From Bacteroidales bacterium (lineage in GTDB: Bacteria > Bacteroidota > Bacteroidia > Bacteroidales > F082): a stretch of DNA of 64,000 bases. Under the pieces are notes generated by a model. It saw only the letters and a list, made by a program, of their open reading frames with translations, had not been told where the DNA came from and searched no databases. Position numbers and translations under genes: made by a program. The stretch is taken from the NCBI GenBank assembly GCA_019454985.1, contig JACFNF010000009.1:31692-95691 (forward strand). The letters run 5' to 3'. The stretch's first letter is position 1. Each line of letters starts with the position of its first letter. Positions 1 to 64,000 of the stretch are shown here, in pieces.

Positions 1-213
1 GGCCTCCAAATAGGCGATCACCTCGGGATTTTCGCGCTCATTGAGCCAATAATAATTGTCAATACGGCTGTGGCCGTGTGTAACAAGTTCTTTTGGGATA
101 ATCTTTGCAACAGGTGGTTTCATGGTTTCTTTCGGCTGGGTAGCACATGCGATGGCAGAAAAGGCAACTACAACCATCGCGCTCATTTTCAATATGTTAA
201 GTTTTCTTTTCAT
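1..213 (-). CDS. ptrB: oligopeptidase B / S9A prolyl-oligopeptidase family, N-terminal fragment (gene runs off the window)
   Basis: Not in the ORF track because it is truncated. The reverse complement from the ATG at 213..211 reads MKRKLNILKMSAMVVVAFSAIACATQPKETMKPPVAKIIPKELVTHGHSRIDNYYWLNERENPEVIAYLEA. It has a signal-like start, then the HG..RIDNYYWL....PEV..YL lead-in typical of protease II N-termini. Confidence 0.7.
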   Translation of the reverse strand, partial: MKRKLNILKMSAMVVVAFSAIACATQPKETMKPPVAKIIPKELVTHGHSRIDNYYWLNERENPEVIAYLEA

Positions 214-227
214 GATATGGATTTGAA

Positions 228-2561
228 TTAAAACGTGAATACAAGTCCAACGCTGGGCATCAGGGGAAGTTGTCTTAGCACCTCGTTGGTGATTTGATCC
301 ACATAAAATACATTTTTACGGTTATAGATATTGGTTAAACTAAGGCTAAGTTCGATTTCCTTTTTTTCGGTGAGGTAAAACCTCCGTTTGGCATCGAAAT
401 CGAGGCGATGGTAGGTAGGCAACTGTCCGGCATTGAGATCGCCATAGATGATGCCTAACTGGCCGTTGGATTTATAGTAGTCGTAATTGATGCCTTGGCT
501 GAAAGGAAGATATTCGTAAAATCCCTGCACCTGGGTGAATGGGAATCCTGAGCCAAAATTCCAGCGGGCGCTCACTTCCCACTCTTTTTTGCTTCCGCCG
601 GTATAGCTAAGAATAAGGTTCACATTATGACGGCGGTCGTAATGTGGTCGGTAAGTAAACATCTGACCTGCTTTTTCCTCAAAAGTTTTATTCACATAAC
701 CCAAGGAATAAACTGCCCAGAAATAGACTTTACTGAATTCGTATTTCAAGGCCAGGTCGGCACCATAGGCTTGTCCTTTTTCGATGATAAAATCCTTTTT
801 CAGGCGGTCAGGCACGGTATAGTCGGCAGTATTTTCGTTGTACACCTTGTTACGGTTGAGGTTGGTAAGTTGTCCGAAATTTTTCAGATATCCTTCGATG
901 TTCAGGTTAAGGTGAGAAGTCAGATCGACCTCGGTTCCAACGATGACATGTGCTGCCTTTTGTAGTTTTGAGTTCACCGCTTTGCCATCGAAGGTTGAAG
1001 GAAGGTTGTCGGGACCCGACAGAAAACCATAGAAAAGGTTTACCACGTCGCGGTCGCTGTTGGCGGCTATCAGGTTTTGCGAATAGAGTCCTGTGGCGAG
1101 TTTGAGCCGCACCCTGTCGCTGACTAAATATTTGAGTGCCAGACGAGGCTCGGGCGATGCTTCGGAAAGAGAGGCGTAATACTGAAAACGCAGGCTCGGC
1201 TCGAAAAGCAGCTTCCCGAATGTTCCCTTGTAGCGCACATAGGCTGCCAGCTCAGTCGTATTTTCAATCTGTTCGATCTTGCGTCCGATGGCATTGGTAA
1301 AGTTGAACTCGGTGCGGAAGCCAAGCACTTCGATGCCGTATTTAATGAGGTCTTTCCCAAGGAAATAGGTAAAATGAAACCCCATATTAAAACCGTTGAT
1401 GCTGCTCGTTCGTTCGGGAGCGTTTTTCTCGGAGAGGTTGGCTTCATAAGCCGAATAAGCAAGGTTTCCTTCGATGAGCACGGGAGCTTTACCAGGGATA
1501 ATCAGGAAGTCGGAACCGCCGCCAACGGCTTTCCAGCCGAAATCTGACAAGGCCTTATAGTTGTTCACGCGGTCGTCGAAACCAAAGCCGAAAAAGTTCA
1601 CCTTGCTTCCATTGGCAGCATTGATTGACACTTTGCCATAGAGATCAAGGAAATTAAATGGAAGCCCGGCTTTATCAATGTATGAATAGATTTTCTTGCT
1701 GCTTTGTTCCAAATAAGAGTTTTTGGCCGAAAAGATAAATGAAGAACTTCCACTGTTTTGATCGCGAGCCTTGGCAATTGGCCCTTCTAAAAGCAGACGG
1801 GAGCCAAAGGTGCTGGCACCAATTTTTCCGGCCAGATTATTTTTATTGCCATCACGCGTGGTAATGTCCATCACCGATGAGATGCGTCCGCCATAGTCGG
1901 CGCTAAATCCTCCGGTGAACACTTCGGCATTGCGGATGAGATCAGTTTCGAACACCGAGAAGAGGCCGATACTGTGAAACGGGTTGTAAACAACCATACC
2001 ATCAAGCAGCACTTTGTTTTGAATGGGCGCCCCGCCGCGGATATAAAGCTGTCCGCCCTGGTCGCCGGTAAAAATCACGCCGGGCAACACCTGAAGATAT
2101 TGCGCCAGGTCAGCCTGCCCGCCAATGCTCGGCAGTTTTTTCAAAGTCTTGGGCGTTAGATTGATGACCGAGGTTTTCGTTTCACTCACTGCTTCCATCT
2201 TTTCGGCAGTCACATTGACGGTTCCCAGACTGATGGATGATTCTTTCATCATGAACTTCTTGTTGATCACCTCGCCCTTTTTCACCTGAATTTCTTCACG
2301 AATGGTATCGTAACCCAAATAAGTCACCAAAAGAGTATAACGGCCAGTAGGAATGCGGGTGATGCTAAAATAGCCGTTTACATCGGTTGAAGCTCCATAA
2401 TTAGTTCCTTCCAGATAAACGTTGGAAAAAATAATCGGCTCGCCCGATTTGGATTCATATACAAAACCGCGAATGTTGGCATCCTGTGCCTTCGTCACGA
2501 ACGGAGAGCCGCATAAGATTAAAAACATCAAACCGATGTTAAACAGGGTAAGTTTCTTCAT
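228..2561 (-). CDS. TonB-dependent receptor with CarboxypepD_reg-like N-terminal domain
   Basis: 777 aa with signal peptide MKKLTLFNIGLMFLILCGSPFVTKAQ. The N-terminal region IRGFVYESKSGEPIIFSNVYLEGTNYGASTDVNGYFSI is carboxypeptidase-regulatory-like. A plug region (GGQADLAQYLQVLPGV, YIRGG) follows, and the protein ends in the aromatic residue F typical of beta-barrels. Confidence 0.85.
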   Translation of the reverse strand: MKKLTLFNIGLMFLILCGSPFVTKAQDANIRGFVYESKSGEPIIFSNVYLEGTNYGASTDVNGYFSITRIPTGRYTLLVTYLGYDTIREEIQVKKGEVINKKFMMKESSISLGTVNVTAEKMEAVSETKTSVINLTPKTLKKLPSIGGQADLAQYLQVLPGVIFTGDQGGQLYIRGGAPIQNKVLLDGMVVYNPFHSIGLFSVFETDLIRNAEVFTGGFSADYGGRISSVMDITTRDGNKNNLAGKIGASTFGSRLLLEGPIAKARDQNSGSSSFIFSAKNSYLEQSSKKIYSYIDKAGLPFNFLDLYGKVSINAANGSKVNFFGFGFDDRVNNYKALSDFGWKAVGGGSDFLIIPGKAPVLIEGNLAYSAYEANLSEKNAPERTSSINGFNMGFHFTYFLGKDLIKYGIEVLGFRTEFNFTNAIGRKIEQIENTTELAAYVRYKGTFGKLLFEPSLRFQYYASLSEASPEPRLALKYLVSDRVRLKLATGLYSQNLIAANSDRDVVNLFYGFLSGPDNLPSTFDGKAVNSKLQKAAHVIVGTEVDLTSHLNLNIEGYLKNFGQLTNLNRNKVYNENTADYTVPDRLKKDFIIEKGQAYGADLALKYEFSKVYFWAVYSLGYVNKTFEEKAGQMFTYRPHYDRRHNVNLILSYTGGSKKEWEVSARWNFGSGFPFTQVQGFYEYLPFSQGINYDYYKSNGQLGIIYGDLNAGQLPTYHRLDFDAKRRFYLTEKKEIELSLSLTNIYNRKNVFYVDQITNEVLRQLPLMPSVGLVFTF

Positions 2562-2698
2562 TTCAACAACTTAAAATATAAAATCAGCAAAATGCCGACA
2601 ATTTTATCATTTTTTAAAAGGTGGGCAAAGTAACAAAAAAGAAGGATATAGGCTGCGAAAAACAAGTATGATGTTCCAATGAGAAAGGAAGTGGCGCA

Positions 2699-3436
2699 TC
2701 ATGTTTCATCTTTACGGTCTAGAAAATAGCGTATAACCACCGATGCACAATACATTCCAAAGATAGCCGGCATATACGAAATGGTTCCAACGGTACTGCG
2801 TTTATTCATTTCGCCGCTCTCGGCCCGGATACTCCCACGCGAGACGACTTCGGTGGAGTAAACCGCAGTGATGCCATCCCAAACACCAAGTTTGTGCAAC
2901 TTTTTGCGGATGTAATAGGCCAACCGGCATTGCTGGGTTTGCGAGATATCAACCACCTGTATGAGTGCAGGATCAAATTTACCACCGGCACCCATACTGC
3001 TTACCACTTTATGCCCGAGCCTGCAGGCATGGTAAAGCAGAAAAACTTTCGGCGCTAAGGTGTCAATGGCATCAATCACATAATCGTAAGGACGATCGAG
3101 TACATCGAGCAGCAATTGGTCTTTGACATAGGCATTCACCGTCACGATATGGATTTCCGGGTTGATATCGCGAAGTCGTTGCTCCATCACCTCGGTTTTG
3201 GGCCTGCCGATGGTGGAGTTGAGCGCCGCCAACTGTCGGTTGCGGTTGCTGTGATGCACAGTATCGCCATCCACTATCGTAAGCCGGCCAACGCCTGCGC
3301 GGGCAAGCTGTTCGGCAGCATAAGCCCCCACTCCGCCAAGCCCGGCAACCAACACATGACTGCGTTCCAAGCGTGCCAATCCATTGTCACCAACCAAAAG
3401 GCGGGTGCGCGATTGCCAATCGGGTTTTGTCATCAT
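2699..3436 (-). CDS. tcdA: tRNA threonylcarbamoyladenosine dehydratase (ThiF/MoeB-fold, TcdA/CsdL type)
   Basis: 245 aa. Contains the Rossmann motif VLVAGLGGVGAYAAEQLARAGVG..TIVDGDTV..SNRNRQ and a short single-domain ThiF-family layout. The 4-nt overlap with the upstream TatD-like gene suggests co-transcription. Confidence 0.75.
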   Translation of the reverse strand: MMTKPDWQSRTRLLVGDNGLARLERSHVLVAGLGGVGAYAAEQLARAGVGRLTIVDGDTVHHSNRNRQLAALNSTIGRPKTEVMEQRLRDINPEIHIVTVNAYVKDQLLLDVLDRPYDYVIDAIDTLAPKVFLLYHACRLGHKVVSSMGAGGKFDPALIQVVDISQTQQCRLAYYIRKKLHKLGVWDGITAVYSTEVVSRGSIRAESGEMNKRSTVGTISYMPAIFGMYCASVVIRYFLDRKDET

Positions 3437-4116
3437 TTTGAGTTAAAAAGCCGGACAAAATTACGAAAGATGCTGTCACGAAGCGATTCTTCCGTTTCTC
3501 CGCGAAGCATGGCAGCCCAACGATAGATCTCAGCAATATCAATTTCGGAAGTATCGGTTTCAAGAAAAAGGCGCTCAGGCGGCATCATTTTGACACTTGC
3601 AGCAGCATTGCTTTTTTTGTCGAAAATAGCCTTCCCAAACGAAAGATAAAAACCCGCGCGAAGCAACTGAATCGCTGTGGGAGGTTTCCCCGAAAAGCCA
3701 TGAATCACGCTCGTTATATTTTTTTTCGGCTTGGAAAGTAAAAGGTCGAAAGCCCTGACAGAATGAATCACCATGGGCAAACCCAACTCAAGGGCAAGTT
3801 CTTGTTGCCAGCTCAATGCGTGCTGCTGCAACGCCAGCGGAACGGCGATGGCACGGTCTAAACCCGCCTCGCCAATGGCAACAGGCCTTAAACGATGCAG
3901 ATCGTCAAGCAGTTGCCGCTGTAACGCTTCCAGACCGGTCTCAGTAAGTTGCCAGGGATGAATGCCAACCGTGCAATACTCAGGCCGTGCAACCAATTCT
4001 CCAGTTCCGGCCATTAGGCTGACAACCGAAATAACATCGCCGGCACTCACCAACGGCAAGTGGGTGTGAAAATTGACATAAGGCAACCGAACATTCATGT
4101 TGATGACATTGGGCAA
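3433..4116 (-). CDS. TatD-family metal-dependent hydrolase (short form)
   Basis: 227 aa. Has the N-terminal FHTH metal motif (YVNFHTHLP), an internal IGEAGLD and a later IHS/ETD motif (PMVIHSV, FLETDTS), as in TatD/YjjV DNases. Confidence 0.7.
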   Translation of the reverse strand: MPNVINMNVRLPYVNFHTHLPLVSAGDVISVVSLMAGTGELVARPEYCTVGIHPWQLTETGLEALQRQLLDDLHRLRPVAIGEAGLDRAIAVPLALQQHALSWQQELALELGLPMVIHSVRAFDLLLSKPKKNITSVIHGFSGKPPTAIQLLRAGFYLSFGKAIFDKKSNAAASVKMMPPERLFLETDTSEIDIAEIYRWAAMLRGETEESLRDSIFRNFVRLFNSK

Positions 4117-4208
4117 TACAGCAGATTACCGGCCTACATACGGAATTGAGCTTTAATCGTCAGTTTAACCTCGAATGGTTTATTGACTGTAATCCTCAGG
4201 CATCATTT

Positions 4209-4886
4209 TTATTTAGCTTCTAATCGTTTCATCAGATCTTCAAGATAATCAACCTGAACCTGCTGTATTTCGAGCAATTTTTTATTCTGATGGACAAGTA
4301 AATGGTCAATTTTCTCGCTTAAAAGCTTGATTTCTAACTCTGCTTTAAGATTCACCTTATAATCGTGTTCGGCGCGCTGACGGTCTTTTTGCTCCTGCCG
4401 GTTTTGACTCATCATAATGATTGGAGCCTGTACGGCAGCTAAGCACGACAGAATGAGGTTGAGCAAAATAAACGGATACGGATCGTAGGGTTTCATCAAA
4501 TTAACCCAAACATTAATTCCCATCCATACCAGGATAAAACAAAAGAAAAACAGGATGAAAGTCCAGCTTCCACCAAAATCGGCTATACGGTCGGCCAATT
4601 TCTGACCTATCGTAAGTTTGGCTTCAATATCGGGTTCGATGTTTTCCGAAAGGATCGAATTCTCCTTCACTGCTTCCATAACATCCTGATCAATCTGAGC
4701 CAGCTCGCCCCTCTCCTGCTCCATCAGACGGGTGAGATAAATCCGTCGGTAACGATTCAACTGGTCAAGATTAATTTTGTCTTCGGGGCGAAAATCAGGG
4801 TTATCTTCTTTGATAATTTCATAAATCTCCGGTCGGATATCAAAACCGGAAGTCAAATAGGTCTGCGTCAATGATTTGGTTGTCAT
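4209..4886 (-). CDS. DUF1003-family membrane protein
   Basis: 225 aa. The motif ADRIADFGGSWTFILFFFCFILVWMGINVW is followed by a second TM segment and a coiled C-terminus, matching the DUF1003 pattern from memory. Confidence 0.6.
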   Translation of the reverse strand: MTTKSLTQTYLTSGFDIRPEIYEIIKEDNPDFRPEDKINLDQLNRYRRIYLTRLMEQERGELAQIDQDVMEAVKENSILSENIEPDIEAKLTIGQKLADRIADFGGSWTFILFFFCFILVWMGINVWVNLMKPYDPYPFILLNLILSCLAAVQAPIIMMSQNRQEQKDRQRAEHDYKVNLKAELEIKLLSEKIDHLLVHQNKKLLEIQQVQVDYLEDLMKRLEAK

Positions 4887-5000
4887 GGCTTCATTGCTTT
4901 TCTTATTGATGTTTATGTTAGAATCGGCTCATCTGGCTGAAATTTGTCCGGCAAAAATAAAATAAGCCGGGGCGAAGGCAAACGTCAGCGTTTTTTTTCT

Positions 5001-6011
5001 CTAAATACGCTGAAACTCGATGGTTGGCCAGCCTTTTTCACCACTATTGCTGTAAAAACCAATAAATCTCAGTTTAAAAACAAAACCGCTACGGGTTTTT
5101 ACAAAATAGACATTTTCGGGTCGGATTTCGTAATACACATTTCCGCTGTTCACATCGCCTTTCACCTCTTTCCAGTCGTAACCGATAATATCGGGTTTTG
5201 CCGTAAACGGGAGGTCATCAATTATTTCGGCCTGTATGCTGTCGAAATCAAGCCCTTTCACCAAACAGGCAAGAGTCTGCTCAGGATTGAGCAGGACTCC
5301 GGTGACCAAATAAGGATAAGGCTCGCCTTCGTTAGTAAAAAGCATGGTTGTATATTGGGTAAAAAGCAAGTCGTAAGCCTGTCCCGAAGGCTCGGGATAG
5401 CATTGCTCGTTGGTTTCAAACGAGAAATAGGCGAAGTTGCTGCTCCCCGATTTAGAGACGGTTGCACTCAAGGCTTCGTCACTATTAAGCAATCCATACC
5501 TGAAGAAATAATCGTTGCCTTTGAGGCTGTCGAGGATGATTTTGCGGTAGCCCAGACTGTTACCAAGGTCGTCATAGCCCAGATCAATCACATACACTTC
5601 ATGGCTGTAGAGGGTGTCGGCTCCTTCGATACGCATCCAGCCTCGAAACACCAATGAGTCGGCATTGCCCGACGAAGCATCAAAGTCGAAACGGAGGCCG
5701 GCAAGGTTTTTCACATCGTTAAACCGATAACGTCCGCTGGCTGCAGCCATACTGAAATTGGCTGAATTCAGAAAAATACCAGCCTTGCCCGGCCGGTTAT
5801 CGAAAACCAGACCAAACGCATTTTTATCGCTCTGTCCTCTGATCACTGAATCTTCCAAACTGTAGTAAAACTGGTATTTATAGGTCTGGGTCATTCCAAA
5901 AGAAGCCGTAATCTTTCCGCCACGGTCGGTTGGCGCGATGCGTTCATCCTCCTTGAAACAGGATGTGAGCCCCAGGGCCATCGCAAAGAACAGGGCAAGA
6001 TTAGTTTTCAT
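5001..6011 (-). CDS. HmuY-like lipoprotein (putative surface heme-binding protein)
   Basis: I start it at the internal Met (MKTNLALFFAMALGLTSCFKEDE), which gives a lipobox LTSC followed by an acidic KEDE surface-export-like signal. The longer track ORF (to 6170) would overlap the receptor gene by 170 nt. The C-terminus YFVKTRSGFVFKLRFIGFYSNSGEKGWPTIEFQRI resembles the HmuY C-terminal strands. It overlaps the receptor stop by 11 nt. Confidence 0.6.
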   Translation of the reverse strand: MKTNLALFFAMALGLTSCFKEDERIAPTDRGGKITASFGMTQTYKYQFYYSLEDSVIRGQSDKNAFGLVFDNRPGKAGIFLNSANFSMAAASGRYRFNDVKNLAGLRFDFDASSGNADSLVFRGWMRIEGADTLYSHEVYVIDLGYDDLGNSLGYRKIILDSLKGNDYFFRYGLLNSDEALSATVSKSGSSNFAYFSFETNEQCYPEPSGQAYDLLFTQYTTMLFTNEGEPYPYLVTGVLLNPEQTLACLVKGLDFDSIQAEIIDDLPFTAKPDIIGYDWKEVKGDVNSGNVYYEIRPENVYFVKTRSGFVFKLRFIGFYSNSGEKGWPTIEFQRI

Positions 6012-8247
6012 GATTCCGGCTGAATTTTTGAAAGCGGTAGGCCGCACGCACAAAAAAGGTTCTGCCCCATGCCACGGGTGCGCTTCCATCGCCGGCTCCG
6101 CTGTGGATTCCGCCCTGGCTATCCCCGCGGATGAGGATATTCGTGTTGCCAAACAGATTTTTCGCACCAAACTGTACCGTCAGTCGCTGCCCCAAAAAGC
6201 TACGCGACACATTGGCATCGAGCGAATGATACGCATCCATCAGGCTGCGAAATATTGCCCCGTCACTGTTGACAAACACTTCGGGATAAGCTCCATTGTA
6301 TTTATAATTCACATCGAAACGCAAATCTATCTTACGCCACAACAGACTGAGATTCGCCATAATATCAGTGCTATAAATCATTTTCACGGCTGCGGCTCCA
6401 TCCGTAATCTGCCTTCGACCTATTTGCCCAACCCCGGCTTTCAACTCAAACCAGGGGTAAAGCCGGTTATGAAATGAAAGCTGATAGCCCTGAGTAATCA
6501 TGCGGTTCAGGTTGACGTAGGTATAAAGGGCAGAGTCGTAACTGAGTGTGGCCAAGGTAATGCTGTTGTTGATTTTATTATAAAAAAAGCTTAGATCAGC
6601 ACCATAGTCATAAGTCTTTTTTTCGTGATGATAGCTCAAAGCAAGGTTAATATTCTTCGAATTTTCAGCCTTCAGATTTTCATTTCCCCTGATATTGTGG
6701 TTCACATCCACAAACTCGAGGTACAGCTCTTTGAGCGAGGGTGCTCTAAATCCTTTGGCAAAGCTGGCACGAAGGCTTAGTTCTTCACGCAAATCCCATT
6801 TCAGATTCAACGAATACACCAATGGTGCATTGTATTTGGTATTGAAGCCATATCTGAGGCCGGGTTGTAGCATCAGCAGCGGTGTGGGCTGTAATTTTAA
6901 GCTGAGAAAAGCCGCATAATCGCCAATTTGTTGTCGTTCGTCGAGCATGCGCTTGCCTGCCCCTGTTTCCTGATTCAAGTCAATACCAAACTGGTAGTTA
7001 AACCGGCTTTGGGTCGTGCTTTTACTAAACTCAGCCCTCAACAAATATTGCCCAAAGACCGAAGTATCCTGGTCGGAGCCATTCATAGTGAGGTTCTTTT
7101 CCAGGGTAGTCAGGTCAACGAAATAGGTATTTTTAATTCTATTGTAGTAAGAATAAGAAGCCAACACATTGATAAAACGATCTTTAGCCACTGGTGCCTG
7201 AGCATCGAACTTGGCCGAAAAACGATTGGTCTGGAAATAATTATCGAAAGCTGTTTCATAATAAGGCCTGAGCAAGTTGCCCTTATCCTGAAGCATCTCG
7301 TTGAAATATGAAACAGCTGTTTTGGCTTTAAGCTTGGTTGAAGTATATCCCAGATGAGCATCGGAAGTGTATTGTCGTTTGGGTTTCCATCGCATACTAC
7401 GCTGGTCTTCAATCTGATCGAAACCGTCGAAGAAGTTGCGTGCAGCAGCTATCCCGCTTGTCCAACGATTTTTTTTGAACGAGCCATCCATTGAAAAGTT
7501 ATAAACTCCTATACTTTCGGTATAGGCATTGGTCTGCACACTTATTGTGGAATAAGGATTGTCGCCGGTGATGATATTGATGACTCCTGCAAGCGCATTG
7601 CTTCCATAAATCACCGACATTGGCCCTTCGATCACTTCGATCTGTTTGATATTTTGAAGATTGAGCTGCCCCAGATCAATATTCCCATTCATCCGGCCAA
7701 TGAGCGGGACGCCGTCAATTAAAAACTTAATATGTTCACCTCCAAGTCCCTGCATGGTAATTTTCGAGCCCAACGCCCCATCCATCGAGGAACGGATATT
7801 GAGCTCACCAGCCATGAGCTCGCCCAGATTGGTGGACGCTTTTTGCTCAACCTGTTTCAAACTAATCACTTTCACCTTGAAAATGGATTTATCCACAGCT
7901 TCGGGGGTAAACTGGCCAGTAACCACCACCTCATCCATATTGTAAACCAAAGGTTCGAGCTTAATGATCTTTTTACTGCCGGTTTTAAGAGTGTCCGAAA
8001 ATAGCCGGTAGCCGAGGGCGCTCACTGTGAAAGCCAACGGCTCGCGGCTGCTGACTGCGATTTTTCCATCCAAATCGCTGACGTAAGTTTTGAATTCGCT
8101 CTTTCCGCGTTCTTGCATCATCACATGGGCAAAAGGCACAGATTCGCCATTTTTGGCGTCTTTCAGCCAGAGCTGTGCCTCCTGAGCCGACATCCTGAAT
8201 GAAATCAGCAAAAGCCCTGTTAAAAAAGTAAATCCAAAACGCATCAT
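6001..8247 (-). CDS. TonB-dependent receptor, heme/hemoglobin-receptor-like (HmuR-like)
   Basis: 748 aa with signal peptide ..FRMSAQEA, a CarboxypepD_reg-like N-terminus and a plug domain. The barrel carries GFRAPSLKELYLEFVDVNHNIRGNENLKAE, i.e. a FRAP box, a His and an NxxL box in the order described for heme TonB receptors. It is flanked on both sides by HmuY-like genes. Confidence 0.7.
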   Translation of the reverse strand: MMRFGFTFLTGLLLISFRMSAQEAQLWLKDAKNGESVPFAHVMMQERGKSEFKTYVSDLDGKIAVSSREPLAFTVSALGYRLFSDTLKTGSKKIIKLEPLVYNMDEVVVTGQFTPEAVDKSIFKVKVISLKQVEQKASTNLGELMAGELNIRSSMDGALGSKITMQGLGGEHIKFLIDGVPLIGRMNGNIDLGQLNLQNIKQIEVIEGPMSVIYGSNALAGVINIITGDNPYSTISVQTNAYTESIGVYNFSMDGSFKKNRWTSGIAAARNFFDGFDQIEDQRSMRWKPKRQYTSDAHLGYTSTKLKAKTAVSYFNEMLQDKGNLLRPYYETAFDNYFQTNRFSAKFDAQAPVAKDRFINVLASYSYYNRIKNTYFVDLTTLEKNLTMNGSDQDTSVFGQYLLRAEFSKSTTQSRFNYQFGIDLNQETGAGKRMLDERQQIGDYAAFLSLKLQPTPLLMLQPGLRYGFNTKYNAPLVYSLNLKWDLREELSLRASFAKGFRAPSLKELYLEFVDVNHNIRGNENLKAENSKNINLALSYHHEKKTYDYGADLSFFYNKINNSITLATLSYDSALYTYVNLNRMITQGYQLSFHNRLYPWFELKAGVGQIGRRQITDGAAAVKMIYSTDIMANLSLLWRKIDLRFDVNYKYNGAYPEVFVNSDGAIFRSLMDAYHSLDANVSRSFLGQRLTVQFGAKNLFGNTNILIRGDSQGGIHSGAGDGSAPVAWGRTFFVRAAYRFQKFSRNHEN

Positions 8248-8255
8248 AGGTCTGA

Positions 8256-9509
8256 CTAATGTTGCAACATCACTTTGGCAAGCAGCAACCTCCCATTGAT
8301 CCGCATCTCGGCAATATAAAGTCCATCGTGAAGATGGCGCAAATCAACCGAAGCAAAACGGTCGTTGACCAAAGCAGAATGAACCCTTTTCCCTGCGAGA
8401 TCGTAGAAAACGACTTCGGCGGTGCTGACCACATCGTCATTTACCCCAAGGCGCAACAAACCGCTGGTCGGGTTTGGGCTCACAACCAGTGCATTGTCTC
8501 GTTGATGGGAATCCAAAAGCCCTGAAAACGACAGCAACTCTTTCACAAAAGCGGTACTCCCCGTTGCTTGCCCACTAAAAAACTCGGGAAAAAACTTATA
8601 GATATTTCCATTCCGGTTTTTGATAAAATAGACCAAAGAATCTTCAACCGTCCAGGCAAACTGGCTCATACTGAACTCTTTCCATTCATGCCCGATAGGG
8701 GTCCGGTATTCTTCAAAAGGCTTAGCCATCCAGTCGGCAAAACCGACCTCAACAGGATGATGTTTTGCAACGCCAACGCCATTGTTGCTTGCAATTCCAA
8801 CGACCACATAATCAGAGGGTTGATTGTTATTGTCATAAACAATCGCGGAATAACGACTGAAAACCAAATCCCAACTATTGATATCCGGCTCACGATCAAT
8901 AGCCATTCCCAGACTCAGCGAATAGTAAAGAAACATACGATTGTCCATATAAGGTGTAATATCAAGCACTTCGCTCTTTTCGTTGGAACCATCAATGTCC
9001 GCATATTTGAAAAAATAGGTGTTGGTTACCGAGTTTTTTGACTCGATGAAAAGTTTTTTCAAGCTGCCGTTTGCCAGTTTGACAATGAAAAGCGAGTCGC
9101 CATTCACACTGTGGTTGATGGTATTATACACCCCCCAGCCATAATCGGGATGTCCCAAAGCATGGCGATTAAAGGCTCCATCCTCCCAGACAGTATCGCT
9201 GTTGACCATTGGAGTCCACTCATCAATTTGGCTGACATCCACATTGTTCCATGCGTTTTTATCGCCCAATGGATAGGTAAAAAGCTTGACTCCACCACCA
9301 TCATTCATCTGAATTCCTGCGCTCCAACGGTTGGTATAAAAGGCAATTTCCCAGTTGGCCCGCGTCTCAATTTTCACAATGCCGCTGTCGAGGCTGTAAA
9401 ACACATCATTGGCATAACCGGCTCCCATGGAAACGGTATCGCGAACAGGGTCGGCTTGCAGTTGAATGCTCATGAAAAGAATAAATAAAAAAGAATAAAT
9501 GTTTTTCAT
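8256..9509 (-). CDS. secreted protein with two HmuY-like repeats and a T9SS C-terminal sorting domain
   Basis: Start chosen at MKNIYSFLFILFMSIQLQA (the track ORF begins 24 nt earlier at 9533). There are two HmuY-like segments (NWEIAFYTNRWSAGIQMN.. and SWDLVFSRYSAIVYD.., and YFIKNRNGNIYKFFPEFF). The C-terminus LVVSPNPTSGLLRL...FYDLAGKRV...DGLYIAEMRINGRLLLAKVMLQH is a type-A T9SS CTD. Confidence 0.65.
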   Translation of the reverse strand: MKNIYSFLFILFMSIQLQADPVRDTVSMGAGYANDVFYSLDSGIVKIETRANWEIAFYTNRWSAGIQMNDGGGVKLFTYPLGDKNAWNNVDVSQIDEWTPMVNSDTVWEDGAFNRHALGHPDYGWGVYNTINHSVNGDSLFIVKLANGSLKKLFIESKNSVTNTYFFKYADIDGSNEKSEVLDITPYMDNRMFLYYSLSLGMAIDREPDINSWDLVFSRYSAIVYDNNNQPSDYVVVGIASNNGVGVAKHHPVEVGFADWMAKPFEEYRTPIGHEWKEFSMSQFAWTVEDSLVYFIKNRNGNIYKFFPEFFSGQATGSTAFVKELLSFSGLLDSHQRDNALVVSPNPTSGLLRLGVNDDVVSTAEVVFYDLAGKRVHSALVNDRFASVDLRHLHDGLYIAEMRINGRLLLAKVMLQH

Positions 9510-9630
9510 AATAGGTATATTATTATTAATCAATGTTTTAATGAATTATTCAAAGACAACTCAAAGGCCTAAAAATCAAGTCAAGGCCTGATTTCTCCGG
9601 AAAAAAGAAAAGAAAGGGAAGAAATTTTTA

Positions 9631-9996
9631 CTACACCAGCGCGGGTGGTCCGCGCAGGACGGGAGTTGTAAGCGAAATGGCCGGACTAAGGAAAGCGGTT
9701 GGCCCCGAAAACAAATAGCTCCAAAACCAAAGACCCGGCCGGTAGGTGTTTTCGCAATGGACGATGGTCTCGGAAAACGAAAAAGTATAGGATTTATCGC
9801 TGTCCTTTCCTGCTTTCCAGAAACAGATTGTGCCATCGCTCTTGGAGGCCGGCTTAGTGAAAGGGCTGTGATTTCCGTAAAATTTAACTCCAAAAATACG
9901 TTCCTGATGAATGGCTATCAGCTCACCAATCACCATCCAGAAGATGGCGAATGCCATCAGCAATTTGATGGAACGTGAAGCAGAAAGGCGAAACAT
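9631..9996 (-). CDS. hypothetical small membrane-anchored protein (uncertain)
   Basis: 121 aa with one N-terminal TM segment (IKLLMAFAIFWMVIGELIAI). It has its own TATTTTTG -7 box 29 nt upstream, and a GC-rich hairpin overlaps its stop codon. I recognise no family, and the region is unusually GC-rich. Confidence 0.4.
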   Translation of the reverse strand: MFRLSASRSIKLLMAFAIFWMVIGELIAIHQERIFGVKFYGNHSPFTKPASKSDGTICFWKAGKDSDKSYTFSFSETIVHCENTYRPGLWFWSYLFSGPTAFLSPAISLTTPVLRGPPALV

Positions 9997-10025
9997 ACGA
10001 AGCCGTAAATTTTGGGTTTCAGCGG

Positions 10026-10033
10026 CAAAAATA
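10026..10033 (-). promoter_or_regulatory. -7 promoter box (TAnnTTTG) for the 9631..9996 small ORF
   Basis: Minus-strand TATTTTTG, 29 nt upstream of the ATG at 9996. Confidence 0.35.
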
Positions 10034-10094
10034 GCGGAAATCGCCTTTCCACAGCTTCGACAAATCCCAAAAAACTTTAAAAAACATCTCGAAA

Positions 10095-10131
10095 CAAAAA
10101 AAACATCGCCTTATAAGACGATGTTTTTTCT
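10095..10131 (-). terminator. intrinsic terminator downstream of fldA (palindromic, usable on both strands)
   Basis: The stem AACATCG (10102-10108) / CGATGTT (10119-10125) is flanked by an A-run and a T-run. Confidence 0.6.
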
Positions 10132-10148
10132 GATAATGTAAAAAAGTA

Positions 10149-10649
10149 TTAGTTAAATTCCTTCTTCAATTGCGTTGTCCATTGTTTGATGCGGTCAGCC
10201 GAAAGTGCGTCTTCGTTATGCGGATCGAGCGGTAAACCGACAAACTGTCCATCTTTTTCGGCCAGACTGAAATAGAACTTATAGCCTTCGGTAGGCCAAA
10301 AACCCACCACACAATTTTTGTCGGGCAGGCGGCAATAGAGCGTTCCCATTCCATCCACAAAACTTTCGGGATATTCGGCTTGGTCGCCCACACCAAATAA
10401 GGCTACTTTTTTGCCGGCAAAATCAATCTCGGCCAACTCGTCAACAAAACGTTCCCAGTCGTCCTGCATATCGCCAATGCCCCAGGCACTGGTTCCGAAG
10501 ACAAGATTCGGGTAAGACGCTATCATCTCGGGTGTAGCTTCTTCAATATCATGCAACTCGGAACCTTTACCCAAAGCTTTGGCAATGGCTTCGGCAGCCT
10601 GTTTTGTGCTTCCTCCCGTTGAACCGTAGAAAATTCCAACTTTTTCCAT
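10149..10649 (-). CDS. fldA: long-chain flavodoxin
   Basis: 166 aa. Has the FMN-loop start MEKVGIFYGSTGGSTKQAAEAIA, then W..G....DW and the typical long-chain insertion. Confidence 0.9.
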   Translation of the reverse strand: MEKVGIFYGSTGGSTKQAAEAIAKALGKGSELHDIEEATPEMIASYPNLVFGTSAWGIGDMQDDWERFVDELAEIDFAGKKVALFGVGDQAEYPESFVDGMGTLYCRLPDKNCVVGFWPTEGYKFYFSLAEKDGQFVGLPLDPHNEDALSADRIKQWTTQLKKEFN

Positions 10650-10684
10650 TTGTTTGCTTATTTAAACTAATTCTAAATTGCCGG

Positions 10685-10692
10685 CAAAAATA
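10685..10692 (-). promoter_or_regulatory. -7 promoter box (TAnnTTTG) for fldA
   Basis: Minus-strand TATTTTTG, 35 nt upstream of the fldA ATG (10649). Confidence 0.4.
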
Positions 10693-10750
10693 CACATTTT
10701 CATTCACTACGGTTATCGCAGCCCGAAAATTGCCTCTCCGTCGGCAGGGC

Positions 10751-10951
10751 TTAGTCGCCCTCTTCGAGAATAAACAGCGTTTCGACTGCTTTGTTGAATA
10801 CCCTTGCAATTTTTATGGCCAGCACGGCCGAAGGAACCCATCGCCCGGCCTCAATGGCTATGATGGTTTGACGGCTCACCGATACCTTTTGAGCCAGTTC
10901 GTCCTGAGTCATGCCAAGCGCTGCCCGCTCCACTTTCAATTTAGTTTTCAT
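10751..10951 (-). CDS. small XRE-family helix-turn-helix transcriptional regulator
   Basis: Start taken at MKTKLKVERAALGMTQDELAQKVSVSRQTIIAIEAGRW (66 aa), a Cro/C1 HTH. It overlaps the stop of the upstream membrane protein gene by 11 nt. Confidence 0.8.
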   Translation of the reverse strand: MKTKLKVERAALGMTQDELAQKVSVSRQTIIAIEAGRWVPSAVLAIKIARVFNKAVETLFILEEGD

Positions 10952-11414
10952 CGCCAACCTGATTACGATTTTTGAAAAGCACATAATGAAAACGGGCAAT
11001 AAAAAGGATCAAAATGGTAAACATATTGTAAACCATCACCTGCAGAAATGCTAACCCATAAAAAAACATGAAAGCAAAAACCAACAGAACGCTATTGACA
11101 AAAACTGCCCAAAGCAACGATGAGAGTCTCATGCCTGCAATGAATTCATCTTCAGTCCTTTCTTTTGAATAGGCTACCAAGAGAGCACCGATTATGAAGA
11201 AAATCCCAAGAAGTGTATTGGATAGATTAGCCTCAACAATGGTAAAATACCCTGTTTCGGAAAGAAATTGATCGTTTAAAAAAGCAAATAATTTAGTGTT
11301 GATGACAAGAAACGAAGGCTCAAAAATGAGATGAATGAGCCCCAAAATGGCCGATGGAACCAATAGGGTCCATCCGACGGATTTGAATTTGTGGGGTAAT
11401 AAGAAAGTTTTCAT
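10941..11414 (-). CDS. hypothetical integral membrane protein (4 TM), partner of the small XRE regulator
   Basis: 157 aa, four hydrophobic segments. The membrane protein + 66-aa HTH pairing is a common two-gene module. Family not identified by eye. Confidence 0.5.
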   Translation of the reverse strand: MKTFLLPHKFKSVGWTLLVPSAILGLIHLIFEPSFLVINTKLFAFLNDQFLSETGYFTIVEANLSNTLLGIFFIIGALLVAYSKERTEDEFIAGMRLSSLLWAVFVNSVLLVFAFMFFYGLAFLQVMVYNMFTILILFIARFHYVLFKNRNQVGDEN

Positions 11415-11551
11415 GGAGACAATTGTTTAAAATTTGTGCTGCAAATGTAATGTTTTATTTACATTTTGTCAAGTTTATTTTACTTTAATAAATTGACCAC
11501 AACAACACCAAAAAACAGAAGAAATGAGGATGACTTACACACCGATCACAT

Positions 11552-12163
11552 TCAGAATACGTTCACCTCGCCCGATTCGATAATTTTGTTCAGGATGGCA
11601 TACACTGTTAAGCCCGACACAGTTTTAATGCCCAGCTTCCGGGTGATATTTTTGCGGTGTGTCATCACCGTAAATGTGCTGATAAACAGGCGTTCGGCAA
11701 TCTCATTATTGGTCAGCCCTAAAGCAACAAACCTCAGCACTTCGCGTTCGCGTTCGCTCAGGTTTTCGGTTTCACTTTCGTTTGACAAAAGGCCGGCCTT
11801 TTTCAAAATATTCTGTAAAGAGCTTATTATCTGTTGTTTATTCTCTTCAATGCACAAAACCTCATCATAGCGTGCCATTTCGAAAAGGGTAACTTTTTCG
11901 TTATACATTCCCACCAACAACACTTCATCGAAAACGGCTGCACTTCGATTCCCTGCCCATTTCGTTTCGAGAGCGCGATGATTAGCAAACACAATCCTCG
12001 GGGTAAACTTTTCGAGTGTCAATACTAAATTCTCTTTTACCTCGTCAACTTCGTCAATGCGAAACGACAGGTTGAGCCGTCCAAGCGCACTGCGAAGTCC
12101 CTCCTTTATAATATAGGAAGGTTCGATGAGCAGAATTTTCACGGCTTCAATCATGGCGACCAT
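11552..12163 (-). CDS. LuxR/FixJ-type transcriptional regulator with degenerate (pseudo-)receiver domain
   Basis: 203 aa. The C-terminal HTH is SEREREVLRFVALGLTNNEIAERLFISTFTVMTHRKNITRKLGI. The N-terminal receiver-like fold starts KILLIEPS, but the expected phospho-acceptor position reads RIVFANH with no Asp. Confidence 0.75.
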   Translation of the reverse strand: MVAMIEAVKILLIEPSYIIKEGLRSALGRLNLSFRIDEVDEVKENLVLTLEKFTPRIVFANHRALETKWAGNRSAAVFDEVLLVGMYNEKVTLFEMARYDEVLCIEENKQQIISSLQNILKKAGLLSNESETENLSEREREVLRFVALGLTNNEIAERLFISTFTVMTHRKNITRKLGIKTVSGLTVYAILNKIIESGEVNVF

Positions 12164-12893
12164 TTCGTGTTAGTGCAAAAAACTCTTTTTCCATCCGCTC
12201 CACAATCGGAACTAAAATCATATTCTCGATATGCGAGTGGTTATGCAGGTCGTCTTCCAGCTCAAAAAGCTCATGCAAAATCAGGTTCAGGATACGGCTA
12301 TCTTTGGGTCGGGGAATATATTTGATGATAATATTCTTCAAATCAAACAGTTTAGACTCCACATCGTCATGTTCATTTTCATATTCCTGAATGGAATAAT
12401 GCATCAGGCTTTCTACCAATTCCTTCTCACCCTGTCCTGTTTCAAGATAATGCGCCAAAGCCAGGACATACGGGTAAACCCGATCTTCCTCGCGTTTGAT
12501 ATGCTGGGTAAGTTCAAAGACGTATTGATGAAAAAAGTCGCGTATCAGTCTTTTTACGGCTTCGTCCCAACTCTCATCAGTGGTCAACCGGGTGATATAC
12601 TGCTCGATTTCAGGGATTCGAAACTCCAGATAGTAGGCATGTGTTTGCTGCAAATAGCGGATTAAAAGTGCTGCATCGAAACGAAGCATGGCATCCACTG
12701 GGAAATAGGATGGATCGTGAAAGGTATTCACAATCTCGAGAAAAAAAGGCAGCGGCAGCTCATGCTCGGCACACAACTGTTTCACGGTCTTTTCGCCATA
12801 TCCCAACTGAATGCCAAAACGATTGATCACATGCAACAAATGATGATTCAGATGAATCACCTCAGCCATTTTCATTTCCTCGTTGATCAGCAT
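12147..12893 (-). CDS. hemerythrin (HHE cation-binding) domain protein, RIC/ScdA-like architecture
   Basis: Start taken at MLINEEMKMAEV (12893). The track ORF starts at 12947 and would overlap the upstream glycosyltransferase gene. The N-terminal small domain (VINRFGIQLGYGEKTVKQLCAEHELPLPFFLEIVN) is followed by H/E-rich helices (HIKREEDRVYPYV, YENEHDDVE, LHNHSHIENMILVP). A 17-nt overlap links it to the LuxR gene. Confidence 0.6.
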   Translation of the reverse strand: MLINEEMKMAEVIHLNHHLLHVINRFGIQLGYGEKTVKQLCAEHELPLPFFLEIVNTFHDPSYFPVDAMLRFDAALLIRYLQQTHAYYLEFRIPEIEQYITRLTTDESWDEAVKRLIRDFFHQYVFELTQHIKREEDRVYPYVLALAHYLETGQGEKELVESLMHYSIQEYENEHDDVESKLFDLKNIIIKYIPRPKDSRILNLILHELFELEDDLHNHSHIENMILVPIVERMEKEFFALTRNGRHD

Positions 12894-12928
12894 AGGGCTT
12901 GTTTTAATGAACGACAAAGATAAAGAAA

Positions 12929-14011
12929 CTAAAGTGTGGCAAGCCATTCCGATAGGTGCGACAACAGCAATTGGTCGTTCCCGGCCTCAGTCATTCCAAA
13001 GGGCGGCAGGTGACAATCCGTTGGGAGTTGGTCGAGCTGATGCTGCAAAACTTTTCTGAAACCACCTTTTTGATGATGAAAATCAGCAAGATATTCTTGT
13101 TCAGGCTGAGCCGGAGTAGGCACTAAAAACGCATAACGTCTCATGGTCCACAAATCCATCAAGGTAGAATAGCCCGCACGGGCAATGATATTTCGTGCGT
13201 TATGTATCAGCTCCGCCAATTGCGCATCATCTAAATGGTTGTACATGACAATATTGGGCGAATGTTCGGGCAATTCGGCACCCAACGGCAAAGCACGGAG
13301 TATCACTACCCGATCATTTTTTCCGCAAAAACGATGCAATATCGCATTTTCAAAAATGGTGCGATGTGGTTCGGGACCCGAAAGCATCACTAAAAAGTCG
13401 GGAGACGTTGGCTTGTGTATTGTTTCACAAGGTTTCAGCCGACTCAGGGGTCCGATATAATGTAGAGGAATACCAGGCAAATGGCATTGCGACAATGCCC
13501 CCGCAAGGGAATGTTGTCCCTGAAAGTCGGGAACCCAACAATCGTGGTAACGACCAATAAAATAACGGTTCAATGCATTGGCCAAAGGTTCTGCCCAGCG
13601 AAAAGGCCTCCCCAGCCGAAGATTGAGCTGATGGATGAGGAAAACCGACGGCACTTTCAGGCTGTATGCCCCAAAACGGTTGTCGGAGATCACCGCATCG
13701 GCTTTCTGTTCGCGGATTAATCGCTCAATCACCCGTTGATCGCTATAAGCTTGTTTCAGGATGGCGGGTAGTTGTCGGGCAATAGCCCAAGGCACTGATT
13801 TGCTTTTTGAATAAGTGACGACCATGCCCGGAAAGCGTGTCCACCCAAGTTCGGGAAAACGTTGGCGAAGCAAGTGCAAAGGCGCTCCATCGGCAGCAAT
13901 AACAGGCTGCTGCCCCAGCTGCAATAGCCCTTCGATGAGCGGAATGCAGCGTGTGGCATGCCCAATTCCCCAGTCGAGAGGGGCAATAAGGATACGTTTA
14001 GGCTCCGGCAA
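12929..14011 (-). CDS. GT-B fold glycosyltransferase (MurG/UDP-glycosyltransferase-like, family 28 C-terminal type)
   Basis: 360 aa. Has the N-terminal ILIAPLDWGIGHATRCIPLIEGL Gly-rich loop and the C-terminal ARAGYSTLMDL...VPTPAQPEQ motif typical of this GT family. Confidence 0.6.
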   Translation of the reverse strand: MPEPKRILIAPLDWGIGHATRCIPLIEGLLQLGQQPVIAADGAPLHLLRQRFPELGWTRFPGMVVTYSKSKSVPWAIARQLPAILKQAYSDQRVIERLIREQKADAVISDNRFGAYSLKVPSVFLIHQLNLRLGRPFRWAEPLANALNRYFIGRYHDCWVPDFQGQHSLAGALSQCHLPGIPLHYIGPLSRLKPCETIHKPTSPDFLVMLSGPEPHRTIFENAILHRFCGKNDRVVILRALPLGAELPEHSPNIVMYNHLDDAQLAELIHNARNIIARAGYSTLMDLWTMRRYAFLVPTPAQPEQEYLADFHHQKGGFRKVLQHQLDQLPTDCHLPPFGMTEAGNDQLLLSHLSEWLATL

Positions 14012-14047
14012 ATTTGCACTTTTTGAACAAAATTAACATAATTCCAC

Positions 14048-14055
14048 TAATTTTG
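14048..14055 (+). promoter_or_regulatory. -7 promoter box (TAnnTTTG) for dprA
   Basis: TAATTTTG, only 6 nt before the ATG at 14062. This supports that start and implies a (near-)leaderless mRNA. Confidence 0.4.
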
Positions 14056-14061
14056 GCGGCC

Positions 14062-15156
14062 ATGTCGGAACAACTTCTGTATCAAATCGGACTTACCCTC
14101 ATCCCGGGCGTGGGCGACGTACTGGGCAAAAAGCTCGTGGCTTATTGCGGCGGGCCCGAGGCAGTGTTTAGCGAAAAAAAACGCGCCTTAGAGAAAATAC
14201 CTGGCATCGGAGCCGCCATCATCCACGAAATCATGCATCAAAATGTACTGGGTCGTGCTGAAGAAGAGATGGATTTTATCACGAAGAAAGGTATTCAACC
14301 ACTTTTTTTTCTCGACAAGAAATACCCGAAGCGACTTCAACATTGTGCCGACAGCCCGCTGATGCTCTACTATTATGGCAATGCCGACCTGAACCTGCAA
14401 AAGGTGATTGGCATTGTCGGAACCCGCAAAGCCACCGAATATGGCAAACACTGGTGCGAGCAGTTTATCGAAGACCTTTCATCTGACGAAGTGTTAATTG
14501 TCAGCGGATTAGCTTATGGCATTGACAGTTGTGCACACCGCGCTTCGTTGAAATACCACTTGCCAACTATTGGTGTTTTAGCTCACGGCCTCGACCGTAT
14601 TTATCCGTTGTCCAACCGTAGCATGGCCGAGCGGATGATCAGCCAGGGCGGCCTCCTCACCGAGTTTATGGCAGGGACTAATCCCGATCGCGAGAATTTT
14701 CCCCGTCGCAACCGCATCGTTGCCGGAATGGTGGATGCCGTTGTGGTAGTGGAATCTGCAAAAAAAGGAGGAGCGCTCATCACCGCCAATATTGCAAGTT
14801 CCTACAACAGGGATGTGTTTGCCGTACCCGGTCGCGTAGGCGACTTCACCAGTGAAGGATGCAACTATCTGATACGTACCAACAAAGCCGATATGATCGA
14901 AAATGCTGAAAACCTTCGCTATATGCTTGGTTGGGACATCCGCAAACCAAGCTCGCCACAAACACGCCTGTTTCGCGATTTTAGTGAAGACGAACAAAAA
15001 ATCCTCGATGCTTTTGGAGATAATAAAGAATCCGGCATTGACGATATCATGCTTAAAAGCGCTTTTCCGGCCTCCAAATTGGCAGGTCTTCTCTTAGGTC
15101 TGGAGTTTGATGGGGTGCTGGTGGCTCTTCCGGGCAAACGATACAAAATAGCCTGA
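14062..15156 (+). CDS. dprA: DNA-processing protein DprA
   Basis: Start at MSEQLLYQIGLTLIPGVG (a -7 box lies 6 nt upstream; the track ORF starts at 14014). Has a SAM-like N-terminus, a Rossmann core (IVGTRKATEYG, SGLAYGIDSCAHRASL, VLAHGLDRIYP, RNRIVAGM, VVVESAKKGGALITA) and a winged-helix C-terminus. Confidence 0.9.
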   Translation: MSEQLLYQIGLTLIPGVGDVLGKKLVAYCGGPEAVFSEKKRALEKIPGIGAAIIHEIMHQNVLGRAEEEMDFITKKGIQPLFFLDKKYPKRLQHCADSPLMLYYYGNADLNLQKVIGIVGTRKATEYGKHWCEQFIEDLSSDEVLIVSGLAYGIDSCAHRASLKYHLPTIGVLAHGLDRIYPLSNRSMAERMISQGGLLTEFMAGTNPDRENFPRRNRIVAGMVDAVVVVESAKKGGALITANIASSYNRDVFAVPGRVGDFTSEGCNYLIRTNKADMIENAENLRYMLGWDIRKPSSPQTRLFRDFSEDEQKILDAFGDNKESGIDDIMLKSAFPASKLAGLLLGLEFDGVLVALPGKRYKIA

Positions 15157-15261
15157 AAAGTATTGTTGTTTTTTACCATCTCCAACACTGATAGAATTTT
15201 TCCTTTCAACGCCTGTTCAGCTGTCTTTTCTGTTGAAAAATCACGTATTGCCGAGTTTTCT

Positions 15262-15269
15262 TAATTTTG
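15262..15269 (+). promoter_or_regulatory. -7 promoter box (TAnnTTTG) for the CCA/HD nucleotidyltransferase gene
   Basis: TAATTTTG, 4 nt before the ATG at 15274 (a near-leaderless arrangement). Confidence 0.4.
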
Positions 15270-15273
15270 TGGC

Positions 15274-16701
15274 ATGATCGAGGAATTGCAGAAGTACATT
15301 TCAGAGAGTCTTTTTCAAGCTGTAGCAGAAGTATCACGCAGGCGCGGCGAAGCCGTATATCTAATTGGCGGCAACGTTCGCGACATCATCCTAGGGCGCC
15401 TATCAAAAGACACTGATTTTGTGGTGATTGGGAACGGCATTGATTTTGCACACGATGTAGCAGCAGCGCTCGGCAGTCAAAAAAACGCCCGTTTTTATGG
15501 TCAGTTCGGAACGGCTATGATTCGCTACAAAGATCATGCAGTGGAGTTTGTAGGCGCCCGAAAAGAATCTTATCAGCATTTAAGCCGCAAGCCCGAAGTA
15601 AGCCCGGGAACCTTATCCGACGATCAGCGCCGTCGCGATTTTACCATCAACTCTTTAGCTGTCAGCCTCAATGAGCATGATTTCGGACAATTGATTGATC
15701 CGTTTAACGGTTTAAAAGACATCGAGCAAAAAATTATCCGTACGCCTTTAGATCCCGACATCACCTATTCCGACGACCCTTTGCGCATGATGCGTGCCAT
15801 CCGTTTTGCCACTCAGCTCGGATTCAGCATCCACCCCGGGTCGCTGCAAGCCATTAACAGAAACAAAAACCGCATCCGCATCATCTCTATTGAGCGTATC
15901 ACCGATGAACTCAACAAGATCATGCTGGCCTCCAAACCATCGGAAGGTTTTCTGTTGTTGTCAAAAACAGGACTTCTGCCCATCATCTTTCCACAGCTTG
16001 CAGCATTGCAGGGTGTTGAGACGATCAACGGAAAAAGTCATAAAGACAACTTTTTGCACACTTTAGAAGTTTTGGACAACCTAAGCCGACACACTGACAA
16101 TCTTTGGCTGCGCTGGGCAGCTTTACTGCACGACATTGCCAAACCACCGACTAAAAAATTCGATCCACAGACCGGTTGGACATTTCACGGTCATGAGATG
16201 CGAGGAGTCAAAATGTCGGCATCTATTTTCAAAGAATTGAAACTTCCTTTGAATGAACCGCTTAAGTTTGTTCAGAAAATGGTTCTGCTCCATCTTCGAC
16301 CCATCGTTCTGGCTCAGGAAGAAGTGACCGATTCGGCGGTAAGAAGGTTGCTTTTTGATGCGGGTGACGATATTGACTCACTCATGATGCTTTGCGAGGC
16401 CGATATTACCACAAAAAACGAGTATAAGATTAAAAAATACCGCGACAATTTTCAACTTGTACGCGAGAAGCTCCGTGAGATTGAAGTAAAAGACAGGCTC
16501 CGCAACTGGCAACCTCCCGTTGATGGTCAGATGATTATGGATGCTTTTGGGCTGAAACCGGGAAAAGAGGTCGGTCTCATCAAAACAGCCATTCGCGAAG
16601 CCATTCTCGACGGCATCATTGGAAACAACTTCGAAGAAGCCTATGCTTTCATGAAGGCTGAAGGCGAGCGACTGAATTTGACCTATCGCGAAAACCATTA
16701 A
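15274..16701 (+). CDS. tRNA nucleotidyltransferase (CCA-adding)/poly(A) polymerase-family protein with HD domain
   Basis: 475 aa. Has the head motif VYLIGGNVRDIILGR..KDTDFVV and RRRDFTINSLA, then the HD region LLHDIAKP. Confidence 0.85.
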   Translation: MIEELQKYISESLFQAVAEVSRRRGEAVYLIGGNVRDIILGRLSKDTDFVVIGNGIDFAHDVAAALGSQKNARFYGQFGTAMIRYKDHAVEFVGARKESYQHLSRKPEVSPGTLSDDQRRRDFTINSLAVSLNEHDFGQLIDPFNGLKDIEQKIIRTPLDPDITYSDDPLRMMRAIRFATQLGFSIHPGSLQAINRNKNRIRIISIERITDELNKIMLASKPSEGFLLLSKTGLLPIIFPQLAALQGVETINGKSHKDNFLHTLEVLDNLSRHTDNLWLRWAALLHDIAKPPTKKFDPQTGWTFHGHEMRGVKMSASIFKELKLPLNEPLKFVQKMVLLHLRPIVLAQEEVTDSAVRRLLFDAGDDIDSLMMLCEADITTKNEYKIKKYRDNFQLVREKLREIEVKDRLRNWQPPVDGQMIMDAFGLKPGKEVGLIKTAIREAILDGIIGNNFEEAYAFMKAEGERLNLTYRENH

Positions 16702-16750
16702 GTCCAACAAAACTTCAATCAAACCGTTCCTCAGACCCAGGCAGCGAACT

Positions 16751-17671
16751 ATGGCATCACCACAAAACTTCCTGATTGTTTTGGCCGGTCCTACCGCCGT
16801 AGGGAAAACCTCTACAGCCATCGCACTGGCAAAAAGGTTGCAAACCGAAATTGTTTCATGCGACAGCCGTCAGTTCTACCGTGAAATGACCATTGGTACT
16901 GCAGTGCCTTCAGCTGAGGAGCTCAAAGCTGTGCCCCATCATTTCATTCAACACAAAAGCATCACCGCTCGTTACGATGTGGCAACCTACGTAGCAGATG
17001 CACTTCAACTGCTTGATTCTCTTTTTCATCAATCTCATTTTGTGGTATTGACAGGCGGTTCGGGTCTGTTTCTCGATGCCGTTTGTCACGGGTTAGATGA
17101 ACTACCTGAAACGACCGAAGAGATCCGACGGCAGGTTCAGGAAATCTTCCTCACTGAGGGTTTGTCGGGTCTGCAGAGCAGAGTGGCTACCTGCGACCCG
17201 AACTATTATGCCCAGGCCGACATTCAAAATCCACGAAGGCTGCAACGTGCTTTAGAGGTATATCTTGCCACAGGGCAGTCCTTCTCTTCTTTTCGGCAGG
17301 GAAATCGAGTTCATCGAAATTTTCAGTGCATCAAAATCGCGCTGCATCGCGACCGCAAAGAGCTCATCCAACGCATTGACGAACGTGTGAATCAAATGAT
17401 GCAACAGGGTTTACTCAATGAAGCAAGCAGACTTTACGGCCAACGACACTGCAATGCATTGAATACCGTGGGTTACAAAGAGCTTTTTGAGTATATGGAT
17501 GGGAAATTGAGCTTAGGTGAAGCCATTGAAAAAATAAAAATCAATACCCGCCAATATGCTAAAAGACAGATGACCTGGTTTCGCAAGGATAAATCTTATT
17601 GTTGGTTTGACCCACACGATATTGAAGGTATGATGTCATATATTAGGCAAATGGCAAACGAAAGGAAATAA
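16751..17671 (+). CDS. miaA: tRNA dimethylallyltransferase
   Basis: 306 aa. Has the P-loop LAGPTAVGKTSTAI, SCDSRQFYREMTIGTA and VPHH motifs, and the C-terminal RQYAKRQMTWFR. Confidence 0.92.
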   Translation: MASPQNFLIVLAGPTAVGKTSTAIALAKRLQTEIVSCDSRQFYREMTIGTAVPSAEELKAVPHHFIQHKSITARYDVATYVADALQLLDSLFHQSHFVVLTGGSGLFLDAVCHGLDELPETTEEIRRQVQEIFLTEGLSGLQSRVATCDPNYYAQADIQNPRRLQRALEVYLATGQSFSSFRQGNRVHRNFQCIKIALHRDRKELIQRIDERVNQMMQQGLLNEASRLYGQRHCNALNTVGYKELFEYMDGKLSLGEAIEKIKINTRQYAKRQMTWFRKDKSYCWFDPHDIEGMMSYIRQMANERK

Positions 17672-17697
17672 AAAAAGGGGTTTGCAGTCCCTTTTTT
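17671..17697. terminator. bidirectional intrinsic terminator between convergent miaA and tpx
   Basis: AAAAAAGGG-gtttgcagt-CCCTTTTTT forms an A/T-extended GC stem between the two stop codons. Confidence 0.6.
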
Positions 17698-17712
17698 TAT
17701 TTCAACCTTTTG

Positions 17713-18210
17713 TTAGATGGCAGCCAAAGCGGCGGCATAGTTGGGTTCGTTGAGGATCTCGGGCACCTGTTCGGTATATTTCACCACACCATTTTCGTCC
17801 AACACCACAACGGCGCGTGAGTGAAGACAAGTGAGCGGCCCTTCGATAATGACGACACCATAAGCCTTTCCGAAACTGTTATCACGGAAATCGCTGGTTG
17901 TCACCACATTATCTAATCCCTCGGTTGTACAAAAACGTTTGTGGGCAAAAGGAAGATCACGCGAAACGCATACTACAACCGTATTGTCTAATTTCGATGC
18001 CTCGGCATTAAAACGCCTGACTGAAGCTGCGCATACATCGGTATCGAGGCTCGGGAAAATATTCAGCACCACCTTTTTACCTTTGAGATCGTCTAAAGTC
18101 AAACTGCTTAGATCGCTTTTAATAAGTTTAAAATCAGGAGCTTTACTCCCTTTTTCGGGAAGGCTGCCACTTGTTTGGATGGCGTTGCCATGAAGAGTAA
18201 TTGTTGCCAT
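17713..18210 (-). CDS. tpx: thiol peroxidase (atypical 2-Cys peroxiredoxin, Tpx type)
   Basis: 165 aa. Has the peroxidatic-Cys context PSLDTDVCA and the resolving-Cys context FCTTEG. Confidence 0.9.
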
Positions 18211-18303
18211 AAAATAAAATTAAGTTTAAGAATTAAACAAAGGCAGAGCCGAATGGTTCAAACCGGAAACAATTTTAGGAGAAAAATTTGTCGATTAAGC
18301 AAA

Positions 18304-18343
18304 TCAAAAAAGAGAGGCCGTCAGTAAACAAAACGGCCTCTCT
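18304..18343 (-). terminator. intrinsic terminator of the 18369..20768 TonB-dependent receptor gene
   Basis: A 10-bp stem AGAGAGGCCG (18311-20) / CGGCCTCTCT (18334-43). On the minus strand it is followed by a U-run (plus-strand A6 at 18305-10). Confidence 0.75.
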
Positions 18344-18368
18344 TTTCGGTTTTGACTTTAACAGCCCG

Positions 18369-20768
18369 TCAGAAAGAATATTGCAACGAAAAGACGAAAT
18401 TACGCCCGGGAGCGACTAAACCTGAAGAATAAGGTCTGTATCGTTTGTCGAAAATATTCTCCACCCCTCCGCTGAAATTCAGGCTGCTGTTCACCCGCAC
18501 CATCGTCTTGAAGTTGAGGGTGTACCAGGCCGGCGAATAAGGATTTCCATCGGAATCAATGGCATACATATAATCTTTACCTTTTTCTTCCTGCGGCATT
18601 TGGTCGAAATTGACTGCATCCGAAAAATGTGTATTCAGCTCAAGGGTCACCTGCTGATTGGTATAACGCAGTCTTCCCATTCCGAAGAGCGGTGCAGCAT
18701 GGCGCAGAGGGCTTGTTGTGCCATCATCGAGTTCCTCATCGCCTTTTTGCCAGGTGAGATTACCTAACACGCTAAAACCGCTTCCAAGATTGAGTTCAAC
18801 AGCTGCCTGAACGCCATAGACGGTGGCCGAAGCTGCATTCTGGATGGCTTGAACACGGCTCATCTCGCCCTCATAAAGGATGCTGTCGGCGCCGTTCAGT
18901 TGGAAATTGCGACGCACTAAGGCATTTTGCAGATAAGTGTAGTAGCCGGTAAGATCTATCTTCAGGCTTCGACCCCAGGTTTTAGAAAAACCGGCTTCGG
19001 CATTATAGGCATATTCGGCTTTGAGGTCAGGATTGGGGACAACCACCGAGCCAGGCTCGGAGTCGAACACTTTTCCGATGTCGTCCACATTGGGCGAGCG
19101 GAAAGCTGAGGAAAGGTTTGCCATAAACAGAAACGATTTCGTAAGGTTCTGTGTGAGGCCAAGATTTCCGGTCAATGCACCCTGCCCAAGGCTTGCCGTG
19201 TTGAATGGCAGGGCAAACAAAGTGGTGTCGAAAGTTGCATCAAGACTATAATAATTGTACCTCAAACCGGCGTGAAGCAGGGTGTTTGTAACAAGTCGGT
19301 ATTGATAACCCCCAAAAGCAGCATATGAGCCCCAATTGGAAGCCGGATAGCGCGCCGGTCCGGGAACAACTTTTCCTTTTTTAATGTCCTCGTCAGTGCC
19401 GGTCGAAGTCACATCATTGAACACGATTTCGAGTCCATAAAACAGTTTAGCCCGATCGCCATGATGCTTTATAAAATCGGCATTCAGCGAATAGGCATCC
19501 ACCTCTTCGACCCGATGATAGAGTGCCGACTTATTGAAATTGCGGTCGTGACGGCTTTCTTCAAACCTCTGATAAGCAGCCGTCAGTCTCATCTCATCGT
19601 AAATCGGGTTGTTTCCCTGATGATGCAATGCAACGCGTTGCATCATCCAATCCTGCGGGCCGTAATACCACTCTGCGCTGCGTGGCAGCTTGCTTTTCAG
19701 GCGAAGCAGCCTGTCGTAGCGTGAGTAGTTGGTCGTGGTGGAATAATAAATACCATATTCCAATTTCAGGCGCTCGGTGGGTTGATAAACGAACTTCTGC
19801 ATCAGGTTCTGCTGGCTGTAGCCGGAAGGTGTCTGTACCAAAGGGTCAGGATTCGTAACCACACGGTCCACACTGTCGGCGCGAACCACATAATATGGCC
19901 TCAGGTATTCCTTCGGCCCATAGCTACCCATACGCAGGTCGCCAAAACGGTTGAAGCTGAAGCTTGTGAGCGATGCCCACTTTTTACCGGCAACACCCAC
20001 GTCAAGATGAGTGGTAAGTTCCTGATTAGCCGATGAAAAGCGGGTCGAAGCTTTTCCTTTCACTTCCACACCCTGTTGAACAAGGCGTGGTTCAAGGGTT
20101 TGAAACAGCATCACACCGCCGATGGCATCGCTGCCATACATGACTGAGCCTGGGCCAAAAAGCACTTCGGCCGACTCCACACTCTGGGGGTCAATGGAGA
20201 TGATATTCTGTACATTACCACCACGGAAAATCGCCGTGTTCATACGTACTCCATCCACCGAAATAAGTACACGGTTGGTAGCAAATCCACGAATCATCGG
20301 GCTACCGCCGCCCTGCTGACTTTTCTGGATAAACACCTCGCCACTCTGCCCAATGAGGTCGGCACTGGTTTGAACATTCTGCAAAGCTATCTCGTTGGCC
20401 GGAATGATGGTCACCCGTTGTGAAAGCTCACGGCGCGACTGTGCCCAACGGCTGGCCGATACCACTACCTCATCTAAGAGAATCTGGCTGGGATTTAACA
20501 AAACAAAGAATTCCTGACCGCGAAGATCGTGAAAGCTGCCACGGTAGATCGAGTAACCAAGCATACTGACGAAAACGCTGTCGGTATCGTGTAACTGAGA
20601 AAGATCAACAACTCCCGCCCGATTCGTGGTCAACGTGCCTTGCGGAGTAGTAACCGTAGCAAAAGGGAGTGGATTGCGATTCACAGCATCAGCCACCCTC
20701 AGGGTTTGCGAAAAAACAAGATTACTTGCCATGGTGGCAACCATGACAAAAAGCCATTTTTTTATCAT
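18369..20768 (-). CDS. TonB-dependent receptor (substrate unknown)
   Basis: 799 aa with a signal peptide, a CarboxypepD_reg-like N-terminus and a plug (GGGSPMIRGF, SVDGVRMN). The barrel has FRSPNVDDIG..VPNPDLKAE but no His between the boxes. The protein ends in the aromatic residue F. Confidence 0.85.
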   Translation of the reverse strand: MIKKWLFVMVATMASNLVFSQTLRVADAVNRNPLPFATVTTPQGTLTTNRAGVVDLSQLHDTDSVFVSMLGYSIYRGSFHDLRGQEFFVLLNPSQILLDEVVVSASRWAQSRRELSQRVTIIPANEIALQNVQTSADLIGQSGEVFIQKSQQGGGSPMIRGFATNRVLISVDGVRMNTAIFRGGNVQNIISIDPQSVESAEVLFGPGSVMYGSDAIGGVMLFQTLEPRLVQQGVEVKGKASTRFSSANQELTTHLDVGVAGKKWASLTSFSFNRFGDLRMGSYGPKEYLRPYYVVRADSVDRVVTNPDPLVQTPSGYSQQNLMQKFVYQPTERLKLEYGIYYSTTTNYSRYDRLLRLKSKLPRSAEWYYGPQDWMMQRVALHHQGNNPIYDEMRLTAAYQRFEESRHDRNFNKSALYHRVEEVDAYSLNADFIKHHGDRAKLFYGLEIVFNDVTSTGTDEDIKKGKVVPGPARYPASNWGSYAAFGGYQYRLVTNTLLHAGLRYNYYSLDATFDTTLFALPFNTASLGQGALTGNLGLTQNLTKSFLFMANLSSAFRSPNVDDIGKVFDSEPGSVVVPNPDLKAEYAYNAEAGFSKTWGRSLKIDLTGYYTYLQNALVRRNFQLNGADSILYEGEMSRVQAIQNAASATVYGVQAAVELNLGSGFSVLGNLTWQKGDEELDDGTTSPLRHAAPLFGMGRLRYTNQQVTLELNTHFSDAVNFDQMPQEEKGKDYMYAIDSDGNPYSPAWYTLNFKTMVRVNSSLNFSGGVENIFDKRYRPYSSGLVAPGRNFVFSLQYSF

Positions 20769-20829
20769 TGTAAATTATGAGTATTAAAAAAATAATGATT
20801 GAATTTCAATAAATTAGCTTAAAACTCAA

Positions 20830-21369
20830 TCAGGATTTTGGAGGATGACCGGGAGGATGTGGTAAAAATTCAATCACTGAAAAAATATATTCCGAAGAAA
20901 AGGCCGGAAGGTTTTCAGGAGGATCTTTGAGTTTCTCATACGCAATGGATGATAAATACCAGTTGTAATACTCCTCCAAAACTTTTTGCGGAAGTGGCTT
21001 GTCTGTATTTTTTTGATTATCGCGAATTAGCTTTTTCAGTTTTACTTTCAACTTTGTCTCTTTCACATCCGGATAAACCAGATACCATGTTGTTTCGTCA
21101 AACTCTTGTTTTTCAACAATATCGTACATCTGGCCGCGGTATTCAAATTCGCGCGAATGGATTTCGCGAAAAGGGCGCGAAGGGTCATTTTTCACCGCAT
21201 CGGGAATTTCAATCAGCATCAGCTCCCAGGCATGAAAGCCTTCCACAAGCCGTTTCCTCACGGCCTCCCGCTGCTGCTGCCGCTGGATAAGCACAACCCA
21301 GTAGAGCCCCGCCTGCAACAGAAAGAGCAACGACAACAACACAAATCCGATGGCGATAATCCTTTTCAA
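20830..21369 (-). CDS. hypothetical membrane-anchored protein
   Basis: 179 aa with one N-terminal TM segment (IIAIGFVLLSLLFLLQAGLYWVVL) and a charged soluble part ending HPPGHPPKS. It lies 61 nt upstream of the TonB receptor on the same strand. No recognised family. Confidence 0.45.
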   Translation of the reverse strand: MKRIIAIGFVLLSLLFLLQAGLYWVVLIQRQQQREAVRKRLVEGFHAWELMLIEIPDAVKNDPSRPFREIHSREFEYRGQMYDIVEKQEFDETTWYLVYPDVKETKLKVKLKKLIRDNQKNTDKPLPQKVLEEYYNWYLSSIAYEKLKDPPENLPAFSSEYIFSVIEFLPHPPGHPPKS

Positions 21370-21422
21370 AACAGCGCAAAGCTAATATTTTTGTCGGAGC
21401 AACAAATCCTGTCGGGAAAAAT

Positions 21423-22049
21423 TCACCTCATTTTGCATTTTGCGACGACTGACACCAATAACTTTTTTAATTCTCTAAATAAACAGCAAAGCATTGAACC
21501 AAGGGCTACGGCAACAAAAAACCATTTGAAAGCGCCGGCCATAGAAGCCAAAAGAGCAGTTGAAGACAAAACAACCGGATAATGAGCGAGCATCCGCAGG
21601 ATAAGGTAGTTTTCAGCCAAATCGGCCAAAAGTGCGCCATAAGGAGCAAAAGCAAAAAATAAGCTTATTTTATTGGGTTTCTCCGACAGGCAAAATCTGA
21701 CATAAAGAAAATGAAGGAGCAATGAATAGGCAAAAGGATAAACCATATCGGCCAGCAATTGAGCGCTGTATGCCTGACGACCCGGTTGCCCCAAGGCCAA
21801 AAATAGATTTTGCACGTCCGAAGCAGTATAAAACAAGCGAACATCCAAAATTGAAATACCTTGATTTTGAATATCCAAGGCAAAAGACGGGAAAACAAAA
21901 AGGTTAAACCAAAGCACAATTCCGCCGGTAATGATTAAGCTAACCCATTGCATCCAGACAGTGAACCACCGAAAAAAAATAAGATCCGAAAGCCGTTTCA
22001 AGCGCATAAGCCTCCGCAAAAAGAGTGTATATTTGCAAAATAACAACAA
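21423..22049 (-). CDS. hypothetical polytopic membrane protein
   Basis: Up to 208 aa with 5-6 hydrophobic segments. The true start is probably an internal Met (MRLKRL or MQWVSL), because the divergent promoter of the next gene lies at 22028. Confidence 0.45.
   Translation of the reverse strand: MLLFCKYTLFLRRLMRLKRLSDLIFFRWFTVWMQWVSLIITGGIVLWFNLFVFPSFALDIQNQGISILDVRLFYTASDVQNLFLALGQPGRQAYSAQLLADMVYPFAYSLLLHFLYVRFCLSEKPNKISLFFAFAPYGALLADLAENYLILRMLAHYPVVLSSTALLASMAGAFKWFFVAVALGSMLCCLFRELKKLLVSVVAKCKMR
22028..22035 (+). promoter_or_regulatory. -7 promoter box (TAnnTTTG) for 22078..22587
   Basis: TATATTTG, 42 nt upstream of the ATG. The leader contains the small hairpin ATCTCCT-ca-AGGAGAT. Confidence 0.35.
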
Positions 22050-22077
22050 AAAATCTCCTCAAGGAGATTACTTCAAC

Positions 22078-22587
22078 ATGGCTACAGCTAAAAAGCGCAA
22101 AACGGGAAGCAGGCGTGGCGGCAGTTCCAAAAAAGGAAATCACCGCGGACTTCAGCTTTTGCTGCAATTGATTGTCATTTTGCTGGTTCTCTCGGGTATT
22201 GCGTTAGCTGCCGCTTACGTTTATCAACGACAATCCGGCATCAAAACCAATGATCTTTCTTCCGAATCAAATGAAAACAGTTCTCAGCCCACTGAAAACC
22301 TGCTTACCGGAACATGGATCAATAACGACACCGGCGCCATGTTTACGATTGAAGGCAACCATTTCAACTTAGACTTTCCTTCGGTTGAAGCCGGAAAGCC
22401 CATGATCGGGAAAATCCAGTTTTCGGGTAACTCCTTCATACTGAATGCAACACCAATGAACGATTGCGAAAATATCACCGGAAAATATACTTTCAAATTA
22501 CATGAAGACGATTTGAAGATTATACTCGTTAATGACAATTGCACAAAACGCGCCCATAAACTTGAAGGAAGCTGGTATAAAATGTAA
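22078..22587 (+). CDS. hypothetical membrane-anchored protein with basic N-terminal tail
   Basis: Start at MATAKKRKTGSRRGGSSKKGNHRG, with a TATATTTG box 42 nt upstream. It has one TM segment and a ~110-aa Cys-containing extracytoplasmic domain. The track ORF start at 21931 overlaps the divergent gene. Confidence 0.5.
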   Translation: MATAKKRKTGSRRGGSSKKGNHRGLQLLLQLIVILLVLSGIALAAAYVYQRQSGIKTNDLSSESNENSSQPTENLLTGTWINNDTGAMFTIEGNHFNLDFPSVEAGKPMIGKIQFSGNSFILNATPMNDCENITGKYTFKLHEDDLKIILVNDNCTKRAHKLEGSWYKM

Positions 22588-22654
22588 AAAACAATTGCTG
22601 AACCGACCGACATCACAAACATCAACTTATAATACGAAACCCCGAACTGACTTT

Positions 22655-24064
22655 ATGCCGTCTTACAAACCAATGCCAAAATCTGTTTTTATTTCTAAAG
22701 CCCTGCTGACTAATTTTTTCCTGCTTTTTCTGGCCCTTGGCGGGAGCGCTCAAAACATCATCTCAGGAACCATCGAAGGTTATGAGCAAAAACCGGTCAG
22801 TTTGCTTTTAGTCCGCGGCGATATGCGCTTGCCTGTTGATTCGGCAAAAACCGACAAAAATGGAAATTTTCGTTTAGAAACAAAAAGCTGGTACCAACCT
22901 GGAATGTACGAACTCAAAATCCAGGACGGCTTTCGTATTCCGCTGATATACAACCACGAAAACATCCGGTTTGTTTCAGATGCGCCCGATGAGGAGGGAG
23001 CAGTTCGGTTTATTGAATCTGATGAAAACAAAGTGTGGCATGAATACATTGTTGCAAAAACACGTACCAAAGCGCTTCAGGATGTGTTAAAACCTGTGCT
23101 TCAGCAGTATCCGCCAAAGGAGGCATTTTACCAGCAAACCGTTGAAGAGTTTAACAAGCTGCAAAACAGCCTCAAGCGGAAAGCCGACTCGCTTTACCAC
23201 CATCGTTCTGAATTGCTTTCCGCACGTTTCATCCGGGCCGATGCGCCGGCAATCGTCAATCTAGGCCTTGACTTTGAACAACAACGTGCTGATTTGCTTG
23301 CTCATTTTTTCGATCAATGCGATTTTGCCGACACCACACTCATTGCTTCCGACATTCTCAGCCGGAAAATGATTGATTTTCTGGCGCTTCACCAGACGCC
23401 CCAGATGGACATCCACGAGATTCAGGCAGCTTTCATCCGTGGTTTAGATGTGATTTTGGAAAAAGCTTCTGTCGAAAATAAAACCTACCTCTTCGTTCTT
23501 TCCTATTTTATTGATGGTTTTGCACGCATGGGTCTTACGGCAATCACCGATTACCTGAGTACCTTACCCCATCTGAACAGCGACTGTCTCGACCTTTCGA
23601 CTTCGATGGAAATTGAGCGGGTTGCTGGACCTCATCGCCGCATCATCACCGGGTCGGCGGCGCCCGAGCTTCTGCCGGAAACCATCAATGGAGAGCCATT
23701 CTCTCTCGAACACTTTCGTGGAAAGCTGAAAATCCTTGTCTTTTGGTCGGTAAACTGCCAACACTGCCTCAAAATGCTACCCGAGCTAAAAAAGCTGTCT
23801 GTGAAATTCCCCGAGCTTCAAATCATTTCGTTTGTGATTAGCAACGACCGGCCGAAACTTGACGAGATCATCCAAAACGAACATCTCGACTGGATTCACC
23901 TGAGCGATGGATTGATATGGGAAAGCCCTGTAGTTCAGTCTTATATGGTTTACGGCACTCCTACCCTTTTCCTTTTGGATGAAGAAAATCATATCATGGC
24001 AAAGCCTGTTTCTATTGAAGAAACCCAATCATTGCTCGAACAGTATTTTCATTCGGAAAAATAA
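22655..24064 (+). CDS. TlpA-like thiol:disulfide oxidoreductase with N-terminal DUF4369-like domain
   Basis: Start at MPSYKPMPKSVFISKALLTNFFLLFLALGGSAQ. The N-terminal beta domain is IISGTIEGYEQKPVSLLLV...DKNGNFRLE. The C-terminal thioredoxin fold is KILVFWSVNCQHCLKMLPELKKL (CxxC). Confidence 0.75.
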   Translation: MPSYKPMPKSVFISKALLTNFFLLFLALGGSAQNIISGTIEGYEQKPVSLLLVRGDMRLPVDSAKTDKNGNFRLETKSWYQPGMYELKIQDGFRIPLIYNHENIRFVSDAPDEEGAVRFIESDENKVWHEYIVAKTRTKALQDVLKPVLQQYPPKEAFYQQTVEEFNKLQNSLKRKADSLYHHRSELLSARFIRADAPAIVNLGLDFEQQRADLLAHFFDQCDFADTTLIASDILSRKMIDFLALHQTPQMDIHEIQAAFIRGLDVILEKASVENKTYLFVLSYFIDGFARMGLTAITDYLSTLPHLNSDCLDLSTSMEIERVAGPHRRIITGSAAPELLPETINGEPFSLEHFRGKLKILVFWSVNCQHCLKMLPELKKLSVKFPELQIISFVISNDRPKLDEIIQNEHLDWIHLSDGLIWESPVVQSYMVYGTPTLFLLDEENHIMAKPVSIEETQSLLEQYFHSEK

Positions 24065-24083
24065 ACACCAAGCACAAGATATT

Positions 24084-25892
24084 ATGAAAATCAGGTCATT
24101 CACTTCGACAATTCGCCAATTTATTCTTTCTGTAATCCTCATTTTTGCCGCAGGTAATTCTTTTGCACAAGATTTAGCTGCATCCCGATGGGTTGACTCT
24201 GTTTACCAGCAACTGAGCCTCGACGAACGCATTGCACAACTGATGATCGTGAGAGCCAACCAGCCCGACAAGCCGTATCGCACCGACATTGCTGAACTGA
24301 TTGAACACTACAACATTGGTGGAGTTTGCTTCTTTAAAGGTGCGCCCAAGTCGCAGGTTTACCAATCCAACAAATGGCAGCAAAAAGCACGCACCCCGCT
24401 TTTCATCAGCATTGATGCCGAATGGGGTTTGGCCATGCGTTTGGGTCAGACCGTGACGTACCCTTATCAGATGAGCCTTGGTGCCATTCAAAACGATGAA
24501 CAGATTTACGAGATGGGGCGCCAGATTGGAGAGCAGTGCAAACGCATGGGCATTCACATCAATTTTGCTCCGGTGGCCGACGTCAACAGCAATCCCGATA
24601 ATCCTGTCATTGGGATGAGGAGTTTCGGCAATATTCCGGAGATGGTTGGAAAAAAAGCATTAGCCTATGCCCGTGGTCTTCAGGATATGGGCATCATCAC
24701 CACAGCCAAACATTTTCCGGGGCATGGCGACACCCAGAACGACTCACATTACACCCTCCCCATTCTCAATCATAACCGGGCTCATTTTGATTCTATCGAG
24801 CTCAAGCCATTCAAATATCTGATTCAGAACGGGATTCAAGGGGTGATGACGGCTCATCTGCACGTTCCTGCGCTCGACGACTCAAAGAGCCTGCCTTCAT
24901 GCCTCTCGCCCAAAATTGTTACCGGGATTTTAAAAAACGAATTGGGCTTCTCCGGACTGATCGTCACCGACGGGCTCGACATGAAAGGAGTCACCTCAGT
25001 TCAGCCTTCGGGAAAGATTGAGTTGATGGCCCTTCAGGCCGGAAACGACATTCTGTTATTGCCCGAAAACGTGCCTTTGGCCATTTCTACCATCAAAGTA
25101 GCGCTCGAAAATGGTGAACTTGACCCTGCACGAATCGAAGAAAGTTGCAAGAAAGTGCTGATGTTCAAATACAAGGCCGGCCTCAACCAATATCGCCCAG
25201 CCCTGATCGAAAACTTAGAAAACGATCTAAACCGACCCGAATACAACGATTTGGTTCAAACACTCTACAACTATGCCATCACTGTGCTTCGTAATCAGGA
25301 ATCCGTTCTGCCGCTTCAGTCCGGCTCGGGCGAGTGGGCGCTGGTTTCCATTGGTAAAAAAGCTGAAAACATAGACGTGTTGGAAAACAAATTCCCCGGA
25401 TTAAAATCGTTCACTCTGCTGCACAATGCTGACAAAGCCGCTGTGGAGCTTCTGAAAGAGCAATTGAAACCCTACAAAAACGTAATTGTAGACATACGAA
25501 AAACCCACCTGCTGACCAATAAAAACTATGGCATTAGTGAGACAAGTATTACCTTTGTCAATCAACTTTCAAAAGACAAAAGACTGGTTTTCAACCTATT
25601 TGCTGCACCTTACGCCTTAGATTTTTTTAAGATTAACGACAATTTCGCTGCAATTCTCATCGGATATCAGGACACTCCCGAGGCAGTAAAGGCGCTTCGG
25701 CAAGTTCTTGTCGGACGTGTGTCGCCCACAGGCAAGCTCCCGGTGAGCCTCAAAAGTGGATTTGAAGCCGGCGAAGGCCTAAGTTTTGAGCCGGTCAGAG
25801 GCGAGAAAAAAGGTGTTTCAGAACCTGTATTTCAACCCCAAATTACGGGGGAAGGCGAACAAACCTCCGACAATTTTTTTTTCGGCAGATAG
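24084..25892 (+). CDS. glycoside hydrolase family 3 N-terminal domain protein (NagZ-like beta-N-acetylhexosaminidase); 5' part of a frameshifted fusion gene
   Basis: Start at MKIRSFTSTIRQFILSVILIFAAGNSFAQ (signal peptide). GH3 motifs are present: RIAQLMIV, SIDAEWG, NFAPVADV, KHFPGHGDT..DSH and the nucleophile region IVTDGLDM. The reading frame ends just after a T9 run. Confidence 0.8.
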   Translation: MKIRSFTSTIRQFILSVILIFAAGNSFAQDLAASRWVDSVYQQLSLDERIAQLMIVRANQPDKPYRTDIAELIEHYNIGGVCFFKGAPKSQVYQSNKWQQKARTPLFISIDAEWGLAMRLGQTVTYPYQMSLGAIQNDEQIYEMGRQIGEQCKRMGIHINFAPVADVNSNPDNPVIGMRSFGNIPEMVGKKALAYARGLQDMGIITTAKHFPGHGDTQNDSHYTLPILNHNRAHFDSIELKPFKYLIQNGIQGVMTAHLHVPALDDSKSLPSCLSPKIVTGILKNELGFSGLIVTDGLDMKGVTSVQPSGKIELMALQAGNDILLLPENVPLAISTIKVALENGELDPARIEESCKKVLMFKYKAGLNQYRPALIENLENDLNRPEYNDLVQTLYNYAITVLRNQESVLPLQSGSGEWALVSIGKKAENIDVLENKFPGLKSFTLLHNADKAAVELLKEQLKPYKNVIVDIRKTHLLTNKNYGISETSITFVNQLSKDKRLVFNLFAAPYALDFFKINDNFAAILIGYQDTPEAVKALRQVLVGRVSPTGKLPVSLKSGFEAGEGLSFEPVRGEKKGVSEPVFQPQITGEGEQTSDNFFFGR

Positions 25893-27046
25893 ATTCAATT
25901 GCCCTTGACGGGATAAAGAAAAAAGCCTACCCCGGCTGCCAAATTGTAGCCATCTACAACGGAAAAACCATTTATCAGAAATCGTTGGGTTTTCTGACCT
26001 ACGACAGTCTTGAACCAGTGACCGACCAAACTCTTTATGATCTTGCCAGCCTCACCAAGATTTTAGCGACAACATTAGCTGTCATGAAGTTGTATGACGA
26101 TTCATTACTTTTCATGAGTCAAACCCTTGGTGATTTTCTTCCTTTCCTCAAAAAAACCGACAAAGGCCTTCTCCGCATCTACGACATCCTGACCCACCAG
26201 TCGGGATTGGACGGTTGGATTCCATTTTACCAGAAGACCCTTCGCAATGGCCAACCTGATACTTCGATTTACCATACCCGAGCCGATCCCGACTATCCCT
26301 GGCGAGTTGCAGAAAACCTCTACCTCAACAAAAAATATCGCTTCAACATTTTTGGGCAGATTGCTTCGAGCAAACTCAAAAAGAAAGAATACCGTTACAG
26401 CGACTTGGGTTTTATATTGTTTCCTACCATCATCGAACTGTTGACCAATCAGCCCTTCGACGATTATGTGGCGGACAATTTCTATCGGCCTTTGCAATTG
26501 GAAAGATTGATGTTTCAACCTTTGAAACGATTCCCAAAAGGCAACATTGCACCGACTGAAAACGACAAGGAGTTTCGGATGCAGCTTTTACGCGGCGATG
26601 TTCACGACCCTGCTGCAGCCATGCTTGGTGGCGTATCGGGGCATGCCGGCCTTTTTGGCAATGCAGAGTCGGTGGCACGCATCATGCAGTTTTTACTCGA
26701 CCATGGCGAGGTCAACGGGAAGAGACTCATTCAGCCTGAGACCATTGACTTTTTCACTAAAAGCCACTTTAAAAACAACCATCGTGGACTTGGATTCGAC
26801 AAGCCGCCCCTCGACACTGCTGAAAACAACCGTGCCATGGCTAAAAGTGCTTCGGCTAAAAGCTTTGGCCATACCGGCTTCACCGGAACTTTTGCATGGG
26901 CCGACCCCGAAAATAAACTTGTTGTCGTATTTTTGTCGAACCGTGTGTATCCCGATGCAAAAACCAATCTCCTGGCACGCCTCGGAATTCGACCGGCCAT
27001 TCACGAAGTTTTTTACCGGTATGTAGCCTCACAAAGCAAAAAATAA
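25883..27046 (+). CDS. beta-lactamase-family serine hydrolase domain; 3' part of the frameshifted fusion gene
   Basis: The track ORF starts at a TTG (25985). The same frame is open and homologous-looking from 25883 (RQIDSIALDGIKKKAYPGCQIVAIYNGKTIYQKSLGFLTYDS). It has the catalytic SxxK (DLASLTKIL), then YSD and HTGFTG motifs of class-C/AmpH-like hydrolases. Confidence 0.75.
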   Translation, partial: RQIDSIALDGIKKKAYPGCQIVAIYNGKTIYQKSLGFLTYDSLEPVTDQTLYDLASLTKILATTLAVMKLYDDSLLFMSQTLGDFLPFLKKTDKGLLRIYDILTHQSGLDGWIPFYQKTLRNGQPDTSIYHTRADPDYPWRVAENLYLNKKYRFNIFGQIASSKLKKKEYRYSDLGFILFPTIIELLTNQPFDDYVADNFYRPLQLERLMFQPLKRFPKGNIAPTENDKEFRMQLLRGDVHDPAAAMLGGVSGHAGLFGNAESVARIMQFLLDHGEVNGKRLIQPETIDFFTKSHFKNNHRGLGFDKPPLDTAENNRAMAKSASAKSFGHTGFTGTFAWADPENKLVVVFLSNRVYPDAKTNLLARLGIRPAIHEVFYRYVASQSKK

Positions 27047-27958
27047 ATGCACAAAATCTCAAGCCATACCGACAATCATCGCGAAAGTCGGAATCTCTTT
27101 CTCACCGTCCTGCTCAACTTAATCATTTCGTTGGTTGAGCTTGTCGGAGGGCTGATTTCTAATTCTTTGGCATTGGTTTCCGATGCTTTGCATAACTTCA
27201 GTGACGGTATCGCGGTGATGATCACCTATTTTGCCAACAGAATAAGCCGGCGGCCTGCCAACCAGCAGCTTACCTTCGGCTATAAACGCATCCAGATCAT
27301 TGCGGCATTGTTCAATGCCCTGAGCCTGATTGCGATCTGTATTTTCCTACTCATCGAAGCCTGGAAACGATTCTGGCATCCCGAACCCATTCAGGGATTT
27401 ACCATGCTTTACGTGGCCATCATCGGGATGATTGCCAATTTCGCCGGTATCATTTTGCTACGCGACTTCTCAAAGAAAAACCTCAACATTAAAGCAGCTT
27501 ATCTTCATCTGATTGGCGATACCCTTTCGAGCGTGGCCGTCATTGTGGGAGGAATATTGGTGATTGCTTACGAACTTTATTGGGTTGATCCCATCATCAC
27601 GGCCATCATCAGCATTTACATCCTGAAAGAAACCTGGGAAGTGGTTTCTGAAACATATCATATTCTGATGCAGGCAGGCCCAAAAAACAACGACATCAAA
27701 GCCTTGGCAGAGCGGGTCATGCAAATTGACAATATCAAAAGCATTCATCACATCCACGCCTGGCAGCTTACCGACAACGACCTTCATTTTGAGGCCCATA
27801 TTGCCATCGAACACGATATGCCGTTGAGCGAGGTGCAGAAAAAACTCGATAAAGCGCGCGACATCATCCGGCATGAATTTGGCTACACGCACATTACCCT
27901 GCAAGCCGAACTCGATCGTTGTACCGATCAGGGATTAATACCTTTACGCGAAAACTGA
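27047..27958 (+). CDS. cation diffusion facilitator (CDF) family metal efflux transporter
   Basis: 303 aa with six TM segments. Has the motifs SLALVSDALHNFSD and HLIGDTLSS and a cytoplasmic C-terminal domain. The ATG directly abuts the TAA of the preceding gene. Confidence 0.88.
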   Translation: MHKISSHTDNHRESRNLFLTVLLNLIISLVELVGGLISNSLALVSDALHNFSDGIAVMITYFANRISRRPANQQLTFGYKRIQIIAALFNALSLIAICIFLLIEAWKRFWHPEPIQGFTMLYVAIIGMIANFAGIILLRDFSKKNLNIKAAYLHLIGDTLSSVAVIVGGILVIAYELYWVDPIITAIISIYILKETWEVVSETYHILMQAGPKNNDIKALAERVMQIDNIKSIHHIHAWQLTDNDLHFEAHIAIEHDMPLSEVQKKLDKARDIIRHEFGYTHITLQAELDRCTDQGLIPLREN

Positions 27959-28009
27959 ACAAAAAAGACCCCTTTATGATTACTTTTGACAACGCATTAT
28001 TGCATTGGC

Positions 28010-28017
28010 TACTTTTG
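28010..28017 (+). promoter_or_regulatory. -7 promoter box (TAnnTTTG) for 28040..28867
   Basis: TACTTTTG, 22 nt upstream of the ATG. A second identical box lies at 27981-27988. Confidence 0.35.
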
Positions 28018-28039
28018 CAAACTCAAGTCACTCAGTAAA

Positions 28040-28867
28040 ATGATACAAAACATCCTGAAAACCGCTTCGCTCTGGATTACATCGCTTTTGCTCATGGGAG
28101 CTTTTGCCGTTTACCAGCGTTCAACAGGTCCAACCTATCCCATCAAAGGGAAAGTGGAAATACAAAACCAGACGGTGAAATACAAACTCATCCGAACTCA
28201 TGACACCGGTCATGATGCCTTGGTAAAAATAGCTGTACCTGAAGGTGTGAAGGCCAATTTCCGTTTTAAACGCTTCAAAAGTCACGACCAATGGACTACT
28301 CAGGAGCTTTTTGCCAAAGACGGTTTTATCACGGCAGCCATCCCACATCAGCCCGCTGCCGGAAAAGTAGAATATCAGCTTGCCCTGATTGATGGCGAAA
28401 AGGCTTTTCCGCTGACCGAAGAGCCTGTCGTCATTCGATTCAAAGGTAGCGTTCCGGGCTACATCCTGATTCCACATATCTTTTTTATGTTTTTCGCCAT
28501 GGTTGTCGGCATACGCACCACCTTCGAGTCCATCTTTAACCGGCGTTACCCTTTCCAATTAGCTTCGGTGACCGTCGTCCTTTTGTTCATTGGCGGGTTG
28601 ATTCTTGGTCCCATCGTTCAGAAATACGCTTTTGATGCCTACTGGACCGGTTGGCCTTGGGGTCACGATCTTACGGACAATAAAACCATCATCATGTTTC
28701 TGTTTTGGTTATTTGCATGGTGGAAACTCCGTCAGCAGCCCTCCAATAAAACATGGCCCATTGTAGCAGCAGTGGTGATGGTTGCCGTTTATCTGATTCC
28801 ACACAGCATGTTAGGCTCCGAAATTGACCACACCAAAAACAGCCCTCAAACCGAAGTTACACAATGA
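28040..28867 (+). CDS. hypothetical membrane protein
   Basis: Start at MIQNILKTASLWITSLLLMGAFAV, with a TACTTTTG box 22 nt upstream. It has an N-terminal periplasmic beta-rich part followed by 4 TM segments. An ATGA overlap links it to the rhomboid gene. Confidence 0.5.
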   Translation: MIQNILKTASLWITSLLLMGAFAVYQRSTGPTYPIKGKVEIQNQTVKYKLIRTHDTGHDALVKIAVPEGVKANFRFKRFKSHDQWTTQELFAKDGFITAAIPHQPAAGKVEYQLALIDGEKAFPLTEEPVVIRFKGSVPGYILIPHIFFMFFAMVVGIRTTFESIFNRRYPFQLASVTVVLLFIGGLILGPIVQKYAFDAYWTGWPWGHDLTDNKTIIMFLFWLFAWWKLRQQPSNKTWPIVAAVVMVAVYLIPHSMLGSEIDHTKNSPQTEVTQ

Positions 28868-29466
28868 CCTATATATTCATCATCGTCACTGTGATTGTTT
28901 CACTCATGGCGATGTTTAATGCCGATCTGTTTCAAAAACTCAGCTTCAGCCCCTGGCTCATCCATCAGAAAAAGCAAAACTGGCGTTTTGTCACCCATGG
29001 CTTGGTTCATGCAGGATGGGCGCATCTGGCGATTAACATGTTAGTTTTATATTCCTTTGGCCGCCATGTTGAAGCTGCTTACGGGTTTATTTTTAGCCCA
29101 GGTAAAGGGCAGTTGTTGTATTTTTTGCTATATGTGGGCGGCATTCTGTTTTCAACGCTTTATGACTTTGGCCGGTACAAAAACAATCCCTATTATCAAT
29201 CCGTCGGAGCCTCAGGAGCAGTGTCAGCAGTGCTTTTTGCTTCCATCCTGATTGCACCAACCTCAAAACTTTTCGTCTTTCCCATTCCTTTTCCCATCCC
29301 AGCTTATATCTTCGGTGGCTTGTATCTTGCTTATTCGGTTTACATGAATAAAAAAGGACAGGACAACATTGGCCACATGGCTCACTTCATGGGGGCTTTG
29401 TTTGGATTGATCTATAGCATCATCCTGAAACCAAGCTTATTGGCTCTGTTTTTCAATCAACTCTGA
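28864..29466 (+). CDS. rhomboid-family intramembrane serine protease
   Basis: 200 aa with six TM segments. Has HGLVHAGWAHLAINM and the catalytic GASGAV, plus a downstream H (HMAHFMGALFG). Confidence 0.85.
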   Translation: MTYIFIIVTVIVSLMAMFNADLFQKLSFSPWLIHQKKQNWRFVTHGLVHAGWAHLAINMLVLYSFGRHVEAAYGFIFSPGKGQLLYFLLYVGGILFSTLYDFGRYKNNPYYQSVGASGAVSAVLFASILIAPTSKLFVFPIPFPIPAYIFGGLYLAYSVYMNKKGQDNIGHMAHFMGALFGLIYSIILKPSLLALFFNQL

Positions 29467-29481
29467 ACGCTTGGGTAATCG

Positions 29482-30063
29482 CTAATTGAAGTCGGGGTTT
29501 GCAGGAAAATTGCGCCACAAATCATATTCCGGGCCCATCCGCTGGAGCAAAAGATTCCACATTTGGTGTGAGCGCGTTTTCATCAGCAGGCTGCAAGGCG
29601 CTTCCGTAACTACCCAGGTATTGCGTTTCAACTCGTTGTCAAGCTGCCCGGGGCCCCAACCTGAATGACCCAGAAAAAACCGAATCTGATCATCTTGTAC
29701 GACCCCCATATCCATCATCTCGCGAATTGTTTCCACCTCGCCTCCCCAGTATAAACCGTCCATCACCTTCACAGAGCCGGGCACTTTATCTCCGAGAGTA
29801 TGAATAAAATACACGTGGTTTGGCAAAACCGGACCACCGACATAAATCATAGAATCCATTCCAGCTTCATGCCCGAGAACCTGCTGCACACTGATTCCTG
29901 CCAGTTTGTTCATCACAAGGCCTAATGTTCCCTCGTCGGTATGGTCAATCAACAACACAACAGAGCGACCAAACCAAAATTCGTCCATCAAAGGCTCAGC
30001 CAACAAAACCCTTCCCGACGCAGGCTTGAGGTCGTTGCTTTTTATTCGAATCAGTTTTTCCAT
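29482..30063 (-). CDS. YqgE/AlgH-family protein (UPF0301)
   Basis: 193 aa. Contains GRVLLAEPLMDEFWFGRSVVLLIDH..EGTLGLVMNK, VYVGGPV and GHSGWGPGQLDNE. Confidence 0.85.
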   Translation of the reverse strand: MEKLIRIKSNDLKPASGRVLLAEPLMDEFWFGRSVVLLIDHTDEGTLGLVMNKLAGISVQQVLGHEAGMDSMIYVGGPVLPNHVYFIHTLGDKVPGSVKVMDGLYWGGEVETIREMMDMGVVQDDQIRFFLGHSGWGPGQLDNELKRNTWVVTEAPCSLLMKTRSHQMWNLLLQRMGPEYDLWRNFPANPDFN

Positions 30064-30141
30064 CTCCGTCTGACAATTTGTGAATATCTTAGACAGCTTA
30101 AATCATTACTTTTACCGTCGGTTTAAAAAATTACTCAACGC

Positions 30142-31512
30142 TTGAAACGCTCTCGAAACCAACTACTTTACGAAAAACTCCGAAACGAATTTCCGTTTTT
30201 CGAATATCAAAGTTACCACTTTTGGGAAGATGATGTGCATTTTCACCTGAATTTCTCTTTCAACCTCGCCGGAAAATTCACCTTTAAACCTGAAATGCGA
30301 ATCCCCAAAAGAGACTTTCTGAGCTCGGCCAACAAAACGGAAGCGCTCAACTGGCTTGCTTTTCATATTGGGATGGTGGAATTGGTGAGTTATTGGAAAT
30401 TAGCCTGTCCGCCGCGGGTGTTGATTCGACCGTTTTCACTCGACCGTAATCAACTCAACTGGTGGAAGAAACTCTATTACAACGGTTTAGGTGAATTTTT
30501 TTATGTGAATGGCATCACGGCAAATCTTGCCGATTTCATGGAGATCAGCTGTGATTCTGACGCATGCGGAAAACCCTGGGAAGGAAAGCCAAACCCATCG
30601 TTGACACTTGTTCCAATTGGAGGAGGGAAAGACTCGGCAGTCACTCTAGATTTGATTTCAAAAAGCGGAATGCCTACCCTGCCTTTCATCGTCAACCCGC
30701 GAAAGGCCATTCTCGACACCCTTCATATTGCCGGTTTTAATGAGGAAGAAGTTGTGATCGTACATCGCAGCCTTGACCCATTGATGCTCCGATTGAATTC
30801 TGAAGGTTTCCTGAATGGCCACACCCCCTTTTCAGCTCTGCTTGCTTTTACTACCGCTTTTACTGCCCTGCTTGCCGATAGCGGTCTGATTGCTCTTTCC
30901 AACGAGTCGAGCGCCAACGAACCCACCGTCATCGGACAAAACATCAACCATCAATACAGTAAATCATTAGAGTTTGAGGACGATTTTCGGGAATACATGA
31001 ATCATTATTTGCTGAAAAACAGCACTTATTTCAGTTTTCTCAGACCTTTGAGCGAGTTACAGATTGCGGCTATATTTAGTCGCCTCGAAGCCTATCATCC
31101 ATTTTTCCGAAGCTGCAATGTGGGAAGCAAAACCGATAGCTGGTGCAACAACTGTCCTAAATGCCTTTTTACCTTTTTAATGCTGCGAACATTCCTTCCT
31201 CACGATAAGGTAATTGGCATTTTTGGCGAAGACCTTTTAGAAGAGTCAAGTTTGCAAAGCGTGATGGACAAGCTACTCGGCAAAACTGAAGCCAAACCTT
31301 TTGAATGTGTCGGCACAGTGGACGAGGTAGAACTGGCATCAAAAATCATTGCAAAGCAGTTTGGATCGAAAAAACCCTTGTTGCTGCGTGCCATTGATGA
31401 TTCAATATCCAATCCTGAAACCCGTTTGAAATCGGCACTTCATCAATGGGGCGAAAACCGTATTCCTAACGAAAAACTCGCAAAACTGCTTCGCGATGCC
31501 CTCGATGACTGA
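30142..31512 (+). CDS. PP-loop (adenine-nucleotide alpha-hydrolase-like) protein with C-terminal Cys motif; candidate MurL (UDP-MurNAc-L-Ala-L-Glu epimerase)
   Basis: 456 aa, TTG start in the ORF track. Has a PP-loop-like VPIGGGKDSAV, and a downstream SCNVGSKTDSWCNNCPKCLFTF Cys cluster reminiscent of QueC-type Zn sites. Its stop overlaps the start of a MurD-family ligase by 17 nt. Confidence 0.45.
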   Translation: MKRSRNQLLYEKLRNEFPFFEYQSYHFWEDDVHFHLNFSFNLAGKFTFKPEMRIPKRDFLSSANKTEALNWLAFHIGMVELVSYWKLACPPRVLIRPFSLDRNQLNWWKKLYYNGLGEFFYVNGITANLADFMEISCDSDACGKPWEGKPNPSLTLVPIGGGKDSAVTLDLISKSGMPTLPFIVNPRKAILDTLHIAGFNEEEVVIVHRSLDPLMLRLNSEGFLNGHTPFSALLAFTTAFTALLADSGLIALSNESSANEPTVIGQNINHQYSKSLEFEDDFREYMNHYLLKNSTYFSFLRPLSELQIAAIFSRLEAYHPFFRSCNVGSKTDSWCNNCPKCLFTFLMLRTFLPHDKVIGIFGEDLLEESSLQSVMDKLLGKTEAKPFECVGTVDEVELASKIIAKQFGSKKPLLLRAIDDSISNPETRLKSALHQWGENRIPNEKLAKLLRDALDD

Positions 31513-32794
31513 CCATATTGTTGTTCAACTGAAAGGGAAAAAAATCCTCATTCTGGGTTTTGGTCGCGAAGGACAGTCCACCCTACGTTTCCTGTGTCGT
31601 CATCTGCCGAAGGCTCAAATCACCATTGCCGATGCTGCTTTGCCAGGCAAAGACCATTCGATTCCTGAAAATATTCGTACCCTGTTTGGATCTCACTATT
31701 TGGACGGGCTCAGCGAAGCTGAACTGATCATTAAAACACCGGGCATTCCCACACGTTTGCTCCAGCTGAGGCCAGGACAACAGTTGAGGTCACAAACCGA
31801 CCTGTTTCTGAGCGCTTTTCGTCATCAAACCATTGGTGTTACAGGCACAAAAGGCAAGAGTACAACTTCGGCTCTGATATATCATCTGCTCTCTCAGGCC
31901 GGAAAGCCGGTTGTGTTGACGGGTAACATCGGCACGCCCTGCTTAGACAGCATCGAACAAATTACACCTGAAACCACAGTAGTATTCGAGCTTTCGGCCA
32001 ATCAATTAGAAAACGTCCGTCATTCACCAGGCGTTGCTGTTTTACTCAATATCTTTGAAGAGCATCTTGACCATTTCGGCAGTATGGATACCTATCGTCA
32101 GGCCAAACTCAACATTTTACGTTTTTGTATGCCCGGCGATACCGCAATCGTTCATCGCACGCTCCAGTCGGTTATCCCTCCAATCGGCGGACAAGTTCAT
32201 TTTTTCCCTGAACCAGCATTCCACCTGCCTTCTTTGCCAGTTCTACGCGGAGAACACAACCGCTCAAATGCCCAGGCTGCAATTCTGGCGGCTATGGCAA
32301 CAGGTTTTCAAGAGCAAGAGCTTATCCCACTCCTCAACAGCTTCAAAGGACTTCCGCATCGTTTGGAATACCTTGGACTGAAGGCAGGCGTTCATTTTTA
32401 CAACGACAGCATTGCTACAATTCCCGAGGCCACAGTGGCAGCATTAGAAACCCTTGGCAAAGTTAATTTTCTGATTCTCGGAGGTTTCGACCGCGGAATT
32501 CACTACGAATTGCTGGCAAACTATCTCCTTGAACATCCGGTTGATCATCTGCTTTTTACCGGTCAGGCAGGCCAACGTATTGCCTCCTTGCTAAGCATAA
32601 CACCAGGCATAATGCATCTCCATTTTTTCGAGGAATTGAAAGAGGCTTTTGAGATAATTTCCCAAAACTGTCATGTGGGAGATATATGTTTGCTCAGTCC
32701 CGCAGCCGCTAGCTATGACCGTTACAAGAATTTTGAGCAACGCGGTGATCTTTTCCGAAGCCTGACAGAAACTTTCAGCAACAAAACATCCTGA
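31496..32794 (+). CDS. Mur ligase family, UDP-N-acetylmuramoyl-L-alanine:glutamate ligase (MurD-like; candidate MurD2)
   Basis: 432 aa. Has the N-terminal Rossmann KILILGFGREGQS, P-loop GVTGTKGKSTT, NIFEEHLDHFGS, GEHNRSNAQAA, GLPHRLEY, NDSIAT and LSPAAASYDRYKNFEQRGDLF. It is not embedded in a dcw (mraY/ftsW/murG) cluster. Confidence 0.7.
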   Translation: MPSMTDHIVVQLKGKKILILGFGREGQSTLRFLCRHLPKAQITIADAALPGKDHSIPENIRTLFGSHYLDGLSEAELIIKTPGIPTRLLQLRPGQQLRSQTDLFLSAFRHQTIGVTGTKGKSTTSALIYHLLSQAGKPVVLTGNIGTPCLDSIEQITPETTVVFELSANQLENVRHSPGVAVLLNIFEEHLDHFGSMDTYRQAKLNILRFCMPGDTAIVHRTLQSVIPPIGGQVHFFPEPAFHLPSLPVLRGEHNRSNAQAAILAAMATGFQEQELIPLLNSFKGLPHRLEYLGLKAGVHFYNDSIATIPEATVAALETLGKVNFLILGGFDRGIHYELLANYLLEHPVDHLLFTGQAGQRIASLLSITPGIMHLHFFEELKEAFEIISQNCHVGDICLLSPAAASYDRYKNFEQRGDLFRSLTETFSNKTS

Positions 32795-32801
32795 AAATAA
32801 A

Positions 32802-33818
32802 TCAGGGTCTCTGCATTTCGGTCGAGGTGGGATAATCGGGATATTTCCGGGGAGTTTTGGCCGGTTTTGGCAAAATCGGCTTCCATTCTTCTTCGTTTGT
32901 TCCATGCAAAACAGCCGATTTCTCACTCTCTCCAAGCATGATCTGGACAGCCTCCGTTGAACGAATCTGGCGATAACTGTCTGGAGGAAGAAAAAAGTCA
33001 TCACGTATATGGAGTTCCTTTGCCTGACTAACTTCCATCACATTGGGACCAAAAGGGGTCGTCACTACCGACTTTACCAACAGGCCTGAACCGAATTCCG
33101 ATTTCCATGCCTTGCTCAAACGGGCCGAAGAATAAAGTGTAGGCCGGCTGAACAGGCGCATCAAAGCATTGAGCTGATCCAATGAAATTTCATGATATGG
33201 CTGGTTTTCTTTCGAAATCCACACTTCCTCTATTCGGGTTGTATCGAATAGCAGATGATATTTTACCGCCTTAAAACTCCCGATGTCCATGACAGAATCG
33301 GTACAATGCAATGAGAAGCGATTTAATGTTGCCGTATCCACCGTATCGTCGCGAAGCTCAGAAAACAATTTGTCCATTTCAGGCTTCATCTTATCGCGTT
33401 CGTATTCAGGCATTTGAGCTAACATCATTGTCAGCTGTTGTTCAACAGCCAATACAAATGCCGCTTTCAGGCTATCGGCCGAACCCTTCCAATAAACCAG
33501 TTTATTGGGGAAAACAAGTGTCACCTCAGATTTCGACAAATCGAAAATAAAAGTGGAAGAAGCCTTTTCGATTCGGATACACTGCCCTTCAATGAAAATA
33601 TTTTGTGTGGCATTGTTGCCAAAACGATCCGATTTTGTTTCGGTTATCCACCAACCGGCAAAAATGGTGGCAGGCATTGCAGCAAACAGCAATACATGAA
33701 ACCAAAATACTTTACGGACTAGTGCCTTTTTACCTAATAACCTCATTTTATGATGTTTGAAAAGAAAAAATTCAAATCTTAAGAACAGCAGCAAAAAGGT
33801 GAAAATGGATTTGAACAA
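32802..33818 (-). CDS. hypothetical secreted/membrane-anchored protein
   Basis: 338 aa at most; the start is probably MRLLGKKALVRKVFWFHVLLFAAMPATIFAG (33746). It has a single anchor and a Pro/Lys-rich C-terminal tail. No recognised family. Confidence 0.45.
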   Translation of the reverse strand: MFKSIFTFLLLFLRFEFFLFKHHKMRLLGKKALVRKVFWFHVLLFAAMPATIFAGWWITETKSDRFGNNATQNIFIEGQCIRIEKASSTFIFDLSKSEVTLVFPNKLVYWKGSADSLKAAFVLAVEQQLTMMLAQMPEYERDKMKPEMDKLFSELRDDTVDTATLNRFSLHCTDSVMDIGSFKAVKYHLLFDTTRIEEVWISKENQPYHEISLDQLNALMRLFSRPTLYSSARLSKAWKSEFGSGLLVKSVVTTPFGPNVMEVSQAKELHIRDDFFLPPDSYRQIRSTEAVQIMLGESEKSAVLHGTNEEEWKPILPKPAKTPRKYPDYPTSTEMQRP

Positions 33819-33869
33819 GTCAAAATTAAAAATTTCACTGCGATTTTCTTTTAATATAAGGAAAAAAAC

Positions 33870-33877
33870 TACCTTTG
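33870..33877 (+). promoter_or_regulatory. -7 promoter box (TAnnTTTG) for the TPR gene 33901..34593
   Basis: TACCTTTG, 23 nt upstream of the ATG. Confidence 0.4.
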
Positions 33878-33900
33878 CACCTCAAAAATAAGCAGATACC

Positions 33901-34593
33901 ATGTCGAAACAAAAAGAGATCCTCCAACGCGGTGACGAAAAGCTTGAAGCAGTTGAGGAAGTATTGAGCAAAACAGAACGTTTTATTGAACAAAATCAGA
34001 AAGTTATCACCATTATTGTTGGAGCTTTAATCGTCGTCATTTTAGGTTATTTTGGCCTCAACAAGTATTATTTCCAACCCAGGGAGAGAGAAGCTCAAAA
34101 CCAAATCTTCCCGGCACAGAAGTATTTTGAGCAGGACTCTCTGAATCTGGCACTGTTTGGTCATGGTGACAATCCCGGATTCATTGAAATAGCCAGTCAC
34201 TATGGCTCAACCAAGGCCGGAAACCTTGCAAAATACTATGCGGGACTTTCGTTTCTCAAACAGGGGAATTATCAGGAAGCCATCAATTATCTGAAAAAAT
34301 TCAACGGGAAAGACCAAATCATTGCTCCTTTAGCCATTGGTGCAATGGCCGATGCTTATGTTGAACTCAACGATTTCTCGCAGGCAAGCTCACTCTATCT
34401 GAAAGCTGCTTCGAAAAGCAAAAATGAATTTACCAGACCCTATTTGCTGTTTAAAGCAGGCCGCGCCTTCGAACTGAGCAAAAATTATAAAAAGGCTTTA
34501 GAAGCTTACGAAACCATTAAAAAAGAATTTCCGAATACGACAGAGGGACGTACAATTGATAAGTATATCGAAAAAGCTAAAGGAAAGGTGTAA
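33901..34593 (+). CDS. membrane-anchored tetratricopeptide-repeat protein (YfgM-like layout)
   Basis: 230 aa with a TACCTTTG box 23 nt upstream, one TM segment (VITIIVGALIVVILGYFGL) and then TPR helices. A strong terminator follows. Confidence 0.65.
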   Translation: MSKQKEILQRGDEKLEAVEEVLSKTERFIEQNQKVITIIVGALIVVILGYFGLNKYYFQPREREAQNQIFPAQKYFEQDSLNLALFGHGDNPGFIEIASHYGSTKAGNLAKYYAGLSFLKQGNYQEAINYLKKFNGKDQIIAPLAIGAMADAYVELNDFSQASSLYLKAASKSKNEFTRPYLLFKAGRAFELSKNYKKALEAYETIKKEFPNTTEGRTIDKYIEKAKGKV

Positions 34594-34611
34594 TTCCTGT
34601 TCCATCAAAAG

Positions 34612-34643
34612 AAAAACCTGACATTTGCTGTCAGGTTTTTTTG
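34612..34643 (+). terminator. intrinsic terminator after the TPR gene 33901..34593
   Basis: The stem CCTGACA (34617-23) / TGTCAGG (34629-35) is followed by T7. Confidence 0.75.
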
Positions 34644-34681
34644 TTGTCAGTTTTTAGAAACTCTCTTTAAGTCCGCAAGTC

Positions 34682-35686
34682 ATGAATATTATCTTTTTCG
34701 GGACACCCGAGTTTGCTGCCGCTCATCTCGACTTCTTAGTGAGCCATCATATCTCCGTTGTTGCAGTGGTTACTGCCCCCGACAAACCCGCAGGGCGAGG
34801 CAAAACGCTGTCACAATCGGCCGTAAAACGAATTGCTTTGCAACACCATCTTCCTGTTTTACAGCCCGAAACGCTTCGGAGCCCACAGTTTTTGGCGGAA
34901 TTAGAAAGTTTTAAGGCTGATGTGTTTGTTGTGATTGCTTTTCGGATGTTGCCACAAGTGGTATGGAAAATACCTCCAAAAGGAACACTCAACCTCCATG
35001 CCTCGCTCCTGCCCGATTACAGAGGCGCTGCACCCATCAATCGGGCCATCATGAACGGAGAAAAGACAACCGGGCTTACCACGTTTTTTATCAATGAAGA
35101 AATTGATACCGGAAAAATCATCTTGCAACAATCTATGGAAATTGGTGAAAATGAAACCTTTGGAGAATTACACGATCGGATGATCAGCGTTGGGCAACAA
35201 TTGGTGCTACTCACCATTGAAAGGATAGAAACAGGTATGGTCGAAGCAATCGAACAGTCTGAGCGATTGAAAGCACTTGACAAAATTCATGCTGCACCCA
35301 AATTGGCAAAAGCCGATAGCCAAATCAACTGGGACAACAGTTTAGACCATATTCACAACCAAATCAGAGGGCTTAGCCCATTTCCCGGAACATTTGTGCA
35401 TTTATGCAATGAAAACGGTCAAAAAATTGAATTGAAAATTTATCGTAGCGAGATTGAAAGGATAAATTGCGAAAAACCGGATTTTTCCGTATTGACAGAC
35501 AACCGCACTTATTTAAAAGTTGCATTAAAAGGAGGATATCTAATGCTCAAAGAAATTCAGTTATCAGGTAAGAAAATACTGAATATCAAAGACTTCCTGA
35601 ATGGCTTTAAATTTGAAGGGCATTGGTCTGTTTGCGAAAGCCATTGCCAATGTGCCAGGAATGGTCTTTTAGCGCAAAAAAATTGA
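34682..35686 (+). CDS. fmt: methionyl-tRNA formyltransferase
   Basis: 334 aa. Contains IIFFGTPEFA, PDKPAGRGK, the LNLHASLLPDYRGAAPI (SLLP) motif and a C-terminal beta-barrel domain. It has a ~20-aa Cys-rich tail not usual for Fmt. Confidence 0.9.
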   Translation: MNIIFFGTPEFAAAHLDFLVSHHISVVAVVTAPDKPAGRGKTLSQSAVKRIALQHHLPVLQPETLRSPQFLAELESFKADVFVVIAFRMLPQVVWKIPPKGTLNLHASLLPDYRGAAPINRAIMNGEKTTGLTTFFINEEIDTGKIILQQSMEIGENETFGELHDRMISVGQQLVLLTIERIETGMVEAIEQSERLKALDKIHAAPKLAKADSQINWDNSLDHIHNQIRGLSPFPGTFVHLCNENGQKIELKIYRSEIERINCEKPDFSVLTDNRTYLKVALKGGYLMLKEIQLSGKKILNIKDFLNGFKFEGHWSVCESHCQCARNGLLAQKN

Positions 35687-35777
35687 TTTTGTCACAAAAA
35701 AACTCTGGAATTGCAAAAAAAATGCTTGAAATAGTTGATTTTTTTCTTTAACTACTTGCTTCTTATTATTTATGAAT

Positions 35778-35785
35778 TATTTTTG
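35778..35785 (+). promoter_or_regulatory. -7 promoter box (TAnnTTTG) for the HU gene
   Basis: TATTTTTG, 39 nt upstream of the ATG at 35825. Confidence 0.4.
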
Positions 35786-35824
35786 TGAATTATTCGACCA
35801 ATTCTCTAACTAATCTTAAAAAAA

Positions 35825-36097
35825 ATGAACAAGGCTGAATTAATCGACGTGATGGCTGCTGAAGCCGGTTTGACCAAGACCGATGCAAAAAAAGCATTGG
35901 ACGCTTTTGTAAGTGCAACAACCAAAGCTCTCAAAGGAGGCGAAAAAGTAACCCTCGTTGGTTTTGGGACTTTCTCTGTTGCTGGCAGGACAGCACGCAA
36001 AGGGCGCAATCCGCAAACGGGGAAAGAAATTACTATTGCAGCCAAGAAGGTTGTTAAGTTTAAACCCGGTTCCGAACTGGCTGGTGTCGTAAAATAA
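35825..36097 (+). CDS. hup: HU-family DNA-binding protein
   Basis: 90 aa: [29 protein letters not shown]...[33 protein letters not shown] box lies upstream and an intrinsic terminator downstream. Confidence 0.93.
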
Positions 36098-36118
36098 TTT
36101 TTACGCTTTTTGCTCTTA

Positions 36119-36158
36119 GAACACCCTTTTGACCGAATCCGAAGGGTGTTTTTATTTT
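36119..36158 (+). terminator. intrinsic terminator after the HU gene
   Basis: The stem ACACCCTT (36121-28) / AAGGGTGT (36142-49) is followed by TTTTATTTT. It overlaps the 3' end of convergent cyoE. Confidence 0.7.
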
Positions 36159-37051
36159 AATAAAGGGTCAATTAGAATGGCAAGCGTGACAAATAAAACA
36201 AAGTAATTGATTCGCATGAAATAATAAAAAGGTTTGATAGGCTGTTGATCTTTTCCTCTTGATTTCAATCCAATAAAAGCGATAATCAACCAAACAGAAC
36301 CGATCACAATGATGGCAGCAGACCAAACTGACGAAACAAGTCCGCTTACCGGCAACAACAATGCTCCTGATACGGTAGCCAGAGTCCAATAAAATATCAT
36401 GCTTCGGAATTTATCAGGAGTATAGACTCCGGTCACCGAAGGATAGCCCGCTTCGACATATTCCTCTCCGTAATAAATCATCAGCAACCAGAAATGTGGC
36501 ACCTGCCACACGAAGAAAAAGAAAGCCACAAGAATCAGGCGGAGGTCGCTAAGGCTGCCGCCGCCGGCTACCCAGCCAACCATTGGAGGGATGGAACCTA
36601 TGACAGAACCAGGGATGACTGCAAAAGCTGTCATTCGCTTTAAAGGCGTATAAACAGCGTTGTACCAGAAAAAGGCCAGCCAGCCCAGAACCACCCCTTC
36701 GCCTCCTGGATACAAAGCTAATAGGAATGTTCCCATCAAAGCCAAAACCGATACAACAACCAATGTTTGTTTCTTCCCTATCCGACCCGAAGGAATTGGT
36801 CTTTTATGTGTCCGTCCCATCATCCCATCCCGGTCGGCATCCTGAAAATGGTTCATTGCGGCAGAAGCAGAAGCCAAAAAGAAGATTCCCAAAACTGGAA
36901 AAACTGCATCTAAGCCAAAAGCCTCCCGGGCAAGTACATAGCCCGCAAGTGTAGTCAAAGCAACGGAAATTGTGATCCGCACCTTCGACAACTCAATCAC
37001 CGTACGAAAAAAGTTTTTCAAACGCACTTTTACTGTTTTAAACCATAACAA
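36152..37051 (-). CDS. cyoE: protoheme IX farnesyltransferase (heme O synthase, UbiA family)
   Basis: 299 aa, polytopic. Has the UbiA-family Asp-rich motif NHFQDADRDGMMGRTHKRPIPSG. Confidence 0.85.
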   Translation of the reverse strand: MLWFKTVKVRLKNFFRTVIELSKVRITISVALTTLAGYVLAREAFGLDAVFPVLGIFFLASASAAMNHFQDADRDGMMGRTHKRPIPSGRIGKKQTLVVVSVLALMGTFLLALYPGGEGVVLGWLAFFWYNAVYTPLKRMTAFAVIPGSVIGSIPPMVGWVAGGGSLSDLRLILVAFFFFVWQVPHFWLLMIYYGEEYVEAGYPSVTGVYTPDKFRSMIFYWTLATVSGALLLPVSGLVSSVWSAAIIVIGSVWLIIAFIGLKSRGKDQQPIKPFYYFMRINYFVLFVTLAILIDPLLK

Positions 37052-37316
37052 TCATAACTGAAAATGGATTCATTGCAAGGTAAAAATTTTCTTTTGGTTT
37101 TAATAAGTATTCAAATCAAGGAACGAATAACCCACATTTTTCCAAAATAAACAATTTCTTTCTCTTTTTTTATCATTTTGAAACCTTTAGGCGAAAGATA
37201 AATGAAAGAAATCTACGGTTTTTAGCGATAAAGCGCTAAATTTAAAAGTTTGGCATAAATATTGTACTATTGTGATCAGTAGTTTTTTTTTAGAATATTG
37301 GTTGGTTAATTAAGGG

Positions 37317-37350
37317 AAACCCACAGCTCGCAACTGTGGGTTTTTTCTTT
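37317..37350. terminator. hairpin terminator in the uvrA-cyoE spacer (better U-run on the plus strand)
   Basis: The stem AAACCCACAG (37317-26) / CTGTGGGTTT (37334-43) is followed on the plus strand by TTTTTTCTTTT. On the minus strand the trailing sequence is UUUCCCUUAAUU. Confidence 0.55.
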
Positions 37351-37406
37351 TGATAAATTAACGCATTTAATTGGCTGTAATTCTATTACTTTTACAAACC
37401 AGACTT

Positions 37407-40280
37407 TCAGGCAGTTTTGGGTTTGAGTTCTATTCTAAGATATTCAGCAGTATAACTTTCCGGATGATTGGCAATCTCCTCGGGAGTTCCAGTGCAAACC
37501 ACGGTTCCACCCCTGTCACCGCCCTCGGGCCCCATATCAATCACATAATCAGCCATTTTTATCACTTCCATATTATGCTCGATGATTAACACGGTATTAC
37601 CCCGATCCACTAATTTATTAAGGACTTCGAGCAGCACCTTGACATCTTCGAAATGTAGGCCGGTCGTTGGTTCATCAAGGATATAAATGGTTTTTCCGGT
37701 ATCTTTTTTCGAAAGTTCTGCGGCTAATTTTACGCGTTGGGCCTCACCGCCGGAGATGGTGGTGGAAGCCTGTCCAAGGCTGAGATAGCCCAAACCAACA
37801 TCTTTTAAAGTGCTGATCTTATGTTGGATAGAGGGGATATTTTCAAAAAAAGTGATTGCCTGGTCAATGGTCAGGTTGAGCACATCGTTGATGGATTTAC
37901 CTCGGTAACGCACTTCGAGTGTTTCACGGTTGTAGCGTTTCCCGCCACATTCTTCACAAACAACAGCCACATCGGGTAAAAAATTCATTTCGATGATACG
38001 CAGACCGGCGCCCTTACAGGTTTCACAGCGACCACCCGAAACATTAAACGAAAATCGTCCGGGTTTATAGCCCCTGATACGCGATTCGGGAAGTTCGCCA
38101 AACAGCTTTCGGATATCGTCGAACACTTTGGTATAGGTAGCAGGATTCGAACGTGGGGTGCGGCCAATAGGGGACTGGTCAATTTCAATCACCTTATCTA
38201 TATTTTGCAAGCCTTCAATCGTTTCGTATGGCAGGGGATGTTTAAGAGATTTGTAAAAGTGCCGGCTCAGGATGGGATAGAGAGTTTCGTTGATCAGGCT
38301 CGATTTGCCTGAACCGGAAACACCGGTGATGCATACCATTTTGCCGAGCGGGATCTCGACGGTCACATTTTTCAGGTTATTTCCTTTTGCCCCTTTCAGC
38401 ACAATTTTTTTATCCACCAATCCTTCTCTTCGTTTCGCCGGCACTTTTATCTCGCGTCGTCCACTCAGGTATTCGCAAGTAATGCTGTTGCAGGCGTGCA
38501 TTTCGGAAGGTTTTCCCTGAGCCACCACCTGTCCGCCATGAATTCCGGCTCCCGGCCCGATATCCACTACATAATCGGCGGCCAAGATGGTATCTTTGTC
38601 GTGTTCGACCACGATAACCGAATTACCGATGTCGCGCAGTTTTTTCAGGGAGGCAATCAGCCGGTGGTTGTCACGTTGATGAAGACCAATACTGGGTTCG
38701 TCGAGGATATACAACACACCGGTAAGCTGGGCACCTATTTGAGTAGCTAATCGGATACGCTGCGACTCACCACCCGAAAGGGTGTTTGATGGACGGTTCA
38801 GATTCAGATAGTCAATGCCTACCTCGAGGAGGAAGCCAATGCGTTTTTCAATTTCACGGATAATTTCTTTGGCAATGGCATAATTCTTTTCGCTAAGCTT
38901 AGCCGGAAGCTGGCTCACCCACTGCTGAAGGTTTTTAATATTGAGAGCCGCCACTTCGGCAATATTTTTGCCATCTATCCGAAAATAACGCGCTTCTTTT
39001 TTCAGCCTTGTGCCTTCGCAAACCGGACATTCCACATGGTTCATAAAACCTGCAGCCCAGCGTTTGACAGCCAGCGAAGCTGTTTCATTGTTCTGATCCT
39101 GAATAAAATTGATGATACCTTCGAAGTTAAGGCTGTATGAGCTGGTGATGCCGAGGTATTCTTTTTTCACCTCAAAAGTTTCATTGGAGCCAAAAAGCAG
39201 GACATCAATGGCTTCTTCGGGAATATCTCGGATTGGAGTGTTGAGGTCGAAGCCGTATTTCAGCCCAATAGCTTCCATCTGATTGAAAATCCAGTTGTTT
39301 TTAAACTCACCCATAGGTGCGAAGCCGCCTTTTTTGATGCTCAGCGAAGGGTCGGGCATAATTTTTTGCATATCTACTTCGGCAATATGTCCGAGTCCGT
39401 TGCATTTTGGACAGGCTCCGTAAGGCGAATTGAACGAAAAGGTATTTGGCTCGGGTTCATCGTACGAAATTCCAGTGGTCGGGCACATGAGCAGGCGGCT
39501 GAAATGACGCAGTTTTCCGGTCTCTGATTCAATCACTTGCATCAATCCCTTGCCATGCTTCATTGCAGTTTGCACCGATTGTTGTAACCGCCGGCTTTGG
39601 GAGCCGGTCAATTCTAAACGATCAATCACGATTTCGATATCATGCACTTTATACCGGTCGAGCTGCATTCCAAAAGCATTGTCGCGCATTTCACCGTCCA
39701 CCCTCACTTTGGTAAAGCCCATCTGCCTGATTTGTTCGAACAGTTCGCGATAATGGCCTTTACGGGCACGAACCACAGGTGCCAGCAAGATGACTTTCCT
39801 GTTCTGATATTCATTTTCGATAAGCGAAACAATCTGTTCCTCGCTGTACCGCACCATCTTCTCGCCGGTTTCAAAAGAAAAGGCTTCGGCCACACGGGCA
39901 TAAAGCAAGCGGAGAAAGTCATAGATTTCAGTGATGGTGCCTACGTTGGAACGAGGGTTTCGATTGACCGATTTTTGTTCTATAGAGATAACCGGACTCA
40001 AACCGATGATGCGATCCACATCGGGGCGTTCCATGTTTCCGATAAACTGCCGGGCATAGGCTGAAAAGGTTTCCATATAACGCCTTTGACCTTCAGCATA
40101 TAGGGTGTCGAATGCCAATGACGATTTTCCGCTTCCGCTTAATCCCGTAATAACCACAAGCTGATTGCGCGGAATTCTGAGGTCAATATTTCGCAAGTTG
40201 TGCATGCGTGCGCCTTGCACTTCGAGATACTGATCTTCCGAACAGGCAGATTTTTCCATCTTTTCGATTGCGTTCTCCAA
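37407..40280 (-). CDS. uvrA: excinuclease ABC subunit A
   Basis: 957 aa. Has two ABC modules (GLSGSGKSS, GVSGSGKSS, LSGGE..R), Zn-finger Cys pairs (CPKCNG, CPVCEG, CETCKG, CEECGG) and LYILDEPT signatures. Confidence 0.97.
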   Translation of the reverse strand: MENAIEKMEKSACSEDQYLEVQGARMHNLRNIDLRIPRNQLVVITGLSGSGKSSLAFDTLYAEGQRRYMETFSAYARQFIGNMERPDVDRIIGLSPVISIEQKSVNRNPRSNVGTITEIYDFLRLLYARVAEAFSFETGEKMVRYSEEQIVSLIENEYQNRKVILLAPVVRARKGHYRELFEQIRQMGFTKVRVDGEMRDNAFGMQLDRYKVHDIEIVIDRLELTGSQSRRLQQSVQTAMKHGKGLMQVIESETGKLRHFSRLLMCPTTGISYDEPEPNTFSFNSPYGACPKCNGLGHIAEVDMQKIMPDPSLSIKKGGFAPMGEFKNNWIFNQMEAIGLKYGFDLNTPIRDIPEEAIDVLLFGSNETFEVKKEYLGITSSYSLNFEGIINFIQDQNNETASLAVKRWAAGFMNHVECPVCEGTRLKKEARYFRIDGKNIAEVAALNIKNLQQWVSQLPAKLSEKNYAIAKEIIREIEKRIGFLLEVGIDYLNLNRPSNTLSGGESQRIRLATQIGAQLTGVLYILDEPSIGLHQRDNHRLIASLKKLRDIGNSVIVVEHDKDTILAADYVVDIGPGAGIHGGQVVAQGKPSEMHACNSITCEYLSGRREIKVPAKRREGLVDKKIVLKGAKGNNLKNVTVEIPLGKMVCITGVSGSGKSSLINETLYPILSRHFYKSLKHPLPYETIEGLQNIDKVIEIDQSPIGRTPRSNPATYTKVFDDIRKLFGELPESRIRGYKPGRFSFNVSGGRCETCKGAGLRIIEMNFLPDVAVVCEECGGKRYNRETLEVRYRGKSINDVLNLTIDQAITFFENIPSIQHKISTLKDVGLGYLSLGQASTTISGGEAQRVKLAAELSKKDTGKTIYILDEPTTGLHFEDVKVLLEVLNKLVDRGNTVLIIEHNMEVIKMADYVIDMGPEGGDRGGTVVCTGTPEEIANHPESYTAEYLRIELKPKTA

Positions 40281-40282
40281 AT

Positions 40283-41290
40283 TTAATGTGATTTCAATGC
40301 GTCCGTTTCCGGCTTATATTGCCGATGGGTGGCACTGAATGGCGGTAATGGGATCTTGATAACATAACTTTTCCCAGCCTGAACCGGCAACCTGTTTGAT
40401 CGCAGCCAAGGATTAAATATTTTGAGCAGTTTATAGGACAAACCCTTCGACTGGGCATAAGCAGCAAGGTCGGGTATGGTTTCGCGAATCGTATCTTCCA
40501 TATACCGCAAAGGTTCATAAAACCTTCCTTCGTCGGGTTTGAAGCCGTAAGCAGCAGGGTTTTCGGCAATGGTTTTCAGAGCTAAAATCCGAAATAGGTA
40601 GCGTTCGGTTTCTTCAGGCATCAGGAGATCAAAATAGGATTTTGATTTTTGCTGTTCGAGCAAGTCGCTGATGCGTTTGAGGCCCGCATTGTATGAGGCC
40701 GCAGCCAAGGCCCAATTACCGTATCGGTTATACGCTTTACGCAAATAAACACAGGCTGTCCGGGTTGATTTTTCAACATGATAACGTTCGTCAATATCGG
40801 TATTCAGCTCAAGCCCGTTTTCTTTTGCCGTGCTTTCCATCAGCTGCCAGTAACCACTGGCTCCGGCGGGTGAACGCGTATTGCTGAGATTGCTTTCAAT
40901 CACGCAGAGATATTTAAAATCGTCCGGTATTTTATATTCGGCCAGTATCGGCTCGATGACCGGAAACCATCTTTGCATTCGTTTAAGGTTCAAAAGTGTA
41001 GCGCTATGCCAATAGGTATTCACTAACAATTCGCGTTCGAAATTTTCGGCCACATAAAACAGGTGAAGCGGTACCGTGTCGCCGGCAAAGAGCAATAAAT
41101 CCGGCACTGGCGGATTAAATACGTAAAACGCCTGTAACGGAATGGCAAGGGTATCGCGATGGCCGTCAGGAATGAGATCAACCGATTGTCCGGAAGCAGC
41201 CCTTTCGCAGGATACCAAACCAAAAACCGACATAAAAAAGATGAACAGCCATGCCGCCCGAATGCGGATGAAAACGCTCAGTTTACTCAT
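40283..41290 (-). CDS. lytic transglycosylase (SLT domain) protein
   Basis: Start at MSKLSVFIRIRAAWLFIFFMSVFGLVSC. The track ORF start at 41350 would overlap rfbC. The SLT catalytic region is CVIESNLSNTRSPAGASGYWQLM...AAASYNAG. Confidence 0.8.
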   Translation of the reverse strand: MSKLSVFIRIRAAWLFIFFMSVFGLVSCERAASGQSVDLIPDGHRDTLAIPLQAFYVFNPPVPDLLLFAGDTVPLHLFYVAENFERELLVNTYWHSATLLNLKRMQRWFPVIEPILAEYKIPDDFKYLCVIESNLSNTRSPAGASGYWQLMESTAKENGLELNTDIDERYHVEKSTRTACVYLRKAYNRYGNWALAAASYNAGLKRISDLLEQQKSKSYFDLLMPEETERYLFRILALKTIAENPAAYGFKPDEGRFYEPLRYMEDTIRETIPDLAAYAQSKGLSYKLLKIFNPWLRSNRLPVQAGKSYVIKIPLPPFSATHRQYKPETDALKSH

Positions 41291-41309
41291 CAACAGATTG
41301 GTATCAAAA

Positions 41310-41852
41310 TTAGAACGGGCTGGTAAAATCTTTAAAAAGCGGAGCTTCACGGTCTTTGTCGGACAATAGAGGCTGGCTTATTCCCCAATCAATTCCGAGG
41401 TCAGGGTCGTTCCATCGGATGCTGCCTTCCGACATTTTATTGTAAACATTGGTGCATTTGTAAAAGAACACGGTATTGTCCTCAAGGGTAAGGAAACCGT
41501 GCGCAAAGCCCGGCGGCACCCAATACATCCATTTATTGGATTCCGTCAGTTCGATGGAAGCCCATTTGCCGTAAGTTGGCGATTGTTTACGCAGGTCAAC
41601 GGCCACATCGAGCACGGCGCCTTTCATCACACGCACCAATTTGCCCTGCGCAAAGGGAGGAGCCTGAAAATGCAAGCCTCTGAGCACACCTTTCATGGAT
41701 TTTGACTCGTTGTCCTGCACAAAATTCTGGTCAATTCCCTGGCTGAGAAATTTCTCTTTGTTATACGACTCAAAAAAATAGCCTCTATGATCTTCAAAAA
41801 CCTGAGGTTTCACGATGAGCAATCCGGCTATCCCTGTCTTGATGATTTCCAT
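41310..41852 (-). CDS. rfbC: dTDP-4-dehydrorhamnose 3,5-epimerase
   Basis: 180 aa. Contains FEDHRGYFFESY, RGLHFQ, KLVRV..G.V.DVAVDLR, VPPGFAHGF and SEGSIRWNDPDL. Confidence 0.93.
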   Translation of the reverse strand: MEIIKTGIAGLLIVKPQVFEDHRGYFFESYNKEKFLSQGIDQNFVQDNESKSMKGVLRGLHFQAPPFAQGKLVRVMKGAVLDVAVDLRKQSPTYGKWASIELTESNKWMYWVPPGFAHGFLTLEDNTVFFYKCTNVYNKMSEGSIRWNDPDLGIDWGISQPLLSDKDREAPLFKDFTSPF

Positions 41853-41925
41853 ACCCCGAACAGTTCGTTTGATGATCGGGTCATCCGCCCTTTGGGCGGC
41901 GGATGACCCCTACTACATGACTTAT

Positions 41926-43317
41926 CTACAGATGAATCACCTCACCATAGGCATCGGCAGCAGCCTCCATGATGGCTTCGCTCATGGTAGGATGCGGATG
42001 AATGGTTTTGATGATTTCGTGGCCTGTGGTTTCGAGCTTGCGTGCCACAACTGCTTCGGCAATCATTTCGGTAACGTTTTCGCCAACCATATGACAACCA
42101 AGCCACTCTCCGTATTTAGCATCGAAAATCACTTTCACAAAACCATCTTTATTGCCTGCTGCACTGGCTTTACCGGATGCCGAGAATGGAAATTTTCCAA
42201 CTTTTATCTCATAGCCGGCTTCTTGGGCCTGTTTTTCGGTCATGCCTACTGAGGCCACTTCGGGAGAGGTGTAGGTGCAGGAAGGGATATTGCCGTAATC
42301 AACCGGCTCAGGATTCAGGCCACAAATGGCTTCAACACAGGTAATACCTTCGTGCGAAGCAGTATGAGCCAGCGCCGGGCCGTGAACGATATCGCCAATG
42401 GCATAAATGCCTTCCACATTGGTGCGGTAATAATCATCCACAACCACTTTCCCCTTCTCTGTTTTGACGCCGAGTTCCTCAAGTCCAATTCCTTCGATAT
42501 TGGTAGCAACGCCCACAGCCGAAAGCACAATATCAACGGTCAGACTTTCTTCGCCTTTCTTGGTCTTGATTTTCACGAAGCATCCTTCGCCCGATGTATC
42601 CACCGATTCCACGCTGGAGTTGGTCATCACCTTCATTCCTGCTTTTTTAAAGGAACGTTCCAATTGTTTTGAAACTTCTTCGTCTTCCAATGGAAGGATA
42701 TTGGGCAAAAACTCAACTAAAGTAACTTCTACTCCGATAGAGTTGTAGAAATAGGCAAACTCGCTTCCAATGGCGCCCGATCCTACCACAACCATTGATT
42801 TTGGTTTTTGAGGAAGCACCATTGCCTGGCGATAACCGATGATTTTCTTTCCGTCAATTTTCAGGTTTGGCAGTTCGCGGGCGCGTGCACCAGTCGCCAG
42901 AATAATGTGGTCAGCTTCGAAGATTTGTTTTTTGCCTTCAGCATCGGTTACTTCCACTTTCTTTCCGGCTACAAGCTTACCAAATCCATTGATCAGTTCG
43001 ATCTTATTCTTTTTAAAAAGGTATTGTACACCCTTCGACATTCCTTCGGCGACACCTCTACTACGTTTAACGATGGCATCGAGATCAGGGGCAACCTCAC
43101 CCGAAAGCTGAACACCATAGTCAGAGGCGTGTTTCATATAATGATATACCTGCGCACTTTTCAACAGCGCCTTTGTCGGGATACACCCCCAGTTGAGGCA
43201 GATACCGCCTATCTCGGCCTTTTCGACCACTGCTACTTTTTTCCCTAATTGCGATGCCCTGATGGCTGCAACATAACCTCCAGGGCCACTGCCTATTACG
43301 ATCAGATCAAATTTCAT
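41926..43317 (-). CDS. lpdA: dihydrolipoyl dehydrogenase (E3)
   Basis: 463 aa. Has the FAD motif VIGSGPGGYVAA, redox-active GGICLNWGCIPTK, NAD motif VVGSGAIGSEFA and the C-terminal HPHPTMSE interface motif. Confidence 0.95.
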   Translation of the reverse strand: MKFDLIVIGSGPGGYVAAIRASQLGKKVAVVEKAEIGGICLNWGCIPTKALLKSAQVYHYMKHASDYGVQLSGEVAPDLDAIVKRSRGVAEGMSKGVQYLFKKNKIELINGFGKLVAGKKVEVTDAEGKKQIFEADHIILATGARARELPNLKIDGKKIIGYRQAMVLPQKPKSMVVVGSGAIGSEFAYFYNSIGVEVTLVEFLPNILPLEDEEVSKQLERSFKKAGMKVMTNSSVESVDTSGEGCFVKIKTKKGEESLTVDIVLSAVGVATNIEGIGLEELGVKTEKGKVVVDDYYRTNVEGIYAIGDIVHGPALAHTASHEGITCVEAICGLNPEPVDYGNIPSCTYTSPEVASVGMTEKQAQEAGYEIKVGKFPFSASGKASAAGNKDGFVKVIFDAKYGEWLGCHMVGENVTEMIAEAVVARKLETTGHEIIKTIHPHPTMSEAIMEAAADAYGEVIHL

Positions 43318-43348
43318 AGAAAGTTATTTTTTGATGATGAATTTTTTA

Positions 43349-43356
43349 CAAAAATA
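43349..43356 (-). promoter_or_regulatory. -7 promoter box (TAnnTTTG) for lpdA
   Basis: Minus-strand TATTTTTG, 31 nt upstream of the lpdA ATG (43317). Confidence 0.4.
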
Positions 43357-43472
43357 CAAATTAAGTTGTTTGGATATGTTGTCGTCCGTCTCATTCTGAC
43401 ATAAAGGCTTTAAGCATAAAACAAAAGGGCGGCTGAAGTGTTCATTATCCAGTTCTGATAAAGTGGATTTTG

Positions 43473-43480
43473 TAATTTTG
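43473..43480 (+). promoter_or_regulatory. -7 promoter box (TAnnTTTG) in front of the structured leader
   Basis: TAATTTTG, 5 nt before the first base of the 43486 stem. Confidence 0.4.
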
Positions 43481-43485
43481 TCGTG

Positions 43486-43557
43486 ACTCCCGGCGGAAAC
43501 CATCCCTCTACTTGCCAAAAGAAGCCGGCATAAGCCGGCAAGCCGGGAGTTCTTTTT
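43486..43557 (+). terminator. structured 5' leader ending in an intrinsic terminator, 12 nt before the ICMT-family ORF
   Basis: A 9-bp GC-rich stem ACTCCCGGC (43486-94) / GCCGGGAGT (43542-50) encloses 47 nt, including the inner hairpin GCCGGC-ATAA-GCCGGC (43524-39). It is followed by TCTTTTT. The stem starts ~6 nt after a TAATTTTG -7 box. Confidence 0.5.
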
Positions 43558-43568
43558 ATTGATGATCT

Positions 43569-44009
43569 ATGCGATATCTGAGTTTGCCTTATCTTTTTGT
43601 ATATATCCAGTTTTTAAGTATGGCGCTGTTAATCGTCAGCGGGCCATGGGTAGCTTCCGGAATGTTGTTGCTGACAATTGAGCTATTGGGTTGTTTGCTT
43701 GGCATTGTAGCACTTTTGCAAATGAGGCCGCATCTCGCAAATGTTTTGCCTTTACCTTCGGACGACAACCGGCTGATAACCAATGGAGTTTATCGAATTA
43801 TTCGTCACCCCATGTATTTAGCCCTCATCTTAGTGTTTGCACCACTTGTCGTTGAAAAATACAATCTTTTGCGACTTTCCGTCCTGATTATTTTAGCCAT
43901 CAACTTGATTTTCAAACTTCATTACGAAGAAAGAAAGCTTTTAGTTCACTATGAAGGTTACCGCGATTATATGAAAAAATCGTGGCGACTCATACCTTAT
44001 TTATATTGA
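43569..44009 (+). CDS. isoprenylcysteine carboxyl methyltransferase (ICMT)-family membrane methyltransferase
   Basis: 146 aa, 4 TM segments. Has the motifs LITNGVYRIIRHPMYL and HYEERKLLVHYEGYRDYMKKSWRLIP. Confidence 0.75.
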   Translation: MRYLSLPYLFVYIQFLSMALLIVSGPWVASGMLLLTIELLGCLLGIVALLQMRPHLANVLPLPSDDNRLITNGVYRIIRHPMYLALILVFAPLVVEKYNLLRLSVLIILAINLIFKLHYEERKLLVHYEGYRDYMKKSWRLIPYLY

Positions 44010-44109
44010 AGGAGAACAACTGAAAATTTGTCACCTTCCGGCACCTTTTTGAACATTTTGTTCGGATGGCATACAAATTGATCCGGCACTTGAACAAATT
44101 AAAACTAAA

Positions 44110-44706
44110 ATGGCTATTCAACACATCAGATCATTCAACGAACTTCGCAGCAATCTCAAAGAGAGTTCGAAGAATTATGTTTTGCTTTATAAATCAGGCA
44201 GTGAGGCAAGCGAATGCAGTTTAGGCAATCTTAACGCTGCTGCACAAAAGCTTGATTCGGTCAGTATTATGGCTGCCGATGTGGCACAGGTACGTGATAT
44301 CCACACCGAAATCGGTGTTAGCAGCGTACCAAGCCTGCTTGTTTTCGAGGGCAGTCAGTTTATAAATGTTGTGAAAGGCTGCAACGAGCCTTCCTATTAC
44401 ATTTCTCTGTTCGAGGAGTCGGTCTTTCATGCTGCCCGTCAGTCAGATGAAAAACCACAAAAACGTGTCACTGTTTACTCCACGCCAAGCTGTTCGTGGT
44501 GCAACACCCTAAAAAGTTATCTCAAGCAACATCACATTCATTTTACGGATATTGACGTATCGAAAAACCAACATGCAGCCGAGGAAATGGTTCGCAGAAG
44601 CGGTCAACAAGGAGTTCCACAAACTGATATTGAAGGACAAATCATCGTTGGTTTTGATAAAAGTCGAATAAACAGCATTTTAGGAATTCAAAATTCAAAC
44701 AATTAA
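44110..44706 (+). CDS. two-domain thioredoxin-fold protein: N-terminal Trx-like domain without CxxC + C-terminal glutaredoxin-like domain
   Basis: 198 aa. The C-terminal half is VTVYSTPSCSWCNTLKSYLKQHHIHFTDIDV...GVPQTDIEGQIIVGFD (CxxC glutaredoxin/NrdH-like). The N-terminal half (VLLYKSGSEASECS...VPSLLVFEG) is thioredoxin-like but has only a single Cys. Confidence 0.65.
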   Translation: MAIQHIRSFNELRSNLKESSKNYVLLYKSGSEASECSLGNLNAAAQKLDSVSIMAADVAQVRDIHTEIGVSSVPSLLVFEGSQFINVVKGCNEPSYYISLFEESVFHAARQSDEKPQKRVTVYSTPSCSWCNTLKSYLKQHHIHFTDIDVSKNQHAAEEMVRRSGQQGVPQTDIEGQIIVGFDKSRINSILGIQNSNN

Positions 44707-44717
44707 ATATTTATCCC

Positions 44718-45005
44718 ATGAAAGAATTACAACCTCTGAACGAAAATGTGATCCTCGACCTGAGCAGCGAACAAGGTGAACAACGTACGGCATCGGGTAT
44801 TATCATCCCCGACACCGCCAAAGAAAAACCTCAGATAGCAGCCGTTTTGGCAATCGGCAATATTGAGAATCCTGCCATCAAAGTAGGTGATTCAGTACTC
44901 TTCAAAAAATACAGTGGCACTGAATTAGAATACGAAGGTAAAAAACTGTTGGTGATTCCCTATGCCGACCTGCTTGCCAAAGTGGTTGAGACAGAAGCTA
45001 TTTAA
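44718..45005 (+). CDS. groES: GroES-family co-chaperonin (no groEL follows)
   Basis: 95 aa: LQPLNENVILDL....TASGIIIPDTAKEKPQIAAVLAIG....IKVGDSVLFKKYSGTEL. A strong bidirectional terminator lies right after the stop, so it is not a groES-groEL operon. Confidence 0.8.
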   Translation: MKELQPLNENVILDLSSEQGEQRTASGIIIPDTAKEKPQIAAVLAIGNIENPAIKVGDSVLFKKYSGTELEYEGKKLLVIPYADLLAKVVETEAI

Positions 45006-45018
45006 GCTTATCAAACTC

Positions 45019-45062
45019 AAAAAAAAATCAGGCTGCCCGAAAGAGCAGCCTGATTTTTTTGT
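45019..45062. terminator. bidirectional intrinsic terminator between convergent groES-like gene and sucC
   Basis: A 10-bp stem ATCAGGCTGC (45027-36) / GCAGCCTGAT (45045-54) is flanked by A8 and T8. Confidence 0.85.
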
Positions 45063-45076
45063 TCAGATATAGAAAT

Positions 45077-46267
45077 TTATTTCAGCACTTCGTTCACAAG
45101 AGCTGAAGCGTCTTCGAGACGGATGGCCGAGAACACTTTCAGTCCGGAATCGTCAATTAACTGTTTGCCTTCTTCGGCGTTGGTTCCTTGTAATCGGACA
45201 ATGATGGGAACATTGATTTGGCCAATATTTTTGTATGCGTCAACAATTCCCTGAGCCACACGGTCGCATCTGACAATGCCTCCGAAAATATTAACAAGAA
45301 TGGCTTTCACATTGGGGTCTTTGAGAATGATTCGGAATGCTTCTTCCACGCGTTTGGCGTTGGCCGAACCGCCCACATCGAGGAAGTTGGCAGGTTCGCC
45401 GCCCGACATTTTGATCATATCCATGGTGGCCATTGCCAGTCCGGCGCCGTTGACCATACAGCCCACATTTCCATCGAGTTTCACGAAATTCAGGTCGAAT
45501 TTTGAGGCTTCAACTTCCACAGGGTCTTCCTCATTCAGGTCGCGCATTCCGGCAATCTCGGTCTGGCGGAAAAGAGCGTTGTTATCAATCACCACTTTTG
45601 AATCGGCTGCAAAAATACGGTCGTCAGCAGCTTTGATTACAGGGTTGATTTCGAAAAGGCTGGCATCTGAGCCTTCATAGGCTTTATACAGGGCAGCAAC
45701 AAACTTCACCATTTCTTTGAAAGCCGTTCCCGACAGGCCGAGGTTGAAGGCGATTTTTCGAGCCTGAAAAGCCTGCAAACCCACAGCTGGATTGATTTCT
45801 TCCGTAAAAATCTGATCGGGTGTTTCCTCAGCCACTTTTTCGATATCCATCCCGCCGCGGGGCGAATACATAATCATATTGTGTCCGGTGGCACGATTCA
45901 ACAGGATACTCATATATATTTCGGATACGGGAGAGGGCCCGGGATAATAGATGTTTTGCTCAATTAACACCTGACGAACCAGCTTACCTTCGGCCGAGGT
46001 TTGTGGTGTCACAAGCATCATCCCCAGAATCTGCCCGGCATATTTCTCAACTTCTTCTAAGGATTTGGCAATTTTCACTCCGCCGCCCTTGCCACGACCC
46101 CCGGCATGAATCTGAGCCTTCACGGCCCATTTGTCGGAATTGGTTTGCTTTTGAATTTCGATGGCCGCTTCAACAGCTTTGGCCGGTGTATCGGCAACAA
46201 TACCAAGAGGCACGGAAACCCCGTATTTGCCAAGAATTTTCTTTCCCTGATATTCGTGTAAGTTCAT
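45077..46267 (-). CDS. sucC: succinate--CoA ligase (ADP-forming) beta subunit
   Basis: Start at [20 protein letters not shown] (46267). The track ORF extends 408 nt further upstream with no family signal. Has an ATP-grasp region, [10 protein letters not shown], and the C-terminal GGIVRCD and VVRLQGTN-like motifs. Confidence 0.93.
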
Positions 46268-46383
46268 AAAAAAACAATCTGTGTTTAAGCTCCCAAAAAT
46301 AGAACAAAAATCGAAAAGCGACGCTATTCGTCGAAAAGAAATTCCGTTATCCTCTGTCAAACGGCTGCTAAACCTGAAATGTT

Positions 46384-46391
46384 TACCTTTG
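46384..46391 (+). promoter_or_regulatory. -7 promoter box (TAnnTTTG) for lolD
   Basis: TACCTTTG, 17 nt upstream of the ATG at 46409. This supports the internal start. Confidence 0.4.
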
Positions 46392-46408
46392 TCGCTAAAT
46401 TTGAATGG

Positions 46409-47110
46409 ATGATTCAGGCCGATAACATATCCAAACGTTTTGGCAATATTGAGGTTCTTCGGAACGTCAGCCTGCGGGTTCACCCCGCCGAGCTGGTTTC
46501 GGTGGTTGGCGCTTCCGGAGCCGGGAAAACGACCTTGCTTCAGATCATTGGTACTTTGCTCAAATGTGATTCGGGCAAACTTACAATTCAGGGAACCAAC
46601 GTCAGTCGGTTGAATGAGCGCGAGTTGGCAGCATTCAGGAATCAATCCATTGGATTTGTTTTTCAATTTCATCATCTTCTGCCGGAGTTTAGCGCTTTGG
46701 AAAACATCTGCATACCGGCTTTCATTGCAGGTAAGAACCGTAAGGAAGCCGAGTTACGGGCGATGCAACTGCTCGATTTTTTCAAGCTTCGCGACCGTGC
46801 AAACCACAAACCATCTGAGCTTTCCGGTGGCGAACAGCAAAGGGTGGCTGTAGCCCGTGCCTTAGTCAACCGGCCTGCCGTCGTTCTGGCCGATGAACCT
46901 TCGGGCAATTTAGATTCAGCTTCGGCCAATGCCTTACACCAGCTCTTTTTCGACCTTCGCAACGAATTTCAACAGACATTTGTCATCGTCACCCACAACC
47001 CGCAATTGGCACAAATGGCCGACCGCCGCATCCTGATTTCCGATGGTCAAATCAGTGATGCAGGTAATAAAACCGACTCAGAAACGTTTCCTCCTTTAAC
47101 ATCACTTTGA
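46409..47110 (+). CDS. lolD: ABC transporter ATP-binding protein, LolD-like (lipoprotein release)
   Basis: Start at [12 protein letters not shown], with a TACCTTTG box 17 nt upstream. Has Walker [12 protein letters not shown], the [18 protein letters not shown] (LolD-type) motif, signature [15 protein letters not shown] and Walker [13 protein letters not shown]. Confidence 0.8.
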
Positions 47111-47114
47111 CCTT

Positions 47115-50100
47115 ATGCGTTTTGCACTTTTTCTGACGTTTTTACTCTTTCTTTTTGGCTCGAACTTCAACTTCGTTGCCGGCCAGCAGACACAAACCTA
47201 CGAGTCAACCCTGAAATCGGGAAACGAGAAATTAGAGGCGAAAGATTATATCTCGGCCAAGACTTATTTCGAAATGGCACTTCGCATCAAACCAGATGAT
47301 GCGGTTGCCACCAAAAAGCTGGCCGAAACAGTAGCCCTGATGAAAAAACAACTTGAACAACAAGAAGCTTTTTATGCTTTTTTGGATCAGGGCGACCAAT
47401 TGATGAAACAAGGAAAAGCCGACGAAGCGCTGCTGTCCTACCAGAAAGCCTTAGAGATATTCCCCGATGACAAATATGTCGGAAAGCAAGTGGCCCAGAT
47501 TATGGAAGCCAAAAAGGCAGAACAGGAAAAGAAACAACAATTTGACCATCATATCCAACTCGGCGAGAAGCTCAGCAGCGAAAAGAAATATGACGAAGCA
47601 TTGGTTCAATTCAATCTGGCTTTGGATCTGATGCCCGACCATAAAGAGACAGCCCTGCGCATTGCCGAAACCCGCAAAACCATTGAAGAACGTAATGCTA
47701 CTGAACAGACCTGCATGAAATTGATGGACGAAGCTGATGCCTATCGGAAACGGAAACAATATGCCTTGGCCATTGAAAAAATCAAAGAAGTTCAGAAACT
47801 CATTCCCGGATGGGACGATGCCGACAGAAAAATGGCTGAGCTTGTGCCACTAGAAAAACAACAATCCGATTTTGAACAAGCTATTCTCAAGGCCGATCAG
47901 GCTTACGAACAGAAAAACCTGACAGATGCCCGTTTTTTATATGAAAATGCACTCCAAATCATTCCCGATGAGGCATATGCCACCGAAATGATTAAACGCA
48001 TTGACACTGCTCTCGGAAATGAAAAAATGCAACAGCAAAAAGCAATTGATGAGGCGCTTATGGCCGCTAATCAGCTTTTTGAAAACGGGAGTTACAGTGA
48101 ATCCATTCCTGCTTATGACAACGTTTTGAAGCTCGATCCGGCCAACACGACGGCTCAGCAAAGACGTTCAGAAGCCGTCCGGCTTGTTGAGACCGAAGCC
48201 GCCAAACGCAAAGCCATAGAACAATTTGAGCAATTGATGGCTGCCGGTGACAAAGCCTTTCATGAAAACAATCCGGACTTGGCTTTAAGCCAATATCAAA
48301 ATGCACTCGAAATTCTACCCGACAATGAATCGGCGCTGCTGAAAATCGCCGACTGTCAGCGACTCATCCAGGAAAATCGGGAAGCCGATGCCAAAATGGC
48401 GCAATACCAGCAATTGATTACACAAGCCGACGCTTTGTTTGCAGGAGGCATGCTGGCCCAGGCGCGCGAAGCTTATGAGAAAGCCCAGACGCTCAATCTT
48501 TCGTCAAGCTATCCCGCCGAACAACTTCAAAAACTTAGCGAAGTAATGGAAGCTCAGGCAACGGCCGAGAAAATCCAAAAACAGTATCTCGAACTGATCG
48601 CCACAGCCGACCTTCTTTTTAATGAGAAAAAATTTGATGCGGCAGTCCAAAACTACACGGAAGCCCGAGAACTAAAACCCGACGAAAATTATCCGACCCA
48701 ACAGATTCAGAAAATTGAGGAAATTCTATTGGCTCAAAAAGAATCTCAACTTACTGAAAACAAATTCAATGAGTTGATGAGTCATGCCATAGATGCCGAA
48801 AACAAGCAGCAATTTGAAACAGCGCTCGAGCTGTATGTTCAGGCTGCTGCCATCAAACCGAGCGAAAGTCTGCCAAACGAAAAAATCGGCAGGTTACGCA
48901 CCCAAATTGCCGAGCAAAAAGCCGCCGCTGAAAAAGAAAAAGCCTACAATGAGCTGTTGGCCGAAGCCGACAGGCTTTTTAGCAATGATGATTTTCAGCA
49001 AGCCATCGAAAACTATCGGAAATCGTTAGCTTTAAATCCAACGGCCGAATATCCACAGAAACAAATCAAAGCTGCTGAAAAGGCACTCGACGAGCAAAAA
49101 GCTCTTGCCGAACGCGATGAAGCGTACCAACAAGCCATTGCCATTGCCGACCAGCTGTTTGACAAAGAGGAATTTCAGGCAGCCATCGAGAAATATTCAC
49201 AAGCATTAAAACTCAAACCCGGCAGCCAATATCCTACTGAGCAGATGGCACAAGCCACCAAGCAGCTTGAAGCCAGAGAAGCTGCACGCCAAAAAGAACT
49301 GATGATCAACAATTTACTTAATGAAGCTGAGCAGATGCTTACAAGTAAAGATTATTCCGGAGCTTTGGGAAAATACAGTGAAGTGCTACGACTCGATCCA
49401 AATCATGTTCTGGCCAACGAAAAACTATCTGAAGTTAACCGTACACTCGAAGCGCTTACACGCGAACGCGAAGAAGGCTACCTGGCTGCCATGGACGAAG
49501 CGGAACAAAACATCAGCATCAAAGAATACAAAAAGGCCCTCAGCTCGCTCAACGCTGCCTTGGGCTTTAAACCCAATGATGAAGCTGCCCAAAAGCGCAT
49601 CAAACAAGTGGATGCCATCATTGAAGAGAGGCTGATGACTTTGCGTTCTGAATATAACAAAGCCGTGGCTGAAGCCGACCGTTTCTACAACAGCCGCAGC
49701 TACGATCAGGCGATTGAAAAATATCTTTTCGCCGAGGGGGTTAAACCCGACGAGACCTATCCTCGCGAAATGATTAAAAAAATTGCCGCACTCATCGAAG
49801 AAAATAAAATCAGAGAGCTGAATACTTCTGCAATTCTCATTCCTGCCAACACATCCAAGCGATTTGAATTCGAGCCCGTTGACGTTACAGAACGGCGTTC
49901 AAACTATGTTTTGGTAAAAGCGCGTAACACCGGAAATGGCGACTTCCCTCTTCTGGTTAATTTCGGAAGCAAGTCGGGTCGTAATGGCGGATTTGTATTG
50001 CCAATCCCAAACAATGGTGAGCTGAATGATTTTGTCGTTAAAATAGGTCAGCAATACAAATGGTTTAGCGAAGACAACACCTGGATTGAATTTCTTCCGG

Positions 50101-50156
50101 AAAACGGCTCAGTTGAAATCACTTTGCTGCAAATCTCCAAAAGCGACACACATTAA
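47115..50156 (+). CDS. large secreted tetratricopeptide-like repeat protein (~15 tandem 57-60-aa modules) with unknown C-terminal beta-rich domain
   Basis: 1013 aa with signal peptide MRFALFLTFLLFLFGSNFNFVAGQ. The recurring module is Y..L...AD.LF....F..AI..Y..AL.L.P...YP..QI..... followed by a charged helix. The last ~170 aa (ELNTSAILIPAN...ITLLQISKSD) are non-repetitive. Confidence 0.7.
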   Translation: MRFALFLTFLLFLFGSNFNFVAGQQTQTYESTLKSGNEKLEAKDYISAKTYFEMALRIKPDDAVATKKLAETVALMKKQLEQQEAFYAFLDQGDQLMKQGKADEALLSYQKALEIFPDDKYVGKQVAQIMEAKKAEQEKKQQFDHHIQLGEKLSSEKKYDEALVQFNLALDLMPDHKETALRIAETRKTIEERNATEQTCMKLMDEADAYRKRKQYALAIEKIKEVQKLIPGWDDADRKMAELVPLEKQQSDFEQAILKADQAYEQKNLTDARFLYENALQIIPDEAYATEMIKRIDTALGNEKMQQQKAIDEALMAANQLFENGSYSESIPAYDNVLKLDPANTTAQQRRSEAVRLVETEAAKRKAIEQFEQLMAAGDKAFHENNPDLALSQYQNALEILPDNESALLKIADCQRLIQENREADAKMAQYQQLITQADALFAGGMLAQAREAYEKAQTLNLSSSYPAEQLQKLSEVMEAQATAEKIQKQYLELIATADLLFNEKKFDAAVQNYTEARELKPDENYPTQQIQKIEEILLAQKESQLTENKFNELMSHAIDAENKQQFETALELYVQAAAIKPSESLPNEKIGRLRTQIAEQKAAAEKEKAYNELLAEADRLFSNDDFQQAIENYRKSLALNPTAEYPQKQIKAAEKALDEQKALAERDEAYQQAIAIADQLFDKEEFQAAIEKYSQALKLKPGSQYPTEQMAQATKQLEAREAARQKELMINNLLNEAEQMLTSKDYSGALGKYSEVLRLDPNHVLANEKLSEVNRTLEALTREREEGYLAAMDEAEQNISIKEYKKALSSLNAALGFKPNDEAAQKRIKQVDAIIEERLMTLRSEYNKAVAEADRFYNSRSYDQAIEKYLFAEGVKPDETYPREMIKKIAALIEENKIRELNTSAILIPANTSKRFEFEPVDVTERRSNYVLVKARNTGNGDFPLLVNFGSKSGRNGGFVLPIPNNGELNDFVVKIGQQYKWFSEDNTWIEFLPENGSVEITLLQISKSDTH

Positions 50157-50182
50157 TTTTTGTCAGATTGTTACCGACAATC

Positions 50183-50190
50183 TAATTTTG
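50183..50190 (+). promoter_or_regulatory. -7 promoter box (TAnnTTTG) for the class V aminotransferase-fold gene
   Basis: TAATTTTG, 61 nt upstream of the ATG at 50252. Confidence 0.3.
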
Positions 50191-50251
50191 GGGCACCGAC
50201 AGGCAACTTTTTTGCCGGGAACATTGTCATTGTTCACGTAAGTTCATTTTT

Positions 50252-51778
50252 ATGCAATCACTTGAGCAACATTTTGATTTTTTTCGCCGAAACACCATCG
50301 GATTCGACCTGATTTATAAAAGTCCTTACGGATCGCAAAAACTGATTTATGCCGACTGGATTGCCAGCGGACGTCTTTACAAACCTATTGAGGACCGGAT
50401 AGCCAATACGATTGGCCCTTTTGTGGCCAACACCCATACCGAAACCAGCGAAACCGGCACTTTGATGACCAAAGCCTACCAATACGCACACAAGCTCATC
50501 AAAGCCCATGTGAATGCAGGCCCGAATGATGTGATCATTACGGCCGGCTCTGGGATGACCACCGTAATCAATAAGATGCAGCGCATCATGGGATTTCGTA
50601 ACTGCCGCAACATCAAAGGCAACGACTGCCAAAAAAACCATGAAAAGCCGGTCGTCTTCATCACCCACATGGAGCATCACTCCAACCACACAAGCTGGTT
50701 CGAAGCCAATGTGGATGTGGTTGTTCTTCAGCCGGATGCACAACTTTTGGTGAATCCCGATGAGCTTCGTCGTCAGTTGGAAATTTACAAAGATCGTGCA
50801 TTCAAAATAGGCTCGTTCACTGCCTGCTCAAATGTTACGGGGATCGAGACCCCATATCACGAGCTGGCCCGCATCATGCACGAAAACGGAGGAATCATTT
50901 TCGTTGACTTTGCAGCCTCAGCGCCTTACGTTGACATTAATATGCATCCGGCCGAAGATGAATTGATGAAATTAGATGCCATCTTTTTTAGTCCACACAA
51001 ATTTTTGGGTGGGCCGGGGAGCTCCGGAGTCATGATTTTCGATCGCTCACTTTACAATAGCCCAACACCCGATAATCCTGGCGGCGGAACGGTTGACTGG
51101 ACCAATCCTTGGGGTGAATATAAATATATAGATGATATTGAACTGCGCGAAGATGGCGGCACTCCCGGATTTTTGCAGGCCATGCGTACTGCTTTGGCCA
51201 TTGAGGTTAAAAACCAGATGCAACCCAAACTTATCCGACAGCGTGAACACGAGCTGCTTCAAAAAGCTTTCAAGGGATTCAAACAAATACCCGGACTTCA
51301 CATTCTGGCGGATAATGTAGAAGATCGTTTGGGAGCTCTTTCGTTTTATCTTGATAATGTACATTTTAACCTTGTCGTCAAGCTTCTTTCCGACCGTTTT
51401 GGCATTCAGGTTCGTGGCGGTTGCGCCTGTGCTGGCACTTACGGACACTTCCTGCTCGATGTTTCTTACGATAAGTCGAAAAAAATTACCGAATTAATCA
51501 ATCATGGCGACCTTTCGGAAAAACCCGGTTGGATCAGGGCTTCGATTCACCCCACCATGACGGATAATGAGCTGGATAACCTCATCTTTGCAGTCAGTGA
51601 AATTCAAAAGAACCACACTTCATGGGCAAAAGATTACATCTATGACCGCCATACCAACGAGTTTAAACACCTGAGTGAGCCTGCCGACAAGACTGTTCTG
51701 ATCAAAGACTGGTTTCAATTGCCCCCGATAGTTTCCGGCACAAACAAAAGCGGCCTGCGTAAACTCATTGGTTGGTGA
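50252..51778 (+). CDS. class V aminotransferase-fold PLP-dependent enzyme (cysteine desulfurase/selenocysteine lyase-like)
   Basis: 508 aa. Contains ITAGSGMTT, HHSN, VDFAASAPY and the PLP-Lys context FFSPHKFLGGPGSSGV. Confidence 0.75.
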   Translation: MQSLEQHFDFFRRNTIGFDLIYKSPYGSQKLIYADWIASGRLYKPIEDRIANTIGPFVANTHTETSETGTLMTKAYQYAHKLIKAHVNAGPNDVIITAGSGMTTVINKMQRIMGFRNCRNIKGNDCQKNHEKPVVFITHMEHHSNHTSWFEANVDVVVLQPDAQLLVNPDELRRQLEIYKDRAFKIGSFTACSNVTGIETPYHELARIMHENGGIIFVDFAASAPYVDINMHPAEDELMKLDAIFFSPHKFLGGPGSSGVMIFDRSLYNSPTPDNPGGGTVDWTNPWGEYKYIDDIELREDGGTPGFLQAMRTALAIEVKNQMQPKLIRQREHELLQKAFKGFKQIPGLHILADNVEDRLGALSFYLDNVHFNLVVKLLSDRFGIQVRGGCACAGTYGHFLLDVSYDKSKKITELINHGDLSEKPGWIRASIHPTMTDNELDNLIFAVSEIQKNHTSWAKDYIYDRHTNEFKHLSEPADKTVLIKDWFQLPPIVSGTNKSGLRKLIGW

Positions 51779-51803
51779 TATCACTTACACAAACCGATAT
51801 CCG

Positions 51804-53981
51804 TTAATCAATACGGGTTACTTTTTCAATCCCATTCACCTTACTCAGGCGATGCATAAGTTGTTCAAGGTGTTCTGTGTCCCTGATTAAAAGCACGATC
51901 TTCCCCATTGAACGACCATCTCGCGTATCGAAGGAGATACTGCGCATATTCACTTTTAAGTCGCTGGAGATCAGTTTTGTGATTTCGCCAACCAAGCCAA
52001 GTGTATCTATTCCGCTGACACGAATTGCGGCCACAAAAACAGGGGATTCTTTCGACTCTTTCCATTTTACCGGAATGAAGCGGTAGCTATACCGTTCGTG
52101 AAGCCGGGTAGCATTGGGGCAGGTGGTACGATGAACAGTAATACCGCTGTTGATGGTAACAAAGCCAAAAACCTCATCGCCAGGTATAGGATTGCAACAT
52201 TTGGCTAATTTATAATGCACACTCGTGATCGAGTTATCAATGACAAGATAATCATCCTTACCACCCTTTTTTTCCAGGTTTTTCGATTCGGCAGCAGTTT
52301 CGGACGGAGTCTCAACAGGTTTACCTGCAATCGTTTTTTCATCGGCTGCAAATGAAACAAGATGTTTCTTTAGCTCGATCAGGTCAATCTTTTCAGTCGA
52401 AATATCATGGTAAAGCTGGGTGGAAGTGCTTTTTTTATAGTGCTTTACCAAATGATTGATGATATCATCGTTAAAAACCAACTTCCAGTTTTTCAGCTTA
52501 CGAAGAAGCAACTCCTTCCCAAACTCGGCTTCTTTCAGTTCTTCCTCCTTAAGATACCGTTTAATTTTGGATTTTGCCCTTTCAGAAACAACAAACGAAA
52601 GCCAATCGTGCTTTGGAGATTGTTTTTTGCTGGTAATGATTTCAACTTTATCGCCATTCTGCAAAACGTGACGGATTGGCACAATGCGGTTATTCACCCT
52701 TGCACCACTGCATGAAGCGCCCACCTGTGTATGGACTTCATAGGCAAAGTCGAGTACTGTTGATCCGCCGGGCAATTGTTTGAGGTCGCCATTTGGGGTA
52801 AAAATGAAAATTTTATCGTTTGATGTAGCACTACTTCGTTTATACGCATCAAAACGTAGTTGTTCAGGATTTTCGAGTACATCGCGCACCTGGTTGAGCC
52901 AGTCTTCCGATTCTTTTATTGCGGGTTTGTCTTTGTAAAGCCAGTGTGCAGCCTGCCCTTTCTCGGCCACCTGATCCATACGCACCGAACGAATTTGCAC
53001 TTCGACCCATTTCTCTTCGGCCGCTTTGACTGTAGTATGGAGCGATTCGTAGCCAGAGGCCTTTGGGGTGGTAATCCAATCGCGAAGCCGCTTCGGATTA
53101 GGCGTATAGATGTCCGTCACCAATGAATAAGTCCTCCAACATTCTTCTTTTTCTTTTTTCTGGTTTGTATCAATGATGATGCGGATGGCAAAAAGATCAT
53201 AAACCTGTTCAAATTCAACATTTTGATCTTTCATTTTAGCCCAAATGCTGGGGATTGATTTCGTTCGCCATTTGATAGCCGACTTGATCCCGTTTTCCTG
53301 CAAAGCAATCTCGATTGGTGCAATAAAATCTTTCATAAACCTTTCAAGATGATCTTTGCTTGCGGCTATCTTTCCTTCGATCATCTGAAAAGTTTCGGGG
53401 TGTTCAAAACGCATCACCTTTTCTTCAAATTCGGCTTTCACCGTATAAAGGCCTAAGCGATGTGTGATAGGGATATATAAATGTTTGATTTCCTGTAAAA
53501 ACCGTGTTTTCTTTTCATCGTCAAGCAATTCCGGATGACGGATATCATATAGACGATGGGCTATTTTCAAAAGCACGACTCGAATATCTTCAACAAACGA
53601 AAGGAATAACTTACGAAACTGTTCAGACTGGAACGAAATACGAGTCGTAGGCAGATTGGAGATACGTCGAAAACCATTGAGGATAACGGCCACATCTTCG
53701 CCGTAATCCTGACGTATTTCTGCTAATTTCTCTTCGGTATCAGGGTCAATTCCGTGTAAAAGAGATACGATAAGTGAAGGTACCCGCAGGCCCAGTTCAT
53801 AAACTGCGATTTCGGCCACTCCCACATAATGTTCAATTGCAGGTCGGCCGTCAACAAGTGTTTTGCCGGCATAGAGCCGGCTGGCCTGCTCGAAAGCTTT
53901 ATCAATCAGCTTCTTTTCATCCGGGCTGAGATGTTTGCCCAAAAATGAAGTCAGCTCTTCTATTTTCTTTTCGATCAACAT
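51804..53981 (-). CDS. RelA/SpoT-homologue (p)ppGpp synthetase, hydrolase HD motif degenerate
   Basis: 725 aa. The synthetase core has GYESLHTTV and EVQIRSVRMDQVAEKGQAAHWLYK, with a TGS domain (IFIFTPNGDLKQLPGGSTVLDFAYEVH) and a C-terminal ACT domain. The N-terminal HD region reads SLLHGID instead of LLHD. Confidence 0.88.
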   Translation of the reverse strand: MLIEKKIEELTSFLGKHLSPDEKKLIDKAFEQASRLYAGKTLVDGRPAIEHYVGVAEIAVYELGLRVPSLIVSLLHGIDPDTEEKLAEIRQDYGEDVAVILNGFRRISNLPTTRISFQSEQFRKLFLSFVEDIRVVLLKIAHRLYDIRHPELLDDEKKTRFLQEIKHLYIPITHRLGLYTVKAEFEEKVMRFEHPETFQMIEGKIAASKDHLERFMKDFIAPIEIALQENGIKSAIKWRTKSIPSIWAKMKDQNVEFEQVYDLFAIRIIIDTNQKKEKEECWRTYSLVTDIYTPNPKRLRDWITTPKASGYESLHTTVKAAEEKWVEVQIRSVRMDQVAEKGQAAHWLYKDKPAIKESEDWLNQVRDVLENPEQLRFDAYKRSSATSNDKIFIFTPNGDLKQLPGGSTVLDFAYEVHTQVGASCSGARVNNRIVPIRHVLQNGDKVEIITSKKQSPKHDWLSFVVSERAKSKIKRYLKEEELKEAEFGKELLLRKLKNWKLVFNDDIINHLVKHYKKSTSTQLYHDISTEKIDLIELKKHLVSFAADEKTIAGKPVETPSETAAESKNLEKKGGKDDYLVIDNSITSVHYKLAKCCNPIPGDEVFGFVTINSGITVHRTTCPNATRLHERYSYRFIPVKWKESKESPVFVAAIRVSGIDTLGLVGEITKLISSDLKVNMRSISFDTRDGRSMGKIVLLIRDTEHLEQLMHRLSKVNGIEKVTRID

Positions 53982-54085
53982 GGAGTTTCGTTGTTTTGTT
54001 TTTCAAAATTTGACCTTAAAAAAAACGTTTGTATCCACCTCCTGACACAAACGTTTTTCAAATTGACATTGTGATAAGGAGGCCG

Positions 54086-55093
54086 TTATTTTTTTATGCT
54101 ATTTGGATCTTTTGCCTGCGTGGGGCTATCATGGCCGGTTTCAGAAATACTGTCGCGCATTTTGGTGTCAGCCTGAATGTTCTGAAGGCGATAATAATCC
54201 ATCACACCTAAGTTACCCGTCCTAAAGGCTTCGGCAATAGCCTGAGGGATAAGCGCCTCAGCCTGAATAACATTAGCGCGGGCTTCCTGTGCGCGGGCTT
54301 TCATTTCCTGCTCCAAAGCCACTGCCATAGCACGGCGTTCCTCGGCTTTTGCCTGTGCAATATTTTTGTCGGCCTGTGCCTGATCCATCTGCAACACTGC
54401 TCCAATATTTTTTCCAATATCAATATCCGCAATGTCAATGGATAGGATTTCGAAGGCTGTACCCGAATCAAGGCCTTTTTTAAGAACAACTTTCGAGATG
54501 GAATCCGGATTTTCGAGAACGCTTTTATGTGAGTCAGCCGAGCCGATACTCGAAACAATGCCTTCGCCCACACGAGCAAGGATCGTTTCTTCACCAGCTC
54601 CACCCACCAGTTGGCGGATATTGGCGCGAACGGTGACACGAGCCAAAGTGATAAGCTGAATACCATCTTTGGCTACAGCTGCAACCCTCTTTGTATCAAT
54701 CACTTTCGGATTTACTGACATTTGAACGGCCTGAAACACATCGCGCCCGGCAAGGTCAATGGCAGTAGCCGTTTTGAAATTCAGTTCAATATTAGCCTTG
54801 TCAGCCGAAATCAGGGCATTGACAACTTGCTGCACCCTGCCCCCGGCAAGATAATGGGCTTCCAGATCATCGCGTTCGAGGTGTAAGCCGGCTTTGGTTG
54901 CTGCGATCATACTATTTACAATCACCGAAGGCGGTACTTTACGCCAACGCATAAGAATCAACTGAAGTAGTGAAATTCTGACGCCCGATACCAAAGCAGT
55001 AAACCAAAGACCTACCGGGATAAAATAAAAAAGAAACCAGATTAGAAAAATTGAACCCAATCCGATTGCAACGATTACATACATGTCATTCAT
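54086..55093 (-). CDS. floA: flotillin-like protein FloA (SPFH domain, UPF0365/YqfA)
   Basis: 335 aa with an N-terminal TM segment. Contains [23 protein letters not shown] and an SPFH core, then the Ala/Glu-rich coiled region [21 protein letters not shown]. Confidence 0.88.
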
Positions 55094-55559
55094 GGCTGAT
55101 AAGTTTACGTTTCACCAAAATACGGCCACCTTCAACTTTGATGACTTCCACAGTCTGGTTTTCATCAATAAAATCGGTGCCGGCAAATACTTCATAAAAT
55201 TCATTGTGTATGAGTGCTTTCCCTGTCGGGGCACAGCGCGAAATTGTCACTCCCTGATCGCCAGGCTGAATGCGGCTATCCACTACGTTCACTTTACCAT
55301 CAATTTGTTTTTTGAGCATGGCTTTGTCCCAGGTTTTGGAGCGAAGAGCAAGAATCAAGGCTAAAATATTGAGAAGAACGGTTCCGGAAAGAACCATAAA
55401 ACCGATGGCATTCCCACCTTTTTCAAAAGCCAGATAAACCCCTGCCACCATCAGGCCGAATCCAATCACCCCGGCTATTCCGGCTCCGGGGATGACCAGA
55501 ATCTCAAGCAGTAGGATGATCAGTCCAATGCCAATCAAGGTTAGAACAATTGCCCACAT
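55086..55559 (-). CDS. NfeD-family membrane protein
   Basis: 157 aa with 3 TM segments and a C-terminal OB-fold ([37 protein letters not shown]). It overlaps floA by 8 nt, the classic NfeD-SPFH pair. Confidence 0.85.
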
Positions 55560-55563
55560 TTTG

Positions 55564-55842
55564 TTATTCGATACTAGCTGTCAGATTACGATTTACAAAT
55601 TCCTGATAAATAGGTTTCAGCTCCGATATGGTGCCTGATTTTACAGCACACCTGCCTTTGTAATGAACGATCCAGGTGCAGGTTTCAGCTTGTTCGTATG
55701 AGTGTCCGCAGATCTCAACAAGCGTATCAATCACAAAATCGAAGGTATTAAAATCGTCATTAAAAAGGATAAGGTCGAGCGGTTCATCAACCGCAGTCAG
55801 GCCCAATACATCCGTACTTTCTTTTTCTTTGACCATTTTCAT
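55564..55842 (-). CDS. clpS: ATP-dependent Clp protease adaptor ClpS
   Basis: 92 aa: LILFNDDFNTFDFVIDTLVEICGHSYEQAETCTWIVHYKGRCAV. Confidence 0.9.
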   Translation of the reverse strand: MKMVKEKESTDVLGLTAVDEPLDLILFNDDFNTFDFVIDTLVEICGHSYEQAETCTWIVHYKGRCAVKSGTISELKPIYQEFVNRNLTASIE

Positions 55843-55979
55843 TTATTTCGCTGTGTAAAATTACAAAAAAAAGGTTGCTTTTTTCTTTTTAAGGTGATTT
55901 AACAAAAATTAAACGGCTCCCCATCCGACGAGTGCTGTTAGGCATAAGTATTCCCTATGCCCGGACAATTGAAAAGGTT

Positions 55980-55987
55980 TATTTTTG
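55980..55987 (+). promoter_or_regulatory. -7 promoter box (TAnnTTTG) for the NUDIX gene
   Basis: TATTTTTG, 10 nt upstream of the ATG at 55998. This supports the internal start. Confidence 0.4.
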
Positions 55988-55997
55988 TACAAAAAAT

Positions 55998-56648
55998 ATG
56001 CCTGACAAGCTTAATTTTGAACAATTGCTAAAGCAACGGCTGGGGGAACCCCTTCCGGGCTGGTCGGCTCAATCTCGTCTTGAACCCATCACCAGAAGGA
56101 TATCGCATCTCAGACAGCCCACAAACAACTCAAAGCCAAAAGAGAGCGCCGTGATGCTTTTGCTTCATTATCAGCATAGTGAGCTGTCGCTGGTTTTAAT
56201 TCAACGCTCTGTTTACGATGGTGTTCATAGCGGTCAGATTGCTTTTCCGGGTGGCCGTTTCGATTTGGAAGATCATGATCTGATGAAAACCGCCCAGCGC
56301 GAAACAAAGGAAGAAACCGGCATCGTCGTGCCTGATCATGCGATCTTAGGCCAATTGACCCCGCTCTATATCCCGCCAAGCAATTTTAACGTTCATCCTT
56401 TTGTGGGTTTTTTACCCGAACTTCCGCATTACAGTCCTGACCCAAAAGAGGTTGGACTAATTTTCACGGTAACGCTCAAAAAGCTCATGCAGCAAGATTG
56501 TCTGCAACAAAAAACCATCACTGCAAGTGATGGTTTGGTTTACGAAATACCTTGTTATGTCATTGGCTCTCATATCATCTGGGGGGCTACATCCATGATT
56601 TTAAGCGAATTTCTGGATGTCGTACAACCAGTGTTAGAAATCGTTTAG
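55998..56648 (+). CDS. NUDIX hydrolase, CoA pyrophosphatase type
   Basis: Start at MPDKLNFEQ, with a TATTTTTG box 10 nt upstream. Has the NUDIX box GGRFDLEDHDLMKTAQRETKEETGI preceded by the CoA-ase-type LVLIQRS....HSGQIAFPGG. Confidence 0.8.
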   Translation: MPDKLNFEQLLKQRLGEPLPGWSAQSRLEPITRRISHLRQPTNNSKPKESAVMLLLHYQHSELSLVLIQRSVYDGVHSGQIAFPGGRFDLEDHDLMKTAQRETKEETGIVVPDHAILGQLTPLYIPPSNFNVHPFVGFLPELPHYSPDPKEVGLIFTVTLKKLMQQDCLQQKTITASDGLVYEIPCYVIGSHIIWGATSMILSEFLDVVQPVLEIV

Positions 56649-57064
56649 TCCACAATAATGATTTCACTGGTAAGCTGGGCGCCCTTTCGCAAAAGCTCGC
56701 TCACTCCACAATAACGGTCTTGTGACATATTGACAGCTTTTTCGATTTTCTCCCGATCCAGATCTTTTCCCTTGAAAGTGTATTTAATATGAATCTTGTG
56801 ATAATATTTCGGATGTTCCTCGGTGAGTTCACCATCTACTTCCACGTTAAACCATTCAGGTTCGACACGCATTTTTTTCAGAATTGAGATGACATCCATC
56901 CCTGTACATCCTCCCAACGAGACTAATGTAAGGGGTTTAGGGCGTGGCCCGCGGTTTTGTCCGCCAACTTTTTCATCGGCATCCAAAAGAAGTTTAAATC
57001 CGTTAACCTCGGCCTCGAACGACATATCGCCAGCCCAGGTGACATCTACTTTGTTGTTCATCAT
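56645..57064 (-). CDS. OsmC-family protein
   Basis: 139 aa. Contains GPRPKPLTLVSLGGCTGMDVISIL and DRYCGVSELL (the two conserved Cys contexts). Its start lies 7 nt after the stop of the upstream lipoprotein gene. Confidence 0.8.
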   Translation of the reverse strand: MMNNKVDVTWAGDMSFEAEVNGFKLLLDADEKVGGQNRGPRPKPLTLVSLGGCTGMDVISILKKMRVEPEWFNVEVDGELTEEHPKYYHKIHIKYTFKGKDLDREKIEKAVNMSQDRYCGVSELLRKGAQLTSEIIIVD

Positions 57065-57071
57065 GAATTAT

Positions 57072-58172
57072 TTAAAGGTTAGAATTGAATCCAATAAATC
57101 CGGGGATAACCCCGGCTGTCAATGAATCAATTTGCGTGCCATCAGGCCTATACCTGAAGATGTAACCTTTTTGTTGAAAATTGCCGGCATCTGTAACCAA
57201 CAACTGTGAGCTGAACGGATCAACCGCCAAACGGTAAAAATTGTGTTGTCCGGAAGCGACAAAAACGTTTTGAGGCAATGCAGTTGCGTCCACCGTCATC
57301 CTCCAGACGCCCTGATTCAAAAAGTAGAGGGTATCGCCTGAAGCGTTGATTGACAATTGTTCGGGCGAAATAGTTTTTTCTGCAAAAACAAATGTTCGTT
57401 CAATCTCGTGAGTATTGGCATTGATGCGATAAAGTGCAGGGTATTCCTCATTTAAATATCCTCCGCTGCACAAAACCCAGAGTTTCTGGTTCCGATCAAT
57501 CACCATACTGTTTGGCTCTTTCGTAACGATAATGCTATCAATCAACATATTGCGAGACGGGTCAATCACCTGAACGGTGTTATTTTCTGCAGTCTGACCA
57601 TAAGCCGACCAATTGGCAACAAACAGTTTTCCCTGTGCAAACAAGATATGTTCTGCCGTTCTTCCAAGATGGATATATCCTTCTGTTTCAAGATTTTGGG
57701 GGTTGAAAATACGCAAAGCTTTTTCCTGGAAATCGCTTATTACTGCCTTATTGTCATCTATCACACACACAAAACGCGGCGAAGCCATTCCGGCCATTTT
57801 CCCTTCAATCTCGGCTGTTTCGGCATTAATTTTCCAAATAATTCCGCTGTTGTTAACAACAACAAAGGCGCTTTTTTTCCAAAAAGCCATGGATTGAGCC
57901 ACATCGCCTAATGGAACGTTGTTTCTGATAAAAAAGATATTCTGCAACATTTTTCCTGAGTCGGCCTGAAAATAGGACAGAGTGGCATTCCCCATGGTAA
58001 AATTCCCTTCGTTGACCACATAAAACCCGCGTCCGAGAGAAAGCGGATGCCGGTTTTCGGGATTATCGTCCGGTTGTTTATGACACGATACGACCAACAA
58101 CACAAGGCCCACAAGCGCTAAAACGTTTCCTTGTTTAAGCAAACTTAAAATCATTTTTTGATGAGCTATCAT
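57072..58172 (-). CDS. YncE/BtuG-like beta-propeller surface lipoprotein (B12-regulon member)
   Basis: 366 aa with lipobox LLVVSC followed by HKQPDDNPE. It shows repeated blade-like strands (GFYVVNEGNF, SAFVVVNNSG, NKAVISDF, GKLFVANWS, QKLWVLCSGG, DTLYFLNQG, SQLLVTDAGN). An ATGA overlap links it to the BtuB-like receptor. Confidence 0.6.
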   Translation of the reverse strand: MIAHQKMILSLLKQGNVLALVGLVLLVVSCHKQPDDNPENRHPLSLGRGFYVVNEGNFTMGNATLSYFQADSGKMLQNIFFIRNNVPLGDVAQSMAFWKKSAFVVVNNSGIIWKINAETAEIEGKMAGMASPRFVCVIDDNKAVISDFQEKALRIFNPQNLETEGYIHLGRTAEHILFAQGKLFVANWSAYGQTAENNTVQVIDPSRNMLIDSIIVTKEPNSMVIDRNQKLWVLCSGGYLNEEYPALYRINANTHEIERTFVFAEKTISPEQLSINASGDTLYFLNQGVWRMTVDATALPQNVFVASGQHNFYRLAVDPFSSQLLVTDAGNFQQKGYIFRYRPDGTQIDSLTAGVIPGFIGFNSNL

Positions 58173-60115
58173 GGATGTAAATATTTTTCAAATGAATAGG
58201 AAACAACAAATTCAAAGTTACGTCCAGGCATAGGTCGCCACATTACTGCCTGATAATCAATGTCAAAAAGGTTGTTTAATTTCAAATCAACATTAAATTT
58301 TCGCCAACTCCAACCTATACCAAGATTCACCAATTGATAGGAAGGCAAATTTCCAAAAACTTCAAGATCATCGTTGTAGGTTGTCCGCCTCTGTCCGACG
58401 AGCTCAGTTCCAAAGCTTAGATAAACCCGGCGATAGTCAATACGGGCATTCAGATTTGCATGATGTTTTGGGATGTAGATCAACTGCTTACCCGCATAAT
58501 GCTGTTGATGAGCCGTTTGGCCCTCGTCTGTGGTAAGGGTAAAAGAGTAGTGCGCTTTGAACGACATATTCCAATGGCCGCGCACCAAAGAAACAGATTG
58601 ATAAAGCTCAGCACCCCGTGCAAACACCTGTGCAATATTTTCCGGAATCCAGTATCGAAATGAGGATGGCCGCCATTGTATCCAGTTTCTGATCCACGAA
58701 GCATGAATGGTGAACCGGCTTTCTGCCACCAAACCATTTTGCTGCGTTTGCCATGCAGTAAACATACTGGATTGCAATGCCTTTTCCGGAACGAGACGGG
58801 GGTTTCCTCCGGGGAACCAATACAAGTCGTTCATGGTTGGAAAACGTTGGGCCCGTCCTCCGGTAAGTCCAAAACTAACAGAGCTCAGGCTTTTAGGCAC
58901 GAATGTCATACTCATCGTCGGGCTTAAAGTTGCACGTTCGTGATTCATACGATCTAAACGAATCCCCAATCTGAGGTTGATTCCAGAGTCAAATTCACGC
59001 TCGCTGCTGGCAGAAAGGCCAAAAAAACGGCGTTGTTTGTGTTCAGGCAAATTATTGCTCCGCACCTGCTCCAGATCATACTGGGTTGAAACCTCCATGT
59101 GATACATTCCCAACTGCCGGCTCATCATCAAATGATTCTGCCAAACGGATGATTGATTTTCAGAATCAATGAGTGAAACGACCGCATAAGGCGGATAAGA
59201 CGAAGTCGTTTTCAGAAAATAGTGTTGCTTTTCAAAAAGAAGATTGGTACGCGCACTCAGGGTCATCGAACCGGAAAAATAGCGCCACGACAGCACATTA
59301 CGACTAAATTTTGTATTTTGATACTCTTCGGGACGGCCGCCGCGATCCACATTGGTCATAATCGGCGGCAACTGTCGTTCGTCCCATTGATTCCAACTCA
59401 CCAGCCCGAACAAACTCTTTCCTTTTCGATAGTAGAACTCTTGCTGAAAGCCTTTCACAGCATACTGTGCATTGACGTTCTCCATCTTCTGTTGCGGCCA
59501 TTGAGCAGTGTTCAAATACTCAAAATTGTTGAGGCTTGATTTACGAAAAGCCCTAATTCGGGCCTGCAACTTGCTGTTAGACAATGAGCCGCCAAAAAAG
59601 CTGCCAAAACTCTTATAACTGCCAACAGATTGCAAAAGTGATACTTGCAGTTTCTTCGACAGGTCGGGCAGATTGTTCACCGTCACCACACCTCCAATCC
59701 CGGTTATATGATGAATATCGGAAATACCAGCCTGAACAACAAGTTGGTCAACTAAAAACATGGGGATGGTTGAAAAATCAACCTGACCCAGTTGTGGACC
59801 ATTGATGAGTGCGCCATTCCACAAAACAAGGGTATGATTAGCCGTTGTTCCACGAAACGAAGCCGTGGCCAATCCACCATAACCATTTTCGCGAATAAAG
59901 ACCGGGCTGTTCAGGCCTAAAACCCCCGAAAGCGTCAGTGTTTTAGAGGTTTGAGCCATCATGCTGTCGAGCAACTGCAAGCGATCGTGAGGAACAGCCG
60001 TTATCGTTCTGGCAGTAACTTCCACCTGCTTCAGATAAACCGTATCAGGAATATCAGCCCGGCTTTGCAACGCCATAAGGCATATCCACACCACGATAAA
60101 CAGCCCAATCCTCAT
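58169..60115 (-). CDS. btuB: TonB-dependent transporter, BtuB-like (cobalamin/corrinoid)
   Basis: 648 aa with a signal peptide and a plug (ASFRGTTANHTLVLWNG). The short ~22-strand barrel size is typical of BtuB. It sits in an operon headed by a cobalamin riboswitch, and has 4-nt overlaps with both neighbours. Confidence 0.75.
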   Translation of the reverse strand: MRIGLFIVVWICLMALQSRADIPDTVYLKQVEVTARTITAVPHDRLQLLDSMMAQTSKTLTLSGVLGLNSPVFIRENGYGGLATASFRGTTANHTLVLWNGALINGPQLGQVDFSTIPMFLVDQLVVQAGISDIHHITGIGGVVTVNNLPDLSKKLQVSLLQSVGSYKSFGSFFGGSLSNSKLQARIRAFRKSSLNNFEYLNTAQWPQQKMENVNAQYAVKGFQQEFYYRKGKSLFGLVSWNQWDERQLPPIMTNVDRGGRPEEYQNTKFSRNVLSWRYFSGSMTLSARTNLLFEKQHYFLKTTSSYPPYAVVSLIDSENQSSVWQNHLMMSRQLGMYHMEVSTQYDLEQVRSNNLPEHKQRRFFGLSASSEREFDSGINLRLGIRLDRMNHERATLSPTMSMTFVPKSLSSVSFGLTGGRAQRFPTMNDLYWFPGGNPRLVPEKALQSSMFTAWQTQQNGLVAESRFTIHASWIRNWIQWRPSSFRYWIPENIAQVFARGAELYQSVSLVRGHWNMSFKAHYSFTLTTDEGQTAHQQHYAGKQLIYIPKHHANLNARIDYRRVYLSFGTELVGQRRTTYNDDLEVFGNLPSYQLVNLGIGWSWRKFNVDLKLNNLFDIDYQAVMWRPMPGRNFEFVVSYSFEKYLHP

Positions 60116-61095
60116 TGTTTCAGCAATTTCAACATCCAGCTTCCGTGATTATTTTGAATTTTCAGGCAATAAAATCCCGGCATCAGCCTTTGGGTAGAGA
60201 TCCATTCATGCGAAGAAACTTTCTGATGAATCATGATCGTTTTACCGAGAGCATCAAAAAACGTCACTTCACAGTCTGATTCCCCATTGATAAACAAAAA
60301 ATCTTTAAACGGATTTGGATATATATGATAAGGGCAAGCCGATATTTTGGTTACTGAGCTATAACGTTGATCGTAGATCACGCCGAGGGCATCAAGATCA
60401 AAACCTGAAGAAGGGAAAGGCGTCGGCCAGGGATCATTGATCAGATTTTCTTCGCTATCACGGCTTCCAAAGACCGGATCAATGGAGCCCACAACGTCAG
60501 TAATACGGATATAATGCACTGCATTCCGATCTAAATCCGGGTCGTCAAGCTCAGCCAAATCGAAAGGAGTACCATAGAGCCCACGATATTTTCCGGCCAG
60601 ATTATGAATTTTGACGGCCTCTAACACCCCAAAGCCATCAACCTGTGTTTGAGTCTGTGTGAGGGAGACCGAGCGAAAGCGGGCAAAATGCAGGCCATCG
60701 CTACTTACTTCCACATGGGCAAGTTCGAGAAAATCATTAGAGAAACTGTTTTCAAACACAGCAAAATCGGGTCCGGGACCGTCAATTACCGGGATTTCAA
60801 AATAATAAGTAAAACTTCCACCATCGCCTAAGCTCAACGCCACCAGATCGGCCTTCCCATAAGCATCACTCTCCGTTCCAAAAGTGGCCAATCCCATTTC
60901 AGGCTCATTGATTTTCATCAATCCCCTCTCGAGCTGACCATGACTCCCCCAGGCCACAAACACGCTGCTGTCGGCCGAAATGGCTGTAGTTCCTTCAATT
61001 CCCACAGCCGGTGCAAACTGTGCTACCGCCCTATCCAGCAAACCAGATACGAGCAGTAACACAAAAATTGTGAACAAGTATTTTTTCTTTATCAA
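60112..61095 (-). CDS. secreted protein of unknown function with T9SS C-terminal sorting domain (B12-regulon member)
   Basis: 327 aa with signal peptide ..LLDRAVAQ. The core contains GGSFTYYFEIPVIDGPGPDFAVFENSFSNDFLELAHVEVSSDGLHFARF. The CTD reads YHIYPNPFKDFLFING...LMPGFYCLKIQNNHGSWMLKLLKQ. Confidence 0.6.
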   Translation of the reverse strand: MIKKKYLFTIFVLLLVSGLLDRAVAQFAPAVGIEGTTAISADSSVFVAWGSHGQLERGLMKINEPEMGLATFGTESDAYGKADLVALSLGDGGSFTYYFEIPVIDGPGPDFAVFENSFSNDFLELAHVEVSSDGLHFARFRSVSLTQTQTQVDGFGVLEAVKIHNLAGKYRGLYGTPFDLAELDDPDLDRNAVHYIRITDVVGSIDPVFGSRDSEENLINDPWPTPFPSSGFDLDALGVIYDQRYSSVTKISACPYHIYPNPFKDFLFINGESDCEVTFFDALGKTIMIHQKVSSHEWISTQRLMPGFYCLKIQNNHGSWMLKLLKQ

Positions 61096-61099
61096 CGAT

Positions 61100-62386
61100 T
61101 TATTGTTTTAAAAAAGAGGCGCTATAACTTTTTCCTTTTGTGCTTAGAGCCATTACATGATAAACACCAGGCTTCAAACCCTCAACATTCAGGCTCCGGC
61201 CTGCCGTTCTTCCATCTTCTTTCCTTAACAGTTGACCAAATGACGAAAACAGTGATATTTCGGCAAATTGTGAATTATCGGGCAAACTAAGCATAATATT
61301 TCCTTTTGCCGGGTTTGGATAAACCGTCAGAGACATCGCTTGTTTTTCATTCATAAAACTTGTCGTCCGATATTCCAATGCAAGAGCCTCTGCTGAAATA
61401 CCGGCATCAAATGTTCCGGTTTGCACCCCATCTTTTGAATAAATGAATCCGGCGCCCATCGAGAAATAATCAGTGATGGTTGCATAAAATTTTTCGCCCA
61501 GGTGGTCAAAAACAATATCGGCATAATTGATGAACGAAGCAGATCCCGGATCGGGTAACAAAGTCGGGTTTGTAATGGTCAGGCTCATCAGATCAAAAAT
61601 ACCTACGGCATCATTCACGAGCAGATAAAGCTGATCATTATGAATTGCAATGCCTTTCCCCAGGTTATAAGGCAAGGTGTGATGCGTAACACTTTTGTTG
61701 ATAGGATCAAAAAATGAAATCACACCGGTTGAGCTCCCCCAGGCCGAGCGATTGACAGCAACAATTTTATTGTTAAAAGCGAACAAATCGTGAATACCTG
61801 CTCCAGACTCCTGAAAATCAATCTCTTCGATAAAGGAGCCATCAGTTGCATTCAGAATGGCCATTTTTCCAACCGTACTGGTCCAGTCGCCTGGCACAGC
61901 CACATATACTTTCCCATCGAAATCGAGCATTGTAGCTGTTTCGCCGCTCACCTGACTTACAACATTCAGTGTTGCAAGGTTTTCTTTATCGAGTACACGT
62001 ACAAAATTCTCTGTCAGCGGGTATTGCATACCTACAAACAGCAAGTCGCCTGACACGTGAAGATAGCGAACACCCGGCAAAGCAATGGCAGCAATTCGTT
62101 GATAAGTATCCAAATCATAACAAACAAGGCTATCCGTTGCCGTAACATAAAGGCGATTACCATCAACCAAAGCATCCTGCACCGCCTGGGTTCGGATTTG
62201 GCCAAACGGCATGGTAAGACCGGTTTGAGGATTGAATGACCCTAACTCAACAAAGTCGTCGGGATTGGAATAAGCGCCTCCTGAAACGACAATAAGTTGG
62301 TGTAGTGATTGTTGTGCCATCAATCCGGCGCTAAAAAACCAAACAAAGGCCAGCAGAAAATGGCGTAAAGAGAAAAAATTAAACAT
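61100..62386 (-). CDS. beta-propeller-like secreted protein with T9SS C-terminal sorting domain (B12-regulon member)
   Basis: 428 aa with signal peptide ..SAGLMAQQ. It has blade-like repeats (QLIVVSGGAYSN, NRLYVTATD, DLLFVGMQ, GKVYVAVPGD, NKIVAVNRS, DQLYLLVND, EKFYATITD). The CTD reads LTVYPNPAKGNIMLSL...LKPGVYHVMALSTKGKSYSASFLKQ. It is the first gene after the riboswitch. Confidence 0.6.
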   Translation of the reverse strand: MFNFFSLRHFLLAFVWFFSAGLMAQQSLHQLIVVSGGAYSNPDDFVELGSFNPQTGLTMPFGQIRTQAVQDALVDGNRLYVTATDSLVCYDLDTYQRIAAIALPGVRYLHVSGDLLFVGMQYPLTENFVRVLDKENLATLNVVSQVSGETATMLDFDGKVYVAVPGDWTSTVGKMAILNATDGSFIEEIDFQESGAGIHDLFAFNNKIVAVNRSAWGSSTGVISFFDPINKSVTHHTLPYNLGKGIAIHNDQLYLLVNDAVGIFDLMSLTITNPTLLPDPGSASFINYADIVFDHLGEKFYATITDYFSMGAGFIYSKDGVQTGTFDAGISAEALALEYRTTSFMNEKQAMSLTVYPNPAKGNIMLSLPDNSQFAEISLFSSFGQLLRKEDGRTAGRSLNVEGLKPGVYHVMALSTKGKSYSASFLKQ

Positions 62387-62504
62387 AAAAAAAACAGTTT
62401 TAAGGTTAAACGTTCAACGACCTCAAAACTTCTGGGAAAATTGCCGATGGTGAGAAACACGCCGACAAGCTTTTATCCCGAAAGCTTTGTTCAAAACAAA
62501 TGAT

Positions 62505-62650
62505 CGTGGCAGGTCTTCTGACTTACTCTCCCTCCGAAGCCTTCCCATGCCTTAAACGACACAGTGGCAACGATTTTCGGAGGCTTGAAACGAGCTTACA
62601 GCAGCGGGTACTGTCCGGGATTTACACCCGGTTCCCTTTTAAGCATGCAG
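62505..62650 (-). promoter_or_regulatory. cobalamin (AdoCbl-type) riboswitch aptamer
   Basis: The minus strand reads AAAAGGGAACCGGGTGTAAATCCCGGACAGTACCCGCTGCTGTAAGC (62640->62594), GTTGCCACTGTG (62571->62560), GGGAAGGC (62546->62539) and the B12 box AGTCAGAAGACCTGCC (62523->62508). A CCTCCGAA/TTCGGAGG helix encloses the GCCACTG element. It lies 120 nt upstream of the first ORF of the operon. Confidence 0.9.
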
Positions 62651-62681
62651 ATTGAATTCTACATAAGCACCAAAATCGGTG

Positions 62682-62689
62682 CAAATATA
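62682..62689 (-). promoter_or_regulatory. Bacteroidota-type -7 promoter box (TAnnTTTG) for the riboswitch/B12 operon
   Basis: Minus-strand TATATTTG, ~35 nt upstream of the conserved riboswitch core. Confidence 0.45.
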
Positions 62690-62777
62690 CAATATTTATT
62701 GTTCCGAAAGACGATGCAATAAGGCTGTTTCCCTTTTTGTCAACAAAGAAATTTTCTCTCAATCATGCAATATTGCC

Positions 62778-62785
62778 TACTTTTG
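62778..62785 (+). promoter_or_regulatory. -7 promoter box (TAnnTTTG) for the divergent TlpA-like gene
   Basis: TACTTTTG, 28 nt upstream of the ATG at 62814. Confidence 0.4.
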
Positions 62786-62813
62786 TAGGTTAAAGTGTAA
62801 TGAATTAATTCGA

Positions 62814-64000
62814 ATGAAAAAGACTGTTTCGTTCTTCTTATTACCTATATTATTTATACTGTTTTCCGCTTCGCTGACAGCCCAGAAGGGTTATCAGATT
62901 CGTATCGAACTCGAAGATAATCGGGACACAGTGTTTTATCTGGCTCATTATTACGGCGATAAATTCTATATGGCTGACACCTGTATCGGAAAAAAGGGTG
63001 AGGCGTTATTTCAGGGAGAAGAACCGCTAAAACAAGGTATTTATCTGCTTGCCAATCCCAAAAAAGAAAAACTCATTGAGTTTTTAATCGGCGACGAGCA
63101 GTTTTTTACCATACAGGCCGGATTGTTATCCAACGAATCAGGTGTACGCATTGATGGAAGCCGGGATAATCAATCATTTTTTGACCACATTCAGTTGGTG
63201 AATAAGCTTCAAAAATCTTTGCAGGAAAACGATAGCATCTCGGCCAAAAAGCTGCAGGAAGCTGCACAGGCGTTACGCGAAAATACTTTTCTGGAAAGGC
63301 CCGCCTCCTTGGTTGCGCGAATATTTTCAGCCATGCAGGATCCGGTGATCCCTACTGAGATACAACACGACAAAGAAGCAGCTTATCATTACTACCGGAA
63401 CCATTTTTGGGATGGTTTCCAAATGGACGACGATCGTTTGCTGCGCTCTCCCCTGCTCCCTATGAAACTTAAAACCTACTTCGAACAGCTTATCGTTCCC
63501 GATCCCGACACAGTGATCATGGAAGCCGAACGGCTGATGTCGGCCGCCAAAGAAAATCAGGAAATGACCGACTTTTTGGCATGGCATTTTGTTTCGGAAT
63601 ATCAAAATCCCAAAATCATGGGTCTCGACAAGGTCTTTATCTATTTCGTTGATCATTATTTCGATACCGGGAAAGTAAAAAACCTGACGCCTTCTATCCT
63701 GGAAAAATTAGACGAACGGGTGAGCAAAATGCGTCAAAGTTTGATCGGGCTCAAAGCTCCCGATATGTGGCTCATTGATACCATCGGCAATTACCGCTCT
63801 TTCAATGAATTGACAAATCGTTTTACTATCCTTGTTTTTTGGGATCAAACATGCAGCCACTGCAAAAAAGAAATGGAGAGCCTCAATCAATTATATGCAA
63901 GTCATAAATACGATTTAGGAATTTATGCGGTGAATACAACAAACGACTTCGAAGGATGGAAGCATTATCTGAATGAAAAAAAATATCCTTTTTTTCATGT
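62814..64000 (+). CDS. TlpA-like thiol:disulfide oxidoreductase with DUF4369-like N-terminal domain (3' end outside window)
   Basis: Not in the ORF track because there is no stop in the window. From the ATG at 62814 it reads MKKTVSFFLLPILFILFSASLTAQKGYQIRIELEDNRDTVFYLAHYYGDKFYMADT... and stays open to the window end. The thioredoxin fold is FTILVFWDQTCSHCKKEMESLNQLY. It is a paralogue-like of 22655..24064. Confidence 0.75.
   Translation, partial: MKKTVSFFLLPILFILFSASLTAQKGYQIRIELEDNRDTVFYLAHYYGDKFYMADTCIGKKGEALFQGEEPLKQGIYLLANPKKEKLIEFLIGDEQFFTIQAGLLSNESGVRIDGSRDNQSFFDHIQLVNKLQKSLQENDSISAKKLQEAAQALRENTFLERPASLVARIFSAMQDPVIPTEIQHDKEAAYHYYRNHFWDGFQMDDDRLLRSPLLPMKLKTYFEQLIVPDPDTVIMEAERLMSAAKENQEMTDFLAWHFVSEYQNPKIMGLDKVFIYFVDHYFDTGKVKNLTPSILEKLDERVSKMRQSLIGLKAPDMWLIDTIGNYRSFNELTNRFTILVFWDQTCSHCKKEMESLNQLYASHKYDLGIYAVNTTNDFEGWKHYLNEKKYPFFH

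Follow-up and report, generated by a model that had tools for sequence, protein, structure and literature searches.

A MurL–MurD2-type gene pair as a candidate alternative D-glutamate route in an uncultured Bacteroidales bacterium

The MurL–MurD2 system has been known since 2017, and its proteins are named by Pfam, NCBIfam and JGI; its spread in the Bacteroidales is less described. It is the only known way of making the D-glutamate of peptidoglycan after ligation, through an ATP-consuming, one-way epimerase. In Xanthomonas oryzae, MurL uses one ATP and yields AMP, and an adenylate intermediate has been proposed that is unproven in the literature (PMC8788868, PMC5808125). The stereospecificity of the ligase has been addressed by mutagenesis: the substitutions E197D and R358K, made together in X. 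oryzae MurD2, switch the enzyme to D-Glu, and the K319T variant of Escherichia coli MurD gains acceptance of L-Glu (PMC8788868). Mutation of Pro433/Phe435 in X. oryzae MurD2 left its stereospecificity unchanged, according to the review. On the argument that it is confined to a few genera, such as Xanthomonas, Stenotrophomonas and Micromonospora, the system has been put forward as a target for narrow-spectrum antibiotics. Our search for literature on MurL/MurD2 in Bacteroidetes, or on the fold of MurL, returned just two reviews from the Dairi group. Bacteroidota are not named in the MurL distributions of reviews PMC8788868 and PMC5808125.

We analysed a 64-kb stretch of DNA, called the window hereafter, whose host is an uncultured Lentimicrobiaceae-like Bacteroidales. 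It matches Logan metagenome contigs of 55–79 kb, and our searches cover the flanks of the locus rather than the whole genome. A sequence-only reading of the window had proposed that a MurD-family ligase gene and the gene that it overlaps form a MurD2–MurL pair. Both ORFs were found on the forward strand at the positions that it had given, with the overlap it described (Table 1). The ligase motifs that it had listed (GVTGTKGKSTT, HLDHFGS, GEHNRSNAQAA, GLPHRLEY and SPAAASYDRYKNFEQRGDLF) are all present, as are both motifs of the upstream protein, IGGGKDS and SCNVGSKTDSWCNNCPKC. A second in-frame ATG of the ligase gene at position 31505 would reduce the overlap with murL to 8 nt (ATGACTGA), the commonest murL/ligase junction among related loci. 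In either case, the overlap suggests translational coupling.

Table 1. Positions in the window of the gene pair, its predicted functional sites and the divergent neighbouring gene
Feature	Position	Strand	Remarks
YqgE/AlgH (DUF179) gene, divergent neighbour	29482..30063	-	NCBIfam YqgE/AlgH
MurL-type ORF	30142..31512	+	456 aa, TTG start
PP-loop P158-I-G-G-G-K-D-S165	30613..30636	+	Predicted ATP pyrophosphatase/adenylation site; conservation, alignments
Cys cluster C325-x9-C335-x2-C338-x2-C341	31114..31164	+	QueC-like putative zinc site; conservation
Overlap of murL stop and ligase start	31496..31512	+	17 nt
MurD-family ligase ORF	31496..32794	+	432 aa, ATG start
Mur ligase ATP-binding P-loop G117-T-K-G-K-S-T123	31844..31864	+	Motif scan
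Glu189 codon	32060..32062	+	Stereospecificity determinant; corresponds to Asp182 of E. coli MurD and Glu197 of X. oryzae MurD2
Ile306 codon	32411..32413	+	Equivalent to E. coli MurD Lys319
Arg333 codon	32492..32494	+	Stereospecificity determinant; corresponds to Lys348 of E. coli MurD and Arg358 of X. oryzae MurD2

The identification of the upstream protein as a MurL homologue, which the sequence-only reading had left to be verified, is borne out by several comparisons. The NCBIfam MurL model NF041275 matches it with an E-value of 2.4e-73 and 247 bits, and the alignment is full length, residues 19–448 corresponding to positions 9–442 of the 447-position model. This score is far below the equivalog cutoff of 700 bits, but the model (MurL_Xanthmoales) was built for Xanthomonadales only and its cutoff is tuned to that order, so that a lower score is a poor guide to function in a different phylum. 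Precomputed annotations place both Pfam domains, MurL_N and MurL_epimerase_C, on a 99%-identical protein (P0001). Our own Pfam scan of the 456-aa protein yielded just a sub-threshold match to DUF6395, because the library used lacks the newer MurL families. As a stand-in for the X. oryzae pair, we used the annotated murL and ligase genes of Xanthomonas sacchari, which are found in a record mislabelled 'plasmid'. BLASTP against the PGAP-annotated murL product of that species gave 32% identity with an E-value of 5e-58, and every invariant MurL motif, including the PP-loop and the four Cys residues, is also present in it. Judged by these sequence comparisons, the product of the first gene is a MurL homologue.

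The downstream protein has the three Pfam domains MurD-like_N, Mur_ligase_M and Mur_ligase_C, its best PDB matches are MurD proteins, and it scores 304 bits against the curated MurD model TIGR01087 (cutoff 212). It thus has in common with canonical MurD the three-domain Mur ligase fold, the ATP P-loop and the TIGR01087 match, but it differs from it at the positions that bear on the choice of the glutamate enantiomer. The equivalent of Glu189 is Glu in all 71 MurL-linked ligases aligned, and those of Ile306 and Arg333 are Ile and Arg, respectively, in all 69 that are readable at these positions. The same Glu/Ile/Arg trio is found in X. sacchari MurD2, whereas it is complete in none of 12 canonical MurDs, four of which are from Bacteroidota. 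Nine of the latter have Asp/Lys/Lys at positions 182, 319 and 348 (E. coli numbering), and the other three deviate at one or two positions. Position 182 is D in nine, A in two and N in one of them, and position 319 is Lys in 11; in the PDB MurD of Streptococcus agalactiae, position 182 is T. As Glu189 and Arg333 match the residues on which the L-Glu specificity of the X. oryzae enzyme depends, we assign the 432-aa protein to the MurD family with a MurD2 signature, as had been proposed. The name D-glutamate ligase, which NCBI routinely gives to the ligases of this clade, is probably wrong.

Overall identity does not separate the two types of ligases, since the protein is ~30–32% identical to Xanthomonas MurD2 and 29–34% identical to canonical MurDs. 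In a neighbour-joining tree, the MurL-linked ligases form a clade with 99% bootstrap support, apart from the canonical Bacteroidota MurDs encoded in dcw clusters, which form a clade of their own (100%). The MurL-linked clade adjoins the MurD2 of X. sacchari, the single proteobacterial MurD2 included, but their exclusive grouping obtained a bootstrap value of 31.5%, with a Leptospira MurD intruding. We therefore did not retain the tree as an argument that the Bacteroidales and Xanthomonas MurD2 proteins are sister groups, and the orthology of the ligases is based on the signature residues and on genetic linkage.

That linkage is conserved. In 75 of 80 related genomes the ligase gene is directly downstream of murL, mostly with overlaps of 8 or 4 nt; the two genes are therefore not side by side by accident. 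At four of the 80 loci, all from Bacteroidales, there is no ligase gene within about 2–10 kb of murL; adjacency is thus conserved yet not obligatory. Of the 150 best representatives of the family, 43 combine both proteins in a single chain, 40 of them in the order MurL–MurD and three in the order ligase–MurL; one cluster of such natural fusions is 871 aa long. Only three fusion clusters have several members, and each of these three was seen in assemblies that are independent of one another. MurB–MurL and MurC/E-type–MurL fusions also exist, which ties the MurL family to precursor synthesis. The co-conservation of the pair, which the sequence-only reading had named as one test of its interpretation, is therefore observed both as adjacency and as fusion.

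The gene order is identical in X. sacchari, with murL upstream of the ligase gene and a 20-nt overlap. In contrast, the divergent DUF179 gene, located 57–301 nt upstream of murL at 69 of the 80 loci, was not found at the Xanthomonas locus nor at four loci labelled as Firmicutes. MurL-family genes without an adjoining ligase gene are also found on Pseudonocardia plasmids. We considered whether MurD2-type ligases might also reside inside dcw clusters and sampled shorter homologues for such contexts; both of the proteins sampled adjoin MurL instead (n=2).

We then turned to the fold of MurL. A phmmer search of PDB sequences with the single MurL protein gave no match at E-values up to 1, indicating that no MurL structure has been solved, and a profile search of the PDB gave weak PP-loop matches only. 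The MurL profile places the GGGKDS motif on the SGGKDS PP-loop of TtuA, and it also aligns on that of MnmA. In 119 homologues, P158, G160 to S165 and the four Cys residues of the C-terminal cluster are invariant, and across 148 representatives the conservation of GGGKDS is 95% or higher. C389, H227, H270 and K274 are invariant residues as well. The AlphaFold (AF2) model of the 456-aa protein has a pLDDT of 93.6, and its best PDB matches in Foldseek are QatC, QueC and Cap9. QatC ranks first (E 1.3e-4), with a full-length TM-score of 0.37–0.39. Both QueC (3bl5) and Cap9 were matched with a probability of 1.00, with TM-scores of 0.60 normalized to QueC and 0.63 normalized to the small Cap9 chain. 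Further matches are TtuA, ThiI, NMN synthetase and argininosuccinate synthase; the top of the list consists of PP-loop, AMP-forming enzymes, bar scattered NAD(P)-Rossmann proteins. One of these, UDP-galactose 4-epimerase, is at rank 13.

On the basis of this model, MurL would belong to the PP-loop ATP pyrophosphatase superfamily with a QueC-like fold, in keeping with the ATP-pyrophosphatase-like PP-loop that had been read from the sequence. The superfamily is marked by a PP-loop of the SGGxDS type behind the first beta-strand of a Rossmann-like domain, and the invariant GGGKDS of MurL corresponds to it. QueC, QatC and Cap9 are AMP-forming, carboxylate-activating enzymes. A fold of this kind would fit the formation of AMP and the published adenylation mechanism. 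The PP-loop motif is common to MurL, QueC (the 7-cyano-7-deazaguanine synthase), QatC of the QatABCD defence system (9y01) and Cap9 of CBASS (9nto), but these proteins have no sequence similarity to MurL detectable by phmmer, and the TM-scores are moderate. Unlike the QueC-like enzymes, MurL has additional N- and C-terminal domains and another substrate. Its adenylate would be resolved by epimerization and hydrolysis, whereas theirs leads to an amide or a nitrile. The C-terminal Cys4 motif of MurL resembles the Cys cluster of QueC to which the sequence-only reading had compared it. The Cx9Cx2Cx2C motif is invariant and the best folds are QueC-like; zinc binding by the cluster, as in QueC, is putative.

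Taken together, the MurL homology, the specificity residues and the co-conservation indicate that the MurD2–MurL reading was essentially right, and we consider it likely (probability of about 0.85) that the two genes together constitute an operon serving an alternative D-glutamate route into the peptidoglycan precursor. In this predicted pathway, the MurD2-type ligase would use ATP to add L-glutamate, not D-glutamate, onto UDP-MurNAc-L-Ala. MurL would then activate the terminal L-Glu by adenylation of its alpha-carboxylate, at the cost of one ATP; adenylation would acidify the alpha-proton, making the L-Glu residue invertible, and the epimerized product would rejoin the normal pathway at MurE. 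Inversion would thus take place after ligation, on the nucleotide-peptide and at the expense of an extra ATP, whereas the canonical route inverts free glutamate. Both protein families are the same as in the X. oryzae system described in 2017 (PMC8788868, PMC5808125), the gene pair is outside the dcw cluster in both lineages, and the ligases have the same Glu/Ile/Arg signature. The two systems differ in sequence, with identities of about 32% for MurL and about 30% for the ligase, and the Bacteroidales ligase has Ala405/Tyr407 in place of Pro433/Phe435. Furthermore, the Xanthomonas pair is known from biochemistry and the Bacteroidales pair from sequence.

This may be the sole route to peptidoglycan D-glutamate in the host, but the pair might instead be functional and redundant or conditional, in a genome that also has a dcw-type MurD and, for the supply of D-glutamate, either MurI or a D-amino-acid aminotransferase. 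Our scan of the 64-kb window covered ORFs of at least 150 aa, and among these we found no mraY, ftsW, murG, murI or D-amino-acid aminotransferase gene, in agreement with the earlier view that the ligase gene is outside a dcw cluster; a tRNA scan of the window was also negative. The P-loop of the ligase is the only Mur ligase P-loop detected by motif scan in the window, and none of the loci in 1.47 Mb of MurL-flanking DNA has a second one. The MurI motifs DSGxGG and GCTH[YF]P are likewise absent from these 1.47 Mb of flanks, in which we found no D-amino-acid aminotransferase gene either; the flanks say nothing on whole genomes. The MurL-linked ligases are a line of descent separate from the MurD that Bacteroidota inherit vertically, which is compatible with a gene that was added rather than one that replaced another, and two nearby genes, one GH3 NagZ-like and one with a beta-lactamase fold, hint at a link with cell-wall turnover. 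However, all organisms with this pathway that have been studied so far are devoid of both murI and dat (PMC8788868). The pair is conserved very widely in Bacteroidales, in a pattern that looks vertical, and its synteny is stable, as in a housekeeping pair. MurD proteins of the TIGR01087 type are normally single-copy, which also counts against redundancy, and we regard this explanation as unlikely.

Far less probable still is that we are dealing with a standard MurD, which adds D-glutamate and whose gene is outside the dcw cluster by coincidence, next to a MurL-like protein that adenylates another carboxylate in the manner of QueC, QatC or Cap9. The ligase does match TIGR01087, and NCBI calls its close homologues D-glutamate ligases, but that model cannot discriminate MurD2, because murD is also the annotation that the Xanthomonas MurD2 has received. 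The ligase-less MurL genes on Pseudonocardia plasmids and at the four Bacteroidales loci could point to a separate role for MurL, and the nearest folds are those of enzymes with other substrates. Against this, the ligase has the Glu, Ile and Arg residues of MurD2, and mutagenesis has shown that two of these, Glu and Arg, determine the use of L-Glu (PMC8788868); the gene coupling, the fusions and the full-length MurL homology argue for a two-step chemistry identical to that in Xanthomonas.

The MurL family comprises 2,628 representatives at 50% identity, and no fewer than 600 species-level genomes encode MurL, most of them from Bacteroidales of guts, rumens, digesters and sediments. It is thus far larger than the picture of a few genera suggests. 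We considered that the four Firmicutes-labelled loci might be mis-binned Bacteroidales contigs. This is unlikely because these loci are devoid of the DUF179 neighbour, the GC content of three of them differs from that of the window (about 45%), and the three of their ligases that the tree includes form a subclade of their own.

A more general reading, to which we would give even odds, is that MurI and the canonical MurD have been wholly replaced by MurL–MurD2 in a very large group of Bacteroidales that are anaerobic and uncultured (Lentimicrobiaceae, Marinilabiliales and rumen and gut lineages) and in some Lachnospiraceae, often in the form of fusions, with MurL as a zinc-containing, QueC-like adenylating enzyme. 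The fusions would suggest a direct hand-over of the L-Glu intermediate, and they represent handy single-chain constructs for biochemistry. A QueC-like PP-loop fold with a conserved Cys4 motif would put the proposed adenylation mechanism on a structural footing that can be tested.

For the window itself, we contribute a correct annotation; the system that it names was known before. The wide spread of this system in Bacteroidales implies that inhibitors of MurL and MurD2 might hit many commensals. If the more general reading is true, post-ligation epimerization would be a major rather than a marginal route in peptidoglycan synthesis, and MurL, which is mechanistically unexplained, would gain a concrete catalytic scaffold.

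The two genes lie on the forward strand exactly where the sequence-only reading had placed them, and all the motifs that it cited are found in their products. The ORFs have 17 nt in common; an alternative in-frame ATG of the ligase gene at 31505 would reduce the overlap to 8 nt (ATGACTGA), the most frequent murL/ligase junction among related loci.

Features of the MurL locus and of related loci
Feature	Location	Strand	Remarks
GH3 NagZ-like beta-N-acetylhexosaminidase	window, 23979-25892	+	paired with the next gene
Beta-lactamase-fold protein (PBP4B/AmpH-like)	window, 25985-27046	+
YqgE/AlgH (DUF179)	window, 29482-30063	-	divergent from murL
MurL homologue	window, 30142..31512	+	456 aa, TTG start
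MurD-family ligase	window, 31496..32794	+	432 aa, ATG start
GH3/beta-lactamase-fold fusion	locus L099, 3009-5960
GH3/beta-lactamase-fold fusion	loci L100/L101, 3039-5987

Homology of the upstream protein to MurL, which had been beyond verification by eye, is borne out by full-length matches that identify this protein as a MurL homologue. Its residues 19-448 align with positions 9-442 of the 447 positions of the NCBIfam MurL model NF041275 (E 2.4e-73); the score, 247 bits, falls short of the 700 bits that this Xanthomonadales-specific model sets as its equivalog cutoff. It has 32% identity over 379 residues to the PGAP-annotated murL product of Xanthomonas sacchari (E 5e-58), and the two proteins have all the invariant motifs in common, i.e. 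GGGKDS, NGH.P, SNE.SA, NHQ.SK, LRPLSEL, SCN, WC..CPKC and KPFECVG. Precomputed annotation of a 99%-identical protein (P0001) comprises PF26299 MurL_N and PF26298 MurL_epimerase_C, and several near homologues are labelled 'UDP-N-acetyl-alpha-D-muramoyl-L-alanyl-L-glutamate epimerase' by JGI.

Reviews describe MurL as devoid of recognisable domains, requiring one ATP, forming AMP and acting only in the L-to-D direction, and adenylation of the alpha-carboxylate has been proposed (PMC8788868, PMC5808125). A high-confidence AlphaFold2 model of the window protein built with 119 homologues (pLDDT 93.6, pTM 0.92) has QatC, QueC and Cap9 as its top PDB matches, followed by TtuA, ThiI, NMN synthetase and argininosuccinate synthase. 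Except for a scatter of NAD(P)-Rossmann proteins, the matches are members of the PP-loop ATP-pyrophosphatase superfamily, of which the QueC-like branch is nearest. TM-scores are moderate, at ~0.6 relative to the short chains of QueC and Cap9 and 0.37-0.39 across full-length QatC. Independently of the model, a MurL sequence profile aligns vPvGGGkDS on the PP-loops of TtuA (SGGKDS; E 0.0017) and MnmA. These results support the initial recognition of a PP-loop and a QueC-like Cys cluster. Both GGGKDS (160-165) and Cx9Cx2Cx2C (C325, C335, C338 and C341) are invariant in the 119 homologues and also occur in Xanthomonas; across 148 diverse representatives their conservation is 95% or more. The PP-loop evidence from model and profile fits an enzyme that adenylates a carboxylate and forms AMP. 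Zinc binding, the catalytic base(s) and the intermediate are putative, with the invariant C389 of KPFECVG as one candidate base.

The downstream protein has the three Mur ligase domains and scores 304 bits against the curated MurD model TIGR01087 (cutoff 212), a model that cannot tell MurD from MurD2, since the Xanthomonas MurD2 also carries the murD annotation. A 2021 review by the laboratory that discovered the system names two residues of X. oryzae MurD2 that set stereospecificity, Glu197 and Arg358, equivalent to Asp182 and Lys348 of Escherichia coli MurD: exchanging both (E197D/R358K) turns MurD2 into a D-Glu ligase, and E. coli MurD gains L-Glu acceptance by K319T (PMC8788868). We compared these positions with 12 canonical MurDs from dcw-type contexts, including four of Bacteroidota (Bacteroides finegoldii, Phocaeicola, Prevotella and Bernardetia). 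At E. coli positions 182, 319 and 348, the window ligase has Glu189, Ile306 and Arg333, as X. sacchari MurD2 has Glu, Ile and Arg, so that both stereospecificity-controlling residues are kept. The canonical enzymes have Asp (nine), Ala (two) or Asn (one) at the first position, Lys (11) or Ile (one) at the second, and Lys (10) or Arg (two) at the third; the Ala/Arg exceptions are both Bacilli, and the lone Asn and lone Ile are from Subdoligranulum. Among MurL-linked ligases of related loci, all readable aligned positions are Glu (71/71), Ile (69/69) and Arg (69/69). By this signature, the 432-aa protein is most likely a MurD2-type ligase, as first proposed. The top plasmid-collection match of the window ligase (E 2e-48), a Subdoligranulum variabile MurD, has a mixed Asn/Ile/Lys signature, and there is no MurL on its record.

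In a bootstrapped neighbour-joining tree, the MurL-linked ligases form one clade (99%), apart from the clade of canonical Bacteroidota MurDs (100%); an exclusive grouping of the MurL-linked clade with the sole Xanthomonas MurD2 included has 31.5% bootstrap. The window ligase is ~32% identical to MurD2, no higher than its 29-34% identity to canonical MurDs. The NCBI name of this clade, D-glutamate ligase, is probably a systematic misannotation; JGI calls some clusters L-glutamate ligase (among P0136, P0147, P0188, P0194, P0391, P0402 and L085 7136-8572).

The pair is also co-conserved, as the initial proposal required. Searching one genome for each GTDB species yielded at least 600 MurL-encoding stretches, and the best 80 loci are nearly all from Bacteroidales, Lentimicrobiaceae or Marinilabiliales MAGs. 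A MurD-like gene directly follows murL on the same strand in 75 of these 80, mostly with an 8-nt or 4-nt overlap; the Xanthomonas locus has the same order and a 20-nt overlap. Of the five exceptions, one locus ends at a contig edge, and in four murL is followed by unrelated genes. These four loci (L062, L068, L071 and L072, rumen/gut Bacteroidales) have no Mur ligase within ~2-10 kb downstream, and their murL genes are somewhat shorter (420-456 aa as called, ~420-430 aa after trimming N-terminal over-extensions). Their partner ligase is possibly encoded in the dcw cluster.

Natural fusions also link the two proteins. MurL family members numbered 2,628 (E up to 1e-3) in an exhaustive search across 1.84 billion representatives. 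Single-chain MurL-MurD fusions of 871-1083 aa account for 40 of the top 150, and the ligase comes first in three more (examples of fusions are P0241, P0245, P0273, P0325 and P0353). Other fusions are MurB-MurL (791 aa), a Mur ligase with a MurC/E-type N-domain joined to MurL (932 aa), and MurL-MurD-M20 peptidase (1247 aa), found across many assemblies. The fusions are real, since the same lengths recur in many independent assemblies.

The divergent DUF179 gene is 57-301 nt upstream of murL at 69 of the 80 Bacteroidales loci, among them all three loci checked of the four with a non-adjacent ligase; it is missing at the Xanthomonas and Firmicutes-labelled loci. The two genes may share a divergent promoter region and be functionally linked. 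The GH3 and beta-lactamase-fold genes, side by side ~3-6 kb upstream of murL, are within 10 kb at 19 of the 80 loci, and in more distant Bacteroidales they form a single ~982-aa protein still beside DUF179-MurL-MurD. These two neighbours hint at a tie to peptidoglycan turnover.

The window has ~45% G+C and Bacteroidota-type gene content (TonB-dependent receptors, a T9SS sorting domain, HU, fmt and uvrA); a tRNA scan found no tRNA genes in it. Its scanned ORFs include no murI, D-amino-acid aminotransferase or dcw genes, which agrees with the earlier placement of the ligase outside a dcw cluster. Logan metagenome contigs of 55-79 kb match its sequence, and Lentimicrobiaceae MAGs are fully syntenic with it, with MurL identities of 71% (L001) and 60% (L005). 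The window thus comes from an uncultured Bacteroidales bacterium akin to Lentimicrobiaceae. The main rival reading, that MurL-MurD2 is redundant with a canonical D-Glu route in the same organism, appears unlikely to us.

Four MAGs labelled Lachnospiraceae, Enterocloster or Lachnoclostridium (L055, L059, L063 and L077; G+C 41-55%) carry the MurL-MurD pair without the DUF179 neighbour. In the ligase tree, which covers L055, L059 and L063, these three have a subclade to themselves, and the pathway is therefore probably present in some Clostridia too. Pseudonocardia plasmids (L086 4995-6404 on pLS1-1, and two others) have MurL-family genes of ~28-32% identity among hypothetical genes, with no annotated Mur ligase at the single locus examined; their products may be paralogues acting on another substrate. 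Many PLSDB 'plasmids' with murD and dcw genes are evidently misfiled chromosomes or fragments (NZ_CP010410.1, NC_022111.1, NZ_OY725928.1 and others), including a 508 kb X. sacchari record and a 1.77 Mb Prevotella record.

The MurL/MurD2 system, described in 2017, is already known and is now in Pfam, NCBIfam and KEGG/JGI annotation. Judged from sequence, the window pair is this known pathway identified in a new host clade. The distributions given in two reviews comprise Gamma- and Alphaproteobacteria together with rare actinobacteria, besides weak matches in cyanobacteria, one fungus and one amoeba, and Bacteroidota are absent from them (PMC8788868, PMC5808125). Contrary to these distributions, the predicted MurL-ligase pair is very common in Bacteroidota.

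Follow-up and report, generated by a model that had tools for sequence, protein, structure and literature searches.

The surface lipoprotein BtuG (DUF5074, PF16819; BT1954 and BT2095 in Bacteroides; PDB 8BMZ, 8OKV, and 3DSM) forms the lid of the BtuB transporter and has been shown experimentally to bind B12 (PMC13616437). In the study of Wexler et al., 114 of the 114 BtuG homologues analyzed were predicted lipoproteins (PMC6143338). The accessory extracellular B12-binding proteins of the Bacteroides thetaiotaomicron relay, BtuJ (DUF4465), BtuH, and BtuK, are also lipoproteins and are partly vesicle-borne; for BtuJ, binding of B12 was demonstrated experimentally (PMC13616437).

Exported ligand catchers that feed a TonB-dependent transporter encoded alongside them occur in HmuY-HmuR of Porphyromonas and in HasA-HasR. 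The T9SS cargo described so far consists mostly of proteases, glycanases, adhesins, and motility proteins, whereas vitamin capture is proposed for the cargo considered here. A literature search found no report of T9SS cargo dedicated to vitamin capture or tied to B12 capture.

Organization of the riboswitch operon

The features of the locus, which lies in a window of 64 kb (the whole stretch of DNA analyzed), are shown in Table 1. With the Rfam covariance model RF00174, the cobalamin riboswitch aptamer scored 105.5 bits (E 2.2e-25; gathering score 31.5) over model positions 1-189 of 189, and it lies 104 nt upstream of ORF-A. Five minus-strand genes follow the riboswitch, in the order ORF-A, ORF-B, BtuB-type transporter, BtuG lipoprotein, and OsmC-family gene. 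The stop of ORF-B overlaps the start of the transporter gene by 4 nt (ATGA, 60115..60112), and the same overlap joins the stop of the transporter gene to the start of BtuG (58172..58169). The OsmC-family gene starts 7 nt past the BtuG stop and is probably the last gene of the transcription unit; the terminator-like hairpin downstream of it is a candidate for the operon end. Both overlaps had been reported in a preliminary description of this DNA, which also gave the ORF coordinates, lengths, and C-termini of the 428-aa and 327-aa proteins; all of these were correct.

Table 1. Features of the operon and of the two T9SS-tagged proteins that it encodes
Feature	Residues	Coordinates	Strand	Description
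Cobalamin riboswitch aptamer		62491..62689	(-)	Operon 5' leader; RF00174
ORF-A, 428 aa		61100..62386	(-)	T9SS-tagged BtuG-like propeller
ORF-A signal peptide	~1-24 (...GLMA/QQ)			Predicted; Sec, signal-peptidase-I type
ORF-A propeller	25-343	62314..61358	(-)	Seven-bladed, BtuG-like; then short low-confidence linker
ORF-A T9SS type-A CTD	352-428	61333..61103	(-)	PF18962 and TIGR04183
ORF-B, 327 aa, TTG start		60112..61095	(-)	T9SS-tagged beta-sandwich protein
ORF-B signal peptide	(...AVA/QF)			Predicted; Sec
ORF-B core	26-250	61020..60346	(-)	Conserved beta-sandwich
ORF-B T9SS type-A CTD	256-327	60330..60115	(-)	PF18962 and TIGR04183
BtuB-type TonB-dependent corrinoid transporter, 648 aa		58169..60115	(-)	Plug domain; PDB matches
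BtuG surface lipoprotein, 366 aa		57072..58172	(-)	PF16819; PDB BtuG chains
OsmC-family gene, 139 aa		56645..57064	(-)	PF02566, E 5e-18
Terminator-like hairpin, then T-run		56512..56536	(-)	11-pair stem before TTTGTTGCAG; consensus match alone

The BtuB-like identity suggested earlier for the transporter agrees with its nearest PDB matches, BtuB3 (8p97, E ~1e-62) and BtuB2 (8bmx_C, E 1e-58) of B. thetaiotaomicron; the top NCBIfam models were TonB-B12/BtuB, every score being far under the curated cut-offs. The 366-aa lipoprotein is, judged by its sequence, a clear BtuG. It matched PF16819 (DUF5074) with E 9e-20 and the PDB entries of BtuG3/BtuG2 with E about 1.7e-64 to 4.7e-58, and it has a lipobox (...LVVS/C) with acidic residues soon after the Cys. 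Eight of the 11 residues that contact B12 in BtuG2 are identical in this protein (E55, F58, Q93, N107, S131, S195, Y239, and Y316), and three differ (Y196 to A, Q219 to E, and Y335 to F).

Folds and export signals of ORF-A and ORF-B

Profile comparison and modeling confirmed homology to BtuG for the core of ORF-A, which is predicted to fold into seven propeller blades and is distantly paralogous to the BtuG lipoprotein of the operon. The AF2 model (pLDDT 90.8) has seven blades and 28 strands over residues 25-342, with ~45 aa per blade, as expected from the propeller-type recurrences of about this length noted previously. In a Foldseek search against the PDB, ranks 1-11 were all BtuG (target-normalized TM 0.72-0.78, rmsd 3.3-4.5), whereas the rmsd to other propellers was above 6. 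The hhalign comparison with the BtuG family gave a probability of 98.5% (E 1.8e-15, 282 columns), whereas the controls DUF4465 and DUF4430 stayed below 1%, and a BtuG-family HMM hit ORF-A with E 7.8e-7. ORF-A itself did not reach the Pfam DUF5074 threshold, and PF16819 was passed by five of 40 members of its family. Pairwise BLASTP found no similarity between ORF-A and the operon's BtuG lipoprotein, though the profile and fold comparisons sustain the distant paralogy that had been proposed for the two. The resemblance of their first strands, also part of that proposal, recurs in the alignments: hhalign opens exactly there, with QLIVVSGGAYSN of ORF-A opposite GLFITNEGNFQYSN of BtuG2, and phmmer aligned the same BtuG2 segment with GFYVVNEGNFTM of the window lipoprotein.

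The propeller of ORF-A is equal in size to that of BtuG, and ORF-A, like BtuG, is encoded close to btuB behind a cobalamin riboswitch. It differs from BtuG in its low identity (about 14-15%), in being encoded together with a canonical BtuG and not in its place, and in its export signals, since a signal-peptidase-I type leader and a T9SS type-A CTD stand instead of a lipobox or lipoprotein signal. As a paralogue of the BtuG lipoprotein that carries a T9SS CTD, ORF-A therefore points to one fold with two export routes, as had been anticipated.

Both ORF-A and ORF-B resemble T9SS type-A cargo in having an N-terminal Sec signal with a Gln right behind the predicted cleavage site, and C-terminal beta-sandwich CTDs like those bound to the SprA translocon (8GLJ, 8GLK). 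The CTDs of ORF-A and ORF-B scored 37.2 and 41.2 bits with PF18962 (curated cut-off 27 bits) and 33.4 and 45.8 bits with TIGR04183 (23 bits), so that a B12 riboswitch does precede two T9SS-CTD genes. In the AF2 models, each CTD is a separate domain beyond a low-confidence linker. Export of both proteins would depend on the T9SS.

The core of ORF-B (AF2 pLDDT 89.2) had no match in Pfam, NCBIfam, or the PDB, gave weak jelly-roll matches only with Foldseek, and showed no detectable relation to BtuJ, BtuH, DUF4430, or BtuG. Its family comprises 1909 clusters at 50% identity, and members from metagenome loci lie within B12-riboswitch clusters. It is by such association and by gene fusions that ORF-B is tentatively linked to B12.

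Conservation of the cassette and exchange of its first gene

The order ORF-A, ORF-B, TonB-dependent transporter, BtuG was present in 49 of 60 species-level genomes; of these 49 complete cassettes, 25 had an OsmC-family gene after BtuG. An upstream cobalamin riboswitch was found at 8/8 ORF-A homologue loci with Rfam and at 69/78 with nhmmer, which detected none at the other nine. T9SS-CTD genes thus recur behind B12 riboswitches, a question for which a neighborhood survey had been suggested. Cassette and riboswitch are kept across Bacteroidales, Flavobacteriales, and Chitinophagales at 28-60% identity.

We also surveyed 80 metagenome loci retrieved through ORF-B. The gene directly upstream of ORF-B encoded DUF4430 with a CTD in 22 loci, DUF4465 with a CTD in 16, an ORF-A type protein in eight, and DUF5074 with a CTD in three; samples of these assignments were confirmed with Pfam. 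Single-chain fusions (DUF4430-B-CTD, DUF4465-B-CTD, and propeller-B-CTD) were seen as well. DUF4430 is the C-terminal domain in transcobalamins (PMC4350170). The ORF-A slot is thus filled elsewhere by CTD-tagged domains whose B12 binding is known or expected from homology (DUF4465/BtuJ, DUF4430/transcobalamin, and canonical DUF5074/BtuG).

These data bear on the reading that ORF-A and ORF-B have nothing to do with B12 uptake, being cargo of another kind, for instance adhesins or enzymes, and share the btuBG transcript by chance here. ORF-B has no function assignable through Pfam, NCBIfam, the PDB, or Foldseek, and genomes of this kind encode many CTD proteins, with a third one inside the window. 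Against chance stand the retention of the arrangement with its riboswitch across three orders and the position of ORF-B in B12 clusters of the metagenome sample, fused to B12-binding domains; this reading is very improbable and already close to refuted.

Full-length homology and fold likeness to BtuG, the lid of BtuB (PMC13616437), and tight operon linkage to BtuB would also suit an ORF-A that is an alternative lid, anchored at the surface by the T9SS instead of by lipid, and that competes with or replaces BtuG with no distal scavenging. However, a canonical BtuG lipoprotein is encoded alongside ORF-A in nearly all cassettes, and non-propeller binders are interchangeable with it in the same slot. 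In Draconibacterium, moreover, ORF-A stands alone under a riboswitch with no transporter nearby, which fits a protein able to act in trans. We regard a lid function as quite improbable.

Corrinoid contacts and the proposed capture module

Only three of the 11 BtuG2 residues in contact with B12 are kept in ORF-A; two positions fall in gaps, and E55, N107, S195, and Y316 are among those replaced. Within the ORF-A family, the positions equivalent to BtuG2 contacts have a conservation of 0.74 against an average of 0.55 (permutation P about 0.008): Q93 is Q in 40/40 members, F58 is Y/F in 39/40, and Y335 is Y in 38/40. The substitute residues G36, D85, and G166 are conserved across the family, and the propeller face is therefore constrained, not necessarily for corrin.

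Together with the eight changed or deleted contacts, this constraint would also suit a BtuG-derived propeller that has ceased to bind corrinoids and assists the pathway in some other way, such as by attaching to a foreign B12 carrier protein or to a partner on the cell surface, or through a structural role as proposed for BtuK2. BtuK2 is a precedent, being a propeller of a B12 operon that does not bind B12 (PMC13616437). BtuG paralogues, in turn, keep binding despite differing pocket details (PMC13616437), the invariant Q70 is among the three contact positions kept, and other loci have in this slot CTD-tagged DUF4465 or DUF5074 domains, from families in which B12 binding has been demonstrated. 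A non-binding ORF-A is thus unlikely, and corrinoid binding by ORF-A may be expected; the structure and profile checks proposed earlier did relate it to corrinoid-binding propellers.

The most likely reading, in our view with a probability of roughly 60%, is that the T9SS delivers a module for corrinoid capture, which passes its ligand to BtuG-BtuB. The operon would serve outer-membrane corrinoid uptake, repressed through the B12 riboswitch, in a presumably T9SS-bearing member of the Bacteroidota, probably from the Lentimicrobiaceae or some other lineage of Bacteroidales, with the known pair of BtuB transporter and BtuG lid as its core. ORF-A and ORF-B would be accessory proteins exported first by Sec and then by the T9SS through the type-A CTD. 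Surface-attached or released once the CTD is removed, ORF-A would catch corrinoids outside the cell and hand them over to BtuG-BtuB. ORF-B would be a conserved partner beside, or fused to, whichever binder fills the first slot, and might add another binding site or act in hand-off or docking. A T9SS-tagged distant copy of BtuG in a B12-riboswitch operon suggests, for many Bacteroidota, an export route for B12 catchers that is as yet undescribed in this function.

The hemophore-like logic put forward in the preliminary description may hold as an analogy of mechanism with HmuY-HmuR and HasA-HasR, which have another ligand and another fold, and not as membership in those systems. The role of ORF-A could be likened to that of the lipoproteins BtuJ, BtuH, and BtuK: ORF-A and ORF-B are likewise encoded first in a btu operon under riboswitch control, extra capture upstream of BtuG-BtuB is presumed, and a DUF4465 domain like that of BtuJ fills the ORF-A slot in related loci. 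In contrast to those lipoproteins, the domains here and in related loci are tagged with T9SS CTDs. The fold of ORF-A is that of BtuG and not the jelly roll of BtuJ or the fold of BtuH, and ORF-B matches none of these proteins.

As a separate observation, the 64-kb window also has an HmuY-like protein with a T9SS CTD that adjoins a transporter.

The B12 operon and its occurrence across genomes

The operon is read from the minus strand of the window (see table). Its cobalamin riboswitch lies on the same strand as ORF-A, within the 5' leader of the operon's first gene, and this position is kept in related loci. The public gene calls of contig WBZO01000817 (GCA_009612915.1) give the same four products: ORF-A and ORF-B, each with a T9SS type-A C-terminal domain (CTD), a TonB-dependent transporter (TBDT), and a lipoprotein.

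Features of the B12 operon and of a second T9SS-cargo locus in the window
Feature	Position	Strand	Remarks
Cobalamin riboswitch aptamer, full length	62689..62491	-	RF00174, 105.5 bits (gathering score 31.5)
ORF-A, 428 aa, BtuG-like propeller and CTD	62386..61100	-	starts 104 nt past the riboswitch
ORF-B, 327 aa, beta-sandwich core and CTD	61095..60112	-	TTG start; 4-nt gap after ORF-A
TonB-dependent transporter, 648 aa	60115..58169	-	ATGA overlap with ORF-B
BtuG lipoprotein, 366 aa	58172..57072	-	ATGA overlap with the transporter
OsmC-family gene	57064..56645	-	7 nt past the lipoprotein gene
Hairpin and T-run, 3' of the OsmC gene	56536..56512	-	terminator scan
HmuY-like protein with CTD, 425 aa	8256..9533	-	PF14064, 31.3 bits; PF18962, 29.3 bits
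TonB-dependent transporter	6001..8247	-	
Second HmuY-like ORF	5001..6170	-	

The nearest solved structures to the transporter were BtuB3 (8p97, E 2e-62) and BtuB2 (8bmx_C, E 1e-58) of B. thetaiotaomicron. The 366-aa lipoprotein has a lipobox Cys and matched PF16819 (E 9e-20) and the BtuG chains in the PDB (E 1e-58 to 1e-64). As a reference for the corrin-contact residues we used the 11 listed for B. thetaiotaomicron BtuG2 (E55, F58, Q93, N107, S131, S195, Y196, Q219, Y239, Y316, and Y335; PMC13616437); eight are identical in the lipoprotein, and the changes are Y196 to A, Q219 to E, and Y335 to F. This protein is an unambiguous BtuG, and the operon therefore holds the BtuB-BtuG pair known from Bacteroides.

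A scan of the window leader for sigma-70 promoters and terminators did not resolve the expression platform of the riboswitch. A TAnnTTTG box was seen at 62689..62682; because it overlaps the beginning of the Rfam model, it was not called as a promoter.

Relatives of ORF-A were found in 80 species-level genomes with 28-72% identity (loci L001-L080; higher numbers are loci reached through ORF-B). The carriers are mostly Bacteroidales/Lentimicrobiaceae, together with Marinilabiliales, Prolixibacteraceae, Flavobacteriales, and Chitinophagales, and they include at least one cultured strain with the full cassette, Acidiluteibacter ferrifornacis S-15 (L077). Gene order was counted in the 60 loci whose sequence extends far enough downstream. 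The order ORF-A, ORF-B, TBDT, BtuG occurred in 49 of them; the other 11 had A>TBDT>B>BtuG (2), A>B>TBDT (2), A>TBDT>BtuG (2), or ORF-A alone (5). A cobalamin riboswitch was present directly 5' of ORF-A in all eight loci searched with Rfam, and in 69 of the 78 loci with upstream sequence according to an nhmmer profile; the nine loci negative by nhmmer had none by Rfam either. The survey of riboswitches and neighbourhoods proposed in the preliminary description showed that genes with a T9SS CTD recur behind the B12 riboswitch.

The nine loci without a riboswitch (L045, L047, L048, L056, L058, L061, L066, L068, and L069) have short leaders. In five of these (L047, L056, L061, L068, and L069), a TAnnTTTG box is closely preceded by a common palindrome-like box, GTAAAATTATCA-N5-7-TTGATAA; the palindrome-like box may serve as a protein operator in place of the riboswitch. 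Of the 49 complete cassettes, 25 have an OsmC gene behind BtuG, distant taxa included, so that the B12 uptake operon is accompanied by a thiol-peroxidase-like protein. Close relatives also keep a wider synteny (NUDIX, ClpS, NfeD, FloA, RelA). In the Chitinophagales loci L079 (9275..11536) and L080, the place between ORF-A and the transporter is occupied not by ORF-B but by a 536-aa protein with an FGE-sulfatase domain (PF03781) and a 209-aa ORF that matched nothing in Pfam. Full cassettes of the Bacteroidota type were also found under the MAG titles 'Candidatus Woesearchaeota archaeon' and 'Chlorobiota bacterium' (L078, L039, L042); these contigs are probably mis-binned.

ORF-A as a BtuG homologue

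The preliminary description had suspected that ORF-A and the lipoprotein are distant paralogues with a propeller fold, and both structure and profile comparisons bore this out. The AF2 model of ORF-A, based on an alignment of 40 family members, had a pLDDT of 90.8 and 28 strands in seven blades of four. With Foldseek, ranks 1-11 in the PDB were all BtuG structures (BT1954, BT2095, BACUNI_02894), with a TM normalised to the target of 0.72-0.78 and an rmsd of 3.3-4.5 Å, and non-BtuG propellers superposed far worse. Alignment of the ORF-A propeller family with 59 BtuG sequences in hhalign gave a probability of 98.5% (E 1.8e-15) over 282 columns, which cover the whole propeller; the same profile gave less than 1% with the DUF4465 and DUF4430 families used as controls.

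A BtuG-family HMM found ORF-A at E 7.8e-7, and PF16819 (DUF5074) matched 5 of the 40 relatives (best E 2e-8), though not ORF-A itself at E <0.1. BLASTP of ORF-A against the BtuG of the operon was not significant (E 0.13), so the relation is visible solely through profiles and fold. Searches of PDB sequences with ORF-A and its family (phmmer, hmmsearch) returned matches to the CTD alone. ORF-A is also genetically linked to btuB and to a corrinoid riboswitch. In fold and context ORF-A agrees with BtuG, of which it is a true homologue, but it lies outside the curated Pfam model; it falls outside BtuG as defined because it is not a lipoprotein, most of its contacts differ, and it scores below the Pfam threshold.

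The ORF-A family retains 3 of the 11 BtuG2 contacts, namely F58 (as Y or F), Q93 (Q in 40/40), and Y335 (Y in 38/40). Of the remaining positions, two align with gaps and six carry a different residue, which in several cases is itself nearly invariant in the family (G36, D85, which is next to N107, and G166). Conservation was higher at the contact-aligned positions than elsewhere in the domain (0.74 vs 0.55, permutation P ~0.008). From this conservation the equivalent face of ORF-A appears constrained, yet its pocket differs from that of BtuG.

Some ORF-A homologues are longer (553-571 aa; L039, L046, L049, L050, L072); in these, a stretch of about 140 additional residues separates the propeller from the CTD.

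T9SS sorting signals and the proposed export of B12 binders

Both CTDs scored above the cut-offs of PF18962 (27 bits) and TIGR04183 (23 bits), with 37.2 and 33.4 bits in ORF-A and 41.2 and 45.8 bits in ORF-B, and both are similar to CTDs solved bound to the T9SS translocon (8glj, 8glk). In the AF2 models each CTD is a separate beta-sandwich behind a short linker of low confidence, and an N-terminal helix is present at each leader. By inspection, the leaders are Sec signal peptides in which a hydrophobic core is followed by Ala-Gln (LMA|QQ in ORF-A, AVA|QF in ORF-B), with no lipobox. The N-terminus of ORF-A (MFNFFSLRHFLLAFVWFFSAGLMAQQ...) contains no Cys, and hence no lipobox of the BtuG type. 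The preliminary observation of two T9SS-sorted proteins in a cobalamin riboswitch operon was confirmed, and its interpretation as corrinoid scavengers is supported as far as computation reaches.

Knowledge of B12 capture in Bacteroidota stems almost entirely from Bacteroides. To our knowledge, Bacteroides has no T9SS, which would explain why the systems studied show lipoproteins alone, and the accessory B12 binders that we know to be described in this genus (BtuG, BtuH, BtuJ, BtuK) are all lipoproteins. In the analysis of Wexler et al., each of the 114 BtuG homologues had a lipoprotein export signal and was predicted to be a surface lipoprotein (PMC6143338), and a 2026 review describes BtuG, BtuH, BtuJ, BtuK, and BtuL as lipoproteins (PMC13616437). 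ORF-A differs from BtuG, which has a lipobox and a lipoprotein export signal (PMC6143338), in lacking both, whereas the 366-aa protein of the same operon has the lipobox. Our literature search found no relevant paper that ties T9SS to BtuG, the cobalamin riboswitch, vitamin B12, corrinoids, or DUF4465, and T9SS is unmentioned in the B12 papers examined for the term.

ORF-B and the interchangeable first slot

The core of ORF-B (225 aa) is about 45-60% identical to diverse relatives and contains the conserved motifs SLGDGG, GPGPDFAVFEN, FLELA.VEVSSDG, NDPWPTPF, and SGFDLDA. The family comprises 1909 clusters at 50% identity (E <=1e-3), or 638 at E <=1e-30. The model predicts a beta-sandwich (pLDDT 89.2). 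Beyond the CTD, neither Pfam nor NCBIfam matched ORF-B, searches of PDB sequences with the single sequence and with a profile found nothing further, and 30 relatives scanned against Pfam likewise gave the CTD alone. In Foldseek the full model gave weak two-domain matches to a GH2 N-terminal jelly roll plus an Ig domain (TM ~0.2). The entries 7BIZ and 9I2L were absent from the PDB sequence matches and from the top 50 Foldseek matches. A divergent BtuJ was considered and rejected, because hhalign of the core gave less than 1% with each of the DUF4465, DUF4430, BtuG, and ORF-A families. The comparison with BtuG and BtuH that the preliminary description had suggested for ORF-B returned neither sequence nor fold similarity (Pfam, hhalign, PDB, Foldseek).

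Three randomly chosen ORF-B relatives were all located behind a riboswitch, and the genes ahead of them encoded DUF4465 plus CTD (L090), DUF4430 plus CTD (L087), and a 587-aa CTD protein (L089). The gene immediately 5' of ORF-B was then recorded in 80 metagenome loci; the gene 3' was BtuG or the transporter.

Feature immediately 5' of ORF-B in 80 metagenome loci, labelled with HMMs built in this analysis
Feature	Loci
DUF4430-like and CTD	22/80
DUF4465 and CTD	16/80
Contig edge	11/80
ORF-A type and CTD	8/80
No detected feature	6/80
BtuG lipoprotein	6/80
Riboswitch itself	5/80
DUF5074 and CTD	3/80
Other CTD protein	2/80
DUF4465 without detected CTD	1/80

Pfam confirmed the DUF4430 label in six of eight sampled loci, and DUF4465 (L110) and DUF5074 (L118), each with Por_Secre_tail, in the one locus sampled for each. 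BtuJ (DUF4465) and BtuG have been shown experimentally to bind B12 (PMC13616437), and transcobalamin-type proteins have DUF4430 as their C-terminal domain (PMC4350170). Judged from the domains found there, the first slot of the operon serves as a cassette position for any of several predicted corrinoid-binding folds, each with a T9SS CTD, and ORF-A is its BtuG-fold occupant. The interchangeable slot is the strongest indirect argument for ORF-A as a T9SS-exported corrinoid capture protein. An alternative role is that of a lid; since the canonical BtuG lid is still co-encoded and ORF-A can stand alone, it is better seen as a putative distal capture protein, like BtuJ, BtuH, and BtuK of B. thetaiotaomicron.

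ORF-B is the constant partner of the binder slot. Of the 150 representatives listed, 147 were new; among these 147, some 30 combine the ORF-B domain with a DUF4430-like or DUF4465 domain in a single chain, most with a CTD, and one fragment of the type propeller-B-CTD and one protein of the type B-BtuG-like-CTD were also present. These fusions to all three binder types suggest that ORF-B acts physically together with the binders.

We propose tentatively, with a probability of roughly three in ten, that T9SS-bearing Bacteroidota export soluble or surface-attached 'corrinophores': B12-binding domains, of three or more folds and each with a T9SS tag, that would act like hemophores. The ORF-B domain would be a new and indispensable part of the system, and would either bind corrinoids as a new class of domain or serve as an adaptor through which loaded binders dock onto BtuG-BtuB. 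If such binders are real, the extracellular relay of B12 would have a second export route, in wide use among environmental and many host-associated Bacteroidota, and T9SS would gain a class of nutrient-scavenging cargo. Released binders could sequester corrinoids remotely and so shape competition for the vitamin in sediments, sludge, oceans, and guts. ORF-B, as a large and strongly conserved family linked to B12 operons both by its position and by fusions, is a well-defined target for biochemistry, and the cassette of A. ferrifornacis S-15 makes the hypothesis directly testable in a cultured strain.

Some loci have tandem ORF-B genes, or two ORF-B domains per chain (L102, L101, L106; P0207). 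In Draconibacterium (L052, from the cultured D. orientale, and L055; 8004..9275), the riboswitch and an ORF-A homologue occur alone, with no BtuB or BtuG nearby, and are followed by unrelated chemotaxis-type genes. T9SS cargo in the window is not confined to the B12 operon: a third CTD protein has an HmuY-like hemophore domain, and directly downstream of its gene lie a TonB-dependent transporter gene and another HmuY-like ORF. This is a second ligand-catching domain with T9SS sorting beside a transporter in the same genome, of a type that occurs elsewhere as a lipoprotein.
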